Source: Cladosporium halotolerans
Lineage: Eukaryota
NCBI RefSeq assembly: GCF_011745625.1
Contig: NW_027191456.1
Span: 1 to 64,000, forward strand
Reading direction: 5' to 3'
DNA length: 64,000 bases
A model generated the notes under the pieces. It did not search any database, was not told where the DNA came from, and was given only the letters and a program-made list of their open reading frames with translations. Positions 1-64,000 of this stretch are shown piece by piece (position 1 is the first letter of the stretch; every line of letters begins with the position of its first letter). The position numbers were made by a program, and so were the translations under genes.

Positions 1-454
1 GTCGGGGGGCGCGATGCCGGCGTTGGCGATTATGTGGTGGATGGAGCGGGAGGGGGAGGTCGTGGAGGCGAGGTGGAAGAGGGCGTGTTGGGAGGGGTAG
101 GAGGTTACGTCGGTGGGGAGGAAGGTGGTGCTGTTTCGTTGCGTTGGGGGTTAGGGTCGGTTGGAATGGGGGAGGGAGGGAGGGGGCAGGCAAGGCGTAC
201 CCGGGGAGTTGGCGCGCGAGTGCTTCGCCGTCGGGAATGTTGGTGTCGCCGAAGTAGACGTGCATGCTGATGGTCGTTAGCTGGTGTTCGGGGTTTGAAG
301 GGACCAGGATTGTTCCTCACCCGGCAGCGTGTAGGGCTTGGACGTAGGCTTTTCCTAGGCCGTTCGCTCCTCCGGTGACAATGGCTGTTTTTCCGGCTAC
401 ATTGCTGGTGTTGATGGGCGCGTTGAAGTCGACCTTTTGAGAAACGTAAGGCAT
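1..454 (-). CDS. Short-chain dehydrogenase/reductase, 5' part (runs off the window start)
   Basis: Manual splice from ATG 454: MPYVSQKVDFNAPINTSNVAGKTAIVTGGANGLGKAYVQALHAAG / MHVYFGDTNIPDGEALARQLPG / TTFLPTDVTSYPSQHALF...IIANAGI. TGxxxGxG, DVT and NAG SDR motifs; two short GT-AG introns with ctaac branch points. Confidence 0.85.
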
Positions 455-1157
455 GGTGGTAGATGGTTATCGACGATGTCTTCCAAGGGGAGAAAGGTGT
501 CTTGAGAATGGTGTCCGGAGGATGAGTGCCATTCTGGAAGGGAGGAGATGAGGTTGTATTCGGAACTATATATTGCTTCCGTTCGAAGGTGAACGAGTTC
601 AAAGCATGCGGTCCCAGGTCACGTCGTGCGAGCTCGAGGAGTGCGGCGGTCGCTCGAACAAACGCGGCCGCGCGGGGGCGGATGATGGCGAGCGGAGCCG
701 CGCAGATCTGTCTTTGTGGGCCGGTGATGCGGCCATCGTGCGATACCCAGCCGTTCCGCACTAATTTCACCAATGCTAGCGATTCTCCATATCCCTATTA
801 CGGTGGGAAGTGTGTACCTGATGTTGGGATGGAACGTCGCCTCCTATGCCATCTTGCAGCTCACCATCTGCGGCTGTCAAGCCGACGGAGAGGGCACGAA
901 CGCTGGACACCCCAGAGAAGCATGTACAATGGATACGAGGAATGATCTCGGGCAAAAAAAAACTTCACAGTCGACCTTAGATCATTTCGCGTGTCTCTGA
1001 CGAACCCCGGTACGTGGCACGACTAGCATCAGTCGCCTCCGATTGTTTGCTTCGATCGATCTATATCTGTACAATCTAATGTCTATTTGTATTGACAAGT
1101 CTGGGAACTGTCTAAAGTTGCCTCTTGAAAGTGATCCGCTCGCGAAGGCTGATCTGC

Positions 1158-2374
1158 TCAGTCAAAAGCGATCACCGCCTTAGTAATCTCGTGCCTTTCG
1201 AATCGTCTGTAAGCTTCCGGCGCATCTTCAATGCTGATCACGTCGGAAACAATGAATCCAGGACTTGCCACACCCGAGGCGACCAAAGCAACCAACTCTG
1301 GCGCGAGTCCAATGGGGTCGGATGGACCAGCTTGCCACTTGAATTGCCCGAAGAAGAAAGATGCCAGCGACAGTTCGAGTGTGTCGTCCATCGTCGAGGC
1401 TCGTGGAGCCACTTCACTGTCCGAGGCAGGCATGTTGTATACACCAACAGTACCCATACCGCCGCCCGTCGATGTGACTGCTAGCATGTTGCGAGTGATG
1501 ACATCGGACTGGACGGTGAGATTCCGGTTGACTTGTTCGTAGCCAACGGCATCGATACTTCTCGTCACACCGTTGGGCTCAAGAGCCATGATTTGTTCCA
1601 CAGGGTCGGCCTCGCGGAAGTTGATAGGTGTGGCACCTTGCTCTTGTGCGATCGAAAGGCGCTCTGGCACGTAGTCGACACTGTAAATCCGGGAGGCGCC
1701 GCGGATTCTAGCCGCGTGAAGGGCCATCAAGCCGACTGGCCCAGCACCGAAGATAGCTACGGTATCGCCTGCCTTGAAGCCCGCATAGTCGAGTGCTTCC
1801 CATCCCGTTGCGAAGATGTCGGAAACCATAACGTAGTCGTTTGCCTGAGACTCGGTCATGTTGCCGCCCTGAGTGGCAGGAATCGGGATCAGTCCGTCGT
1901 CGGCGAAAGGGATACGGATGAACTCGGCTGGTGATACCGTCAACTTCTTCCCCATTGCTCGACAACTTCAAGATATGTGGACTGACCTTGTGTGCCACCC
2001 ATACCACCGCCATTGCCATAGCCACCGTACATTTGAGTCGTCAAGTCCGTGTGGAGGTGTCCCTCAGCGGTGGCAAAAGGTATGATGACAGGATCGCCAA
2101 CACTCAAGCTTCCTACACCTTCGCCAACTTCAGACACATATCCAATGCCCTCATGCCCAAGGACCCATGGAGCAGGGGGGCCAGGGTTTGTGCCGCGGTA
2201 GATATGCAGGTCCGAACCACAAATTGCAGCTCGGGAGAGCTTGACGATGGCATCCGTGGCATTGATGAGTGTCGGACGAGGGACATCCGCAACGGTAACG
2301 TTGTAAGCGTTTCCTTCCCAGAGAACCGCACGCATAGTTGCATTGACTGCGGCGGTGATATTGGCGAGAGCCAT
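1158..2374 (-). CDS. Zn-dependent MDR alcohol/formaldehyde dehydrogenase-like protein, 2 exons
   Basis: AAICGSDLH, LGHEGIG, SDIFATG and GAGPVG motifs; intron 1986-1928 (gtcagt...accag) joins ORFs 1940-2374 and 1158-1955. Confidence 0.9.
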
Positions 2375-2870
2375 GTTTGGAAAAAGAAGTGGGTGATGTC
2401 TCGCGACAAAAAATGAATGAGCTGAAAATGCATAGTTGCTTCAACGGGCATGCTCTTTATATGCCTAACGACGAGAACAAGGGGCAAAGACCACCTTGTC
2501 CTGCAGCGATCACATCACGTCGTGAGTGACGATTCTCATCCATTAAGGCTGGATGGCACGCGCGGCCTTTGGTTGCTTCGCTCTTGTCATGATGTCGGAG
2601 GCGGAGATAAGACCTTCCACCCCATCGCTTTTGCAAGCACCATGTTCTTGGCCGGTTAGGGTGCACTCTAGATGGTCTCGGAGGAGAGCTTGGTGAGGTA
2701 GAAGCAGCCGAGTCGAGGCGCGGTGGTGGGCCACTGCTGCCGCGCGCTCGCCAAGATCTCCACCGCCGCGTGCCGGCAGAAAGCGGCCGCGTTTCTTCTT
2801 TTCGACCGCACGCTGACCGCAATCTCCTCAAGCAGGACCAGCACTCGGATCGGCAAACAAGCGACGGACA

Positions 2871-4709
2871 ATGGCGTCAAGCGAGGACGGACGTGCAGAG
2901 CTATCATGCATCCAATGCAAGAAGCTCAAACGGCGATGCTCCAAGGACTTGCCCGCTTGTCTTCTATGCTCCAGGGTACGGCGGCGATGTGAATATCCAA
3001 AGCCTTCATCGACACCAACAAGACCGAATCTGTCATCGGGTTTCGAATCTCCTGGTGTTCAATCCCGCGTGAGAACACCAATATCTCTCTCGTCTCGATC
3101 CGATGCCCTGTCAGCTCCAAATCCGCAAATATCGTCTAGTCTCGCAGGCTGCTTCGTCGACTCCGTCGCCTCGAGAGGCAAAGATGCGGCAATACCAGTT
3201 GATCTGCTATGGCAAGATATATGTCCTGGGGCTGTACCTTTTACTCATGTGGAAGCAAGACATGTCGTGGAGGAATACTATAAGTCCACGCACACATGGC
3301 TTCCTATCAGTGAGACTTACATGGCCCCCTATCTAAATTCATACCTGACGGTGTCTCTCAGTTTCAAAGCTTAGGGTCGACAGAATCATTGACGAAGATG
3401 ACTTAGCATCAGCGGATATCCAGATCCTTCTGCATGCAATGGAGCTCGACCACAGTAGTCAGCACCATGCACGCCCGAAACCGCGCATTTCCCAACAAAA
3501 GCTCGTCAAATACACGCTATTCGACCTGGAACAAGCCGCCCAATTCTCAACTAATTTTCTAGCCGCGAGTGTATTGCTAGCCTTACACGAAGTCGGGCAC
3601 GGTCTGTTTCCTGCAGCATATTTTACGGTCGCTAACGTAGCGCGCATTTGTCTGGCATTGGGCATTCACGACCGCACAAAAGCCACTCAAATCCTGCCAC
3701 GGCCATGTAAGTATCTGTCTGAATCTTCCGAAACTACTGGAGCTAATTGCTCATTGCGATGTAGTCACCTGGACCGAGACTGAAGAGCGAAGACGGCTTT
3801 GGTGGGCAGTCCTCATTCTTGATCGGTATGTTCACGTGGGCCTTCGATTCAGACCTCTGTGTACTCCTAGGCTGGAGCCTTCAGAAATCTTGCCAGCCCG
3901 TGATGGAGCTTGGGACAATGGTGTAAGTGGCTGGATCAAGCATGCATAGTTGACATCGCTGACAGTCACAGCAGGACTTAACGGTAAACCCTTTGCTTGT
4001 AATGAGTATTGAGGCATCAACATCCGTAGATCCATTCGCTCGGACGTGTCAAGCGGCTCATTTGCTTGGCTGGGTATGCGAGCATGTCAACCAAAACCCA
4101 TCCTCGGAGGACGCAGATCTGCATTTTCAGGAAGCTTTCACAATATCAAACGCCCTCCGAGCTTTGATCACGATGTTGTCAGCAGAAAGCGATCAGAGAC
4201 CTCGAACCCAAAGGCACCAGTTGTTTGCCGCTCGAGGTTTGGCGTACGCGGCTCTCAACACCCTCTACGACGTGCATTCGTGTATCGAGCCGGACAATAT
4301 TGAAACCATCGGGGGTAACCGTGGTCTTCGGCTTGACTTGCAGCAATCAGCCATTGAAGGATTCAAGCAGGTGATAGGGGAGATCTCTGAGCTTGCCTCC
4401 GAGATTGAGGAGTACTACGAACGTGAGGAGAGGAGGCTGGTGCCAATCATGGCGCTTTTCTGCCTCTACTCTGCCGCGGGTACGTACGGATGGTATTTCA
4501 GAGAGAATACCGATCCCAAATACTCGGTGGGGTTCGAAAACTTGCGCCGCGTCTTAGGTCGCTCCAAATGGAGGGTTGCTGGTAAGCCGCCCAAGATTCT
4601 CTCCGAGACTGCCCCGGTCAGTCTGATTGGAAGCCAATGCTGACATTGTCTAGGTATTTACATCGAGCTCCTAGATGGACAAGAGTCTTGCTATACGTGC
4701 GTCCATTGA
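2871..4709 (+). CDS. Zn2Cys6 fungal transcription factor, multi-exon
   Basis: CIQCKKLKRRCSKDLPACLLCSRVRRRC zinc cluster; middle homology region (EVGHGLFPAAY, EERRRLWWAVLILDR); introns near 3310-3362, 3707-3763, 3922-3973, 4582-4653; TGA 4707-4709. Exon limits approximate. Confidence 0.88.
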
Positions 4710-6261
4710 GCGAGTACGATATCTGTAGGGAGTTCCTTTAACGGCTGGTGCCTCTCGCTCACCAGTGATGTCTCATCTCAACACTCGCTCGGCTAATAGA
4801 ACTCACCTGGATTGCTCTGGATACGGGACGACGCACGCTACACACGTTTCTTGGCATTCAAACCTTGCTGATGCATAAAGTGCCGTGTCTGGTCTGGATC
4901 GACAAAGCCTCCCTTCAAAAGGCTGCATAGATTTCAACTCCCAGTAGCCGATGGCTGGGAGATCAAGGGGCGATAACCGCAGTCGGATGAGTACACTCTG
5001 GCCTTTACCGCTTCACTAGGCTCACTAAGCTTCACGCGATGGTCGTCTCTAATTGGGCGCTTTTAAAGTGACGGGATCAATCTGGCACTGATCAGCACGA
5101 GCATGCAAAATGCAGGGACGGAGCCGGCTCCCGTGGATCATGAGCTCCCGAGAATCCGCACAGCCAGCCCAACCTTCGCCTGAACTTGCCGCTCCTTAGC
5201 GCCGAGCCAATGCTAACTTCATCATCGCTACCGACAGCGTGGAAGCGCCTTCCTAGTTGCAGAGCCGGCTTGGATTTCGACCGGCTTTTTGCACTCTGCA
5301 AGATTACGACTGCGTCGCGGATGGCAGTCATCGAATCCTATTCGCGCAGCGTCCCAGACCCGCGAGGCCGCAACCAAAACTTAATTGTGAACCGCATATT
5401 GTTGTGCATGCATTGGCCCCGGAAGTCGGCAATCTACGTCTCTGCACCCGGCACTCATCACAGAACTTCACAGGCGAATGCACCGCTTCTCAATGGACTT
5501 TCGAGATGACAACAGCCCTCGCAAACATTGATCACGGATTTCATCACGGGAAAGATCCATAAGCATGCGACAAAGTAAGGGCATCAAAAATGCCTTGGGC
5601 GTCGACCAACGCGAAAGCTGAGCTCGCAAGCTGAGTCGCCAGGGCTTCGTAAAGTGCTAGCAACATGCATGGTGTGAGCCGTTTCCCCGGTCTCCCCGGT
5701 CTTTCTAAGTTCGGTAGTTCACTCGCACATCCTTCAAACGCCTTCTTAGGATCGCTTCCTCTCCCGAATTTTCCCCGCATCGAGGCTATCGACTACCGAA
5801 TCCCTCGCAGATCAAAAGCCGTTCGCTCACTCGATGGAGACAATGCACTGCCATGCATGGGCATGCGTGCAGTTCACTCCACTGTCCGGGGAACGCATGC
5901 CGCTGTCAAGGAGCGCCATGCTGTGCCGCTACGTTAGCTTGGGCCGATTCGTTACGACAGTGTGTCAGCACGGACACGGAGCCATCCCCGCTCCACCCGT
6001 GGAGTCTCTGGTGCCATGCTACGCCGTTCCCACGTCGCTGGTATCTTGGTCGTCCCTCGTATTTAGACGGATGTATCCGCGGCCCAGGGCTACACCTTCG
6101 CTTTGAAATCCCTTGACAGGCCTTGCGTCCGCAAAGATACCGGGCTACATACCTTATTCACATGCACTTCTTCTTGGAGGCCAGCCCCAGTCAAGCTTTG
6201 AGCTGCAGAGGGCTCTTATGGCCTCTGCACCTTAGACCCTGAGCTACTCGCCCGATTCACC

Positions 6262-8393
6262 ATGCCCGCTTCCGAATCATCCACACACAAAGAAGGTCCG
6301 ACGAAACCAGGCGCAGTCAGACAGTCTCTATCCTGTGTTTCGTGCCGACGGCGCAAAGTGAAGGTCGGCATACGTGTGTCTATTAGATTGCCTAAGGGAA
6401 GACGTCACTGACTCATAGGAACGATCAGTGTGATCGAACAAAGCCATGTTCAGCATGCTGCGCTCGCGGAAACCCCAACGGCTGTCACTTCGTTGTGGTG
6501 GATGGGGGTGACTTCACCTTCGTGCAGCAGTCTTACGAGATTCGTGAGCTCCGCCGCGAGAACAAAAGGCTGAAGGAGCAACTTCGCGAGGAACAAGAAA
6601 ATAACAGCGGTCACTCCGATGATGCCTTTGAGCCAGGGGTGAGCCGAATTTCCCGCGCGGAAGCTTCAAGAAAGCGTCGTTTACTGGCAGGGTCGACGAC
6701 GACGAACATACCTGGGCCATCGACCACCCTTGCCGAAGTTTGTCGCCCAATGCAATAGTCCCAAAGCGCGGGATTCGGAAGCACTGACGGTCAATGCAGG
6801 CGTTCAGAACACAGTTCACCAATCTACCACCTGCCGAAGTCGCCATTCACGGTCTGGCGCAAACAACTGGATATCCATTCCCATGCTTGCGGATTGGCGA
6901 AAATACTACTGCAGCCCTTACTGGTCTACTACCCTCCCGCGACGAAGTGCTGCGGGAATTCGAGGAATTCCGCAAGATAGCCCAAAGCCTGACCGTCCAG
7001 CAGACCCCGGACACGACAAGAAAGACGCACGCTGAATGCTTCCTGAACAACGTTGAAGAAAATGCCACGAGATCGCCAGATACGCTTGCGATGACGTTCG
7101 CAGTTCTAGCATTCGTCAGAAATGTCAGGACAAAGAAAGGGAGGCAGCCCCTCAGCAGAGAAGATTCACAAGCTTCATTCATGCAAAGCGAGTGTTACAG
7201 TAAGCATGCTAGAATATAGATTCGCCGGCCAAGGCTGACAGACCCTTTCCAGTCGCGGCTAGTATGCAGGCTCTGCGGAATGCTTCTTTCCTCAACGAGC
7301 CGAGCCTCACATGCGTCAGAGCGCTCCTCGTAATCGGCTTATACCTGACCAAGCATGCAAGATTCCAGGACGCTTGGTCGCTGTTTGGTCTCACCGTACG
7401 GCTTGCGCAGACGATCGGGCTCCATCGTGACCCCGATACGCTAGATCCACCCGTTTCGTGTCACGAGCGTGCAGTGCGACGAAGTACTTGGTGGTTCACC
7501 ATTTACTCGGACCAGTATCTATCGACCATGCTCTGCAGGCCAATATGCATCTCCAGCATTGGCGACTGCCCGCCTGAGAAACCCTCCACGATCAACACGA
7601 TCGAAGTGAGGCTGTCCGACATCGTACATGAGTTCACGATCGTCTCAAGAAGAATTCTGAGCAGTGAAGGATCCACCAGTCCCTCTAAACTCCGAGCTTT
7701 CACGAGTGAATTGTTAGCACTGTGGAAGACGATGCCGGAAGCGTTGCAATTTGACGAGCGCTGGCTCCGCTCAGAAGAGACATTGCCAGAATGGCCTCTC
7801 GACACCGTAGCCGCGAGTAAGTGATGGCTCTTGATCGTAGTTGACTCACTGTCGAGACGAGGGCTGACATCAAAACAGAGGTTTTCGCAGATGTACAGTT
7901 CTTAATCGTCCTACTCAACACCCAGGCTAGCGGTACCACCGCCTCAAGAGGCTCAGTCTCCCCAACAAATGGTACAGCTCTTCCCAATTTACCCAGTAGC
8001 GCGTCAACGGATCCGCATTCGCCAATAGGCCAAGATCTCAACCGTCCATTCGCAATCAATGGCTCAATCCATGTCCTGCGCGCCTTCCTCTATCTCTCTC
8101 ACCGCCAATCGACAGAAGTCGTCTGCCACCTCTGCGATTCTCAAGCCCTGCACGCGGCAACGGTCCTCCTCGATGACGCTTGGGAGACTGGTGACGAAAG
8201 CAACCTACGTCTGGTTGAAAATGTGCGGCTCGTATTTGTCGAAATGCAACTGGAAGATGGCAGTCTGAGGTTGCTTCCTAACCTTGCGGTTGAGCGAATC
8301 TCGAAAGGACTGGCCAGGCTTGCGAACCGAAGAGAAGAAAGAGAGCGGACAAATTTGAGGAATCAGTGTCAGGAGTGGATTGTCATGAGATAA
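6262..8393 (+). CDS. Zn2Cys6 transcription factor with fungal-specific TF domain, multi-exon
   Basis: ATG 6262; SCVSCRRRKVK / CDRTKPCSACCARGNPNGC across an intron; coiled coil (ELRRENKRLKEQL); AWSLFGLTVRLAQTIGLHRDP...RRSTWW motif in 7264-7824; last exon open to TAA 8391-8393 (3' end uncertain). Confidence 0.85.
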
Positions 8394-10950
8394 TGAATCA
8401 TTGTCATCCGCTGCTTGGAGGACAAGACAGACGCCTATATGACGGCAAAGGAATTCAGAGGAAGGCTTCTTAGACAATTTTGCTTATGACTATGATACAC
8501 ACGATAGCATGGTACTTTTACATACATGGTATAACGATACAACACGATCACAACACCACATACCCTTCGTCCGATCCCGAGCTTCGTTTGTGGGGACAGA
8601 GCGACCCACCAACGTGCCACCACGATCACTGCACTTGTGCTCACCCCGTAACAGTCCTGTAGAGCCGAGGAATTCCCAGGGATGACAATTCAGTGCCGAG
8701 AAGCAAGTCAGCCATTTAGCAGTAGGCCCGTGAGGGCCGCTGGAGTAGTTCGATTAGCGCTGCTGAGCCCTATGACACCAAAATCATCGGATCCCGTCAG
8801 TCGGTAAGTTGGACAAACGTGATTACAAACAACAAATATTTGACAATAATCACTTGAACAAGGCCAACCTGTGGATCAAAGTCTTCTGGCATGTTACTCG
8901 GTGACGCCAAAGTCCCGGTAGCCCTCAAAAAAATCAAGTCCTACAAGAAATGCCTCTTGATCGATGATCCTGGCAAGCCGTGATGTGCCACCCTGGATGA
9001 GCATTCTTTTCCCGGGAAATTCAACCTCACTTCCGTGATTTCACCGTGATGAGCTGACGCTTGCTTAGATTGCACTTGGTGGGGTCCCCTTGCGAGATTC
9101 CTCGATCAGGCACCCTTTGCTCAATTCAATATATGCCAAATGAAAATTTGTGGGGATCCATCCCCTTCTGAATCGAAGGTCGTTTGCAAGAGTGGCATGT
9201 TTCTCTATTGGTACCGAATTGATTTTACTCACAGCCTCAAGTAATGAATTCAATAAGGCGGACCACAATCTACGACACTAGCAAGTCGCGTCTCAACGCG
9301 ATGTTCCTCCATCACAGTGTGGGCGATTTGTTGACCGTGTCTTGATCGGCATGCGTGGTTACGGCACGTATTCCCTCAATAAGAATCGTCAGATGATTGC
9401 ACGTATACAACACCGCAGATATAGGGTGGTCGAAGCTCCAGCGTTATCAGGAGAAATCAATGAAGGCGAGCTTAAAACGCCACTTCATGCAACCCCTACC
9501 GAATGCGTATTTGGGGTTCTTTACGAAGTCAAATCAACCACCGCGGCTAAAAGCTGTTCAACATCTTACTTTGTGGCAATGAACGTTGATAAAAATCAAT
9601 TGGAACCCAATGAATACCCGAAGATATTGAAATTGAGAAAAAGAGCTGACGGAAAACCATGCAAGGTTACGACGAATCCGACGATCCACTAGTTTCTCAC
9701 CATTTCACGATGGTGTGCCGCCGAGTTCCAAGTCATGTAGGCATGATGAGAAGTGATGACTTGCACAGTACCGTGGACAGAACTGTGCGGTCTGCAACTC
9801 CTCACAGCGCAGCGTTTACACAATGTCTTGGGACGAGACATGGCGCGGATGCGTTGCCCATCCCTAAGGGAACTTGAGAGCAAGATCGAGCTGTCGGAAC
9901 AACAGATCTCCCGCAAAATCCCAGATCTTCAACCTCGCAGTCACCATCGACGTCCATCCACAGACTCTTCATTGTGACAACCCTTCCGCCAAGCCTGCTG
10001 CCCGCGGCTCGCGGTCTTCGGTCCACTACTTGCACCGGCTCGCCAAGTCAGAGCAGTGACCGGGTTTCTGACTCGAATCGCCATGGTGAAGGAATATGTC
10101 TAAGGCACCTAGCTGGCAACTAGCCCATTGTCGCTCCCGGCCCGACCAGCCGTCGTGACCGCCGCATCTAGCCTTCTTATTCGGTCCGGAGCCAACCCCG
10201 ATAACGATCTGGACGCCGTCTCGACTACACATGCACACCAAAGTGATGTGTTGCGCGAGGCACTTAGTTAACATTGTCACAGTGGACCGACTTGTAGCCA
10301 AGATCACAGGTCGACGCGAAGGATTGTGATGCCAATCCTGCTGCGAGCCGACCAAACATCTGCTCCGGGATCAATCAATCCGCGGAGCCATCCCCAGCAT
10401 ACACACACCCATGGCGACCAACCAATCGATCAATCGATCGATCAATCCCAATAAACATCAACAAATTACAATGACCACACAATTGCTTGACTGAAGGTCC
10501 CCATACCATCTCAGCTCACCCTCCGCCAATTCACAAACAGACATCAAAGAATCACAGATCACCAAGAACCTGCATCGCGACGGGACACGACTCTACCGTG
10601 CGGACGATATAACGCGTTCTCCGGTCCCCCTCACGCCAACGCAACAGTCTGCCACCGCGCGCATAACCCAACCACACATCCTTGCGCACCATCAGAGCCC
10701 ACGGCCTCTCGTGTGCCGTCTCGCTCCATGTGGCGAACGACTGAGGGGGCGAGCTAGCAATAGAGAGAAAAGAGACTTTCTAGGCGAAACGACCGAGCGA
10801 ACAAACGAAGGAGAACGACATCAGTCAGTGATTATGTAGGGGTTTCAGATTCTCATTACATACTCATTACATGCAACATCGGCTCCAGAAGAGCCCGCCC
10901 ATCTTCCTCCCATTCCAAAAGTCCCGCCGCGCCCATCACAAACACCTAAT

Positions 10951-13900
10951 CTACCTCCCCTCCCCCTCCCCCTCAACAGCACCCAACCTCACCACCCCCA
11001 ACGCGCCCGCGACAGCATCCACTCCATTTTCCCCACCACCCCCCTCTCCCTTCCTCGCCTCCAAAACCCTCAACGTAGCCCTCAACTCCCGCTCCACGTC
11101 CGCCAGCCCCGCCGGCGGCAGCACGGCGGCACTCTGCTGCTGCTGCGCGAGTTTCTTCCGATACGAGCGCAGCGAGCGCGCGATCGACTCCGTCGCGCCC
11201 GCGAGCGAAGCCGGGCCCGAGCCGACGCTGACAGTCGCCGTGGGCGAGCGCTCGGCCGCTTTGTTGGAGCCGGGGGGCGCAGCGAGAGCGAGGCTGTCTG
11301 TGCTGCGGCCGGTGGGGCCGCGGAGGGTTGTGGCGAGGGAGGTGCGGCGTTTGCTTGACGCTGCTGTTGTTGTGGCTGTTTGGGCGCGGTCGCGGGGTCT
11401 GCTGCTGTTGGAGGAGGGGTTTCGTGGACTAGGCGGGGAGGGGGAGCGGTTGCGGAGCGGGGAGTCGGGGGGGAAGACGGAGAGGAAGGCGGGTTCGAGG
11501 CGTGGGGTTGTGGCGATGCGGGAGGGCTTTTTGCGGAGGCGTTGGGGGGATTTTGGGGGGACGGCGGCGGTTGATGTGCTGGTGGGAGAACTGGGTTCTG
11601 CGTCGGAAGGCGTGGGCTGCTTGAGGCGTCTGTGGTGGCGGGAGAGGTCTGAGTGGGAGAGGATTTTGCGGAGAGGGGGGTTGAGGTTGAGGAGGGAGGT
11701 GTCGTTTGACGAGTTGGTGGTGGAGGGGGTTTCGAGGACGATGCCGAGGCCGCCGCCGTTGGGGTCTGAGGTTGGGTTTGGGGAGGCGAGGACTGTGTCC
11801 CAAATGAAGATTGTGGAGTCGGCGGCGACGGTGACGAGGCGGGAGGTGGGGGAGTGCTCGTCGGGAGGCAACAGGGCGACGTCGGTGATGCCTTCCGTGT
11901 GGCCCCAGTCTCTGGCGATGAGGGAGCCAGTTTCCGTGTAGAGTCGCACTGATTTATCCGAACTTGCTACGCCGGCGATGGCAGGATTGCCGTTCAGCGA
12001 GGGCGCGTATAAGACTTTTGAGATTACGGCGGCCTCTCCTCCTTCCGCATCCGAGCACTTGAAGCTTGACGCGCATTGTCCGTTTTTGATCTTATACCTG
12101 CCAATGCAGCGATCGACGGTCGCGATCAAGAGTTCGCCTTCTCCAGCAAGACACATCGAGGTTGGAGACGTCTTGACAGTGATAGCTCGCAGCATGACAA
12201 AAGCCAACGATTCCACAATGCCTTGCTCGCGAAACATGACCTCGCGAACGACGATCGACCTGTCGGCTGAGTGAGTGATCAACCGCCGCTCCACATCATC
12301 GTAGAGAACACCAGTAACCGCGCCTGCGTGCTCATCCATGGTCTGAACTAGCGAAAGCTGTTCATCCTTCCACATGAACAGCTGAGACATGCGATCTCGG
12401 CCGGCTGTAGCGAGGAAATCTACTCCGTCGATCTGAAAAGCGCAGAGATCCATAATCTCTGCAGAGTGAGCTCGCACTTGGGTGACTATAGATTTCGTCT
12501 TGACATCCGCGACAGAAAGTACGCCATACTTGTCTCCGGAAGCGATGAGAGCGCCACTAAAGAATGGTGCGACACTCTTAAGCTCATTGCAGGCGCTTTG
12601 CGCGGATGGCGCAGGTGGAACGGGGATGTTGAGAAATGCATCCAGTCCGCCGGAAGCGTCCCAAAACTGAACCAGGCCGTTTGCTGAGAAAGTCAGAAAG
12701 CGTGCTGATGGCAGCGCATCTGAACGGAAGAGCGTGACGCCTTGCACGGCTTCCTTATGAGCGGCGAGTTGTGTGAACGATTGATCGTCGGCGTTTCGTA
12801 ACGTAAGCACACGCTCTGAATCCAGTTCGACGGTAACCGGGCCAAGCGCAGCTGTCGCGACAGTCGAAGACGCGCCGGTTGATCCGGATCTTGCTGGCAG
12901 GACTGTTTGGCGTCGTGACCGACTCGGCGGTCTCTCTGGCTGGGAGTATTCTGAGGGTTGCAACGTCTTGACGCAGCCTTCACTTCCTAGCACCTGCACC
13001 ACCCCATTGTCGTCGACACGTGCGGCACTTACTGAGAAATTGGCGTTCGCGACCAATGTCAAGGATTGCACTTTATCCCTGTCGTTTAATGTACAAATCT
13101 CCCCGCTGTCCGCACAAACGATCGCTTCACTGTCGGATACGGGCACTACCGCGACGAAGTTGCACTCAAGCAGGTCGTTCAACAAAGTGTTCTTTCCCGC
13201 AAGGGTCTTGTGCCTCGGAGTGAGAATGCTGTTCCCGTAGTCGGATGCCCGTGTATCGGTGCGCTGTTTCGGTGCCAGAAAGGACGGATTCGAGACCATC
13301 TCTGGGCTTCGCAAATCCAAGTTGGCATCATCGTCCGGCCGCCAGACTTTGATAAATCGCAAGCCGGCCGTGACAAGAGCGTCGCCGACCCAGGCAATGA
13401 CATTGGTCACTGTAGTCAATTTATTGCTGGCGTGCAGACCAGGTGCACCGGACTTTTCGTCGATGCTCCAGATGTACAGGAAACCATCATTGACGGTCCC
13501 CAGCGAGGCCAGGAACCTCGAATCCGGACTGAACCGCAGAGCGTGCACGCCAAAGCTGTGCTCGGAAATCGTCGCAACCGGACTATCTGACGAGTCGTCT
13601 GCTAACGAAAATATCGCAATCCGAGGCTTGTATCCGGTCTCTCCCAGCGCCAGCCACTTCCCATTGGGACTCAAAGCCACGGAGGTCGCAGCCTTCACGC
13701 GATCCTTAGCGGTCGTCGACCTGCCTGAGGGAGAGTCGGACCAGTCGCGGCCAGCAGAAGCCAGCGGCGAGCCGCCGACGCTCTGCTCCCTCACAAACCC
13801 CAAAGCGCGATGTCTCGGGTCGCTTGGGGTGGGCGTCGCGCCTCCGTCTCTTGCAATGCCGGGCGGGGTGGGTCTGGCGCGGTAGAAGCGCTGCTTTGTG

Positions 13901-14142
13901 CTCAAGCCGTCGGCGGTGGCTTCGACTTCCGCAAGAACCGCACAAGCTCCGGCGGTATGGGCGAAAAGGCGCGGAGCGGGCAGGAAGTCGAAGGCAGTGG
14001 GCGAGGCGGTGGTGGTGCCTATGACATGGCGTAATTGCAGGCCCGGCTCGTCGGGCTTCGGGAATCTGGTGGGCGAGCGAGGCGAGGTGTTTTTGTGGAA
14101 GGGCGAGTTGGAGGGCGTCAGCCGCAAGGCGTGGTGGTTCAT
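10951..14142 (-). CDS. WD40-repeat protein of WDR62/MAPKBP1 type with low-complexity S/P-rich C-terminus
   Basis: ORF of ~1060-1094 aa with many WD-like repeats (ALSPNGKWLALGETG, FSPDSRFLASLG, WGHTEGITDV, TIFIWD); likely start MNHHALRLTP at 14142. Confidence 0.8.
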   Translation of the reverse strand: MNHHALRLTPSNSPFHKNTSPRSPTRFPKPDEPGLQLRHVIGTTTASPTAFDFLPAPRLFAHTAGACAVLAEVEATADGLSTKQRFYRARPTPPGIARDGGATPTPSDPRHRALGFVREQSVGGSPLASAGRDWSDSPSGRSTTAKDRVKAATSVALSPNGKWLALGETGYKPRIAIFSLADDSSDSPVATISEHSFGVHALRFSPDSRFLASLGTVNDGFLYIWSIDEKSGAPGLHASNKLTTVTNVIAWVGDALVTAGLRFIKVWRPDDDANLDLRSPEMVSNPSFLAPKQRTDTRASDYGNSILTPRHKTLAGKNTLLNDLLECNFVAVVPVSDSEAIVCADSGEICTLNDRDKVQSLTLVANANFSVSAARVDDNGVVQVLGSEGCVKTLQPSEYSQPERPPSRSRRQTVLPARSGSTGASSTVATAALGPVTVELDSERVLTLRNADDQSFTQLAAHKEAVQGVTLFRSDALPSARFLTFSANGLVQFWDASGGLDAFLNIPVPPAPSAQSACNELKSVAPFFSGALIASGDKYGVLSVADVKTKSIVTQVRAHSAEIMDLCAFQIDGVDFLATAGRDRMSQLFMWKDEQLSLVQTMDEHAGAVTGVLYDDVERRLITHSADRSIVVREVMFREQGIVESLAFVMLRAITVKTSPTSMCLAGEGELLIATVDRCIGRYKIKNGQCASSFKCSDAEGGEAAVISKVLYAPSLNGNPAIAGVASSDKSVRLYTETGSLIARDWGHTEGITDVALLPPDEHSPTSRLVTVAADSTIFIWDTVLASPNPTSDPNGGGLGIVLETPSTTNSSNDTSLLNLNPPLRKILSHSDLSRHHRRLKQPTPSDAEPSSPTSTSTAAVPPKSPQRLRKKPSRIATTPRLEPAFLSVFPPDSPLRNRSPSPPSPRNPSSNSSRPRDRAQTATTTAASSKRRTSLATTLRGPTGRSTDSLALAAPPGSNKAAERSPTATVSVGSGPASLAGATESIARSLRSYRKKLAQQQQSAAVLPPAGLADVERELRATLRVLEARKGEGGGGENGVDAVAGALGVVRLGAVEGEGEGR

Positions 14143-15712
14143 CCTGGGTTGCGCCGTCTTCGACTGTGCCAGGGCGATCGAGGATAGTGCCAGCTCAGCA
14201 GCATCACCGTCATTGCTCGGCGGCGAGCATGTCAATGGCGTGTGAGGGGTGAAAGGTGGGTGTTTTGAGGGTGGAATGCGGATTTGGTGGCCTGGAAACA
14301 GCAGTCACAACTCGGCGAGGAGCTCTCACCGTGCGATGGTGAAGGCGGGCTTCAATTCGACTTGCCGTGCATATCCTCAGTCGTGTTTACACATGGTTGT
14401 GCAGCTCGTGAAAACGACACCGTTGTCTCAGTGGCAGTCTCAGAGGGCTTGCGCAGGCCTTACCGTTTCCCACGACGACCAAAATCAACACAGCGCGCAG
14501 AGAGACACGCCCTCGACGCCAACGCCAACGCCGCCATCGCGAACCCACCGAGACCCGAGCTGGCGGGCGCGTTGTTTAGACGCGAAGCTTAGGCCACTTT
14601 GTCTGCACACTGCTGCAAAGGTGGCGCCTCCTTCGTGAGCCGCATTGCTTGGAAGGCGATGGGATGGTGGGCTTGATATGGCACTACCGGCAATGCACCG
14701 GAGTAATTAAGGCAGCTCGCGCGCGGGATACACAGAAACACGCAGGCTGCTGAGCTGAGACCGACCCCCTGCGCCGGGAAAAATGGTGGCACGCGAGCAG
14801 CACGAGATGCGCGACGGGCGACGGTGCTGGCGCCTCTATTATCCGACCATCTCGCGCCGGCGGCCCCTCATGCCTGCGGCAGCCCGTCGCCGGTCGAGCT
14901 GGTGCGCCGGTGGGGCTCTGAGGACGGCGGCGGCGGCTCGCACGACAGGGCGATGTCACCATGAGCGAGGCAAACACCACCCCGTCGCGCCTCGCGGTCA
15001 CGATAATGGTCAGCTATGTCAGCCCAGACAACGTGCCACCCTCTCCCACTTCTCCGCACCCTCTCGGCAGCGAGTGCTCGGGAGCAGAGGCCAGTCTGGC
15101 GCAGGCGGATGAGCGGATGACGATGATCCAGCCCTTGGCGCTGAACCCGGCCCAGCCAGGGCTCCAGCTCCCCGCACCGCGCAGCACGAAGGATGATCTG
15201 TTGCTCTGCGCGCCCGCCGCGCCATGATGATTGTCGCAGGTGGCCCGCCGCCGCACGACACCTTAATAGCAAGCACAATGGCCGCCGCTGGCTTGGGGCG
15301 AGCAGAGGTGGCAGCCGCACAGCTACACCACCGCGCCAGAGCCCGTCGTCCGCAAGCAACACCGGCAAACACCATCCGTAGCCACTATAAACAGCCATCG
15401 CAGACACCCAAGCGCAGACGCACCCAGCCCGAACCGAGCTGGCCCAACTCCATTGACCCGCCGCATCCAGGGACTAGCGGAACAAGCCCAGGGTAGGCAG
15501 AGAGCAGAGGCCCGAGGACCACCACTCGGCACCCGCGTTATTAGATCGTCCACTGCTGCTGCCCTCACGCTCCGGCCTCGCAGTCTACCTTACCTTACCT
15601 TTGCGACTTTGCTGTCGACCTTCACCCTATCTCCCTTTTACCCCTCCCCCACCGCTTCGACGCTGCTCTCGGCCACGCCAGCGCAGTCCACAAGCCAAAT
15701 CGCCCACTCTCC

Positions 15713-15737
15713 ACCCCACCACCACCACCACCACCAC
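15713..15737 (+). repeat. (CAC)n microsatellite upstream of the acetyl-CoA synthetase start
   Basis: caccccaccaccaccaccaccaccacac directly visible. Confidence 0.7.
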
Positions 15738-15770
15738 ACAGATTAGCGCGTCGACAACACCACCGCCAGA

Positions 15771-17914
15771 ATGTCTGAAGAGCAGGCACCGCCCACCGGC
15801 GCCATCCCTGAGTCCGGCACCGTGCCGACTTACGACATCCCCAAAGCTTTCTTCGAGTGAGTAGTGCCCCGCAGCGCGCGCGCCGACCAGACGAGCGCGA
15901 AATCCCCAGAAAGCCGAAGCAGAAGCTGACTTGGAGCTCCAGCAAGCACGGAAAGCCCCACCTCCAGAACCTAGATGAGTACAAGCAGCTGCACAAACAA
16001 TCTATCGAGGACCCCGAGAAGTTCTGGGGCGACAGAGCTCACGAGCTGCTGTCATGGGAGAACGATTTCCACAAGACACACTCCGGCACTCTCGCCGGCG
16101 GAGACAACGCCTGGTTCCACGGCGGTAGGCTCAATGCCTCATACAACTGCGTGGACCGCCACGCTTTCAAAGACCCCAACAAGCCTGCGATCATCTACGA
16201 GGCGGATGAGCAGCAGGGCGGTCGCACAATCACCTACGGCGAGCTCATGGCCCAGGTGTCGCAGCTCGCGTGGGTGCTCAAGCAGATGGGCGTGAAGAAG
16301 GGTGACACCGTCGCTCTCTACATGCCCATGATTCCCGAAGCTGTTGTCTCGTTCCTTGCTTGCTCCCGCATTGGCGCCATTCACTCCGTTGTTTTTGCCG
16401 GTTTCAGCTCCGACTCTCTGCGTGACCGCATTATCGACGCGCAGTCCAAGGTTGTCATCACCACCGACGAGGGCAAGCGTGGCGGCAAGACCATCGGTAC
16501 TAAGAAGATCGTGGACGACGCTCTCAAGCAGTGCCCCGATGTTACTCACTGCCTTGTCTACAAGCGCACCGGCACCGAGGTGCCTTTCACCGAGGGTCGC
16601 GACCTCTGGTGGCACGAGGAGGCCGAGAAGTGGCCTTGCTACTACCCTCCCGAGCCCGTGGACTCGGAGGACCCCCTCTTCCTCCTCTACACCTCCGGCT
16701 CGACCGGCAAGCCCAAGGGCGTCATGCACACGACTGCAGGCTACCTGCTCGGCGCGGCCATGACGGGCAAGTACGTCTTCGACATTCACGACTCGGACGT
16801 GTTCTTCTGCGGCGGCGACGTCGGCTGGATCACCGGCCACACGTACGTCGTCTACGCGCCGCTCGTCCTCGGTGTCGCGACCGTTGTCTTCGAGGGAACG
16901 CCCGCGTACCCCGACTTCAGCAGGTACTGGGAAGTGTGCGAGAAGCACGGTGTCACCCAGTTCTACGTCGCTCCCACCGCGCTCCGCCTACTCAAGCGCG
17001 CCGGCGACGAGCACGTCAAGCACGAGATGAAGACGCTCAGAGTCCTCGGCTCCGTGGGCGAGCCCATTGCCGCTGAGGTCTGGAAGTGGTACCACGAGGT
17101 CATCGGCAAGGAGGACGCACACGTCGTTGACGTGAGTAGATTCTGTCCCTATCCAACCCCCCAAACAGTCAGCTAACATCCCCCACAGACCTACTGGCAA
17201 ACCGAGACCGGCTCGCACGTCATCACGCCCCTCGCCGGAATCACTCCCACAAAACCCGGCTCCGCCTCCCTCCCCTTCTTCGGCATCGAGCCCGCGATCA
17301 TCGATCCAGTCTCCGGCCAGGAAATCCACGGCAACGACGTCGAAGGCGTGCTCGCCTTCAAGCAGCCGTGGCCGTCGATGTGCCGCACCGTCTGGGGCGC
17401 GCACAAGCGCTACATGGACACGTACCTCAACGTCTACAAGGGCTACTACTTCACGGGCGACGGCGCGGCGCGCGACTGCGACGGCTACTACTGGATCCGC
17501 GGGCGCGTCGACGACGTCGTCAACGTCTCGGGCCACCGCCTGTCGACCGCGGAGATCGAGGCGGCGCTCATCGAGCACGCGGCCGTCGGCGAGGCCGCCG
17601 TCGTCGGCATCAATGACGAGCTGACGGGCCAGGCCGTCAACGCTTTCGTCTCCATCAAGGACGGCCACGAGCAGAGCGAGGAGCTGCGCAAGGAGCTCAT
17701 CCTGCAGGTGCGCAAGTCGATCGGGCCCTTCGCGGCGCCCAAGGCGGTCTTCTGCATTCCCGACCTGCCCAAGACGCGCTCGGGCAAGATCATGAGGCGG
17801 ATTTTGAGGAAGATCCTCGCGGGCGAGGAGGATCAGCTGGGCGACACGAGCACGCTGAGCGATCCGAGCGTGGTGGATAAGATCATTGAGACTGTCAAGG
17901 CGGGGAGGAAGTAG
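15771..17914 (+). CDS. facA: Acetyl-CoA synthetase (AMP-forming), 3 exons
   Basis: [14 protein letters not shown]-binding signature, [19 protein letters not shown]; introns 15858-15942 and 17132-17189. Confidence 0.97.
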
Positions 17915-18888
17915 ATGGTGGGGGGGAGTATCATGATATGTGATGCGATCTGGTCCGTTGGATCTAATGGCGAGCGAGCACACGAGATGATGAGACGAGA
18001 TGAAGATGAAGATTGGTCGGTTGCAGATTTCCTTGGATGATTTTAACGTCGGAGTACCTCAGTCAGTCATGTCCATACCTTTGTTTGTTGTTACGAAGTC
18101 ATTTTCCTTTTGCACATTTGGATAGAATCCGGCCGACCTGAACAACGTCACCTCGTACCGATCTGTCATCGACAGCCCGGCGCTCAAAAGCCCCAAGCTG
18201 ACCTCCGCTGGGCGTGACCCTGACTGACCCCACGCGCTTTCGCTCTCGCGTGCACCAGCTCCGCTGTTCCTCAGGTACGTCTGGAGACGGCACAAGCTTC
18301 ATTGAACTCCGTCACGTCACAGTAGGTACCGAATTGCTCGCACTCGCAGGGTCAATTCCGCTGTCTTAGACAATTCTCAAGACTCGCAATGGCATCACAT
18401 CGTACGATTCGAAACCGTACAAGTTCTCCATGTGGGCTCGAGGCATTGGCAACGGCTATGGCGTGACTGGATTTAATGCGTGCTGCTACCGAAACTTACT
18501 GAGCACCTAGGGCGGGACCACGACGCGATGACTAAAGGAGCAGAGCTGGAATAAGTTTGTAGTCACCGGCTGAGTACCTTCGTATTAAATTGTACTTGAG
18601 CTGTCGTGAATGCTACGGTGCCAAGCAGGTACCTTAGGCAGTCGGAACGACAAAGACACCACAGAGATCATTTGGAAGCCGCTTCTTACCTCACTTTCTC
18701 GCACGGCTTCGCAGTCCGTCCACTCACTCTACGCGAAGCGAAACCACTCTCAGCCCGCAAAAAGCGAGACGACACTTCCTCGCCGCGCCCTCGATCCACA
18801 CACACCATCCAGTCCCGCCGCACGCGCCGCCAACCCAAACCAAACGACACAAAAAACGCCGTCCTCCCTCCACTGCAAACCCGCAAAA

Positions 18889-19932
18889 ATGCTCCCCAGC
18901 ACATTCCACGCCCTCCGCCTCCCCCCCTCCCCCCCTTACACCCCCTCCTCGCCCGCGCCTCCCACCGCCCTGCACCTAACCCCCCTCCCCCTCCCAACCC
19001 CAACCCTCCCAACCCACCTCCTCATCCGCGTACACGCCACAACCGTAATCCGCGACAACCTCTCCTGGCCCGAGCTCTACGCCCCTCGCCCCGCCGAGCC
19101 CGCACACATGGGGAACGACTACTCCGGAACGGTCGTCGCAGTCCATCCCGAAGCTGACCCCCGAGGGGAGTGGAGAGTCGGGGACGCGGTGTGCGGGATG
19201 CTGGGCGCGGAGAAGGGCGGGGCGTGGGCGGGGTACGTCCTCGCAGACGTTGAGGAGGGGGAGGTAGGGAGGGTGCCGGCGGGGCTGGGATGGGGGGAGG
19301 CCGCGGCGTTGCCGTTGAGCGGGATGACGGGGGAGCAGGCTGTTTTTGAGCATGGGGGGTTGCGGTGGGGTGGAAGGCAGGAGAGGAAGAGGAAGAAGAG
19401 GGTGCTCGTGACGGGCGCGGCGGGGGGAGTGGGGATGTTTGTTGTTGGGTTTGCGGTTGCGGCGGGGTGTGAGGTTGTGGGCGCTGTGAGGGATGAAGGG
19501 CGGGATGGGGAGTTTGTGAGGGAGTTGGGGGTGGCGGAGGTTATTGAGTATGCGGATCTGGAGTCTGGTGGTTGTGAGGAGTTCGATGTTGTGATTGATA
19601 CGGTTGGGGGAGAGGTGTTGCGGGCTTCTTGGGGAGTTGTGAAGGCTGAGGAGGAGGCGAGGTTGGTTTCGGTTGATTCGGGGAGTTGGGATTTCGTGCG
19701 GGCGCATGGGGAGGAAGGGCTTTCGAAGGGAAAGGAGATGGTCAAGGCGTTATTTTTCATTGTTGAGCCTTCGGCAGAGAGCATGAGGAGGGTGGCGGAG
19801 GCGGTGGAGAAGAAGTGGATTAAGCCGCTTGTGGCGAGGCAGTTCCCCTTTGCGCAGGCGAGGGAGGCATACGAGTTGGTGTGTAATAGAGGGGTGAGTG
19901 GGCGTGGGAAAGCTGTGCTTGTGATGGAGTGA
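18889..19932 (+). CDS. MDR-family NADPH:quinone oxidoreductase/enoyl reductase-like protein
   Basis: GNDYSGTVV, AAALPLSGMT, VLVTGAAGGVG, FDVVIDTVGG, RGKAVL; likely start MLPSTFHALR at 18889. Confidence 0.88.
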   Translation: MLPSTFHALRLPPSPPYTPSSPAPPTALHLTPLPLPTPTLPTHLLIRVHATTVIRDNLSWPELYAPRPAEPAHMGNDYSGTVVAVHPEADPRGEWRVGDAVCGMLGAEKGGAWAGYVLADVEEGEVGRVPAGLGWGEAAALPLSGMTGEQAVFEHGGLRWGGRQERKRKKRVLVTGAAGGVGMFVVGFAVAAGCEVVGAVRDEGRDGEFVRELGVAEVIEYADLESGGCEEFDVVIDTVGGEVLRASWGVVKAEEEARLVSVDSGSWDFVRAHGEEGLSKGKEMVKALFFIVEPSAESMRRVAEAVEKKWIKPLVARQFPFAQAREAYELVCNRGVSGRGKAVLVME

Positions 19933-21231
19933 CGAGAGGTCGATAAACCAAATAGAATGTAGGAATCTCATTGTCTCCAAAGTGGGAAGTGGATTCGATT
20001 GAATGAGACGTGTATTTGGCTAGGGTTCTTGGAAGACGGACAGATTTTGTGACTGATTTGATATGTGTTGCAGATGACGGATGCAGGTAAGCATTCAATT
20101 TCCTTCTGTCCGTGGTTGAGGCTTCGTGAATCCAAATAATTCTCCTGTCAGCTCGAAAGCGCCAGGGATTTAGGTAAGTATCTTGTTATGCAGTTGTCGT
20201 AAGTATAAGCCAACACTAATACTCTCTACATGACAAGAGTGCAAATATTCAGACTGAGACATTGCTTTCCGGGGACTTGGGACGGTCAACATGTATGGGT
20301 GGTCGGACGGGTAACTATGCAGCTGCACGTGGTCGGAACCGAAGAACAAAAGTCGGGAGTGCATTGCGGACTTGGAAGTCAGTTGCAGAGATGGATGGCG
20401 TGTCTGCGCGTCTCGCGTGCGACGAATCTGTCAGCGAGGCCGCGGAAGGCTTAAGTCCGACGTGGTGACTTCATGATCTGGATGGCGAATGCGCATTTGT
20501 GTTCTGATAAGACGCCTTCTAGTGCGGACAAGATGGAAGTCGGCGTGATGGTGGTGCTCGCGGTAGACGACCAAGCAAAGGGACGCGTACTCCAGGCGCG
20601 GCCGCGGCTTGGCACAAAGCGAAGTGCAGCGCGGGCGGGCGGCGGATAGGGTTTAGCGCTGAAGAAGCGCGGAGCAGGCTCAGCACAGATGGCGGGCTTG
20701 AAGTTCCTCCCGTCGCCAGTCGGAGAGTTGACGGCCGGCCGTTGCGGCAGGAACGCCGGTGCTATTCTTGTTGCAGTAGTGAATGCCTGCCACAGCACAC
20801 ACGGCATTCGTGCCTACACACAACCAGCACACAACAATTGCTACAATAATATTCAAACAAAGCGACTCGTCCACAAATAGCGCTCACGTGGCTGCACCAG
20901 CTCTTTCTCCTCAGCCGCCGCATCATCGTCGCGCGCGCGCCCAGCCATCTGCTAAGCCACCCTCCGCGTAGAGTACGTGATCGCAGCCCTGCCCGGGAGT
21001 CCGCTGCATCCGCCCTGCACTTGGCGGCAACGCCTCGACCCTCCTCCTCCCCGTCCATATCGCCTCCCTCACACTCGTTACATCGCTTCCATTTCTTCAC
21101 GCCCGTTTCGCCCTAATTTCGCTTTGCATCCTGTTGCAATACCCGGCGGTCTCTCTGCTTTGCCACGACTGCTGCATCCGCCGCGCATCCTCCCTGGATA
21201 GACGACGACCCCCCCGACTCTCAGCGCCACC

Positions 21232-23697
21232 ATGCGCTTCTCTACCCTCCTCTCTGCCGCTGCAGCCCTCGTCGCGCCCGTGGCAGAGGCCAGCAGTAGC
21301 ATACGAAATCCCATCTCAGCCCTCTCCGAAGTACACAACGCCACCATCCACACCTCCAATCATCGTATACACGCCCTGTCGCACTTCGACCTCACCTTCA
21401 ACATCCGAGATGAGCTGCACGTCAAGTTCAGCCTCGAACCCAACCATGACATTCTCGGCGAGAATGCCATGATCACACACCTCGCGCCCGACGGTAGCGT
21501 ACGGCATTCCGAGAAGGCGGATAGGATGAAGCACAAGGTCTTCAAGGGCAAGTCGTTCGTGAAGCGGTTGAGCAAGAAGGAGGACCGATGGGAGCAGGTT
21601 GGTTGGGCACGCGCTTTGGTTAGCAAGGATGGCGAGACGCCTCTTTTTGAGGGCGCCTTCTCTGTCCACAGGGATCATCACCACATTCAGACATCGCATA
21701 ACTACCTTCGCACACGGCACATGTACGACCCGGAGATCAACCGCGCGGAACCTGGGAAGGAGTACTTGGTCATGTGGCGCGACTCTGATATTCTTCCTAC
21801 CGAGTCTGGATTCATGCACCAGGAATTGAAGCGTGGACTGGACGAGGGAAATGAGACGGCTAGCTGTTATGCCGATGGACTCGGATTTAACACCCACCCT
21901 GACCACCCGGTCTACGCTGCCATGCGTAAGCGATCTGAGTCTTCCTTTGGTGCTATGGACTTCTCCAACATCTTCGGTCTCAGCAAGAGACAAAGCGACC
22001 AAACTGGAGGACGCGGTGCCGTCGTGAATTTGGAGAGCACTATCGGACAAACTGCCGGCTGCCCTTCGACACGTAAGGTTGCCCTTGTCGGTGTGGCAAC
22101 GGACTGCACTTACACTGGCGAGTTCAATTCTACCGAGAGCACTCGTGAGAATGTCATCTCATCAATGAACACCGCCTCTGCCGTTTGGGAAAACACTTTC
22201 AACATTTCTCTCGGTCTAGCCAACCTGACCATCTCCGATGCCGAATGCCCGGGTACTCCTCCTCAGAACACCCCATGGAACCAGGGCTGCAGCGATAGTG
22301 TGGACATTCAGGACCGTCTTAACCTCTTCTCAGCTTGGCGTGGCCAGCAACGTGATAGCAACAGCCACTGGACCCTCCTTTCAACCTGCAACACTGGATC
22401 TGCCGTCGGTCTTGCTTGGCTCGGCCAGGCTTGCGTCAACGAGGCCATGGATTCCAACTCATCCACCACCGGCAGCGGCCAGGCCGATTCAGGTCAAGAG
22501 ACTGTCGCTGGAGCCAACGTTGTCGTCCGCACTCGAGGTGCCTCCGAGTGGCAAGTCATCGCCCACGAGACCGGCCACACCTTTGGTGCCGTGCACGACT
22601 GTGACTCGCAAACCTGTGCTCAACAGAACACCGTCTCTGCTCAACAGTGCTGCCCTCTCAGTGCCAACACCTGCGACGCCGGTGGCCAATACATCATGAA
22701 CCCATCCAGCCGACAAGGCATCGAAGACTTCTCCCCCTGTTCCATCGGCAACGTTTGCAGCGCCATCGGCCGCAACAGCGTCAACACCGACTGTCTCAGC
22801 AACAACCGCGACGTCGAAACCATTACCGGCCAGCAGTGCGGCAACGGCATCGTCGAAGGCGACGAGCAATGCGACTGCGGCGGCGAAGAAGGCTGCGGCG
22901 ACAACAATTGCTGCGACGCCGCCACCTGCACCTTCAAGAATAACGCTGTCTGCGACGACTCCAACGAAGACTGCTGCCGCAACTGCCAGTTCGCCTCCCA
23001 GGGCACCGTCTGCCGCGAGAGCACCGGCGACTGCGACCCGCAGGAAGTCTGCCCGGGCGACGCCGCCCTCTGCCCCGCCGACACGCACTCCGACGACGGC
23101 ACCTCCTGCGGCTCCGGCCTGCAGTGCGCCTCGGGCCAGTGCACCTCGCGCGACGCGCAGTGCAAGTCCGTCATGGGCAGCTACACGCAGGGCAACGAAA
23201 CCTACGCCTGCGACTCCTCGTCCTGCGTCATCAGCTGCGGCTCGCCCGAGTTCGGCCCCAACGTCTGCTACAGCATCCAGCAGAACTTCCTCGACGGCAC
23301 CGACTGCTCCGGCGGCGGCACGTGCCAGAACGGCCGCTGCCGCGGCGCCTCCGTCGGCGGCCAAGTCTCCTCCTGGATCGACGACCACAAGGCCATCGTC
23401 ATCGGCGTCTGCTGCGCCGTCGGCGGCCTCATCCTCATCGCCATCCTGTCCTGCTGCATCTCCCGCTGCCGCCGCCGCAGAGCCTTCAAGAAGCAGGTCC
23501 CCGCGCCGCCCGCGCCGCCTCCCGGAGGCTGGCAGGGCTGGCAAGGCAGGCCGCAGCAGCAGATGGCGCAGCACGGGGGCGGGTACGCGGCGCCCAACGG
23601 CCAGGGCTGGTATAATGGCCCGCAGCAGGGGGCGGCCGGGTGGAATACGCCGCCGCCGCCGCCGCCGGCTTATTCGGGCCGGCCGCGGTATGCTTAG
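21232..23697 (+). CDS. ADAM-family (M12B) metalloprotease-disintegrin, type I membrane protein
   Basis: Signal peptide, prodomain ending in KR, HETGHTFGAVHD zinc motif with Met-turn (YIMNP), CGNGIVEGDEQCDCG disintegrin domain, Cys-rich/EGF region, TM helix, Pro-rich tail; single exon. Confidence 0.95.
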   Translation: MRFSTLLSAAAALVAPVAEASSSIRNPISALSEVHNATIHTSNHRIHALSHFDLTFNIRDELHVKFSLEPNHDILGENAMITHLAPDGSVRHSEKADRMKHKVFKGKSFVKRLSKKEDRWEQVGWARALVSKDGETPLFEGAFSVHRDHHHIQTSHNYLRTRHMYDPEINRAEPGKEYLVMWRDSDILPTESGFMHQELKRGLDEGNETASCYADGLGFNTHPDHPVYAAMRKRSESSFGAMDFSNIFGLSKRQSDQTGGRGAVVNLESTIGQTAGCPSTRKVALVGVATDCTYTGEFNSTESTRENVISSMNTASAVWENTFNISLGLANLTISDAECPGTPPQNTPWNQGCSDSVDIQDRLNLFSAWRGQQRDSNSHWTLLSTCNTGSAVGLAWLGQACVNEAMDSNSSTTGSGQADSGQETVAGANVVVRTRGASEWQVIAHETGHTFGAVHDCDSQTCAQQNTVSAQQCCPLSANTCDAGGQYIMNPSSRQGIEDFSPCSIGNVCSAIGRNSVNTDCLSNNRDVETITGQQCGNGIVEGDEQCDCGGEEGCGDNNCCDAATCTFKNNAVCDDSNEDCCRNCQFASQGTVCRESTGDCDPQEVCPGDAALCPADTHSDDGTSCGSGLQCASGQCTSRDAQCKSVMGSYTQGNETYACDSSSCVISCGSPEFGPNVCYSIQQNFLDGTDCSGGGTCQNGRCRGASVGGQVSSWIDDHKAIVIGVCCAVGGLILIAILSCCISRCRRRRAFKKQVPAPPAPPPGGWQGWQGRPQQQMAQHGGGYAAPNGQGWYNGPQQGAAGWNTPPPPPPAYSGRPRYA

Positions 23698-24993
23698 TTG
23701 TTAGAATTTGGATACTCTTGTTTTGTTTGTTAGATATTGGGCGTGGCGTTCTTTGTGTTTATCTTTTGGTTTCTTCGTCGATCTAGCTTTTATTCTTTTT
23801 TTTTTCATTTTTCGGTTTCGGGATCTATTACACGCGCCGCTGAGGGAGAAAAGGACTCGCGCGCTCTGACGACTTTGTTTGCTTACTTGCTCTTTTCTCT
23901 TTCCGAAGATTGCATGTCGCATGGCGCTTTTCTTTACATCTTTTATTGGATGGGCATTCACTTGGATTTGAGCTTGATATCATAGCTGGTGGTCGCCACG
24001 GTATTGCCACCGAAGACGGAAGGGAGAGGAATGGAAGGAAGACTCGAGAGTCAGACACAAACCCATTAGGGAGGATTGAAAGGAAAGCGGAGTGAAAGTG
24101 AAAAGGGGTTGTCGATATATACCTTACCTTATATATACCTGGCTACAAATTTATAGGTGCGGCCGGTTATGAATCCAAAGGAAAGATTTCAGACCCTGTG
24201 CGTTACGAGGCGCTTTTCCTTCCCTGTCCTTTGTGTTTGGGTGAGCGTCGTTCATTTGCGGTGGATGTGGTGGTGGCAGCCGTTTCATGTTCGCTTCGCA
24301 TTCATCACGGCAGGGCGTGCTCTGCTTAGACAGAGTATGTGATTAGTCCAAGGTTACCAGAGCAGAACATTGGAACCGGGCAACAAGAGAAGATGAAGAG
24401 AACTCGCGAGGCACCATATGTGGAGACATGGAAGGGTTTGGATGAGGCTTGGTGGCTTGATTTGGTTGCCGACAATTACGGCTGCAATATATGGGCCTGA
24501 TGACTTTCGAATCGAACGAAAAGATCAAGGCCAGACCCTGCACTCCGCCCGAGCTCGTCAGGTCCCCTTGTTCTTTATGTTGTTGGGTCGGCGCCGGTTT
24601 TTCGGATTCGACGTGAATGGAGCTTCCTAAGCATTCGCACCGAAGCAGAGAGGAGATGGGGAAAGAAGATGGAAATGTGCTTTGATGAGTCCGTTTGCGG
24701 GAAGGTAAGGAAAGTTTGCAGGGCATAAGAGAACCTATCTCTAATCTCCAGATCTGGCTCGCTTTGCTTTCATCAAGCACCCTCGTCCGGTGAAAACCGG
24801 TCTCGGAAACTGTCGACGTGATCCGTCACCTCTCGGCCATCATAGCCGTCCTCCCACCACTCCCGGGCGACTTGGTCTCCGCAAACACGGCGTTGCTCTT
24901 TCGCGTTTCTCTCTGATCGCCCAGCAACCTCTTCATGGCGGCTGTATGGCGCGCTCAACTTCTCCAGCGCGACTTGCTCTCCCTAACACCGTG

Positions 24994-26955
24994 CTACTTT
25001 TCCTTTTCGCCGCTGCTGTCTCTCAGCTCGTCCAGCTGCTCGTCCAGCGACGATTCAATGGTCTCGGCAAAGTCCTTCCTCTGCTGTGCGACAAAATCGA
25101 TGTCCCATTTGTCTTGCGAACCTTCCTTCCCAACGCCACGCTTAGGTTTAGCCCCGCCAGCCTCTGGCTGCCCGTGTCGCCCCTCCACTGGCTTCTGGAG
25201 CTTGGTTGCCTGATCAGGTGATTCCTCTTGGGCTGGCCACATTTCTGGTAGAACCATTCGTTGGGGCGAACTCTCTTCTACTGAATAGGTCGACTTGCCC
25301 GCGCTCCGCACCGGTAGTGACGGGGCCCACAAGTCGACATCGGAATAGAGTAGATCTCCCCTGGGACCTAGTCTTGTGCGGCGGTGCGAGAGGGGAAGTC
25401 CAACTTTTTCAACCTCCGGGAGGTTCGGGGGATCTCTTGGGTGGAGCGCATGAGGGGATTCTGGCCACGCGTCGTCTCTTCTTGAAGGCGTTGGGATCAG
25501 CTTCGTCAAGCTCGGCGAACGTCGGGATTCGCGTTTGGCGGCCATAAGGCTATCTTGGAGTCTGGAGTGCTCGGCCCTGAGAGTGGCGTTACGAAATTGC
25601 CATTTAGAAGCCTCTGACGACAACTTCGAGATTCTGTCGTTCATCGCCCCAATTGCACTCTCTCGCCTGACGTCGGTAGTGGGGTTCACGGAGGGGGTGG
25701 ACTCATCGGACTCGATGAGATTGTCGGAGCGAACGAGTGATAGGAGGTTGATGGCTGGGTTGGGATTCATGACGTTCCAAACTGACACTGGCAGCGAGAA
25801 TATCAGGTAGGAAGAGTTGGAATTGAATGTCGCCACAGGTCTGATCAACTGCGTGACGTCGAGAGGAAATAAATTGACTGCTCCCACATTAGGTGGCGCA
25901 TGGTCTCGGAACCACTCCATCCAAGTCTCCCTGATAGATTGCCCACCGATCTCGATTAGGGAAACGGATATCAGAACCCTACAAGGCGACGAGAGTGTCT
26001 TTCGGTCGGCGTGTGGAATGACTGTTCCTTGCGGTGTGCTAGAGGTGGGCGCGTTGGGATCTGGAAGTGGTGCCAAAACAATGCCCGCTTTGGCCCCGAC
26101 CATGCAGGTGTATATGGGTGCAGGCTTAAGGCTGTGTTTTGACTGATTTTGCAACAGTCTTGCGTGTAAAGAGCTCACTGTGCAGGGCGAAGCATCCAAG
26201 TCTTGCAATTCGTATATAAGGGCCTTGGTAAGCGTATTTTCATTGGACGCTTTGTCGTTCCCGCTGGCAAGCAGCAATTCTCTTCGGCCTCTGTAGCGTT
26301 GGCCAAAATCACGTACAGAGGCAGATGCATAGCAGCAGTCTAGAACGAAAAGTATCTCTGCTTTGGCACCCATGATCATAGCCTGTGACTCAGACCAGTC
26401 GATCTCCGGCGATGTGGGCGGTACTTTGTCTCCGATGGGTTGCGATTTCCACGCTTTCCAGATGGAATGCTGCGACCTTTTGCTGACTTCGCCGTGGCCA
26501 CCGTAGTATATGATCAGGAGCCCGTCTTCGTCCCTTCCATGTTTGTTCCTCGTCTGCACCAACACCTCTTCTAACTCCCACGACGGCTCGCTGCCGGGCG
26601 AAATTTTCTTGTGCGACGGAATCTCATAGTGTCTCGTTGAATACCTGTAGTCTTCCTCGAAGATGTCTTTGAGTTTTGCGATCTCGCGCGCAGTCCCGAG
26701 ATCATCATCCTCCCAGCTAATCATTAAGACATAAACGCTGGAGTATCTTTGCTGTGGCCGAGGAAATGCAATCCTTTCGAGCCCTTCCGCAACTGTTTTG
26801 ACGAATTCGGAGAGGTCCGTTCCATTGGGATACTGTGGTGCGATGGGATGATGCATACAAGGCTGAGCGCATTCGGAGTCTGCGTTCAGCGCTTGGGCAT
26901 TGTCCATGTGTGTCATCGAGTAAGAGCGCGGTCGACGTGTGAGCGGAAAGGACAT
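24994..26955 (-). CDS. Caspase-like (clan CD, C14/CHAT-type fold) protease-domain protein with second globular domain and coiled-coil/disordered C-terminus
   Basis: VLMISWEDDDL, LIIYYGGHG (His ~26494-26496) and LFVLDCCYA (Cys ~26335-26337) match the caspase-hemoglobinase His-Gly / Asp-x-Cys dyad spacing; 653-aa open ORF. Confidence 0.8.
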   Translation of the reverse strand: MSFPLTRRPRSYSMTHMDNAQALNADSECAQPCMHHPIAPQYPNGTDLSEFVKTVAEGLERIAFPRPQQRYSSVYVLMISWEDDDLGTAREIAKLKDIFEEDYRYSTRHYEIPSHKKISPGSEPSWELEEVLVQTRNKHGRDEDGLLIIYYGGHGEVSKRSQHSIWKAWKSQPIGDKVPPTSPEIDWSESQAMIMGAKAEILFVLDCCYASASVRDFGQRYRGRRELLLASGNDKASNENTLTKALIYELQDLDASPCTVSSLHARLLQNQSKHSLKPAPIYTCMVGAKAGIVLAPLPDPNAPTSSTPQGTVIPHADRKTLSSPCRVLISVSLIEIGGQSIRETWMEWFRDHAPPNVGAVNLFPLDVTQLIRPVATFNSNSSYLIFSLPVSVWNVMNPNPAINLLSLVRSDNLIESDESTPSVNPTTDVRRESAIGAMNDRISKLSSEASKWQFRNATLRAEHSRLQDSLMAAKRESRRSPSLTKLIPTPSRRDDAWPESPHALHPRDPPNLPEVEKVGLPLSHRRTRLGPRGDLLYSDVDLWAPSLPVRSAGKSTYSVEESSPQRMVLPEMWPAQEESPDQATKLQKPVEGRHGQPEAGGAKPKRGVGKEGSQDKWDIDFVAQQRKDFAETIESSLDEQLDELRDSSGEKEK

Positions 26956-27244
26956 GATAAGACTCGAGCGAGATGAAGTGTCAATGTTGGGACCATGGAA
27001 TGCCGGGAATGCATATTGTAAGCAGCAGTCCGCGAGTGGAGGTCCCTCTTAAAGATGTGCATCCCGGTCAGGCTGAAATGCATAGTCGAACGCCACCTTA
27101 GCTGAGCCGATTCGCTAGCATATGCTGCAAGCCCAAGTTCGCATGGCCCGCTATGATGCTCAGCCTGATGCTGACTTCAGCACCAAACCCCAGAGGAAAC
27201 CTGAAGTCCAAACATTCTTGACTAGATATTACAGAGCCTCCGCG

Positions 27245-28375
27245 ATGACGAAAGCCGATCTAAATGTGGTCTACGCGAACCTGCTTCGCAATCACCCAGA
27301 AGGTCATGCCTTGTACTTCAAGGTGGCTGCGAGCCAAATGGAGCCCGGCGACTGCGGCTACTTCAGTGAGAACGGCCAATGGAAACAAATTGTGGGAATA
27401 GCGGCTGTGGAGTTCAAGGATCTCGTATCCCAAGGCTGGAAGCCGCCGACTCAGACTTTGAAGACCGAAACTCAGCACGGTATCGAGTGGCCCATCAAAA
27501 TATCCGAGAGTGTAATCGATATCAAAGTATCAGCAAAACTTGGCGCGAGGTGAGTAAGGCTGACCTAGGGTGGCTAAAGCGTAGACTTTGATTTGTATCC
27601 AGCGTTCCAGGTGCTCCGATTTCTGGCGGGTCCACAATGAGCTTTAGCACGAAGAGAGGTGCCGGAGCGATTCTTATCACAGCTGGAGAAGTGACCTCTC
27701 GTCAACTCGAACGCGACCTGCAAGCATAAAAGTGGGTTACCGAACCACAAAACATGAAAAAACTGCTTGGTGAATGGGAAGAGATCTCCGAGCAAAAGCG
27801 GACCTTGTGGGTAATCACTGGAACTTACGCTGCTCAAAGTTGCGCATTGTCTGTTCTCCACTCCCCAGAGTCATCCGCAAGTATTGGGATGGATGTTCAT
27901 GTGGCGGATATTGCGAAGGCTACTCCGTCCTTGGAATGGTGGAAGCAAGACTCGGACAAGACCTGGATCATAATGACGTGAGCATTTGATCAGCTTGAGA
28001 TCCCGAACGGCATTGACATTCATTTCAAGGACTCCGGCGTAGTGCTGTTCATGAGCGGCATCGCCTTCAACCTCAGCTTTCTCCGGAGAAGCGAGGTAAA
28101 GCAATCTTGTGAAGTTTCATGAGCAAAGCTGCTGATTCCATGCCCAGCTTCGTGCCGAGTACAAGCGGCGCAAACAGCATCTGTATCGCGATTCGGCGAC
28201 GAGCAATCTACAGTACCCGATGGAAGACGATGTCGCAACGGGAGATCCCATGGTCGCAATTGTTGTGCCCGAGTACTTCGGACAGGAGAGCAAGGAGCTC
28301 GAGAATGAGCTCGAACATGCTTTCGTTGAGAGTCAGTCGGGTAGTGATGCCTCTGATGAAGGAGAAGACGATTGA
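27245..28375 (+). pseudogene. Gasdermin-like pore-forming protein, 4 exons, disrupted allele
   Basis: Splice model with introns ~27550-27603, 27978-28029, 28096-28147: YANLLRNHPEGHALY...PGDCGYFSENGQW; amphipathic beta-hairpin-like segments; LWVITGTYAA; GVVLFMSG; acidic tail ending ...DASDEGEDD (TGA 28373-28375). In-frame TAA at 27727-27729 and apparent -1 frameshift near 27966. Family assignment is by pattern recognition. Confidence 0.6.
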
Positions 28376-29037
28376 AGATCTTTTTTCGATGGGGCAGGCC
28401 GGACAAAACATTGTTGTCTTCATGAGTCTCTTCATTTCTGGGATTCAACAGACTGCTCAGCGTGCGGAGTCAGTTCCAATGATGATGACATAAGCTGACT
28501 TGACCACATGTTCAGATGAGGAAAGGCTAGAGATGGACAAAGTGTCATGTCGTAAATGTATCTTCATGTACAGCGCGCAATTCGATTTTCGGAAGGCACG
28601 CAAACTTGATGCCTAAGGCAGCATCGCGCCGGATCCTTCAAATACGGAGGGTATATCCTTGAGCAGGAGAGGAATGAGGAAATACTCTATTTCAACCAGT
28701 CGCAAAATTGAACGTAAAGAGACTTTAAATGACGCTTGCGACGCAGTCGTGGCAGTACAACGCGGCGAGCCCACCTTCCCAAGCTCATTCCACTGCAGCG
28801 ACTCACCAATCCATCGGCCAGAGTGGCATTTCATCAAGTACACAAGACCAAGCCGAGCGTATATTGGGGGTAAGATGGAATGCCTTCATTGCATAGGACT
28901 TCCGATCAATCCTTCGGAGATAGATTCACATTGCCTGGCAAATTGTACGATGTCGCTGAACGCTCAAAAACTCGCTGTCGAAATCACTCAAAAATCCATC
29001 TCGAAGCAGATAACCCACAAAAAGCAGATCCATATCT

Positions 29038-29715
29038 TCACGCTCCAGGTTTGGCTGGACCTCTGACTTCCAACTTCCTGGGCTTTTTCTTTGGCTTTTG
29101 CGCCTTCCCTCCAGCCACAGCCTGTTGCTCAGCTTTCTCCGCCCTCTCCCTCGCCTTTTTCAACCCCTCTGCATCCACGGTGTTGACCTTACCAGTCTTC
29201 TGGTCTACTACCACACTTCCATTTTCTATCGCTTCCGTTGGTATCTTTGTCTCCTTTCCCTTGCTATCCTTTTTCATCAGCTTTATCCACGGCCCATGAA
29301 TCACTCCCGTTCCCGCGCCCACCAGCCCGCCCAGCAGGACAGTCGGCACAGTCGCCACGCCACCCACCACCGTGCCAACAACCGTGCCCAAGCCCATGCC
29401 CACGGCGCCACCGATGCCTGCACCTCCGGCGGCACCTTGGAATGTGCCCGATGACAGCAGCCGCGCCCGTCGGCTGTTCCCATGCGCCTCGAGCTCCTTA
29501 TTGTACGCTTCTTGAAGCATTCTGCTGCGCTCAGCGGGGTTTGTGAGAAGACTGGCTTTGGAGCGAAGCGACTCTGCCATCGAGTTGGCAGAAGCGGCGG
29601 CTTGGGACGCAGAAGCTGCGGCTTTGAGGCGGTCGTCTTCGGGCATTTTGGAGAGGGCCTCCGCGCTTAATTCGTTTGATGGATCGGCGGCGGAGGCGGC
29701 GCTGAAGAGGTCCAT
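29038..29715 (-). CDS. Hypothetical protein with glycine-zipper membrane segment
   Basis: Helical Ala/Glu-rich N-terminus, GAAGGAGIGGAVGMGLGTVVGTVVGGVATVPTVLLGGLVGAGTG, basic C-terminus (KKKPRKLEVR); start uncertain. Confidence 0.75.
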   Translation of the reverse strand: MDLFSAASAADPSNELSAEALSKMPEDDRLKAAASASQAAASANSMAESLRSKASLLTNPAERSRMLQEAYNKELEAHGNSRRARLLSSGTFQGAAGGAGIGGAVGMGLGTVVGTVVGGVATVPTVLLGGLVGAGTGVIHGPWIKLMKKDSKGKETKIPTEAIENGSVVVDQKTGKVNTVDAEGLKKARERAEKAEQQAVAGGKAQKPKKKPRKLEVRGPAKPGA

Positions 29716-30285
29716 TTGCTTGGGGCTGCGAGTGTGGGGTGCGTTTGGCGGTGGTGGTACCGGAGCTGGATACCTGCAGGTTGCGTGGTGGCGTTGTTCT
29801 TGCACAGATGGACTTGTAATTAAGTGGTGAAATGTAATATATTAGACCAGATGCTACGTAGATCGGCTAGAGAAGACTAGATAAAAGAAAGAGAAGTGAC
29901 GACTAAGGTGGCCCCAAGATCTCCGCAGGCATCGTCGTAGTGGTTTTGGGGCCAGGCCTCATGCCGTGCCATGTGGGATGACGTTGGTTGCGTCAGGGTC
30001 TTGGGTTGGAGAGAGTTTGACCCGCAAACGTGCGTCCAAGCCGGTTCTTCACGCGCTCATCCTTCTGCGGTTATAACTACCTTACCTAACGTTATTCTCC
30101 ATCGCTGCCTTGGGAGTCTTGCGCGCCTTGCATGTATTCAGAAGATGTGGAGAAATCTGCAGAATACTCTCGTGTTTCGAATCAGCTTTCCACGCATGCC
30201 AATAGACTTACACATAATTATCAGCATACAACGAAGTCTCCTCTATATTTCCATTGCGCTTCGGATTGATCTCGCATCAGCAGCT

Positions 30286-31030
30286 CTAGGTGCAATCGAC
30301 ATTATCAAGCTCAGGTCGTAGCTCGTTTTTGACGTCAGCGTCTGCCCAGCATATCCCCACAGCATTTCTCACCAGCTGCACCATTTCGATTTTGGAGAAA
30401 CCGCAATACCTATACACCTTCTCCATGTTGGCGTCGATCCACAATCATGCATATAAACCGGATCGTCGCTGTTAACGCATACTTTGACGCCCTCGTCGAT
30501 CAGCTGTCGCAGCTTAGGAAATAACAACTCGGTCGGCGTTCGTTGATGGTACGCGTGTAGGCACAATTCCAAGCCAACTCCTTCTTGCACAAAGCCAAAG
30601 ATCAACTCACCGCGATTAAGTGCATCGAGCCCATGATCTATGCGCTCAATGCAGACGTCGTAGACTGCTTGCCGGATATGCTCATGCGTATCCTTCTGTC
30701 CGAAATCGCAGTACGTGGTAATATGTAAGCCGTCATCCCTTGCTTGTCTGAAAGCAGCCTGGAAAGATTGGGTGGTCGTTCATAACCATTGCTTGCCAGG
30801 CCGCCGGCGTGAAACAGCCCGTGATCACTTTTGCCCCAAGGTGAGGCCGTGTGGTAAGCTGCCTCGCCATTTTCTACAGGCTCATCACGAAGAAAGCAGA
30901 AGATCCGATTCGAGAGCATTCCATACTGAGACTCCCCGTGCTGTTGTGCTCTGAGATAAACGTTCAAAACCACCTCGGCTGGTATGGCTCGTCTAGAGTG
31001 GGCTTGGATGTCAAAGAATCGCACGACGTA
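30286..31030 (-). pseudogene. Adenine/adenosine deaminase pseudogene (5'-truncated, frameshifted)
   Basis: Pieces in different frames: RFFDIQAHSRR, CFLRD, GLASNGYERPP, ERIDHG, LELCLHAY, VCVNSDDPVYM, LVRNAVGICWAD; N-terminal HxH metal-binding part absent. Confidence 0.85.
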
Positions 31031-31094
31031 GCGGACAGCAAGGAGTCATCTCATCTGACCATACCTCGCCTTCCTTACCTTATCTTCAGATAGA

Positions 31095-32501
31095 TCTTTG
31101 GGCAGAATAGCGCGACAGCAGATGATCAAGGGATCACGTTTGCGAATACCACTGCACTGACGGATCACAGAACTTGAAAGGACTACAGTACAGCTGGGTT
31201 CCCAGCGTATTCTACTTTGGGTACCTATTATGGGAATATCCCACGACCATTCTCATCACTCGCCTTCCTACAGCAAAGTACCTCACCGTCAACACGTTAT
31301 TCTGGGGCATTGTCGTATCCATGACAGCTGCTTGCACAAACTTTGGCGGTTTGATGACAGTACACTTCCTGCTCGGCGTCGCAGAAGCTACACTACACCT
31401 GGGTTTATGTTCATCACGTCAACATGGGACACCCGTGATGAAACACCGTCCCGCGTGGGCATTTGGCTTGCAGGGAACTCTATCGGCGGACTACTCTCTA
31501 GTCTGTTTGTCTTTGGAGTAGGCCACATTGACGATCATGTTGGACCTTGGCGATGGATATACATCATCCTTGGCATCATCACCTTCCTCTGGGCCATACC
31601 GATGTACTTCTTCCTGCCTGACGAGATCTCGAAGGCTGAGTTCTTAAACCCCGAAGAGCGATGGATCGCTGCGGATCGTGTTGTTATTGCTGGTACGGGC
31701 AGCACGGAGCACTCTAGCTGGGACGTCAAGCAAGTCAAAGAATGCTTGAGCGATCCAAAGACTTGGCTGATCTTCTCAATGGAGCCACTCGCACAGATGC
31801 CGAACGGAGGCACACAAAGCTTCAGCAACATTGTCATCCAAACATTCGGCTTCACCAACCTGCAGTCCACTCTCATCAACATCCCTTACTCGGTCTTAAC
31901 GGCCAGCATAATCGCCGGCACTGGATGGCTGAGCGGAGGCTACCATAGACTCAATTGCATCCTCATCATCTGCGTAATCATCCCCTGAATCACCTGCGCA
32001 GCCATCATCAACCAAAGAGATCGCTTCCCACACGGTGTCAAGCTCTTCGCCTACTTCTTGCTCTCCTAAGGTCCAGCAGCCATGCCTCTCAACATGTCCC
32101 TCGTGCAGTCCAACTACCGAGGCGTGACCGAGCGCATGACCATCACGGCCATGCTTTTCGTCGCCTACTGCACTGGTAACATTGCGGGCCCGCATTTCTT
32201 CCGGTGCGGAGAAGCTCCGCACTACTCGACCGCTTTATCTACCATCATGATCTGCTACGCTTTGATGGTAGTGCTAGCGCTGACTCTACGGTTCTACCTG
32301 CAATGGTTCAATGCTAAACGTTCCAGAGAGGAGGGCATCGAGGGTAGTGCTCGACTAGGCGGGATGGTGCCGGATGGAAAGCTTCCAGAGACGGTCGAAA
32401 AGAACGATGTAGCGGCGACCGTGGCTGACGCGCAACTGGCAGCGTTGGATTATGCGGATTTCACGGATTGGGAAGTGGTTGGATTCCGATATCGCATGTA
32501 G
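31095..32501 (+). pseudogene. MFS allantoate permease (Dal5/ACS family) pseudogene
   Basis: QYSWVPSVFYFGYLLWEYP, LGVAEA, WRWIYIILG, DPKTW, PNGG, GNIAGP, DFTDWEVVGFRY; frameshift near 31390, in-frame stops TGA 31986-31988 and TAA 32067-32069; N-terminus missing. Confidence 0.88.
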
Positions 32502-32605
32502 ACGACTGCGATGGCCACGAACGTATGAGGACCTTAGTTGTATTAACGACATGAGCTCTTTCCATTCACAATATGCCAAACGACATTTCTTCATCTGGTC
32601 GTCTC

Positions 32606-33532
32606 TCACGGCACGAAGACAATCCTCGCATCCTTATCAACCGTCCGATCCCACGCTTCTTCCACCTCCTCCAGAGAAAATTCCACAATCTTCTGCTTCT
32701 CCACGTTAACAAGCGCCCCCAACAAAGCCGGCACCTCCTTCACCATCTCCGCCTGATTGAAAGCTCCTAGTCCCGAGCCTCGGATAGTCAGGTTCGTCGA
32801 CCTCAGCACTGAGTTGGGAAGAATCATCTCCTGCCCGGATAGAGTGCCGATCTGCACGTACTGCAGTGGCCGCTGCTGCTTGTGTGTGCTCAGAAGGGCA
32901 GTTGGAAGAGAGCCGTTGATGTAGTCTAGGATGACGTCGATTTCGACACCTTGCAAGGGCGAGAAGTCGGTCTTGCTAGGATCCTCGGCCACGTGCAGCT
33001 TGATGTTCAAGGGCAGGCTGTCCAGTGCTGAAGCATTACGAGCAGCGCCGAAGACTTGCTTGGCTCCCAGAGTCCGAGCCAGAGACGCGGCGAGACGGCC
33101 TGATGCGGAAGTCGCACCCAAGATGAGTACACTGAAGTTTTCCGGTAGGTCCTTGGTTCGAGCCGTTATCGCCATCCAGGAGCTTATGGCTGGGTTGACG
33201 AGGGCGGCGGTTTGGATGGCATTCAAATTCTTCGGCATGGGAAAGGCTCCGCTGCGTTCGACATTGACCTTTTCGGCGAAACTGCCTCCTCGTTTGAAGA
33301 CCGAGAAGTAGTAGCAGGTTCCATCTTCGGCGACGCCGACGCCATCGGTACCTGGAATCTGTGGGAGAGGTGGGCTGGAATAGTGAGCGCCGCGAGCTCG
33401 AGACCGCACAAGGTTGTGCAAGCCTGTAGCTAGGACTTTGAGCTGGATCTGAGATGAGGTTGGCTGCGGGAGATCGTCGACAGTCGCGTAGGCTGGTGGC
33501 TTGCTGTAGTCGGTGATCAGTGCCGTGTGCAT
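32606..33532 (-). CDS. MDR-family quinone oxidoreductase-like protein
   Basis: 308-aa intact ORF; RARGAHYS, PGTDGVG, NPAISSWMA, ILGATSASG, DVILDY, TIRGSGLG. Confidence 0.88.
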   Translation of the reverse strand: MHTALITDYSKPPAYATVDDLPQPTSSQIQLKVLATGLHNLVRSRARGAHYSSPPLPQIPGTDGVGVAEDGTCYYFSVFKRGGSFAEKVNVERSGAFPMPKNLNAIQTAALVNPAISSWMAITARTKDLPENFSVLILGATSASGRLAASLARTLGAKQVFGAARNASALDSLPLNIKLHVAEDPSKTDFSPLQGVEIDVILDYINGSLPTALLSTHKQQRPLQYVQIGTLSGQEMILPNSVLRSTNLTIRGSGLGAFNQAEMVKEVPALLGALVNVEKQKIVEFSLEEVEEAWDRTVDKDARIVFVP

Positions 33533-35052
33533 GTCGGTTCTGCGTTCGATCGATCAAAGATATGTTATAGAGCTTTTGGGTCCACCTAGCGCGTCCAAAG
33601 AGAGCCCTCAAATGATGATCACGACAGAAGTACTGAGACAGGCGGTGATAATTGTCTTTGAAGCGGACCTCAGCCGGCTTATATACCTTGCGTTGCAGGA
33701 AAGATACATCCTACCGTCAGTGCAGAAGTATCCTTTCCAAGGCAGCTCGGATTACGGATCCTGCATTCCGCTCCGTACCAGCATATCGTTCACTTACAAG
33801 GTATGATCTGATTAAGGTTGGTTGAGTGATCAGGCAGCATGTCAGCTTGCGAGTCGGGATTCGCGCAAGCCACGTCCGAATGCCGACGTTGAGTAGTCAG
33901 CCGCAAACGAATCCATTCGTGATGCTCGCATTCCGAGACCCGTCTGTAATATGATTACGCATCTCAGAACCTCAGACCCTTCTTGAGATTCATCGTCGCA
34001 CACATGTTGCCATGTCCACAGGCATCGTGTGCCATGGACTAGCCATTTAGGTACGAGTCTGATCCCAAGTAGACCGCTTCAAAGTTTCTCATGTCAATAA
34101 TGTCCGTGAGCATCTGGCGGCATAACTCTAAGGAGGAACCCATGGTGGACAGTCGTGAAGGAAGCTTGCAACCCATGAACGCTTGAGAAAGCAGATCGGG
34201 AAAACGTCATCATCTGCAGCATAAGGCTGACGAAAGACAGCGGCGAAATTGTATTTGCAAGTCCGGCCTGGCAAAACTCATGTGGACACGGAGTTCTAGA
34301 ATGACACCGAGCCGTTACCCCGGTCTAGGGCGCAGAAATAAGGAAGCGTATCCGCCGCAACCGTAACGGATGAGAACTGAAAGGTGTGGCAACACGGCTC
34401 GAAGCACGTGGGATGAACAGAGGGCTGGGAGCAGGCCAGGTGTGTGGCAGACGGAGGAATATCTGGTTGGTGGACATTCAAATAAGCGTCGGTGGGCAAA
34501 CTCCGGGCAAGGGCACAAGCTTGTCTAAGCCAAGCCATCAGATGCCGGCTACCGCTGCCGGGTCGCTTGCATGTCTTGTTGTTGAGGCGAAAAGGCTTGT
34601 CTTCACATGTCGCAGGCCTTGCAGGCGTCCTGGTATAAGGCTAGTGAGATTCGTTTTGCATTATTTGGTATTGTATACAACCTGGGACCCAAAGAATTGA
34701 TATGTTCAAGGGCGCAACAGGTTGTACAAACAGTGAAAGCCTCAGGGAGTCAAGCGACTCGTCTCAACGGGGCTCCGCAAAGATCACCCGCAACGTCTCC
34801 ACTGGCCTTCCGCATCTCCACGCTTTGTCCCACAAACCCCACAGGACGCCGACAAGCGACTCGCCCCATGTGGAGACGCGCTACTTCGTGCAACCAATGT
34901 AAGGAGCACGGCAAAACGATATTTGTTCCGGGGCCGAAGATAGAGGATGTCGGCGTCTGAAATGCCCAACCTCATATATACGACTCCTTTGGTGCCCCGG
35001 GGTGCTCTTTCGTCTCCCTCACCCTCTCCAAACACCACTCGGGGACGCCATC

Positions 35053-36915
35053 ATGTTTGAGAACAGGCGTGTCTACCTCCTCACGGCCGTGGCCTACATG
35101 GGCGCCATGCTCTTCGGTACGCCCTCCGTTCATAGACCCTCAGGGCAAATACGATGCTGACCACGATCTCTCCAGGTTTCGATACCGGAGTCATGGGTTC
35201 CGTCCTCGCCATGGACTCATTCAAGAACGACTTTGGGCTCCCGCTCGGCGACGACGGGTTTTCCTCCGCTGAGAACGCCTACGTTTCCTCCAACGTCGTC
35301 TCACTCCTGACGGCTGGTTCTTTCTTCGGTGCCATCGCCGCAGCCTTCATCAACGAGAAATGGGGTCGCCTCTACACCCTCATGGGCTTCTGCTTCCTCT
35401 TCAACATCGGAGCCGCGCTGCAGACCGCCGCACACCACGACCTCGGTCTCATTTACGGTGGTCGCGTGATCTCTGGTCTAGGCATTGGTGGCTGCAGTGC
35501 CGTCATGTCAGTCTTCGTATCTGAGGCCGCGCCGCCGAAGATCAGAGGTCGCATTGCGGGTCTGTTCCAGGAAATGCTTGTCATCGGTAGCACTTTTGCG
35601 TACTGGCTCGGTGAGTTTCCCCGCTTCGTACGCCATGCTGTGGCTCCAAAACTAACCCACCGACAGACTACGGTTGCAAGCTGCATCTCCCCTCCACCAC
35701 CAAGCAGTGGCGCGTCCCCGTCGCCATGCAGCTCGTTCTCGGTGGCCTCATGTTCATCGGTCTATTCTTCCTCAAGGAGAGCCCTAGATGGTTGTGCAAG
35801 AAGGGCCGCCACGAGCAGGCTATTGCCTCCCTTGCTCACGTAAGATGCAAGACGCCCGACAGCCCCGAGGTTATCCAGGAGATGGCTGAGATCAGGGCGT
35901 CGATTGAGGAAGAATTGAACGCCACCGAAGGCGTGACCTGGAAGGAAACCCTGACGCCCGGCAACCGGTGCGTTACCACCAATTGCATACGATACTCCAG
36001 CAACGGTGGCTGACTTCGCTTCGCAGCAAACGCTTCATCATCGCTTTCGTGATCATGTTCTGGCAGCAGTTTTCCGGTACCAACTCCATTGGTAAGAAAA
36101 GCCACCTTTACAAATCTTCAACCACCTACTAACGCCTACAACAGGCTACTATGCCCCTCAAATCATGCAAACCGTCGGTCTCTCCGCCGCCGACTCGTCC
36201 ATGTTCGCTACCGGTATCTACGGCACGGTCAAAGTCATCGCGACCGGTATCTTCCTGTACATCGGTATCGACCGCTTCGGCCGTAAGAAGTCTCTCGTGT
36301 GCGGTGGCTTCTGGATGTCGTCGATGATGTTCATCATCGGCGCCGTGCTCGCGACGCACCCACCTGACCCTTCCATTTCCGGCGTCAGTCAGGCCAGTAT
36401 CGCTATGGTTGCGCTGATCTACCTGTACGTCATCGGATACAGTGCTTCGTGGGGTCCCGTTCCCTGGGTGCTGGTGTCGGAAATCTTCCCGACCAGGCTG
36501 CGCGCGTACGGTGTTGGTCTTGCTGGTAAGTGATATCTCGCCCCCCAAATCAAAAGGACAACGCACATACTAACACCCCTCCCCAGCCGCAACCCAATGG
36601 CTCTTCAACTTCGTGATCACCAAGATCACTCCGAGCGCAATCAACAGCATCGGCTGGCGCACTTTCCTGATGTTCGCGATCTTCTGCCTGGCGATGTCGG
36701 TCTTCGTCTGGGTCTTCGTGCCCGAGACCAAGCAGCTGACGCTCGAGGAGATCGACGTCGTGTTCGGTGCCGTCAGCGCCGAGACGCGCGCCAAAGATGT
36801 CGAGCTCGCCATCGAGGTGGAGAAGAGCAAGGCTGGTGTTGACCACGAGGAGGGCGACGAGAAGGTCATTGCCGATAAGGAGGAGAAGCTTAAGGCTGAG
36901 GCGGGCAAGGCTTGA
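35053..36915 (+). CDS. MFS sugar porter, quinate permease-like, 6 exons
   Basis: MFENRRVYLLTAVAYMGAMLFG / FDTGVMG, GRVISGLGIG, SEAAPPKIRG, KESPRWL, QQFSGTNSI, DRFGRK, WGPVPWVLVSEIFP, VPETKQLTLEE; five short GT-AG introns. Confidence 0.93.
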
Positions 36916-37754
36916 GGTAGGCTTCTTTTGGATAGAGGATTATTTGTGTGTATGTCAGTTGATGAATATATGATACGACTTCTGTGTGGCACTGTATAGG
37001 GTATTTCCCAAATTGCGGAAGTAAAGATTGCCGGTGTCACAAACCAATTACCTGGTCAGAAGTCAGGTGTGCTGCGTCATTGTCACGAGTGGTGACGGTC
37101 CTCCATTGAGACGATGACTGCTCAAGACCGCACCCACCAGTTTTCGATATCCACCGAATATTAGGGCTGGATCAGGCTAAGAGAGTACAATTACGTTTAA
37201 TTAGAGGCTTTGAGCCAATGCATTGACGTATAGCTTGACACTTGTCCCGCAGCTTCGATGGTGTTCGACAAATGCTACAGTAGCTATGCTCTATTTCTCA
37301 CTGCAGCTGTTCGCTCTACCGTACCATCCGTACAAGCAACCAGTCGAGGCGGGCGTCAGACCCGTCCAAGCGAGCAGCGGAAACGTTATGCACGAGGTAT
37401 CTGATTACCATCGAAAGATCGATCGGGAATAGTGGAGCTTAAGGACGGAGATAATTTCATACTACTGGCGGGGATGTGAACAACTCTGTGCCATGCTCTT
37501 AATGAACTCTGCGTCACGTGATTAATTTGCTGTAACCTCACTTCACATCCCGGATCATGTCACATGCGCACCAACACCAAAGATTATGAACAGCAACACA
37601 CTAATAGCATAATTGTACACATCTAACGATCCCTTTCAGCCCACCTCCTGATTCACCCCCACGCCGACCCCTCCGCCGCTTCGCGGCGGCCCACGCGCGC
37701 TTTTCACATATATATTCTTGTGCAGTTGCCTATGACATAACCAGAAGCATGAGT

Positions 37755-37965
37755 AGGCGATTCGGTCATGTGGCGCAGTGGAAAGCACTATGACGGAGAC
37801 CCCCTGGGTCGGCCTCGCCAGTCATCGAGGACTGCTGACCTGGCACACCCACCGAAAGCAAAATCTGCCTTAACACCGTGGGTTTTCATGACACCCCCCG
37901 AACGAGGTGGGGTGGTTCTTTTGCTCGGTTCGAGTCCGGGACCGTCCTTGTTTCCTTTTCTTTTT
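37755..37965 (+). ncRNA. Putative Pol III-transcribed tRNA-like/structured ncRNA, identity unknown
   Basis: A-box TGGCGCAGTGG 37771-37781, B-box GGTTCGAGTCC 37927-37937 inside a T-arm hairpin, terminal complementarity CGGTC (37763-37767) / GACCG (37940-37944), T-run terminator 37956-37965; no canonical cloverleaf found. Confidence 0.45.
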
Positions 37966-38289
37966 GCTTATTTTGGACAAGGTTCGCGCACGTGACCTGA
38001 CCTTTCTTCACGTAAAGCCTGTCACCCCTTCGCACCACCCCACAGCCAGCGTCACGCCGGCTCCTCCAGATAACCCCCGAAGCACGCATGCATCCGCGAA
38101 TGACCCCCGTTGGAGTGCGCCGAGCACTTGGCTCGCGCTGAGCAGCATCTTCGTACTACGAACGAGTTGGCGTATGTCTTCGCGTCGCGCGATTTGCACT
38201 GTTCATGTCTGAAACAGCCGGCAACCGACTCAAGCTTGAGAATTGATGTCTCCATCGCGAGAGGAAGTAGCATCTCATCCATGCACACC

Positions 38290-38880
38290 TCACGCTCCCT
38301 TTCCACCATCCACGACAAAGAATCTCCCCGTCTTCCTCCCCGCCGTCCCCAACACATTCCACTCTGCACCCTCCTTGCCACTACTCTCCTCCCGCTTCCT
38401 ACGAATCCTCCGATGAAACTTCCCCCTCACCTCCTCAGCCTCCAACGCCTCTCTCAGCGCCTCGAGCCCCAGCTCCGCCGCGCGCTCGCCCTCGGCAGTC
38501 TCGTCGCGCAAGCTCTGCAGCGGCTTGACGCCCGCCGTGTCGGCCTTCTGAATTTCTTTGACGAAGTGAAGCTGCGAGGAGAGAGTCTGCAGCATTTTGG
38601 CCTCTTCGCTCGGCGAGCTGGGAGGCGGCAGGGCGGAGAGTTTGAGGAGGTGGCGGAGTTGTTTGCTTGTGACTTCGGCGGGGGCGGAGTCCGGGGATTT
38701 GGGAAGCAGAGATGAGACCGACCAGGTTGGCTTGGAGAGGAGGTCGTCGATGTCCACTTGTTGGCTGCTGGTGGTTGAGCTTTTGGTGGTGCTTGTTGAT
38801 GTGAGGTGACGTTGAGCGGCGGTCCGGATAGAAGGTGATTGCAGGCCCAGCCTGGTTGCAGGCCGTACGAGAGACGACAT
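38290..38880 (-). CDS. Mitochondrial Glu-tRNA(Gln) amidotransferase subunit (GatC/Gta3-like)
   Basis: Presequence-like N-terminus; LLSKPTWSVSSLL, LRHLLKLSALP, QLHFVKEIQKADTAGVKPLQSLRDET, GRFFVV. Confidence 0.85.
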   Translation of the reverse strand: MSSLVRPATRLGLQSPSIRTAAQRHLTSTSTTKSSTTSSQQVDIDDLLSKPTWSVSSLLPKSPDSAPAEVTSKQLRHLLKLSALPPPSSPSEEAKMLQTLSSQLHFVKEIQKADTAGVKPLQSLRDETAEGERAAELGLEALREALEAEEVRGKFHRRIRRKREESSGKEGAEWNVLGTAGRKTGRFFVVDGGKGA

Positions 38881-39184
38881 CTTGCTGCAAAGGAAACCGA
38901 TGACGTCTCAAGAGTTCTTCTGGTGTTTCTTTTATTTCTCCTTTACGGTTCTGTCATCCATCAAGCCACACGATGCCCACGCGACCCTGAAACGCATGTG
39001 AAGTTGCACCGCGGCAAGCGAAGCACGGATCCTCCGACGTTCGAGCCTCATCTGGAGAAAGATCGATGACATATGCAGCACCCCGATGAGCGTAATACAT
39101 CCGTATAGACGTACGTAGCTCTGTTTATTCCTTCTCAACTCTCTACGACAATCCAAAAACGCACAAAATTCATAATCAGCAACA

Positions 39185-39585
39185 ATGGGTCGCGGCATGG
39201 CAATCCTCGGGCCCGTAATGGCAGCCGGCTTCGGCGTTCTAACCAGTACGAGTCTCTCACCCAGCAAACCCTCCCCTCCTGCCAAAAGACTCTTCAGCCT
39301 AACCCCTTTCCCCTTCGAACAGTATACTCGACGTTTCAACCTGAGCTCGTAAAGGAGCAAGCGCGCCGCGAGGGCACGGACCCGATCTTCGCGAAAGAAG
39401 TCACACCGGCGCAGCACGAGCAGCACGAAGAGCAGGCGACGCAAGCAGAAAGAGACACAGCGATCAGCCGGGCCATGGCGCAGGACTTCAAGGAAGCTGG
39501 GCAACAGGTGCGATCGGAGGGAGGCTTCGCTTGGGGAATTAGGAAAGCTATCTTTGGATCGGGTCATGAGGGGGACAAGAAGTGA
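39185..39585 (+). CDS. Small (107 aa) single-pass membrane protein, 2 exons, not in the ORF track
   Basis: ATG 39185, intron 39246-39322 (gtacga...cttaac...aacag): MGRGMAILGPVMAAGFGVLTIYSTFQPELVKEQARREG...GFAWGIRKAIFGSGHEGDKK, TGA 39583-39585. Confidence 0.7.
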
Positions 39586-40256
39586 TCTGGTAGTTGAGGA
39601 TGGGGAGTCGGTGCATAAGAGACGCTACACCTAGCCCAGGGGGTTGGGCTTTGGTGGATAAACGGGTGTACAGTCGGCCTACTGAAGCGATCCATGAGGA
39701 TTCGCCGGGCTGCTTTGAATCCGTCGGGTGACCGAAGTGCGATGCGAGGACTGCAGGAAACTCGCGAGTGCAGTCTCCGGACAGAGATTGGTGCACCAAT
39801 ACTCGATTTACTCATTCGGGTGGGGAGAGAGCCGCTTCACGCCAAGTATCGACCTTCTTCCTGGCTGCGCACATGAGGATCGAGCTGAGGGCTATTCATG
39901 CAAAAATGCTGGCACACGCAGCAAAATCCTCAGATCGAAACCTTTGCATGGAATCCATGGGGATGCGTTTAGTGATAGGGCGCGACTGAGGAAAGGCATA
40001 TAGCGGCTGTGTACACTAATGAGAAAGAAGATTTAGATGACCGCCAGATCAAGGCAAAGCGGCCAAAAGGCTTGAGCAAACAAGGCTCATATGGATTGTC
40101 TTTCCTATATCTCAGGTTTCAAATTTTGTAATAAGTAATAGAATAGAAAGCAAAACTCCCCCAATACATCGTGAAAACATGCCAAACATTTTTGTCCTCA
40201 TCAAAAGGCACGCGACAAAATCATAGAGGACGTCCGTCGACCGAAAATCGAGACGC

Positions 40257-42548
40257 CTAGAACCTAAGGTCCCACCCGATCTTCGGGCCGATAGTAGGCA
40301 GCTCCTCAGCGACGCTCTGGACGTCCTTGTCGCCACGACCAGACAGGCAGATGACGATGTTCTCGTCCTCCTTCATAGTTTTGGCGAGCTCCATAGCGCC
40401 ATAGATAGCGTGGCTCGTCTCAAGCGCAGGAATGATACCCTCGAGCTCGCTGAGCGTCTTGAAGCCCAGGAAAGCCTCTGCGTCCGTGGCGGCGATGAAG
40501 CGCGCGCGACTGCTGTCCTTCCAGCCGGAGAGCTCGGGGCCGACGCCAGGGTAGTCGAGACCCGCGGAGACGGAGTGCGTGTCCTCGATCTGGCCCTCAG
40601 CGTTCTGCAGGATGTAGGTGCGAACGCCGTGCAGCACACCAGGCTTGCCGCCAGTGAGGGTGGCACTGTGGCGGTCGGTCTCGACGCCGTCGCCGCCGGC
40701 CTCCACGCCCAGGAGCTTGACGCTGGGGTCCTCGGAGAAGGGGAAAAACATGCCGGTGGCGTTACTGCCGCCGCCGACACAGGCGACGACGGCATCGGGC
40801 AGGCGGCCGGTGAGCTCTTGCATTTGCTCCTTGGTCTCGTTGCCGATGACGCTCTGGAATGTGCGAACGATAGTGGGGAAGGGGTGAGGGCCGATGGCAG
40901 AGCCGATGATGTAGTGGGTGGTGTCGAGCTTCTCGACCCACTTACGGAGAGCCTCGTTGACGGCGTCACGAAGGGTGCGAGAGCCGGCCTCGACGGCGTA
41001 GACGGAGGCGCCAAGGAGCTTCATACGGAAGACGTTGAGCGCTTGACGACGGACATCCTCAGCTCCCATGAAGACGGTGCACTTCATTCCGAAGCGAGCG
41101 CAGACGGTAGCGGTGGCAACGCCGTGCTGGCCAGCACCAGTCTCAGCAATGATCTCAGTCTTGCCGAGACGTCTTGCGAGGAGAATCTGGCCGATGGCGT
41201 TGTTGATTTTGTGGGAACCAGTGTGGTTGAGATCCTCGCGCTTGAGGTAGATGTTGGCGCCGTAGCCCTTCTCAGACTTGGCACGCACAAAGTCCGTGAG
41301 GCGATAGGTCTTGTGAAGAGACGAAGGCCTCGACATGTAAGGGTAGTATGACTTGAACTCCTCCCAGAACTTGGGGTCGTTCTTCGCCTCGTTGAAGCCC
41401 TTCTCCAGCTCAGACAAACAATCCATAAGCGACTCCGGAACGTACTGGCCACCAAACTGACCAAATCTCGAAGGAAGCAGTTGAGGCTCTGCGCCCTCCA
41501 TGTTCAACGCCTCAATCTGGTCAGCGAGGCCGGGGCCCTTCTGCTCGGTAATAACGCCGTCGACGTGGACGTTGTTGCCCTCAGGAGTTGCTTCGCTTGC
41601 AGGCTTCTTCGTGGGGTCGGCAGTAGAGATCTCCTTAGGCGCCTCGCCGTTCTCCTTCTCGATCCAGCCACTGCCATCGCCGTGTGCGTTTGCGGCCGTG
41701 CTAATGCCGTGGCCGTTTGTGGTGCCGTTCGGTGCGCTGCGCTGGTTCCTGCGCTGTGTGATGCCGTAGCAGTACTCCTCGACAGCCTTTGCGCCCTGGC
41801 CAGCAGGAGCGTTTTTCAGGGTGTCGATAATCTTAGAGCCAATGACCACACCCTCCGAAAGCTGACCGACCTCAGTGAAGTGTTCCCTTGTGCTCACACC
41901 GAAGCCAACGGCGGCCGGCACGCCTCCAGAGTACTTATGCACGCGATCGACGAGCTCGGAAATGCCAGAGCTCAGGGCGCCTGTCGCGCCGGTGACACCC
42001 ATTCTTGAGACAACGTAGATGAAAGAGTCGGCAATTCCGCAGAGAAGCTTCATGCGCTTTTCCGAAGTCGAAGGAGCAATGAGAGGAATGTACGAGAGGC
42101 CGTAAGTGTTGCAGTGGCCTCTGAAGCGGACGGCCTCCTCAGGCGGCAGGTCTACCATGATGAAGCCGTTGACGCCCGCAGCCACGCAGTCCTTCAGCAT
42201 GCGCTCCTCGCCGTACGCCAAAAGCGGGTTGTAGTATCCCATCAACATAATGGGTGCCTTGAGGCCCTGGCTCCTCGCGTCCTTGACCATTTGCAGGCAC
42301 TTCTTGGTGGTGGTGCCATTCTTGAGAGCGACTGTGTTTGCGGTTTGGATAGTAGGGCCGTCTGCGATCGGGTCTGTGAACGGGATGCCGAGTTCGATAA
42401 CGTCTGCGCCGCCAGCCTCGAGGCTCAGCAGAATCTCCGGAGTCTCGGGGATAGTAGGGTAGCCGGCGGAGACATATGTGACAAGGGCGGGACGGTTCTC
42501 GCTCTTCGCCTTGGCGAAGGCCTTCCTGATTCCCTCAATGCCGCTCAT
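40257..42548 (-). CDS. trpB: Tryptophan synthase, fused alpha-linker-beta
   Basis: [17 protein letters not shown] (alpha); [49 protein letters not shown] (beta); 763 aa, intronless. Confidence 0.98.
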
Positions 42549-43167
42549 GGTAGAGTGTTCGCCTTGGGGTGGCTCTGATGAAGGAGATGAGTGTTTGCTG
42601 TGCCAATGCTAGCCGAGCAGTGATTTGGTGATTGCAACGAAGAAGTAGTTTTTAGCTGAATTTGCGATGTGTTTGAAGAGTGTGAGGTTTTGTGTAGGAG
42701 TAGAACGTGAGTAAAGTGCAAAGTTGAGTCAGTGATGTCGATACTCTCGTAGAGATCAATGCGGCGGGGCAGAATTTCAGTCATCTGTCCCCGAGATCGC
42801 GGGCGCCGATCCAGCTGCCGACCAGGGTCCAAGGCCGAGACCAGACGACTTCAGCCTGAGATGCCACGATACATTTCATGGTAAGCGAATTCATAGAGAC
42901 CTTTGTCGAATATGTGTATTAGAAAAGATTGCCTGTGGAAATTGACTGGAGATCGCAGGATTCGAGAGTTCGATGTTTGAGTTGTATGTTGAATTCATTC
43001 GCGGCGTGAGCCGCTTCTATTCTCATCTGACTAAGTAAATCTTTCGCCGGGTTGCGCAGTCCCGTAATCCTGTGTAACAAATCATTCAAACGCCGGCGCT
43101 ACCTTTTTCTAGTCCCTGCAGTCAGGGAAATGTATCACAAAAATTAAGCCAACAACATCAGCAGCCT

Positions 43168-44646
43168 CTACGTGAAGCAAAGGCCACCTTCGCTCTGCTC
43201 AGCTTGCCACACCGTAGCAAGACCCGGGCACTGCGGCATTGACCTGCTCGCACGGCGCTCGATGTGGCTGAGCTGGATGCCAGCGGGTCCCTTCTCCTTA
43301 CTCAAGAGCCTCCTCGCCCAGGCATCGACAGCCGGCTCGCCGGTCTCATCGCGAGCCTGGCGCAGGAAAGGAATCAGCGTGCTGCCGCCCGTGCCCTTGA
43401 GGCCTTTCTTCTCGCCGTCCTTGTCCTTGTCATTGGACTTGGGCCTGTGCGCGAGGTCGACACGCTTCTCGCCGTGCTTTTGGTCCTTGCCGCTTTCGGC
43501 TTCGCTGCGCTTCTTGGCCGCCGCGGACTGGATGATGATGTACCGCGAGACGATCTGGATATGCTTGTCGCGGAGCGCGGAAAGCATGGCCAAACTGGCG
43601 TCGAACGCCACGGTGAGCGCGTGGTCGTACGAGTTCTCCTCGACAAACGAGCGCAGGTTGGCAACCTTGCCAACTTCCTTGAGAAAGCGCGCGTGCGGGC
43701 CAGGCATGTACTTGCGCATTTCGTGGATGAAGCTTGGTGGCGGGGCCTTCTTGGACGAGTGCTGCTCGTCTCCCTTCTTCTGCCCTGTTGGGCGGTGTTC
43801 GACGCTGAGCACAAGGTCGAAGAACTGGATGATGCTGCTCTGCGCGTTGCTGCCGCCGGAGAACTGGACGTAGCGCTGCTTGTTGATGGCGCCGCCGTTG
43901 TCGAAGACCACGCCGTTGGGCAGGCCTGCGTCAGCCATGTTCTTGCTGCCGGCGAGGAATGGACGGATGCGGTTGTAGAAGACGTGCGGGTCGCAGTTAT
44001 CGTACATCTTGGTCAGGAGCACGCCCAGCTCGTCTATGCGCTCGGCGAAGTTGCGCAGGCATTGGATGACCATGTTTCGGTCACCGCGGCGCGCAGCATC
44101 AATGGCATGAAGCATCATCGGAATGAGAGGCGCACCGCGAGCCTCGATCGCCACGCTGACGAGGTAGAACCACTTCTCATCCATCGAGCCGGTGAAAGTG
44201 TGCAGCATGTCCAGGTTGGAGAGAGTGTCGGTGCGCTCAGACTCGAACAAGGGCTTCCAGTTCCACAGAACCAAACCTGCGTATGTAGCCACAGGCGGCA
44301 GCTCCAGATGGTCGCACGTTTCCATTAAAGGAATCGTAATCGGCGGCGGAATCCGCTCAGCAGGCTTGTTGCCGCCCCAGATGTATGCATGCATGATGAA
44401 TCCAAGGATGCTGTATGCTCTGCGCCATTGAGGCAGATCCTGGAGTCTATCCGTAGAGAGGACTGGGAGTTTTTCCACAACACCACGCAATCTCTTGCTC
44501 AGGACGAGGCCCTGCAGGTTCTTGACAATGTCCTCCCATGGTTTGTAGTATTCATCCGGAAGACTTTCAAGAGGAGGTTGGGCAGGGAGGAAGCCGTTCT
44601 CGACGGAGACGTCGTAGTCGGCGAGGTTGGGGATTTGGGCGACCAT
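43168..44646 (-). CDS. Indoleamine 2,3-dioxygenase
   Basis: NGFLP, AYIWG, TYAGLVLWNW, TFTGSMDEKWFY, FYNRIRPFLAG, SGGSNAQSS, RDKHIQIVSRYII (heme His), GTGGS..IPFL. Confidence 0.95.
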   Translation of the reverse strand: MVAQIPNLADYDVSVENGFLPAQPPLESLPDEYYKPWEDIVKNLQGLVLSKRLRGVVEKLPVLSTDRLQDLPQWRRAYSILGFIMHAYIWGGNKPAERIPPPITIPLMETCDHLELPPVATYAGLVLWNWKPLFESERTDTLSNLDMLHTFTGSMDEKWFYLVSVAIEARGAPLIPMMLHAIDAARRGDRNMVIQCLRNFAERIDELGVLLTKMYDNCDPHVFYNRIRPFLAGSKNMADAGLPNGVVFDNGGAINKQRYVQFSGGSNAQSSIIQFFDLVLSVEHRPTGQKKGDEQHSSKKAPPPSFIHEMRKYMPGPHARFLKEVGKVANLRSFVEENSYDHALTVAFDASLAMLSALRDKHIQIVSRYIIIQSAAAKKRSEAESGKDQKHGEKRVDLAHRPKSNDKDKDGEKKGLKGTGGSTLIPFLRQARDETGEPAVDAWARRLLSKEKGPAGIQLSHIERRASRSMPQCPGLATVWQAEQSEGGLCFT

Positions 44647-45699
44647 GGTGAACGGAGTTTGGTATGGATGCCAGACGCAGGCTTGCGACGTTGGAGACCG
44701 TTACTGAGGGTCTGGACGCAACGTGACAAGCCCAGCCGTACTATGCTCTTTTTGAGGTCTCCTGCCCTTGTCGTCTCTCGGTCTGAACGAAGATATCGTT
44801 CAATGTGTGGCGGGCGCGCGGATGGCCGATAGTTGTTGACTTCTTACAAATGCGTCGAGTCGGAGTGACGAATCTGTATTCGAAATCGGTCGCGTGATGT
44901 CGTCCAGACGGGATGTGCGAGCGTCTAGAGCCTTGTGGAGAGTAACCCAATGTCTATATCGAAATGTATGGTCAAAGCAATGGTATTTGGTTTGTGTGTG
45001 TGAAGCAGGCAGAGTGTCGTGTGTCTAGCGTGTACCAGAGAAGAGGGGTATGACGCTGAGGCAAAAGTGCACCGGGTCGGCGGTTCGGATGCTGGCGGGA
45101 AACCTTGCTTTATCGTTGGAGGTGCGCACAATGCGAAAGCCAGATCGGGCTCGCGATTTGGGTGAAATATGCAGGCTGTGATGTCGCAAGAGGGCCGCGC
45201 TGCGCTCTGATGAGAAATGCAGGCCCCCACTCTTCAACGACCCCTCCAGATCCGGAGTCCGATGTAGGCGCGCCGAATCTGCACCCCGGTGCCCAGACCA
45301 CTTCCAATGCCATTCTGCAGATATTGCTTCGCGCGCCCAGCTACGGGATCAGAAAAAATCACATGCGCAGAACCAACCGTCCGATTTCGAGCGGAACATC
45401 ACCCTAATTCGCTTTTCTGAGATGTGTCGTACGGTATACACAACAAAGTGTGCTGGATTCGCCTCATCTCGTCAATGAATTACACATCGATAAGACGTTA
45501 TCTCCGCTGTCGCCACGCCACATTCCGCACAAGCACGTGACAGGAAACCGATGGCCTTAGTCAAGTGGATATTCCAGAAGTCAAATTCTACTTCAGCCTA
45601 ATACTAAGGGATTAGGTTTCAAGAAGATGCAGAGTAATTTGCACACCATACCAGCGCAACGCCGCGGAATTTATCCTTCTGCAAGGCGGCGTTGCTAGC

Positions 45700-46575
45700 A
45701 TGACACTCTCTGACCACCATGAACTTATTTCGACTGTGACCGAGCTCAAGAGTTTACTCAACACGTTGGCTGCTGTTGATCTTGACAACACCCTCATTCT
45801 TCCGTCGACTGAAACAGGCGTGCACTTACCTGACGTCTTCGATGTGAATGCAGCAATGGCAGCAGGCTTCAGTGCCGAAGCCGTTTTGGTGTTGTCGGCA
45901 CTACCCTATTTTGATGCATCCGTCCGTTTGGGTCATAGCGTATCTGAATTGGTCTACATAGGGTGCGACCAAGGCGCTATTGAATCATGCCGCGAGGTTT
46001 TGGGAAAGGATGCAATGATGCCTCCCGAGGCTTTGTCCTTGACGCTGTCAGAGGGCGGTTATGGGATCCAATACGTCTACGACACTGAGGAGAGTAAGAC
46101 GCGCATGCTCGCTTGAGCCGGTCCTGGTCTACATGCTGATGTTGTATTAGAAGTCATATACCCCTGGGCACCTGTCCTAAACACCCCACCAACCGAAGAT
46201 GAAGACGAAAGCATTGGTCAGGGCGAACTCTACAAGTATGTCGCTCCAAAATCGCCGCGCGAAGCTTTGCAACCGGTGATTGACAGGTTCCGGAAACTTC
46301 ATATCATCATGCGCCCGCTCATGGTGGAGGAAGATATGAACCTTGAATTCAACGAGGACGATGACTATGAACATGTATTGCCTGAGGTCGTTGACCCTAA
46401 AGATTTAAAGGTTTGGCAGGCGGTAATGCACCTGAAGGACTTGTACCTTGAATGCGGATGGGACGTTAATTCGGTGAAGCAAACTACTTTCCGGCGAGAC
46501 GAGTTCCTTGACAAAAGAAGACGCTATCTGCTAGATTTTGTCCAGCCGTTGGAGGACTCAGATGAAGATGCGTAG
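45700..46575 (+). CDS. Hypothetical acidic protein, 2 exons
   Basis: ORFs 45700-46116 and 46267-46575 joined by probable intron ~46094-46151 (gtaaga...gctgat...tag); KDLYLECGWDV...FRRDEF segment looks like a conserved fungal hypothetical-protein motif. Confidence 0.65.
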
Positions 46576-46603
46576 TTTTGCGGCCATGCGTAGTTTTGCG
46601 GCC
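46568..46603 (+). repeat. Perfect 18-bp tandem duplication spanning the stop codon
   Basis: atgcgtagttttgcggcc x2. Confidence 0.9.
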
Positions 46604-46940
46604 AGAGCACAGTCGTCGCAAGGATGTGCCAAATTCTTAGGCAACCCGAGGGTCAGCTAATGTATGCCGATAGCAAGTACTTTGCACTGGGCCACTTTCG
46701 CAGTCTGGCGATCAATGGTCAAGAGTGAACCTGAAAAATACTCGATATTCCTTCACACGCTACGTCAGCCTTCCACTCGCTCACGTCAGACAGAATTGGG
46801 TGGCAAAGTAAGATGTTTTGATTATTATCTTCTCTTCTCCTTCCGCATCCCACACATCTATCCCCTCGAGACAATGCCTGCGTTACTCCCAGTTTAACCT
46901 CTTGAGTGCCAGCCGCAATTTGATCGACAGAAACAAATCA

Positions 46941-48107
46941 TCATACAAGTAACGCATCACTCACTTCCTTAGCAGGACCCAGTCGTCCGTAGCCCCTCTC
47001 CCTAAAGTCTCGTAACCCACTTTCAAGTCCCTCAATCAGACTCCTCGCACGCCCAACAGCGTCTTCCGGAAAACTTACCCTCTCCGTCCTCCACTCAAGC
47101 CAGCTCTCAGCCCTCGCCCCCTCCGGCGCAGCAAGCAACCCGACCGCGACATCCAACAACTGCATCCTGTTCCTGTCCACGTGGTCATAAAACACCGTCG
47201 CCCCGCAGCGAGAGCAAAAGTGCCGCGTGACGCCCGGCCCGGAGTTGTAAGACTTCAATGTCCCAAAGTCCGTCGTGAAAGGGACTTTGCCCTCGGAGTC
47301 GAGCGTCATGTCGATCGCTGGGACGAAAGCCCACGCCGTGATGTCCATCCCTGAGACGAGGCGGCAGGTGTCGCAGGCGCAGAGTCCGGCGAGGAATTTG
47401 CCTTTTTTTGCGCGCAGCCACCAGGATTCCTGGGCTGCGTCCTCCAAGTCCTGCGCTTGGTCGTAGTTTGGGATAAGAGTCTCCGGCCATGATTTGTCTG
47501 TTGGGATGGGTTGCTGCGAGGGGCGCGTGATGTAGAAGCTCACGCCTTTGCATTTGCAGTGCGCTGGCAGTCGGTCAATCGCAGCTGGCGGTTCGGCAAG
47601 TTTGGGAGGGCGCCAGTAAAGTGGCAACTCGGATCCTTCGTCGAAATCGAGCGGCCAGCGTTTGAGCGCGCGGTCGTTGGTTGAATGCAGGAAGTCGGTG
47701 AAGCCGCCATCTCGAGTGTTGACGATGTACTCGTAGCCTTTGACATCGACGACCCCATCGAATTGCACGAGAGAGCCTGTCAAGGCATCCCAGTGCTCTG
47801 CGGTCTCAGGTGCATTGAATTTGCCGAGGCAATGGACAAGCATCTGAGCTCCGCATCGCTTGCAGAAGTACTGTGTGATGGTCTTGGAAAACTCGAACGC
47901 CGTGAGTTTGCCGAGAAGAGCAGGAGACGGCTTGTAGCTGGAGGGCAAGAATACACACGACAAATACATACCTCCCGTCATGTGTCGGCACGAGTCGCAG
48001 GTGCAGAACCACGCTGGCAGTGGAAAGGCATTGGATGATAGGGTGATCTCGTGCACAGCCTCGCCGCAATGGCAGGTTGCTTTCACAGTCCTAGATTCGC
48101 TGGCCAT
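46941..48107 (-). CDS. Tandem GFA/CENP-V (Mss4-like, DUF636) zinc-binding protein
   Basis: Two repeats of CxC...CxCxxCR...FCxxCG (CHCG/CTCDSCR/FCKRCG and CKCKG/CACDTCR/FCSRCG). Confidence 0.9.
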   Translation of the reverse strand: MASESRTVKATCHCGEAVHEITLSSNAFPLPAWFCTCDSCRHMTGGMYLSCVFLPSSYKPSPALLGKLTAFEFSKTITQYFCKRCGAQMLVHCLGKFNAPETAEHWDALTGSLVQFDGVVDVKGYEYIVNTRDGGFTDFLHSTNDRALKRWPLDFDEGSELPLYWRPPKLAEPPAAIDRLPAHCKCKGVSFYITRPSQQPIPTDKSWPETLIPNYDQAQDLEDAAQESWWLRAKKGKFLAGLCACDTCRLVSGMDITAWAFVPAIDMTLDSEGKVPFTTDFGTLKSYNSGPGVTRHFCSRCGATVFYDHVDRNRMQLLDVAVGLLAAPEGARAESWLEWRTERVSFPEDAVGRARSLIEGLESGLRDFRERGYGRLGPAKEVSDALLV

Positions 48108-48843
48108 GATTCTATCTAGATCTTTCGAGATGCAGCATCAAACCTGGCGCACACCAACTATTTGAAGTCCAGCATCGCGGAGATCGAGACCAGGTGAGGT
48201 TGAGATCAGCGTTAGGCTGCCTGCATGTGTGCAACCTCAGATTGAGACCCCGCCCTACGACAAACGCCACCTACCGAACAATAGGTTTCAAGGCGACAAG
48301 CTTTGTAAGCAATGTGCCCAAAGAAGGGCGTAAAATAATCCAGAGCGGAGTATTAAGCCCGCAGAAGTGGGATTCTGCAGGTTCTAGTTCGTTAATCAAC
48401 TTGGCGTTTGAAGGCGTGTTGTTTTGGGCGAAGTCAGTGCCGCATCCAACGACATCAAAATCACCGTGAGAGACGAGATATAGTAGTAAGCATTGTTCAG
48501 GCTATTGGTATTCATCTTTGCGGGGCTTTTGCTACGAATGAGGACTGACAATTCTCTTCCCTTCTGAGAACCGAGCATCCTTGGACAGGACCCTCGCGTG
48601 CAGACGTGTTACACGTCAAGAGAGCATCATGCACGCTCACGCGCAAGAGCATCATGGACGACATGCCATGACCCGGAGTTAGAATCCGATGATGATCGAT
48701 CACGTCGCATCCAATTTATGACCTCTCGCCTTCTAGCTGTAGTCTTCGTAAACCTGTAAAACACAACTCCCAAAATCAGTTTTGAGTCGACCAAATAATT
48801 CCCATCACGGAACAATAAACTCTTTTACAAGCATCCAACAACA

Positions 48844-49289
48844 ATGCCTTACCAACTCCTCCGCACCACCCAGCTCGCCAGCCGTCGCGCAGCTCTTACC
48901 ATTCGCACCCCAGCTATTCAGCCCCTCAGTAACACTCCCCCATTACCTCCATCCACTCAAAGACCCATCAACTGACCCCGATCGCAGTCCAAACCCGCCT
49001 CGCCTCCAAATCAACCACCAACCCGACCAACACGCAGCCCTCATCTTCCACGAACGAAGACGCCGCGACAATCAACAGTAGCCGAGCAACAGACTCCCGC
49101 TCCGGCAGCCCCGACACCGCGTCCGTCCAAAACCCTGTCAGCAACCCGAGCCAGGGTGGCGCGGCACAGTCTGAGGAGCCGCAAGGCAGCCAGGAGAACA
49201 TGCGACGGGACCCGCGAGAACCGGACGATGTGAAGAGGGCACATGTAGAGAAGGAGGGGCAGAAGCCTTTGGACCCGGCTGATAAGTAG
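48844..49289 (+). CDS. Small hydrophilic protein with mitochondrial presequence-like N-terminus, 2 exons, not in the ORF track
   Basis: ATG 48844, intron 48929-48987 (gtaaca...actgac...cgcag): MPYQLLRTTQLASRRAALTIRTPAIQPLIQTRLASK...ENMRRDPREPDDVKRAHVEKEGQKPLDPADK, TAG 49287-49289. Confidence 0.7.
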
Positions 49290-49369
49290 ATACAGAGGAT
49301 GATGGGTACGCAGATGCCATGTGAACTGTACAGTAGACGCCAACCGAACGATGGAAATGCAACAATGCT

Positions 49370-50818
49370 CTACCGCACCTTCTCAAGCAAGTCTTCCACG
49401 CTGTGCTGCTCGATCGAATCGATGAGCTTGATGATCTCCGCCGCCTTGCCCTTCCCGTAGACAGGTGCAGCCAGCGACATGAACTTCTCATCCACCTTGT
49501 CACGCGTGAACGGGTGCTGCTCCTCCCCCAGCGGGAAAGCCTGCTCGAGGTTTTCTTTCTTGCCATTTGCCCAGGCGATGCTGAGCCTGGCGCCGAATTG
49601 CTCTACCGTGTCGTCTATCTGCACGGAGATCTTGTCGCAAAGCGCGTGAATAGCCTCGTCTCCGAGCTTGTGGTAAGCTTTCATGCCGGTTGCCGAGCCG
49701 TAGATGAGGGCATTCGCCACTTGATAGTACGCAGAGAACTGTGCATCGATGACATTTTCCGGGTGGATTTTGTTTGGTATCGGGTCGCCAACGAGGGAGA
49801 AGTTGGCGGAGCTTATGGTGAGGACGACATTGTCGATGTCGGAGGGTGAGACATTCCCGCTGATGTGTGAGAGGTGCAGGTTGCCTGCTATCTCGATGAG
49901 GGCGTGTGTCATGCGGCAAGCCGGATAAGGCTTCAGGCTCGATTTCAGCCATTCCCACTGTGTGCCCAAGTCCGCTGTCAATCGATAGAGATCCTTATCC
50001 TGGTTTGGACTATAAGCGTTCAGGAAGCCCATCTTGCCCTCGATGATCCGGGTGGCACCGATCACGCCAGCTTCTGCAAGGTTCACGCACATGAAGGCGT
50101 CGTGTACAGCGAATCCCGGGTGAAGGCGTTTATTCCAGGAGCCATTGTCTAGATATTGCATCGATCCGGCCGCTTTGCTACCAGCAAGTCCAAATGCCAT
50201 CTCAATAGTCTGAGCTGACAGACGCTTCAAGACGGCAATGGCAGCGATTGCGCCGAAAATGCCGGCGGTCGGAGTGTTGTGCATTCCGCGACTATATGCT
50301 TCGTAACCAAGTTCGCGACCAAGCCGACATGTCACTTCGTATCCGACTGCAATTGCGAGCATGAATTGATCGGTATTGGACGCTGTTCCTAGTACTTCAG
50401 CCTGAGTAAGTGCGGCCGATACAACGCTCACACCAGCATGCAGCGTTCCAGGAGCGTATGTGTCATCAAAGTCCATGGAGTGACCAAAGGCCGAGTTCAG
50501 TAATCCGGCATATTGAGGCAGCATGTGCGGTCTGCCCTTCGCAAGCACCGAACAGTTGCCGGTGTTCCCAGCACCTTGAAGAGCAACTACCGCCTTGTAG
50601 ATCGGTTCAGATGAATCTGCATTCTCTAAGGCCCCGACCACGACGCCGACGAAGTCGATCAAGACCTCTTTGACTTTATCCCGTAGTTCGGCAGTTAACT
50701 GCGATGGCCGGGAGTTTGCGGTGAAAGCTGCCAGCAACTTCGTGACGGCAGGCTGCGCCGAACTACCATTGGTGCCTCCATTTGTGTCGCCAACGGTGTG
50801 GCCATTGCTGAGGGCCAT
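49370..50818 (-). CDS. MmgE/PrpD family protein (2-methylcitrate dehydratase / cis-aconitate decarboxylase / IDS epimerase superfamily)
   Basis: HSMDFDDTYAPGTLHAG, GYEVTCR, GMHNT, KRLHPG, KPYPACRMTH, AQFS; likely start MALSNG at 50818. Confidence 0.92.
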   Translation of the reverse strand: MALSNGHTVGDTNGGTNGSSAQPAVTKLLAAFTANSRPSQLTAELRDKVKEVLIDFVGVVVGALENADSSEPIYKAVVALQGAGNTGNCSVLAKGRPHMLPQYAGLLNSAFGHSMDFDDTYAPGTLHAGVSVVSAALTQAEVLGTASNTDQFMLAIAVGYEVTCRLGRELGYEAYSRGMHNTPTAGIFGAIAAIAVLKRLSAQTIEMAFGLAGSKAAGSMQYLDNGSWNKRLHPGFAVHDAFMCVNLAEAGVIGATRIIEGKMGFLNAYSPNQDKDLYRLTADLGTQWEWLKSSLKPYPACRMTHALIEIAGNLHLSHISGNVSPSDIDNVVLTISSANFSLVGDPIPNKIHPENVIDAQFSAYYQVANALIYGSATGMKAYHKLGDEAIHALCDKISVQIDDTVEQFGARLSIAWANGKKENLEQAFPLGEEQHPFTRDKVDEKFMSLAAPVYGKGKAAEIIKLIDSIEQHSVEDLLEKVR

Positions 50819-51425
50819 CTTACCGTACTTATCCGTGTCCAACAGAGCGTCAAGATTCAGGCATGTAGGAACAAGCCTCCAAGAGAAGGATGGTGGTAGG
50901 AACAACGAGAGCTCTCTCGGCGGAGAGCGAGGGGAACTTGTGAGCTGTTATGTAGTCGGGGCATTGTGACCCGTTCAATGCCCCGAGGGCCATAGACGCG
51001 TTGTTTGCAATCATTATGGAGCTTCGCAGCCGCGGTAGTTGTGATCGGTCGGGAATAACACGGAATCACGAGCTCTGCAGACTGCGTGGAGCCTGGGGAG
51101 GAGGGGAAGTCAGCACGCAGGCGCCACAATCAGGGTTAGGGTTAGGGCCGGATCACTCGACCGAGCAGCGGCTCGAAGGCCGCCAAGCCCGCTGACGCCA
51201 CGAATGGAAGGCGCGCATGCCATCGCGACTTCCCTCGACAATTTTGTTGCGCCTGCTGCAGTCGCGTTGCGCCTTCCGCACGCACAAAACAACAACAGCG
51301 CAGCTCGAGCGCAAATTTCCACCGACACCACTTCCTGCATGGCTCACACTCGCTGACCTAACCCAACCCTTTCTCATCGACATCAACGTCAACACTGCGA
51401 CACTCATCCTCCTCTGCGCACCACA

Positions 51426-54400
51426 ATGGGTGACAGTTACCGTCCTGGTGGTGACGGCCGCGGCCGCTACCAAGGCAGCGCTTTCGACCGACTGCCTGAA
51501 CGCAGCTACCGTCCTCGCGATCACGACTCGTACCCGCCATCTTCGCGTTACAACGATGCGCGGCAGCCGCCGCCATCGCCCCACCATGATGCTTCTTCCA
51601 ATCCACGCCGCGGCGACTTCACGTTCAGAGGAGCAGCCAGCGGGCAGAGTTACAGGCCCGAGCAAGACTTCACATTCAGAGCGCCTGGTCCGGAAGCGCC
51701 CAACGGCTTCGCACCCGACGGCCCTCGCCGAGACCGTGAGAGACCTAAGAGGTTCAACCGGGAAGGCAGAGCTCCTCGCCACGAGGCTCGCTCGAGAGGG
51801 CAAGGCGGCCAGTCACGCGGTCGCGGTGGGCACCGCGGATTTGGGCCGCGTCCAGCCCACGATCGCGACATTCTCAACAAAATGGCCAAGGTCCGCGACA
51901 CCACTCCGGAGCGTCTCCATGGCATGAAGGATGGAGGGTCGCGTTTCAAGAATCTTGACGAATTGAGCGAATCTGACTCCGAATCCGCTGATGCGCCCCG
52001 GAAGCGCACTAAAATCGAACCTTCCCCGTCTGCCCCCAAGTGGTCAAATCCCGATCCTTACACTGCCTTACCACCGCCGGATACGCTGGGTGGGCCCAAG
52101 AAGGATATTGTGCAGATCATTCGCAAGGCCAAAAACGAGCAAGCCGCGAAAGATGAGGGCCGCGACAAGCTAGCAGACAACTCGGACTTCATCGCCTTTA
52201 AGTTTGACGATGATGGCCAGAACGACGCTGCTGAAGACGAGAACGGTTCCGACGAGGACGGGGATACCAACATGGACGCGGTGCCGGCCAAATCTCCTGC
52301 GCAGACCGGAGAGCCCTCTTTCAGTCACCGCGATACTTTCCATCGTAAGACGTCGTCCAGCGCTCTGCCTGCCGCTGGCGGCCCACCTCCGTCCTCCTTC
52401 ACTCCGATCAATCAACGTACGTACGCACAAACCCCAGTACCCGGCAGCACGGAGTATGGCGGCCCACCTCCTCGCCCGCTTGGCGAGATGCAGCTTGCAG
52501 AGCCTCCGTCTCCGATCGTCCCCGAGCCCGTGTCTCGCGCACCCAAGCGCAAGTCACGCGATACCTATCAATTTGGCGATGTCGTGGAAGAATGGCAAGT
52601 TGTCAATGGTCAGCCCACTACACCTTGGTGTCAAAATGAATACTCCGCGAACACCGAAATCGGTTGGAGGTAAGTCTGTGTGGTGTAACAGTTATTCTAT
52701 ACAGCGCTAACACCGTCTCCAGACTTCACAAGGAGATTTGCGACTTCTTTGAGTACGTCAAGCCTCGCCCATTCGAGGAAGTAGCACGCCGCGACCTTGT
52801 CTCCAGGGTCAAAGCAGCCATTTGCTCATTCAATGGAGGCGGGGGAAGCGCCAGGAACGCAGAAGTGCATTGCTTTGGCTCTTTCGCCTCCGGTCTCTAC
52901 CTGCCTACCGCAGACATGGATTTGGTAGTGCTTTCTCAGTCTTTCTTGACCGGCGGCCCGCGCGAGATAGGCCAAACTACGAACCAGCTGAGGATGATCA
53001 CCCAGCACATTGAAAAACTCGGGGTTGCAAAGCCAAAAACAGCTACCTTCATCGCGAAGTCGAAAGTTCCGATTGTCAAGTTCACAGACAAGCGCACAGG
53101 GATCAAAGTCGATATCTCTTTCGAAAACACTACTGGCTTCCCTGCAATCGAGACATTTGAGGCATGGAAGGCGCAATACCCCGCCATGCCGGTCCTCGTG
53201 GCTCTTGTCAAGCAACTGCTGGCCATGAGAGGTCTCAATGAGGTCTTCTCTGGCGGCATCGGTGGGTTCACGACCATTTGCATGACCACTCACATTTTGC
53301 AGACCGTACCCGAATTGCAGGCCGGATCCACGAGTGCTCAGCAGAATTATGGCGAGATTTTCATGAAGCTCTTGGACTTCTATGCCAATAAGATTGACAT
53401 CGGAAGCACCGGTATTCTCATGCATCCGCCGTACCATTACGACAAGGTCAAGAACCCAAACATCAGTCAGAACAAAGAACGCTTGACCGTCATCGACCCG
53501 AACAACAGACATAACGACATATCCGGTGGCTCGCGTAAGATTTACACCGTCCTTGATCGTTTCCGTAATGCTCACTCTGAGCTTCAACGCCACATGGCTC
53601 AACTCTTCGCCGGCAAGATCAGCAGTGCCAGTATTCTCGAATGCGTTATCGGCGGCAACTACCAAGCCGTCGAAACTCAGCGCGAGCTGCTGAAGTCTCT
53701 TTACGGCAAGACCGCCCCCTGGAACGTCCCTGCTCTTCCAGACATCCCGTCCGTACCCCCCGGCGTGAAGGACACGCCGCTGCCGCGCGCCAACAGGTCT
53801 AAGAGGCCGGCGAGGCGTGGACAACCAGCCACTGAACGCTCACAGCTCAACGAGCGCGCAGTTGCAAACACCGAGTACGTCGACCCCCACCCGGACGATT
53901 GCCTTCATTTTGAAGGTGATCAATACAATGGTATTTTGCCCCCGACCCCGGGAATGCCCCCACACCTCGCATGCTCTTTCGCAAAACATTACGCAGAGTT
54001 TGCGAGGTTATACGCTTTTTCACATCATGACCCCCGCGCGGCGGCTGTTACGGCGTACCGTTGCAAACTGCTCGCGGAGATCTGTCGCTTGGCATGGGAA
54101 GACAACAGCCAAAGGGTCTTGCCACACCTGTTTGGCCACGACCCTAGCCAGGCTTCAACAGCCTGGCGGTATTCACGCCCACAGGTTGAGCCACCCCCTG
54201 CGGGCTGGACCTGGCACCAATTGTTCCCTTCCGGCTCGGTGGTGCCGCCACCACCACCGAGCGAGACGCCTCCGCCGCCTCCCCCTCCCCCGCCACCACC
54301 CCAAACCCCCCCTCCGCCACCTCCTGACGCATAAAGAGAAAGGATACCGTTGCCGCCGGCCTCCATTGGGTCGGCTTCAGTGGGCCTTCCGGACAATGAT

Positions 54401-54592
54401 TACTAACGGCATCCCAGGGTGAAGCACTCGACAAAGCCAAAGGTAGCGAACGAGAGACAGCCGTTGGGGCCTACATCGACGGAAGCTAGCAAGACCAAAT
54501 TGAAAGGACCCAGTCGCAAACCGAGCGCCAATCAGGCCGGTGGTGGAATAAGCAAGAATCCACCTCGGAAGAGAAAAGGAAATGGAAGATGA
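51426..54592 (+). CDS. TRF4: Non-canonical poly(A) polymerase Trf4/Cid14 (TRAMP subunit); C-terminus ambiguous (54334 unspliced or 54592 spliced)
   Basis: RLHKEICDF, FGSFASGLYLPTADMDLV (GS..DxD), KVPIVKF, DISF, RGLNEVFSGGIGG, IDPNNRHNDISGGS; intron 52670-52722; RG-rich N-terminus. Confidence 0.9.
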
Positions 54593-54898
54593 AGGATGGG
54601 ACTCCGGATTACGACACCGGGGTGAGCACATCCACCGGCGTTTTGCAAGGTCTTCGCCCAGCATTGCATGAAATGATACCCCCTGTACGAGTAAGGACGA
54701 CTTTGCCTCTCTAGGCGTTTCGACAGATGAATCCGCGACGAAGAAGCGGCGCAAGGCCTCGTCGAATTGAAGGAATAATGAATGCTTGCTGCAGAAGGAA
54801 CTGGGGGATTGTACTTTTAGTCTCCTTGTAACTTTCCTTCTCGATCATGTTGTCATGACTTACAAGCGACGAACCCTCGCTGGCTGCTCTCCGTCGTT

Positions 54899-55022
54899 AC
54901 CTGCTAACCATCGCCGCCTACTAACCTCACTGCCTTACTAACGCTCACTGCCTTACTAACGCTCACTGCCTACTAACGTTCACTGCCTACTAACACTCAC
55001 TGTCCTACTAAAGATCACTGCC
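54899..55022 (+). repeat. Minisatellite, ~7 units of 17-18 bp each with a TACTAAC-type core
   Basis: Units cc(t)tactaac(g/c/a)ctcactg; TACTAAC at 54919, 54936, 54954, 54971, 54988, variants TGCTAAC 54902 and TACTAAA 55006. Confidence 0.9.
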
Positions 55023-55737
55023 GTTTCATTGACTCACCAACCGCGGGACTTGGGGCTTTTCCACTGATCAAGACGCCACACCCCCAAATGAACAACTAAC
55101 CGTGGGAATTGGGGGCTCTTCCGTCGATCGGGTGTTCGCACCTCCAGCGACAGGGTAACTCCTGTCTCTTTCAGCTTCGGCTTCATCGCTACATGTCGGT
55201 GTGGATTCCAGATTTAACAGTCTGGTCTCTTGTCACTTGCATACGCGCTCTGCTCGTTCGTTTCGGCTCGCGAGGGTCGGAGGGGATGGGCAGTCTTTTC
55301 TCATCGGTTCATTCGCTCGTGAGGGCGGGTGGTCGGAGAGGAGAGGCATCCTTGCATTACGCAAAGCTGGACGAGTCACATAAATTGGACGGAGTTTGCT
55401 GCGGGACTTGGTCCATGTGCTTGCGCGCGCTGACTCAACTCAATGAGGTGAAGGAAGCGGCCGTGGTATCTGGGATCGGAATGAGGATGTCACGTGATGG
55501 TATGGGCACCACATGCAAAGGGCTTTGTATTTGAACTGAGCCAATTGACAGCATCCCTCACGACGGGGTCAGCGAATCATCACGGTGCAGCGCTCAACTC
55601 GACTATCACGTGGGCTGCATCAGACACATCGCCATTTGGCTTCTACACGACCCACATACCCCACGCCCTATGGAGCATCAAACATCTTAAGCCGCTTGGC
55701 CATCTCCAACAATGAACCTCAAACACTACACATTGCC

Positions 55738-57492
55738 ATGGCAAGACACCAATCGCGCCATGGCAGATCCCTAGTCTACGGCCGCGCCTCCGGCTCTCTC
55801 CTCGCAAGCGACCTCGAATTAAGCTTCTGGGGCGGCATTGACCCTCAGACGGGCGAGATCATCGACCGTCACCATCCACTCAGCGGCAGACATGTCGAGG
55901 ATATTATCTTTGCAATACCATGTGGTCGTGGTTCGTGCTCGGGCAGCGGTGTCATCCTGGAACTCCTACTCAATGGCAAGGGACCGAAGGGACTGATCTT
56001 CTCCAGCTTGGAGACGATCCTCACTCTGGGTGTGATTGTTGCGAGGGAGCTTTTTGGGAAGTCGATACCGGTTGTGCAGCTGGTTGAGGAAGATTTTAGA
56101 GCGATGCTGGAAGCCGACTACGTCAATATTGATGGCGGTCGTGTGGTCTGGGGAGACCGTGGCCAAGTGACGGACACTGCCCCGGAGCAGCCTCCATCCC
56201 AACACGAAGAGCAATCATCATCCTCACAGCAAATCGAGCTCACAGACACCGACAAATCCCTCCTATCCGGCTCCCGGGGCGAAGCATCCGCCGCAGCAAT
56301 GCGTATTATCCTCGAAATGAGCCGCCTCCAAGGCGCGCGCAAACTCCTCTCCATCACCCAAGTCCACATCGATGGCTGCGTCTACACTGGTCCCGGCTCC
56401 CTCGCTTTCGCCGAGAAACTCCTCGCCCTCGGCGGTCGCGTCGTCGTACCAACAACTCTCAACTCAATCTCCGTCGACCAGAAACGGTGGCGCTCGCAAG
56501 GCGTCGAATCCGCTTTCGGCGCCGCAGCCGAGAGGCTCGCGACTGTCTACACGGATATGGGCGCGCGGCCTACGTTCACTTGCGCGCCGTATTTGCTGGA
56601 GAGTGCGCCGAGGAAAGGCGAGCAGGTCGCGTGGGCGGAGTCGAATGCTGTCGTATATGCTAACAGCGTGCTGGGTGCGAAAACGATGAAGTACCCGGAT
56701 TTTCTGGACATTGCCATCGCGCTTACGGGGCGGGCGCCGAATGGTGGTCTTCATATTGCAGAAAATAGGACGGCGTCGCTTTGTGTTGACGCGCGAAAAG
56801 CGCTGGAGCTGGATGTGGCTGAGGATCTCTTGTGGCCGGTCTTGGGCTATTGCATTGGAGGCTTCGCTGGTAATCGAATACCAGCAGTGCTTGGTCTTGA
56901 AGCCTTCTCTCCCTCAAAAGATGACCTCAAAGCCTTCGGAGCTGCGTTCGCAACCGTATCGAGCGCTCCTATGTTCCACATCGTAGGTGTGACGCCTGAA
57001 GCACGCTCACTCGAGGCGGCAACGGGAAGTTTCAGAGACGTAAAGCACGTCGAGCTCAGTACAAACGATCTATCCAATTGTTTCGAAGCCCTGAACACAG
57101 CCGCCAAAACCGACAAGGTAGACCTCATATCCCTAGGAAACCCTCACTTTTCCCTCCCCGAGCTAAGGAAGCTCGCAACGCTATGCCATGGCAAAATCAA
57201 GCACCCCTCGAAAGCGATAATCGTATGCTGCGGACGCTCGACGTACGGTCTGGCATCTCAAGCAGGGGTTGTCGAAGATCTAGAGGAGTTTGGTGTGCAA
57301 GTCATCGAGGATACTTGCTGGTGCATGATTGGCGATCCGGTCATTCCTAGGGACGCAAGAGTGATCATGACCAACTCGGCGAAGTACGCACATTATGGGC
57401 CGGGGCTCACGGGGAGGAGGATACGATTTGGAGGGTTGGAGGAGTGCGTTCAGGTTGCTTGCCAGGGAGTGAGTGATGCCAGTAGTGGATGA
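55738..57492 (+). CDS. Aconitase X (fused DUF126 swiveling domain + DUF521), cis-3-hydroxy-L-proline dehydratase-like type I AcnX
   Basis: LSFWGGIDPQTGEIIDRHHPLSG, GRGSCSGS, QVHIDGC, TTLNSISVD, TFTCAPY, WAESNAVVYANSVLGA, GNPHFS, DTCWCM, TNSAKYAHY. Confidence 0.92.
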   Translation: MARHQSRHGRSLVYGRASGSLLASDLELSFWGGIDPQTGEIIDRHHPLSGRHVEDIIFAIPCGRGSCSGSGVILELLLNGKGPKGLIFSSLETILTLGVIVARELFGKSIPVVQLVEEDFRAMLEADYVNIDGGRVVWGDRGQVTDTAPEQPPSQHEEQSSSSQQIELTDTDKSLLSGSRGEASAAAMRIILEMSRLQGARKLLSITQVHIDGCVYTGPGSLAFAEKLLALGGRVVVPTTLNSISVDQKRWRSQGVESAFGAAAERLATVYTDMGARPTFTCAPYLLESAPRKGEQVAWAESNAVVYANSVLGAKTMKYPDFLDIAIALTGRAPNGGLHIAENRTASLCVDARKALELDVAEDLLWPVLGYCIGGFAGNRIPAVLGLEAFSPSKDDLKAFGAAFATVSSAPMFHIVGVTPEARSLEAATGSFRDVKHVELSTNDLSNCFEALNTAAKTDKVDLISLGNPHFSLPELRKLATLCHGKIKHPSKAIIVCCGRSTYGLASQAGVVEDLEEFGVQVIEDTCWCMIGDPVIPRDARVIMTNSAKYAHYGPGLTGRRIRFGGLEECVQVACQGVSDASSG

Positions 57493-57732
57493 CGGGGGGT
57501 TGTGAATGCAGCCGTGTCTTTTGTTTTGGGCAGAAGACATGAAAAATGTGGGATTTACAAGGCAATAGCGAACACAAGATGATGATTGATCATCTTGACC
57601 TATTTCGACTACGGAAACGAGTCACTGAGCATTTTCATACACGAAATGGCGTTCGGATCTCACATGGAACTGCCAGAATTAATCCATGATCCTGCAGGAA
57701 AGAGGTATCTATTCGACCATCTCTACTCTCGA

Positions 57733-59478
57733 CTACAAGTAGTACACACGGCCCTCAAATGGCTTGAACGACTTGCTCTCACAGTCTTTGTGTGTCTGCG
57801 CAATCACCTTCGCCTCCGCATCGACCTCATACGGCGGCTCGCCCTCCTCTTTTGACAAATTGATGACCACGATCGCCTGGCTCTCGCCGCTAGACTTCCT
57901 ATAGACCAAGAAATTCTCGCTCTCAAGATCCACGAATTCGAAGTCGCCGTAAACAAACAGCTCCTTGTGCTCCTTACGGAAAGCGATCATGTTCGTCCAG
58001 AACGAAAAGACGCTGTCGGCATCATTGACCTGATCCGCGAGGTTGATGTCGAGGTTAGCGGCAGGCGTCCATGTCGAGGAGTTGGAGCTGAAACCACCAG
58101 TCCGGTCCCAGTTGAACGGCGAGCGGGCGTTGTCGCGCGCAAGACGGGTCAAGTTGTACAGCGCCCCGGAAGTATTGCCGCCGCTGGCGACGACGCCGTC
58201 GTAGTACTTGATGCTGTTGGCGTCCTGGTAATCGTCGATCGTCCAGTTGCTGGGGACATTGATCATGCCGAGCTCCTGGCCCTGGTATACGAAAAGCGTG
58301 CCGGAGAGGGTGGTGAGCAGCATGGAGAGGGCCTTGCCGCTTTGCACGCGATGCTGCGGCGAGTCGTCGCCGAAGCGGCTGATGGAGCGCGGCAGGTCGT
58401 GGTTCTCGAGGTAGACGCTGTTCCAGCCGTCGCCGACGGCACGGCTGCCGGCCGCCTGCGTGAAGTTGATCGCGTCGCGCCAACCGGTCAGGTTCCAGGC
58501 TGTGGGCATGTAGCCGTCGCGGCCGATGTCGCACATGTTGGTCAGGAACATCGAGTTGACTTCTTTGCGGGATGCGCCGATGTACTGTTGGACGGAAGTC
58601 ATGTTGTCGGACATGCCGTACTCGCCAACCGTGAAGGTGTCGCGGCCTGCGAGACACTCGCGGGTCATCTCCTGCAGATACTCGTGCTCGTGTGGCCCGT
58701 CGTTGTAGAGGGGCCGGGCGTCCTGGAGGCCGGTCTCGTTGGTCGGCACGTCTGGGAGACCCTCGGGCTTAGAGAAAATGGAGAAGGCGTCCATGCGGAA
58801 GCCGTCGATTCCGAGATCAAGCCAGTAGTTCAGTGCGTCATGGTAGATGGCCTGGCGGTTGGTCGCGTCATCCCAGTTCATGTCTGGTTGGAAATCGTTG
58901 AAGAGACCGAGGTAGTACTCTCCGGTGCGGTTGTCGTAGTGCCAAGCGCTGCCACCATTGCTGCTGGCCCAGTTGTTGGGGGGAGCCATCGTTCCATTCG
59001 GAAGCATCTTCGGCTCGCGCCAAAAATATCTGTCACGGAGGCTGCTGTTCTTGCTGCTTGCACTGTCCTCGAACCAGCTGTGCTGGTTGCTGGAGTGGTT
59101 GATGACAAGGTCGAAAAGACAGCGCATGCCGCGTCCGTGGACTTCGGAGATGAACTCTTTGATGTCGTCCAAGCTGCCTCCGAAGATCTCGTTCACAGAT
59201 GTGTAGTTGCTGATGTCGTAGCCCATGTCCTTCAGAGGGGAATCGTAGAAAGGAGACAACCACACAATGTCGGCGCCGAGCTGCTGAATGTGGCCGAGCT
59301 TGCTGGTGATGCCTTTGATGTCACCCCAGCCAATGGAGTTGTTACTCCGGCTCTCTGTGAAGCTGGCAGGGTATACCTGATAGACGACACCCTCTTTCCA
59401 CCATTCGTGGGTATGGTTGCTAGCCGCATTGGCTAGCGTGGATGCTGCAACGAGCAGAGAAGGGGTGAGAAGATGCAT
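57733..59478 (-). CDS. GH13 alpha-glucosidase / oligo-1,6-glucosidase with signal peptide
   Basis: WWKEGVVYQVYPASF, DMGYDISNY, DLVINHSS, PPNNW, GFRMDA (nucleophile), TVGEY (acid/base), LENHD, YQGQELGM, RDNARSP; N-terminal MHLLTPSLLVAASTLANA. Confidence 0.95.
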   Translation of the reverse strand: MHLLTPSLLVAASTLANAASNHTHEWWKEGVVYQVYPASFTESRSNNSIGWGDIKGITSKLGHIQQLGADIVWLSPFYDSPLKDMGYDISNYTSVNEIFGGSLDDIKEFISEVHGRGMRCLFDLVINHSSNQHSWFEDSASSKNSSLRDRYFWREPKMLPNGTMAPPNNWASSNGGSAWHYDNRTGEYYLGLFNDFQPDMNWDDATNRQAIYHDALNYWLDLGIDGFRMDAFSIFSKPEGLPDVPTNETGLQDARPLYNDGPHEHEYLQEMTRECLAGRDTFTVGEYGMSDNMTSVQQYIGASRKEVNSMFLTNMCDIGRDGYMPTAWNLTGWRDAINFTQAAGSRAVGDGWNSVYLENHDLPRSISRFGDDSPQHRVQSGKALSMLLTTLSGTLFVYQGQELGMINVPSNWTIDDYQDANSIKYYDGVVASGGNTSGALYNLTRLARDNARSPFNWDRTGGFSSNSSTWTPAANLDINLADQVNDADSVFSFWTNMIAFRKEHKELFVYGDFEFVDLESENFLVYRKSSGESQAIVVINLSKEEGEPPYEVDAEAKVIAQTHKDCESKSFKPFEGRVYYL

Positions 59479-60520
59479 AATGAGATGCTACTGATGTCTC
59501 GCCTCAAAATCAATCTGGCAGCTTCCAGCAGCCATATATATGCCGCCGTGGCATCCATTGCTGTTGATCGTCCATCGTCATAGTCGCTGCACCGTGATAG
59601 CGCCGAGTCCCACAGATCCCAGTTGAGGAACCACGGAGAACGTGGGCACTCCACGAGGAGGGGACGACCAGCGAGCCTATGGCGTGAAGATGTAGACAGA
59701 CCGGCACGACCGGCTCCAATTGTGCCCGCGGGACGATTCTGGAGACGTGGAGATCGTGAGGGTCAGAAATTACCCCATTGGAACAGTTTCCCCGGTAGCG
59801 CTGAGGTCGCCGAAATGCTCGCTGGAAGGGACGGGAGATTCTAGCGGGTCGAACAAGAGCGTCCACCAGTCATCGTTTGGAAGCCTATGGCATCGTACGG
59901 TTTTTCCAGCTCTCTCCGGTAGGTATCATATTCACAAAATCTATAGGAAAGGGTAGTACTCTAAGCTGAGATCCAGGTTACGGAGAGGCTCCTGAACCGT
60001 TAATAATAAAAGGTATTTCCCACGTAAATAAATACATTACCGTACTACCATCCCTGCTAGACTCCCAAAGAGGACTTTGCGGCGGAGAGCCTACTCGCTG
60101 ACAGGCCACAATTCTTCAGTTAAGCGGTGGGTACAACCTTGAAGACATTCCACTATGTAAGCCAAGAGTGATGGGTCGCGCACCGGTCAACGTGTGCCGT
60201 GGTGTCTCGGCTGGAGGGGACAGCGAACGAAGCATCGACTACAACGCGTTTTATAGTACAGCGAATGTTCCTTACTCTCAAGAGAAAATTTAGTCTTGAT
60301 GACTAGAGGAAAAGGTAGTAGCATAGAATTCCTCTTTCTTCCAGAGAATCAAGATACAACAGAGGTGGTTAACTTCATAGAACTCAAATCTTCAGATGAG
60401 CGATGGATCTCGTGAGACAGTCTTCTCTAATGAATCTGCATACTGTACAGGGCGCGTCTCGTACGTACATGCATGGTAACATAAGAAGGCATTCTACTTT
60501 GAAACTCCATAGCTTCACAT

Positions 60521-62581
60521 CTACAAATACCTCCCATAAGCCCACCTAATCCTCTCAACTCCCCTCCGCTGCCTCTCAACCCCACTCCTAACATCACACA
60601 CCTCCTCAACATCCTCACAAAATTCCCTGAAAACCACAGCAGGCATGACCCTGCCCGCCGCCTGCCTCAGCACGTGCGCCTCGCAAAGCAGCAAGCCCTG
60701 GTCCTTGTAGTACAGCTCGCCAAACTCCGTCGGGTGGGAGGTGGTCAGGATGCGGTCGATGTTGCGCAGCTGGCGCAGCATCTTGCCCTGGCGGCGGGCG
60801 GCGCGCGCCCCGCGCTTCTGTGTCAGCGATGCGCGCAGCCAGCTGCCCAGGAAGTAGGAGATGAGGATGCCCGGGGTGAGGCCGATGAAGCCGAAGACGA
60901 GCTCTTGGGATTTGAGCAGGTTGTCGATGCCGCCGATGGCGACCTCGACGTCGACCTTGGTTTTCTGGATCTGGATGAGGAGGGCGCGGATGAGGTTGCC
61001 GCGCACGGTGCCCATGAGGGGCGAGGCGAGGTCCTTCTCGTAGGCCTTGAGGACGGGGGTGAGGTCGCCTTCGCGGACGCGGAGGCGGAGGTCGACGATC
61101 TCGGTGTCGGTCAGGCGGGCGGTGGAGCCGGTTGCAGAGGCGTTGGAGGGATTGTCGATGGCGAAGTCGACCACCATGCGCTCGAGACTGTCGCGGTCGC
61201 CTTCCAGGGAGCGCTTGGACATGATGCTGACCTCGCTGCCTTCGTCGTGGCGGATGGTCTTGATGAGTTGGCGAGTCGGCTCGACCACCCAGTTGCGCCA
61301 GAAGTCGATAGTTGTTGTTCCCAGATCCTGAATCCACTGCACAATCTCAGCGCGGCGATTGGTCAAGATGCGCAGAACCGTGCTGGACGACAGAATGCCC
61401 ACCGTAACCGGCAGCCAGAATCTTACCAGCCGCGAAGGCCTCCCGTGTTCTTTGACAGCCAGCCTCGACGATTCTTGGTACTGCGTGAAGGCGAATGCAA
61501 GAATCCGGTTCAGCCTCTCGGCTACCGCCTGCGGCGAAACAGTCTGCTCACCAGCATTGCCAGCCTCATCATACGTCTCGCCGTCCAGCAAAGGATCGTC
61601 CTCCGTGATCTCCGCAATCGCAGCATCGAACTTCTCCACCGGTGTCTCAGCATCATTCACCTTCAGCAACACCGCCTCCACCAACGCAACATTCCTCGCC
61701 ACGCTCCTCTTCCACCTCTGCTGCCCGTCCTCCCTCGGCGTCGCCAACCCATCCCCATGCGCGCTCTCATTCGCCAGCCCCTCGCCCAGCAACACGCCCA
61801 GCGCATTCGCATTCCTAACCCTCAACCTCCTCAGCGCAGCCTGCTTCCTTCTCACCTCCCCCCTAACCTTAACAACCGGCCCCAACGCCCCCTCCCTCAA
61901 CCCCACAACCCTCCTCTCCCTCACAACCGTCCTAACAACCCCATAAAACCGCCCCCACTGTTCCGCAACCCCCTCCTGCGCCTCCCTGCCCGCAGCCGCA
62001 AACGTAAAACCCTCGCTCCGCCGCCTCGCATCCTCCCAAACCCCACACCCCCACTCCCAGACCCGCCCCGGCGCGCTCTGCACAGCCCACAGCGCCGTCC
62101 AGCGCCGCGAGCCGACGACTTCGTCCCAGTACCACACGTCGTCCGCCAGCGCGACCGTGCTGTCCAGCACGCCCTGCAGCGCGAGCCCGTAGACCTGCGT
62201 CGTCGCTTTGGAGACGAGGAGCCATTCGAGCTCGCGCTCGGCGTCCGCCTGCGTCTGCGTGTGTTGGGGCTGGGAGGCTGGTGATGGGTGGGGCGCGACG
62301 GCGGCGAGCGCGGCGCGGATGGTGCTGGGTGTTGCGAGGGAGGCTCTGCGGTCGGAGACGGGCGCGGAGAGGGTGCGGAGGGCGGTTTGGAGGGCGCTGA
62401 GGCGGGGTGGGAGGGATATGTGGTGGTGTTGGGGTTGTTCTTGCTCTTGGTCTTGCTCTTCTTGGGACAAGGTCGTGAGGAGGCCGGATGTGGAGGATGG
62501 GTGTGTGAGCGCGGCGTTGGAGAGTTGTAGGCGGTCGAGCTGGGCGTCGATGCGCGCGCAGTGGTCGGTAATGAAGCTCAT
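60521..62581 (-). CDS. NCA2: NCA2 (nuclear control of ATPase) family mitochondrial protein
   Basis: ELEWLLVSKAT, WYWDEV, GRPSRLVRFW, FWRNWVVEP, SLERMVVDFA, LIRALLIQIQKTKVDVEVAIGGIDNLLKSQELVFG. Confidence 0.9.
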   Translation of the reverse strand: MSFITDHCARIDAQLDRLQLSNAALTHPSSTSGLLTTLSQEEQDQEQEQPQHHHISLPPRLSALQTALRTLSAPVSDRRASLATPSTIRAALAAVAPHPSPASQPQHTQTQADAERELEWLLVSKATTQVYGLALQGVLDSTVALADDVWYWDEVVGSRRWTALWAVQSAPGRVWEWGCGVWEDARRRSEGFTFAAAGREAQEGVAEQWGRFYGVVRTVVRERRVVGLREGALGPVVKVRGEVRRKQAALRRLRVRNANALGVLLGEGLANESAHGDGLATPREDGQQRWKRSVARNVALVEAVLLKVNDAETPVEKFDAAIAEITEDDPLLDGETYDEAGNAGEQTVSPQAVAERLNRILAFAFTQYQESSRLAVKEHGRPSRLVRFWLPVTVGILSSSTVLRILTNRRAEIVQWIQDLGTTTIDFWRNWVVEPTRQLIKTIRHDEGSEVSIMSKRSLEGDRDSLERMVVDFAIDNPSNASATGSTARLTDTEIVDLRLRVREGDLTPVLKAYEKDLASPLMGTVRGNLIRALLIQIQKTKVDVEVAIGGIDNLLKSQELVFGFIGLTPGILISYFLGSWLRASLTQKRGARAARRQGKMLRQLRNIDRILTTSHPTEFGELYYKDQGLLLCEAHVLRQAAGRVMPAVVFREFCEDVEEVCDVRSGVERQRRGVERIRWAYGRYL

Positions 62582-63571
62582 GGTGTGGGTTGAGATCCTT
62601 CAGATAGATTGATGGCTCCGTTTCGTCGCTATGATTTACGGCCTCAAGGATCCCTGTAGGAGTAGAAACAAGAAGCAGTCCAGTCCAGACAATAGCCAAA
62701 GGCCGGAAAGTCGAATCGAAGTAAGGTCAGAACTAGCTCTGCACTACCTCGCACCTCGCCATGCCTTGATGTGACGTTTCTACCAAGCGAAGCGCAGTAG
62801 TAGAAGTGCCGCCGTGTAGGTAAACAGATGGATACAAGGACGTGTTTATCCGCGGTCGAGGCTCCGACGTGCAGTGTGTACTGTAATTGTACGGTACGTG
62901 AAGCTCGGGCCCGGGTCAGCTTTCCCAGCTGCGCAACGGCGCATGACGTCTGCATGACTGGCAGCAGCTGACACGTCCCATGGATTTGGCGCGCGCATAA
63001 GTGTTTTGTGCTTTTGTTTGGGTTTTCCCTGATATTCTAAGCATCAAAACGTTACTTGCATGCGATTGCTACATACGCGAAAAGATGCCTATCAGTTGCA
63101 CGATTTTCTCGGGTCCCTCCGCAGTGCACCAGACACAAGCTCGCAGGTCGCGTAGCACCTGAGATTCATCCAAACACTCCACACGGGACATGAGAACGAA
63201 CGAAGGACGACTTCCCTTGATATGGAAGTGCTCAATTAAAGAACACACTAGGCCGATGCTACCTATCACTGTGGCTCGTAATACAATTTTCTTTAGGTTT
63301 CAGAACCCGCGAGAGTGGACAAAATTCCAAGCCTCCGAAGACGAGACCGACCGACCAAACAGCCCACTTAAAACTCCGCGCAAATGCAAATGACTGGGAT
63401 CAGACCCCCATTAGATCCAACCCGCCACAGACTCTGAAGTTCGGGGCAACTTCGAGAACACGAGCACGAAAGATGCTTTTCCCCACTTCCACTGCAGAAG
63501 AGCCGCGTACGAAGAATAGCGCCGACGTGGCAGCAGGCGAGACACACAGACAGACAAGATGAGGAAGGCGC

Positions 63572-64000
63572 TCACGCAGCTTTCTTGGCCTTGAGAGCCC
63601 TGCGCTCACGCCTGCGCTTGGCGGCCTCGGGTCCACTCTCGGTGTCGAGCAGCCAGTCCCACCACACGAAAGATGAGGAATAGTTGCCGATGAACTTCTC
63701 GTGGTGAACGTCGTGGTGGTGGGCGCCGGCCCAGACGGGGAGGAAGTGGTGCAGAGACCAGGGGAACTCGTAGCCGGAGTGCGAGTCGATGGCCTGGAAA
63801 ACGCGCAGCACGATCCACACGTACATGGTCAGGATGTGCAGGTCCTTGGTGATGGCGCACCACAGGATGGGCGTGCCGACCGTGCCCAGGCCGAGGATCA
63901 TGACTTCGATGGGCGAGGCGTACTCGGCCGCGAGGCCGAAGGGCGCGGAGTATTGGTGGTGGATCTTGTGGATGTTCTTGTACAAAGGGCCCCAGTGCAT
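63572..64000 (-). CDS. ERG25: C-4 methylsterol oxidase, 3' part (gene extends beyond the window)
   Basis: [40 protein letters not shown] histidine boxes, GNYSSSF. Confidence 0.93.

Follow-up and report, generated by a model that had tools for sequence, protein, structure and literature searches.

Introduction

In fungi, 80% of gasdermin genes have a protease gene no more than 10 kb away, and S8 or CHAT partners have been shown to cleave fungal gasdermins, according to the excerpted text of Clave et al. (2022; PMC8851545). The closest known counterparts of the locus described here, both from Podospora anserina, appear in the same text: Q1-6/Q2L-6, in which a gasdermin is paired with a TPR-CHAT caspase-like protease, and HET-Q1/HET-Q2, in which the partner is an S8 subtilisin. 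Bacterial gasdermins adjoin C14 or CHAT proteases, which cut off a C-terminal peptide, as the excerpted text of Johnson et al. (bioRxiv 10.1101/2021.06.07.447441) describes. The RCD-1 proteins of Neurospora crassa (RCD-1-1/RCD-1-2; PDB 8jyy, 8jyx, and 8jyz) undergo allelic heterodimerization, with neither cleavage nor a partner protease in the excerpted account of PMC12881547, and in this they are unlike the present module.

Here we analyze a locus in a 64,000-nucleotide stretch of Cladosporium halotolerans DNA (the window), where a gene for a caspase-like protease stands next to a gene for a predicted gasdermin-fold effector. Its layout is that of the two Podospora systems, i.e., a gasdermin-fold protein of ~280-330 aa that carries a short extension at its C-terminus, encoded beside a protease gene, and the protease belongs, like Q2L-6, to the caspase clan. 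The features of the locus are collected in Table 1.

Table 1. Coordinates of the protease and effector genes and their parts, numbered from the first letter of the window.
Feature	Position	Strand	Remarks
Protease gene	24997..26955	minus	653 aa from first ATG; stop codon 24994-24996; no intron needed
Conserved domain of unknown family	25636..25968	minus	~residues 330-440, C-terminal to caspase domain; consensus of alignments A4 and A8
Caspase-like catalytic domain	26056..26778	minus	~residues 60-300; alignment A4, 32 homologs
Catalytic-site residues	26494-26496 (His154); 26332-26340 (Asp206, Cys207, Cys208)	minus	
Divergent intergenic region	26956..27244		289 nt; presumed bidirectional promoter
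Effector gene	27245..28375	plus	4 exons, divergent from protease; ATG at 27245
Exon 1	27245..27549	plus	residues 1-101 + 2 nt; motifs G20, P34-G35, G38-Y39, W46
Intron 1	27550-27602	plus	GTGAGT..CAG
Exon 2	27603..27977	plus	both amphipathic hairpin segments and LWVITG strand
Lesion 1, in-frame TAA	27727..27729	plus	relatives have sense codon
Lesion 2, frameshift	27970..27977	plus	exon 2 end 4 nt shorter than in intact relative L001 (DNA alignment)
Intron 2	27978-28029	plus	GTGAGC..AAG
Exon 3	28030..28095	plus	DSGVVLFMSGIAFNLSFLRRSE
Intron 3	28096-28147	plus	GTAAAG..CAG
Exon 4	28148..28375	plus	stop TGA at 28373-28375

Results

The protease is probably of the Peptidase_C14 type

The minus-strand frame, open from stop to stop over 24994-27048, includes LLIIYYGGHGEV and ILFVLDCCYASA. 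The first-pass annotation had credited its 653-aa product with an intact caspase-fold dyad, and the conserved GGH and DCC motifs of the ORF at 24997-26955 bear this out. Asp206, Cys207, and Cys208 are invariant and Gly152, Gly153, and His154 nearly invariant among 32 homologs (alignment A4; same columns in A8), and the family carries the His-then-Cys dyad in the G-H-G ... D-C-C context of Peptidase family C14. Against Pfam PF00656 the window protease itself scored 15 bits (E 0.02), under the cutoff of 21.4 bits, and its homolog P0023 scored 23.7 bits, over it; 19 of the 32 family members matched at E ≤ 0.01, the best at 2.4e-7. The Pfam models matched by the protease and its homologs included Peptidase_C14/Raptor_N-type models. 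A CHAT or S8 identity was considered and rejected, since neither family was among the matches listed (25 of 35 families at the family level). A family profile run against PDB sequences returned nothing at E ≤ 1. By these sequence signatures, the protein is a probable clan-CD, Peptidase_C14-type caspase-like protease.

Beyond the catalytic domain lies a second conserved domain (consensus CRVLISV..W..WFRDHAPP..PVSVWN..PAI.FLS.VRS.NL), which had no Pfam match, followed by a variable, low-complexity tail. Among the 32 aligned homologs, four are fused to a Tle1-like phospholipase domain, a putative death effector, and two carry TPR arrays; no recognizable sensor domain or sensor repeats were found in the window protease.

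The effector gene is conserved in sequence but broken

The divergent gene had been described as having four exons and starting ~290 bp from the protease, and we measured 289 nt between the two starts. Its exon model was verified against homologs (alignment A1), the splice sites of all three introns are canonical, and every motif quoted earlier was found (HPEGHALY, PGDCGYF, NGQW, LWVITG, GVVLFMSG, and HLYR). Exon 4 encodes, with secondary structure taken from the homolog model described below, a basic helix, a conserved-Arg loop (HLYR), the strand PMVAIVVPEY, an acidic helix (SKELENELEH), and an acidic tail. Since the exon translations are 57-92% identical to proteins of other genomes, the highest value being that of exon 2 against its closest relative, the fragment P0206, the gene is not a chance ORF.

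The reported stop and frameshift are both real relative to intact relatives. At the position of the TAA, relatives encode Tyr (P0206, P0048, and P0207), Phe (P0005 and L001, the latter with the codon TTC), Trp (P0004), or Leu (P0006 and P0007). Exon 2 ends in ...TGGATCATAATGAC|GT in the window versus ...TGGATCAAGTATGAAGAT|GT in L001, and the 4-nt shortfall leaves two surplus bases ahead of the GT of intron 2 and shifts the frame; in protein alignments, relatives read WIKYKD or WIKYED here. Splicing around the lesions was examined and rejected: no intron of plausible length with GT..AG borders would remove the TAA, and toward the end of exon 2 the GT at 27978 is the sole donor.

The window copy is thus, by comparison with its homologs, a putative pseudogene, or else mis-assembled. 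An assembly or sequencing artifact, which would leave the module intact and functional in the organism, could conceivably account for the otherwise good preservation of the gene, with exon 2 still so close to P0206 and all splice signals in place. Yet the two lesions are independent and of unlike kinds (one a base substitution that creates TAA, the other a 4-nt shortfall), neither can be put down to a simple error in homopolymer length, and protein-database searches returned the window's protease product (P0008) and no window effector product, and we therefore consider an artifact unlikely. With a premature stop and a frameshift in the effector and an intact protease ORF, the module is most likely non-functional in this genome, as a decayed or null allele.

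The effector has a predicted gasdermin fold

Structure was modeled with AlphaFold2 on an intact homolog, P0005 (57-68% identical to the window exon translations in alignment A1), using an 83-sequence alignment, and not on the broken product of the window; an earlier prediction from only four sequences (pLDDT 33) was discarded. The P0005 model reached a pLDDT of 86.4 and a pTM of 0.85. The first-pass annotation had proposed a gasdermin-fold effector, and in a Foldseek search of the PDB with this model ranks 1-12 were all gasdermins (E 9e-5 to 3e-3), namely bacterial gasdermins, GSDMA3, Trichoplax, RCD-1, GSDMD, and GSDMB. In structural alignments, the best match was to the membrane-inserted pore state. 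The model contains the twisted beta-sheet core, N-terminal helix, and two hairpin-forming extensions of the gasdermin-N fold. The two alternating polar/hydrophobic hairpin stretches noted in the window are a property of the family as well: family-mean hydrophobicity has a period of two at homolog residues ~91-119 and ~190-204, above the 95th percentile of 500 shuffles, and both segments are strands in the model. Structural modeling therefore shows the ~325-aa effector to have the predicted fold of a gasdermin pore-former.

An acidic tail of 61 aa does follow HLYR, as had been stated, but the proposed cut at HLYR|D did not fare as well. The C-terminal extension past the gasdermin core is modeled with confidence (pLDDT 84-91 at residues 271-300), and the core itself, in structural alignments, runs to ~residue 292 of the homolog, i.e., through PMVAIVVPEY in the window. 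Because the core continues beyond it, that cut is doubtful, and the removable peptide may comprise perhaps only the last ~30 residues.

The model also differs from bacterial gasdermins, with which the homolog shares 7-8% sequence identity in structural alignments. It has an extra helix-loop segment between core strands (residues ~248-281), the effector N-terminus in the window has no counterpart of their palmitoylated N-terminal Cys, and the window genes are eukaryotic genes with introns.

The effector family is large and unannotated

The family comprises 453 representatives at 50% identity, with distant members in Fusarium, Trichoderma, Penicillium, Cordyceps, and Metarhizium, and ankyrin or WD40 repeats are present in some of the proteins that contain the effector domain. 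When the family profile was compared with PDB sequences, four gasdermins took the top 4 of 22 places listed, at E 0.052-0.089, so that the sequence-level likeness to gasdermins is not significant alone. The hit of the family profile to RCD-1-2 covers only profile positions 167-249, and the family's conserved N-terminal motifs are unmatched in it. As leads only, the nearest named ESM Atlas clusters for two family members are gasdermin families. No gasdermin-family Pfam match was found for the window exons or four close homologs at E ≤ 1, nor among 70 family representatives at E ≤ 0.01; Pfam Gasdermin PF04598 was matched by one of 83 members, below threshold (E 0.023), and Bact_GSDM PF26164 was not among the 25 families listed for these 83.

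None of ten family accessions tested occurs in Dataset S1 of Clave et al. (2022), which holds 1,884 fungal gasdermin genes. Four of the source strains of family accessions were surveyed there, and other gasdermins were included from C. militaris CM01 and ATCC 34164 and from Rachicladosporium CCFEE 5018 and 5527. Literature searches by locus tag and by gasdermin with C14, in a coverage that excludes most subscription-journal papers, found nothing on the family. The earlier impression of a little-described family whose N-terminal motif differs from RCD-1 agrees with these Pfam and survey results, and the effector is a member of a large family that lacks annotation and stands apart from the HET-Q1/RCD-1-type fungal gasdermins already catalogued.

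The two genes are linked in related fungi

Conserved linkage of protease and effector was found at six loci besides the window, so that both computational checks named in the first-pass annotation as able to refute its reading, fold and linkage, turned out in its favor. One is a metagenome contig (L001), the single confirmed locus among 154 pattern matches in a metagenome scan, on which both genes are intact and stand head-to-head across a 243-nt spacer. The other five are consecutive locus-tag pairs (Q7P37_002410/002411, LTR17_024298/024299, LTR56_021631/021632, B0A51_05986/05987, and B0A48_00111/00112) from Cladosporium, Elasticomyces, and Rachicladosporium/Cryoendolithus; gene orientation is known for the window and L001 only. 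Adjacency was kept even though identity has fallen to 48-72% between effectors and to 37-58% between proteases. Of the seven named close homologs of the effector, two (LTR17_003738 and LTS10_008561) had no neighboring-tag protease among the 39 protease homologs found, and one Elasticomyces strain has at least two effector paralogs, LTR17_003738 and LTR17_024298, a protease neighbor being demonstrated for one. The adjacencies shown all come from related Dothideomycetes, and shared descent therefore contributes to the pattern. In the window the module is flanked by housekeeping genes, and its neighborhood contains neither NLR nor HET genes.

Discussion

Taken together, the locus is probably a fungal pyroptosis-like two-gene module, activated by its protease, whose effector gene is broken here. 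By analogy with HET-Q1/HET-Q2, Q1-6/Q2L-6, and bacterial gasdermins, the effector would be kept inactive by its own C-terminal segment, which the protease, once triggered, would cut off; the released core would then put its two hairpins into the membrane, oligomerize to pores, and kill the cell. That the protease is the activator, that the effector is toxic, and that the pair serves in allorecognition or immunity we infer from the same analogies. The expected logic, in which pores form once an inhibitory C-terminal peptide has been cut away, is that of the HET-Q1 systems as excerpted, and a C14-type partner with a short inhibitory C-terminal peptide would recall the bacterial systems of Johnson et al. 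The window effector differs from Q1-6 and HET-Q1 in belonging to a family outside the Pfam gasdermin models and the Clave et al. tables, and its protease, of the C14/Raptor_N type as far as the matches listed go, differs from Q2L-6 (CHAT) and HET-Q2 (S8). Compared with the HET-Q1 systems, moreover, the window has a broken effector gene, and allorecognition genetics are not known for its family.

An effector that forms pores without being cleaved by its neighbor, triggered instead by some other signal or, like RCD-1-1/RCD-1-2, by allelic heterodimerization, with the protease a co-regulated second effector or regulator, seems to us improbable. RCD-1 offers a precedent for a cleavage-independent fungal gasdermin (PMC12881547, as excerpted), the Tle1-like fusions of some protease homologs suggest independent action, and only one of the two Elasticomyces paralogs has a demonstrated protease neighbor; against this, tight head-to-head adjacency persists over the effector divergence given above, the C-terminal extension past the core is conserved and confidently modeled, and all the microbial gasdermins that the excerpted texts of PMC8851545 and 10.1101/2021.06.07.447441 describe as controlled by cleavage have the same arrangement. 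Least probable of all is a non-lethal role for the fold (membrane or lipid binding, secretion, or development) with the protease serving ordinary maturation, for although function does not follow from a shared fold, the flanks are housekeeping genes free of NLR/HET neighbors, and the window protease lacks sensor repeats, the amphipathic hairpin segments are conserved over the family, a membrane-inserted pore is the best structural match, the TPR, ankyrin, and WD40 repeats of some relatives are typical fungal immune-type receptor architectures, and loss of the effector by nonsense and frameshift suits a dispensable, potentially costly death gene.

Under the protease-activated reading, the effector family could be taken further, and here we see an even chance that it represents an unrecognized, widespread fungal gasdermin clade (several Ascomycota classes, with Basidiomycota look-alikes), missed by sequence models and controlled by C14-type rather than S8/CHAT proteases, with the protease fused to a Tle1-like phospholipase in several lineages, where pore and lipase would form a two-pronged death module, and with the window copy in the course of being lost.

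Censuses of fungal gasdermins, and the inference that S8/CHAT proteases control them, depend on searches with HET-Q1/RCD-1-like sequences. A second gasdermin-fold family escaping such searches would mean that the fungal pyroptosis-like repertoire is under-counted, and a C14-type caspase-like partner would draw the fungal systems nearer to those of bacteria (C14/CHAT) and animals (caspase). In some species the partner protease is fused to a Tle1-like lipase, which suggests a testable combination of effectors. If death genes of this kind are costly or under balancing, presence/absence selection, their turnover is to be expected, and the broken effector next to an intact protease in the window would be a natural example of it.

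Results

The divergent arrangement of a 653-aa caspase-like ORF (the protease) and a four-exon gasdermin-like gene (the effector), proposed in the first-pass annotation, was confirmed, and all motifs quoted there were found in the exon translations. The effector gene is visible only in pieces in the ORF list; its exons were placed by reading the DNA and by alignment to full-length homologues, and its three introns are 52-53 nt each with canonical GT..AG ends. No second copy of either gene occurs within the window. The flanking genes are ordinary (ADAM-type reprolysin/disintegrin, acetyl-CoA synthetase, dehydrogenase, MFS transporter, tryptophan synthase, IDO, and others), and no tie to the module was seen for the ADAM-type metalloprotease or for a WD40 double-propeller protein.

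Positions of the module and of neighboring features in the window
Feature	Position	Strand	Remarks
WD40 double-propeller protein	10951-14304	minus	1117 aa; farther upstream
ADAM-type membrane metalloprotease	21202-23697	plus	upstream neighbor; reprolysin and disintegrin domains, Pro/Gly-rich tail
Protease stop-to-stop ORF	24994-27048	minus	from ORF list
Protease coding region	26955 (first ATG) to 24997	minus	653 aa; has YYGGHG and LDCCY
Protease conserved region, ~110 aa	25636-25968	minus	residues ~330-440
Effector start ATG	27245	plus	289 nt from protease start
Effector exon 1	27245-27549	plus
Effector exon 2	27603-27977	plus
Effector exon 3	28030-28095	plus
Effector exon 4	28148-28375	plus
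ORF without Pfam match	29038-29841	minus	267 aa; downstream neighbor; Gly-rich hydrophobic stretch GAAGGAGIGGAVGMGLGTVVGTVVGGVATVPTVLLGGLVGAGTGV

A search with the exon-2/3 translation returned four proteins of 321-332 aa, annotated as hypothetical, from Elasticomyces elasticus and Cladosporium fusiforme (57-62% identity), from which a family profile was built. Among 1.84 billion representatives, this profile had 453 matches at E<=1e-3, of which 159 reached E<=1e-10, and the named members (Cryoendolithus/Rachicladosporium, Fusarium, Trichoderma, Penicillium, Cladophialophora, Exophiala, Cordyceps, and Metarhizium) are, without exception, labeled hypothetical. Neither the window exons nor close homologues matched a Pfam gasdermin family, and none of 70 family representatives did so at E<=0.01; in a scan at E<=10, PF04598 (Gasdermin) was matched by 1 of 83 members (E 0.023). 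The effector is a genuine conserved gene family without annotation.

The gasdermin fold that had been proposed for the effector was borne out by a model of P0005, an intact homologue. Built from an 83-sequence alignment, this model reached a pLDDT of 86.4 and a pTM of 0.85 (pLDDT 33 from 4 sequences), and in a Foldseek search against the PDB its ranks 1-12 were exclusively gasdermins (E 9e-5 to 3e-3), at low TM-scores of 0.20-0.45. These matches included bacterial gasdermins (8sl0, 9a84, 7n50, 7n52), animal gasdermins (GSDMA3, 6cb8; Trichoplax, 8jyw; GSDMD, 6vfe; GSDMB, 8gtn), and RCD-1 (8jyz, 8jyy). Against PDB sequences, the best four matches of the family profile were also gasdermins (E 0.052-0.089), none individually significant, and gasdermin families were the nearest named ESM Atlas clusters for two different members, which we treat as leads only. 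Family-averaged hydrophobicity alternates with a period of 2 at residues ~91-119 and ~190-204, coinciding with the two hairpin-like stretches recognized earlier.

The search with the protease yielded 39 homologues. Across 32 aligned sequences, D206, C207, and C208 never vary, and G152, G153, and H154 are almost as constant. Peptidase_C14 was matched by 19 of the 32 (E<=0.01) and the Raptor N-terminal caspase-like domain by 7, and neither CHAT nor S8 was among the families listed for them. The window protease alone scored below threshold for Peptidase_C14 (15 bits vs. a cut-off of 21.4), and the protease profile matched nothing among PDB sequences at E<=1. After the catalytic domain lies the conserved ~110-aa region (motifs WxxWFRDHAPP and PVSVWN), which belongs to no Pfam family, has no match in PDB sequences, and might serve in substrate recognition or regulation. 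The C-termini differ, with TPR arrays in 2/32 homologues, DUF6590 in 2/32, and a low-complexity tail in the window protease. In 4/32, the C-terminus is a T6SS Tle1-like phospholipase (alpha/beta hydrolase) domain (in P0023, residues 689-932 with E 1.3e-22; in P0025, E 4.8e-26), and P0225, which clusters with P0027 and lay outside the domain scan, carries the UniRef name Tle1-like catalytic domain protein. These proteins all adjoin a gasdermin-like gene, and the fused form may be a caspase-like protease with a second lytic effector.

Linkage of the two genes recurs among homologues. On L001, a 3,161-nt metagenome contig, the pair lies head-to-head, with GGHG and LDCCY motifs and no interruption in either frame (protease minus, 1447 to 158, from residue 1; effector plus, 1691 to 2804; spacer 243 nt). 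Five further pairs have consecutive locus tags: Q7P37_002410/002411 (C. fusiforme), LTR17_024298/024299 and LTR56_021631/021632 (E. elasticus, the latter being the same two proteins as KAK5759013/KAK5759014), B0A51_05986/05987 (Rachicladosporium sp.), and B0A48_00111/00112 (Cryoendolithus antarcticus). Equal longest contigs for the fragments P0206 and P0009 (15,354 nt) and P0204 and P0011 (8,478 nt) are suggestive of linkage only. Of seven close effector homologues with names, LTR17_003738 and LTS10_008561 had no protease with a neighboring tag among the 39 protease homologues. Adjacency is kept in all seven pairs despite divergence of the effector (48-72% identity) and protease (37-58%), the near-identical Rachicladosporium/Cryoendolithus pair excepted; all loci with demonstrated adjacency are from Dothideomycete-like fungi.

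The window's effector copy carries two lesions. A premature TAA stands at 27727-27729, where relatives have a sense codon: Tyr in P0206, the nearest relative (92% identity over 111 aa), Phe in P0005 and L001 (TTC), Trp in P0004, and Leu in P0006 and P0007. Exon 2 also ends 4 nt short of that in L001, leaving two spare bases before the donor GT at 27978, which puts the reading frame out; at this point the sequence of relatives is WIKYKD or WIKYED. No alternative intron skipping either lesion was found in the locus DNA, and the protein-database search returned the protease product of the window's own record (P0008) and no effector product. An assembly artefact could account for both the stop and the frameshift, but we consider this improbable; most likely, the window's copy is inactive.

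Discussion

The module shares its logic with protease-clustered microbial gasdermins. By analogy with HET-Q1/HET-Q2, Q1-6/Q2L-6, and bacterial gasdermin-protease operons, the C-terminal segment would hold the effector inactive until the activated protease cut it off, and the freed core would then insert its hairpins to form pores. The cut first proposed, HLYR/D, falls in a loop modeled with lower confidence (mean pLDDT 66, homologue residues 261-270) whose Arg is conserved in 5/5 aligned sequences. Since structural alignment to a cleaved bacterial gasdermin reaches model residue ~292, past the strand PLVAVMMPEY (PMVAIVVPEY in the window), the model instead points to a cut at the conserved PEY-x-G-[KQ]-x-S linker, so that no more than the acidic helix and tail at the C-terminus (~30 aa) would be lost. 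The original interpretation is supported on all computable points, its functional part being what we infer.

S8 (63%) and CHAT (19%) are reported as partner proteases of fungal gasdermins (PMC8851545), and C14 partners for 15 of 59 bacterial gasdermins (bioRxiv 10.1101/2021.06.07.447441). Unlike the fungal S8/CHAT partners, the protease here is C14-like, and the Tle1-like lipase fusion (4/32 homologues) also differs from known modules. The effector family is not in Pfam, and 0 of 10 member accessions appear in the supplementary tables of Clave (2022), which cover four of the members' source strains and list other gasdermins from them; the two partner-protease accessions searched are likewise absent. 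No mention of the family or its locus tags was found in a literature search outside which lay most subscription-journal papers and the bioRxiv supplements on 52 fungal gasdermins, so an earlier mention is possible.

At least two diverged effector paralogues, P0004 (LTR17_003738) and P0006 (LTR17_024298), occur in one strain of E. elasticus, a protease neighbor being demonstrated for just one; the family therefore seems to expand within genomes. A gasdermin-like domain is also N-terminal in the long proteins P0135 (897 aa; residues 9-230, followed by ankyrin repeats), P0063 (1117 aa), and P0108 (631 aa), and a Basidiomycota cluster in the ESM Atlas (~800 aa) joins a structurally similar part to WD40 repeats. 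The architecture of these ankyrin and WD40 forms suggests fused sensor-effectors that would need no separate protease.
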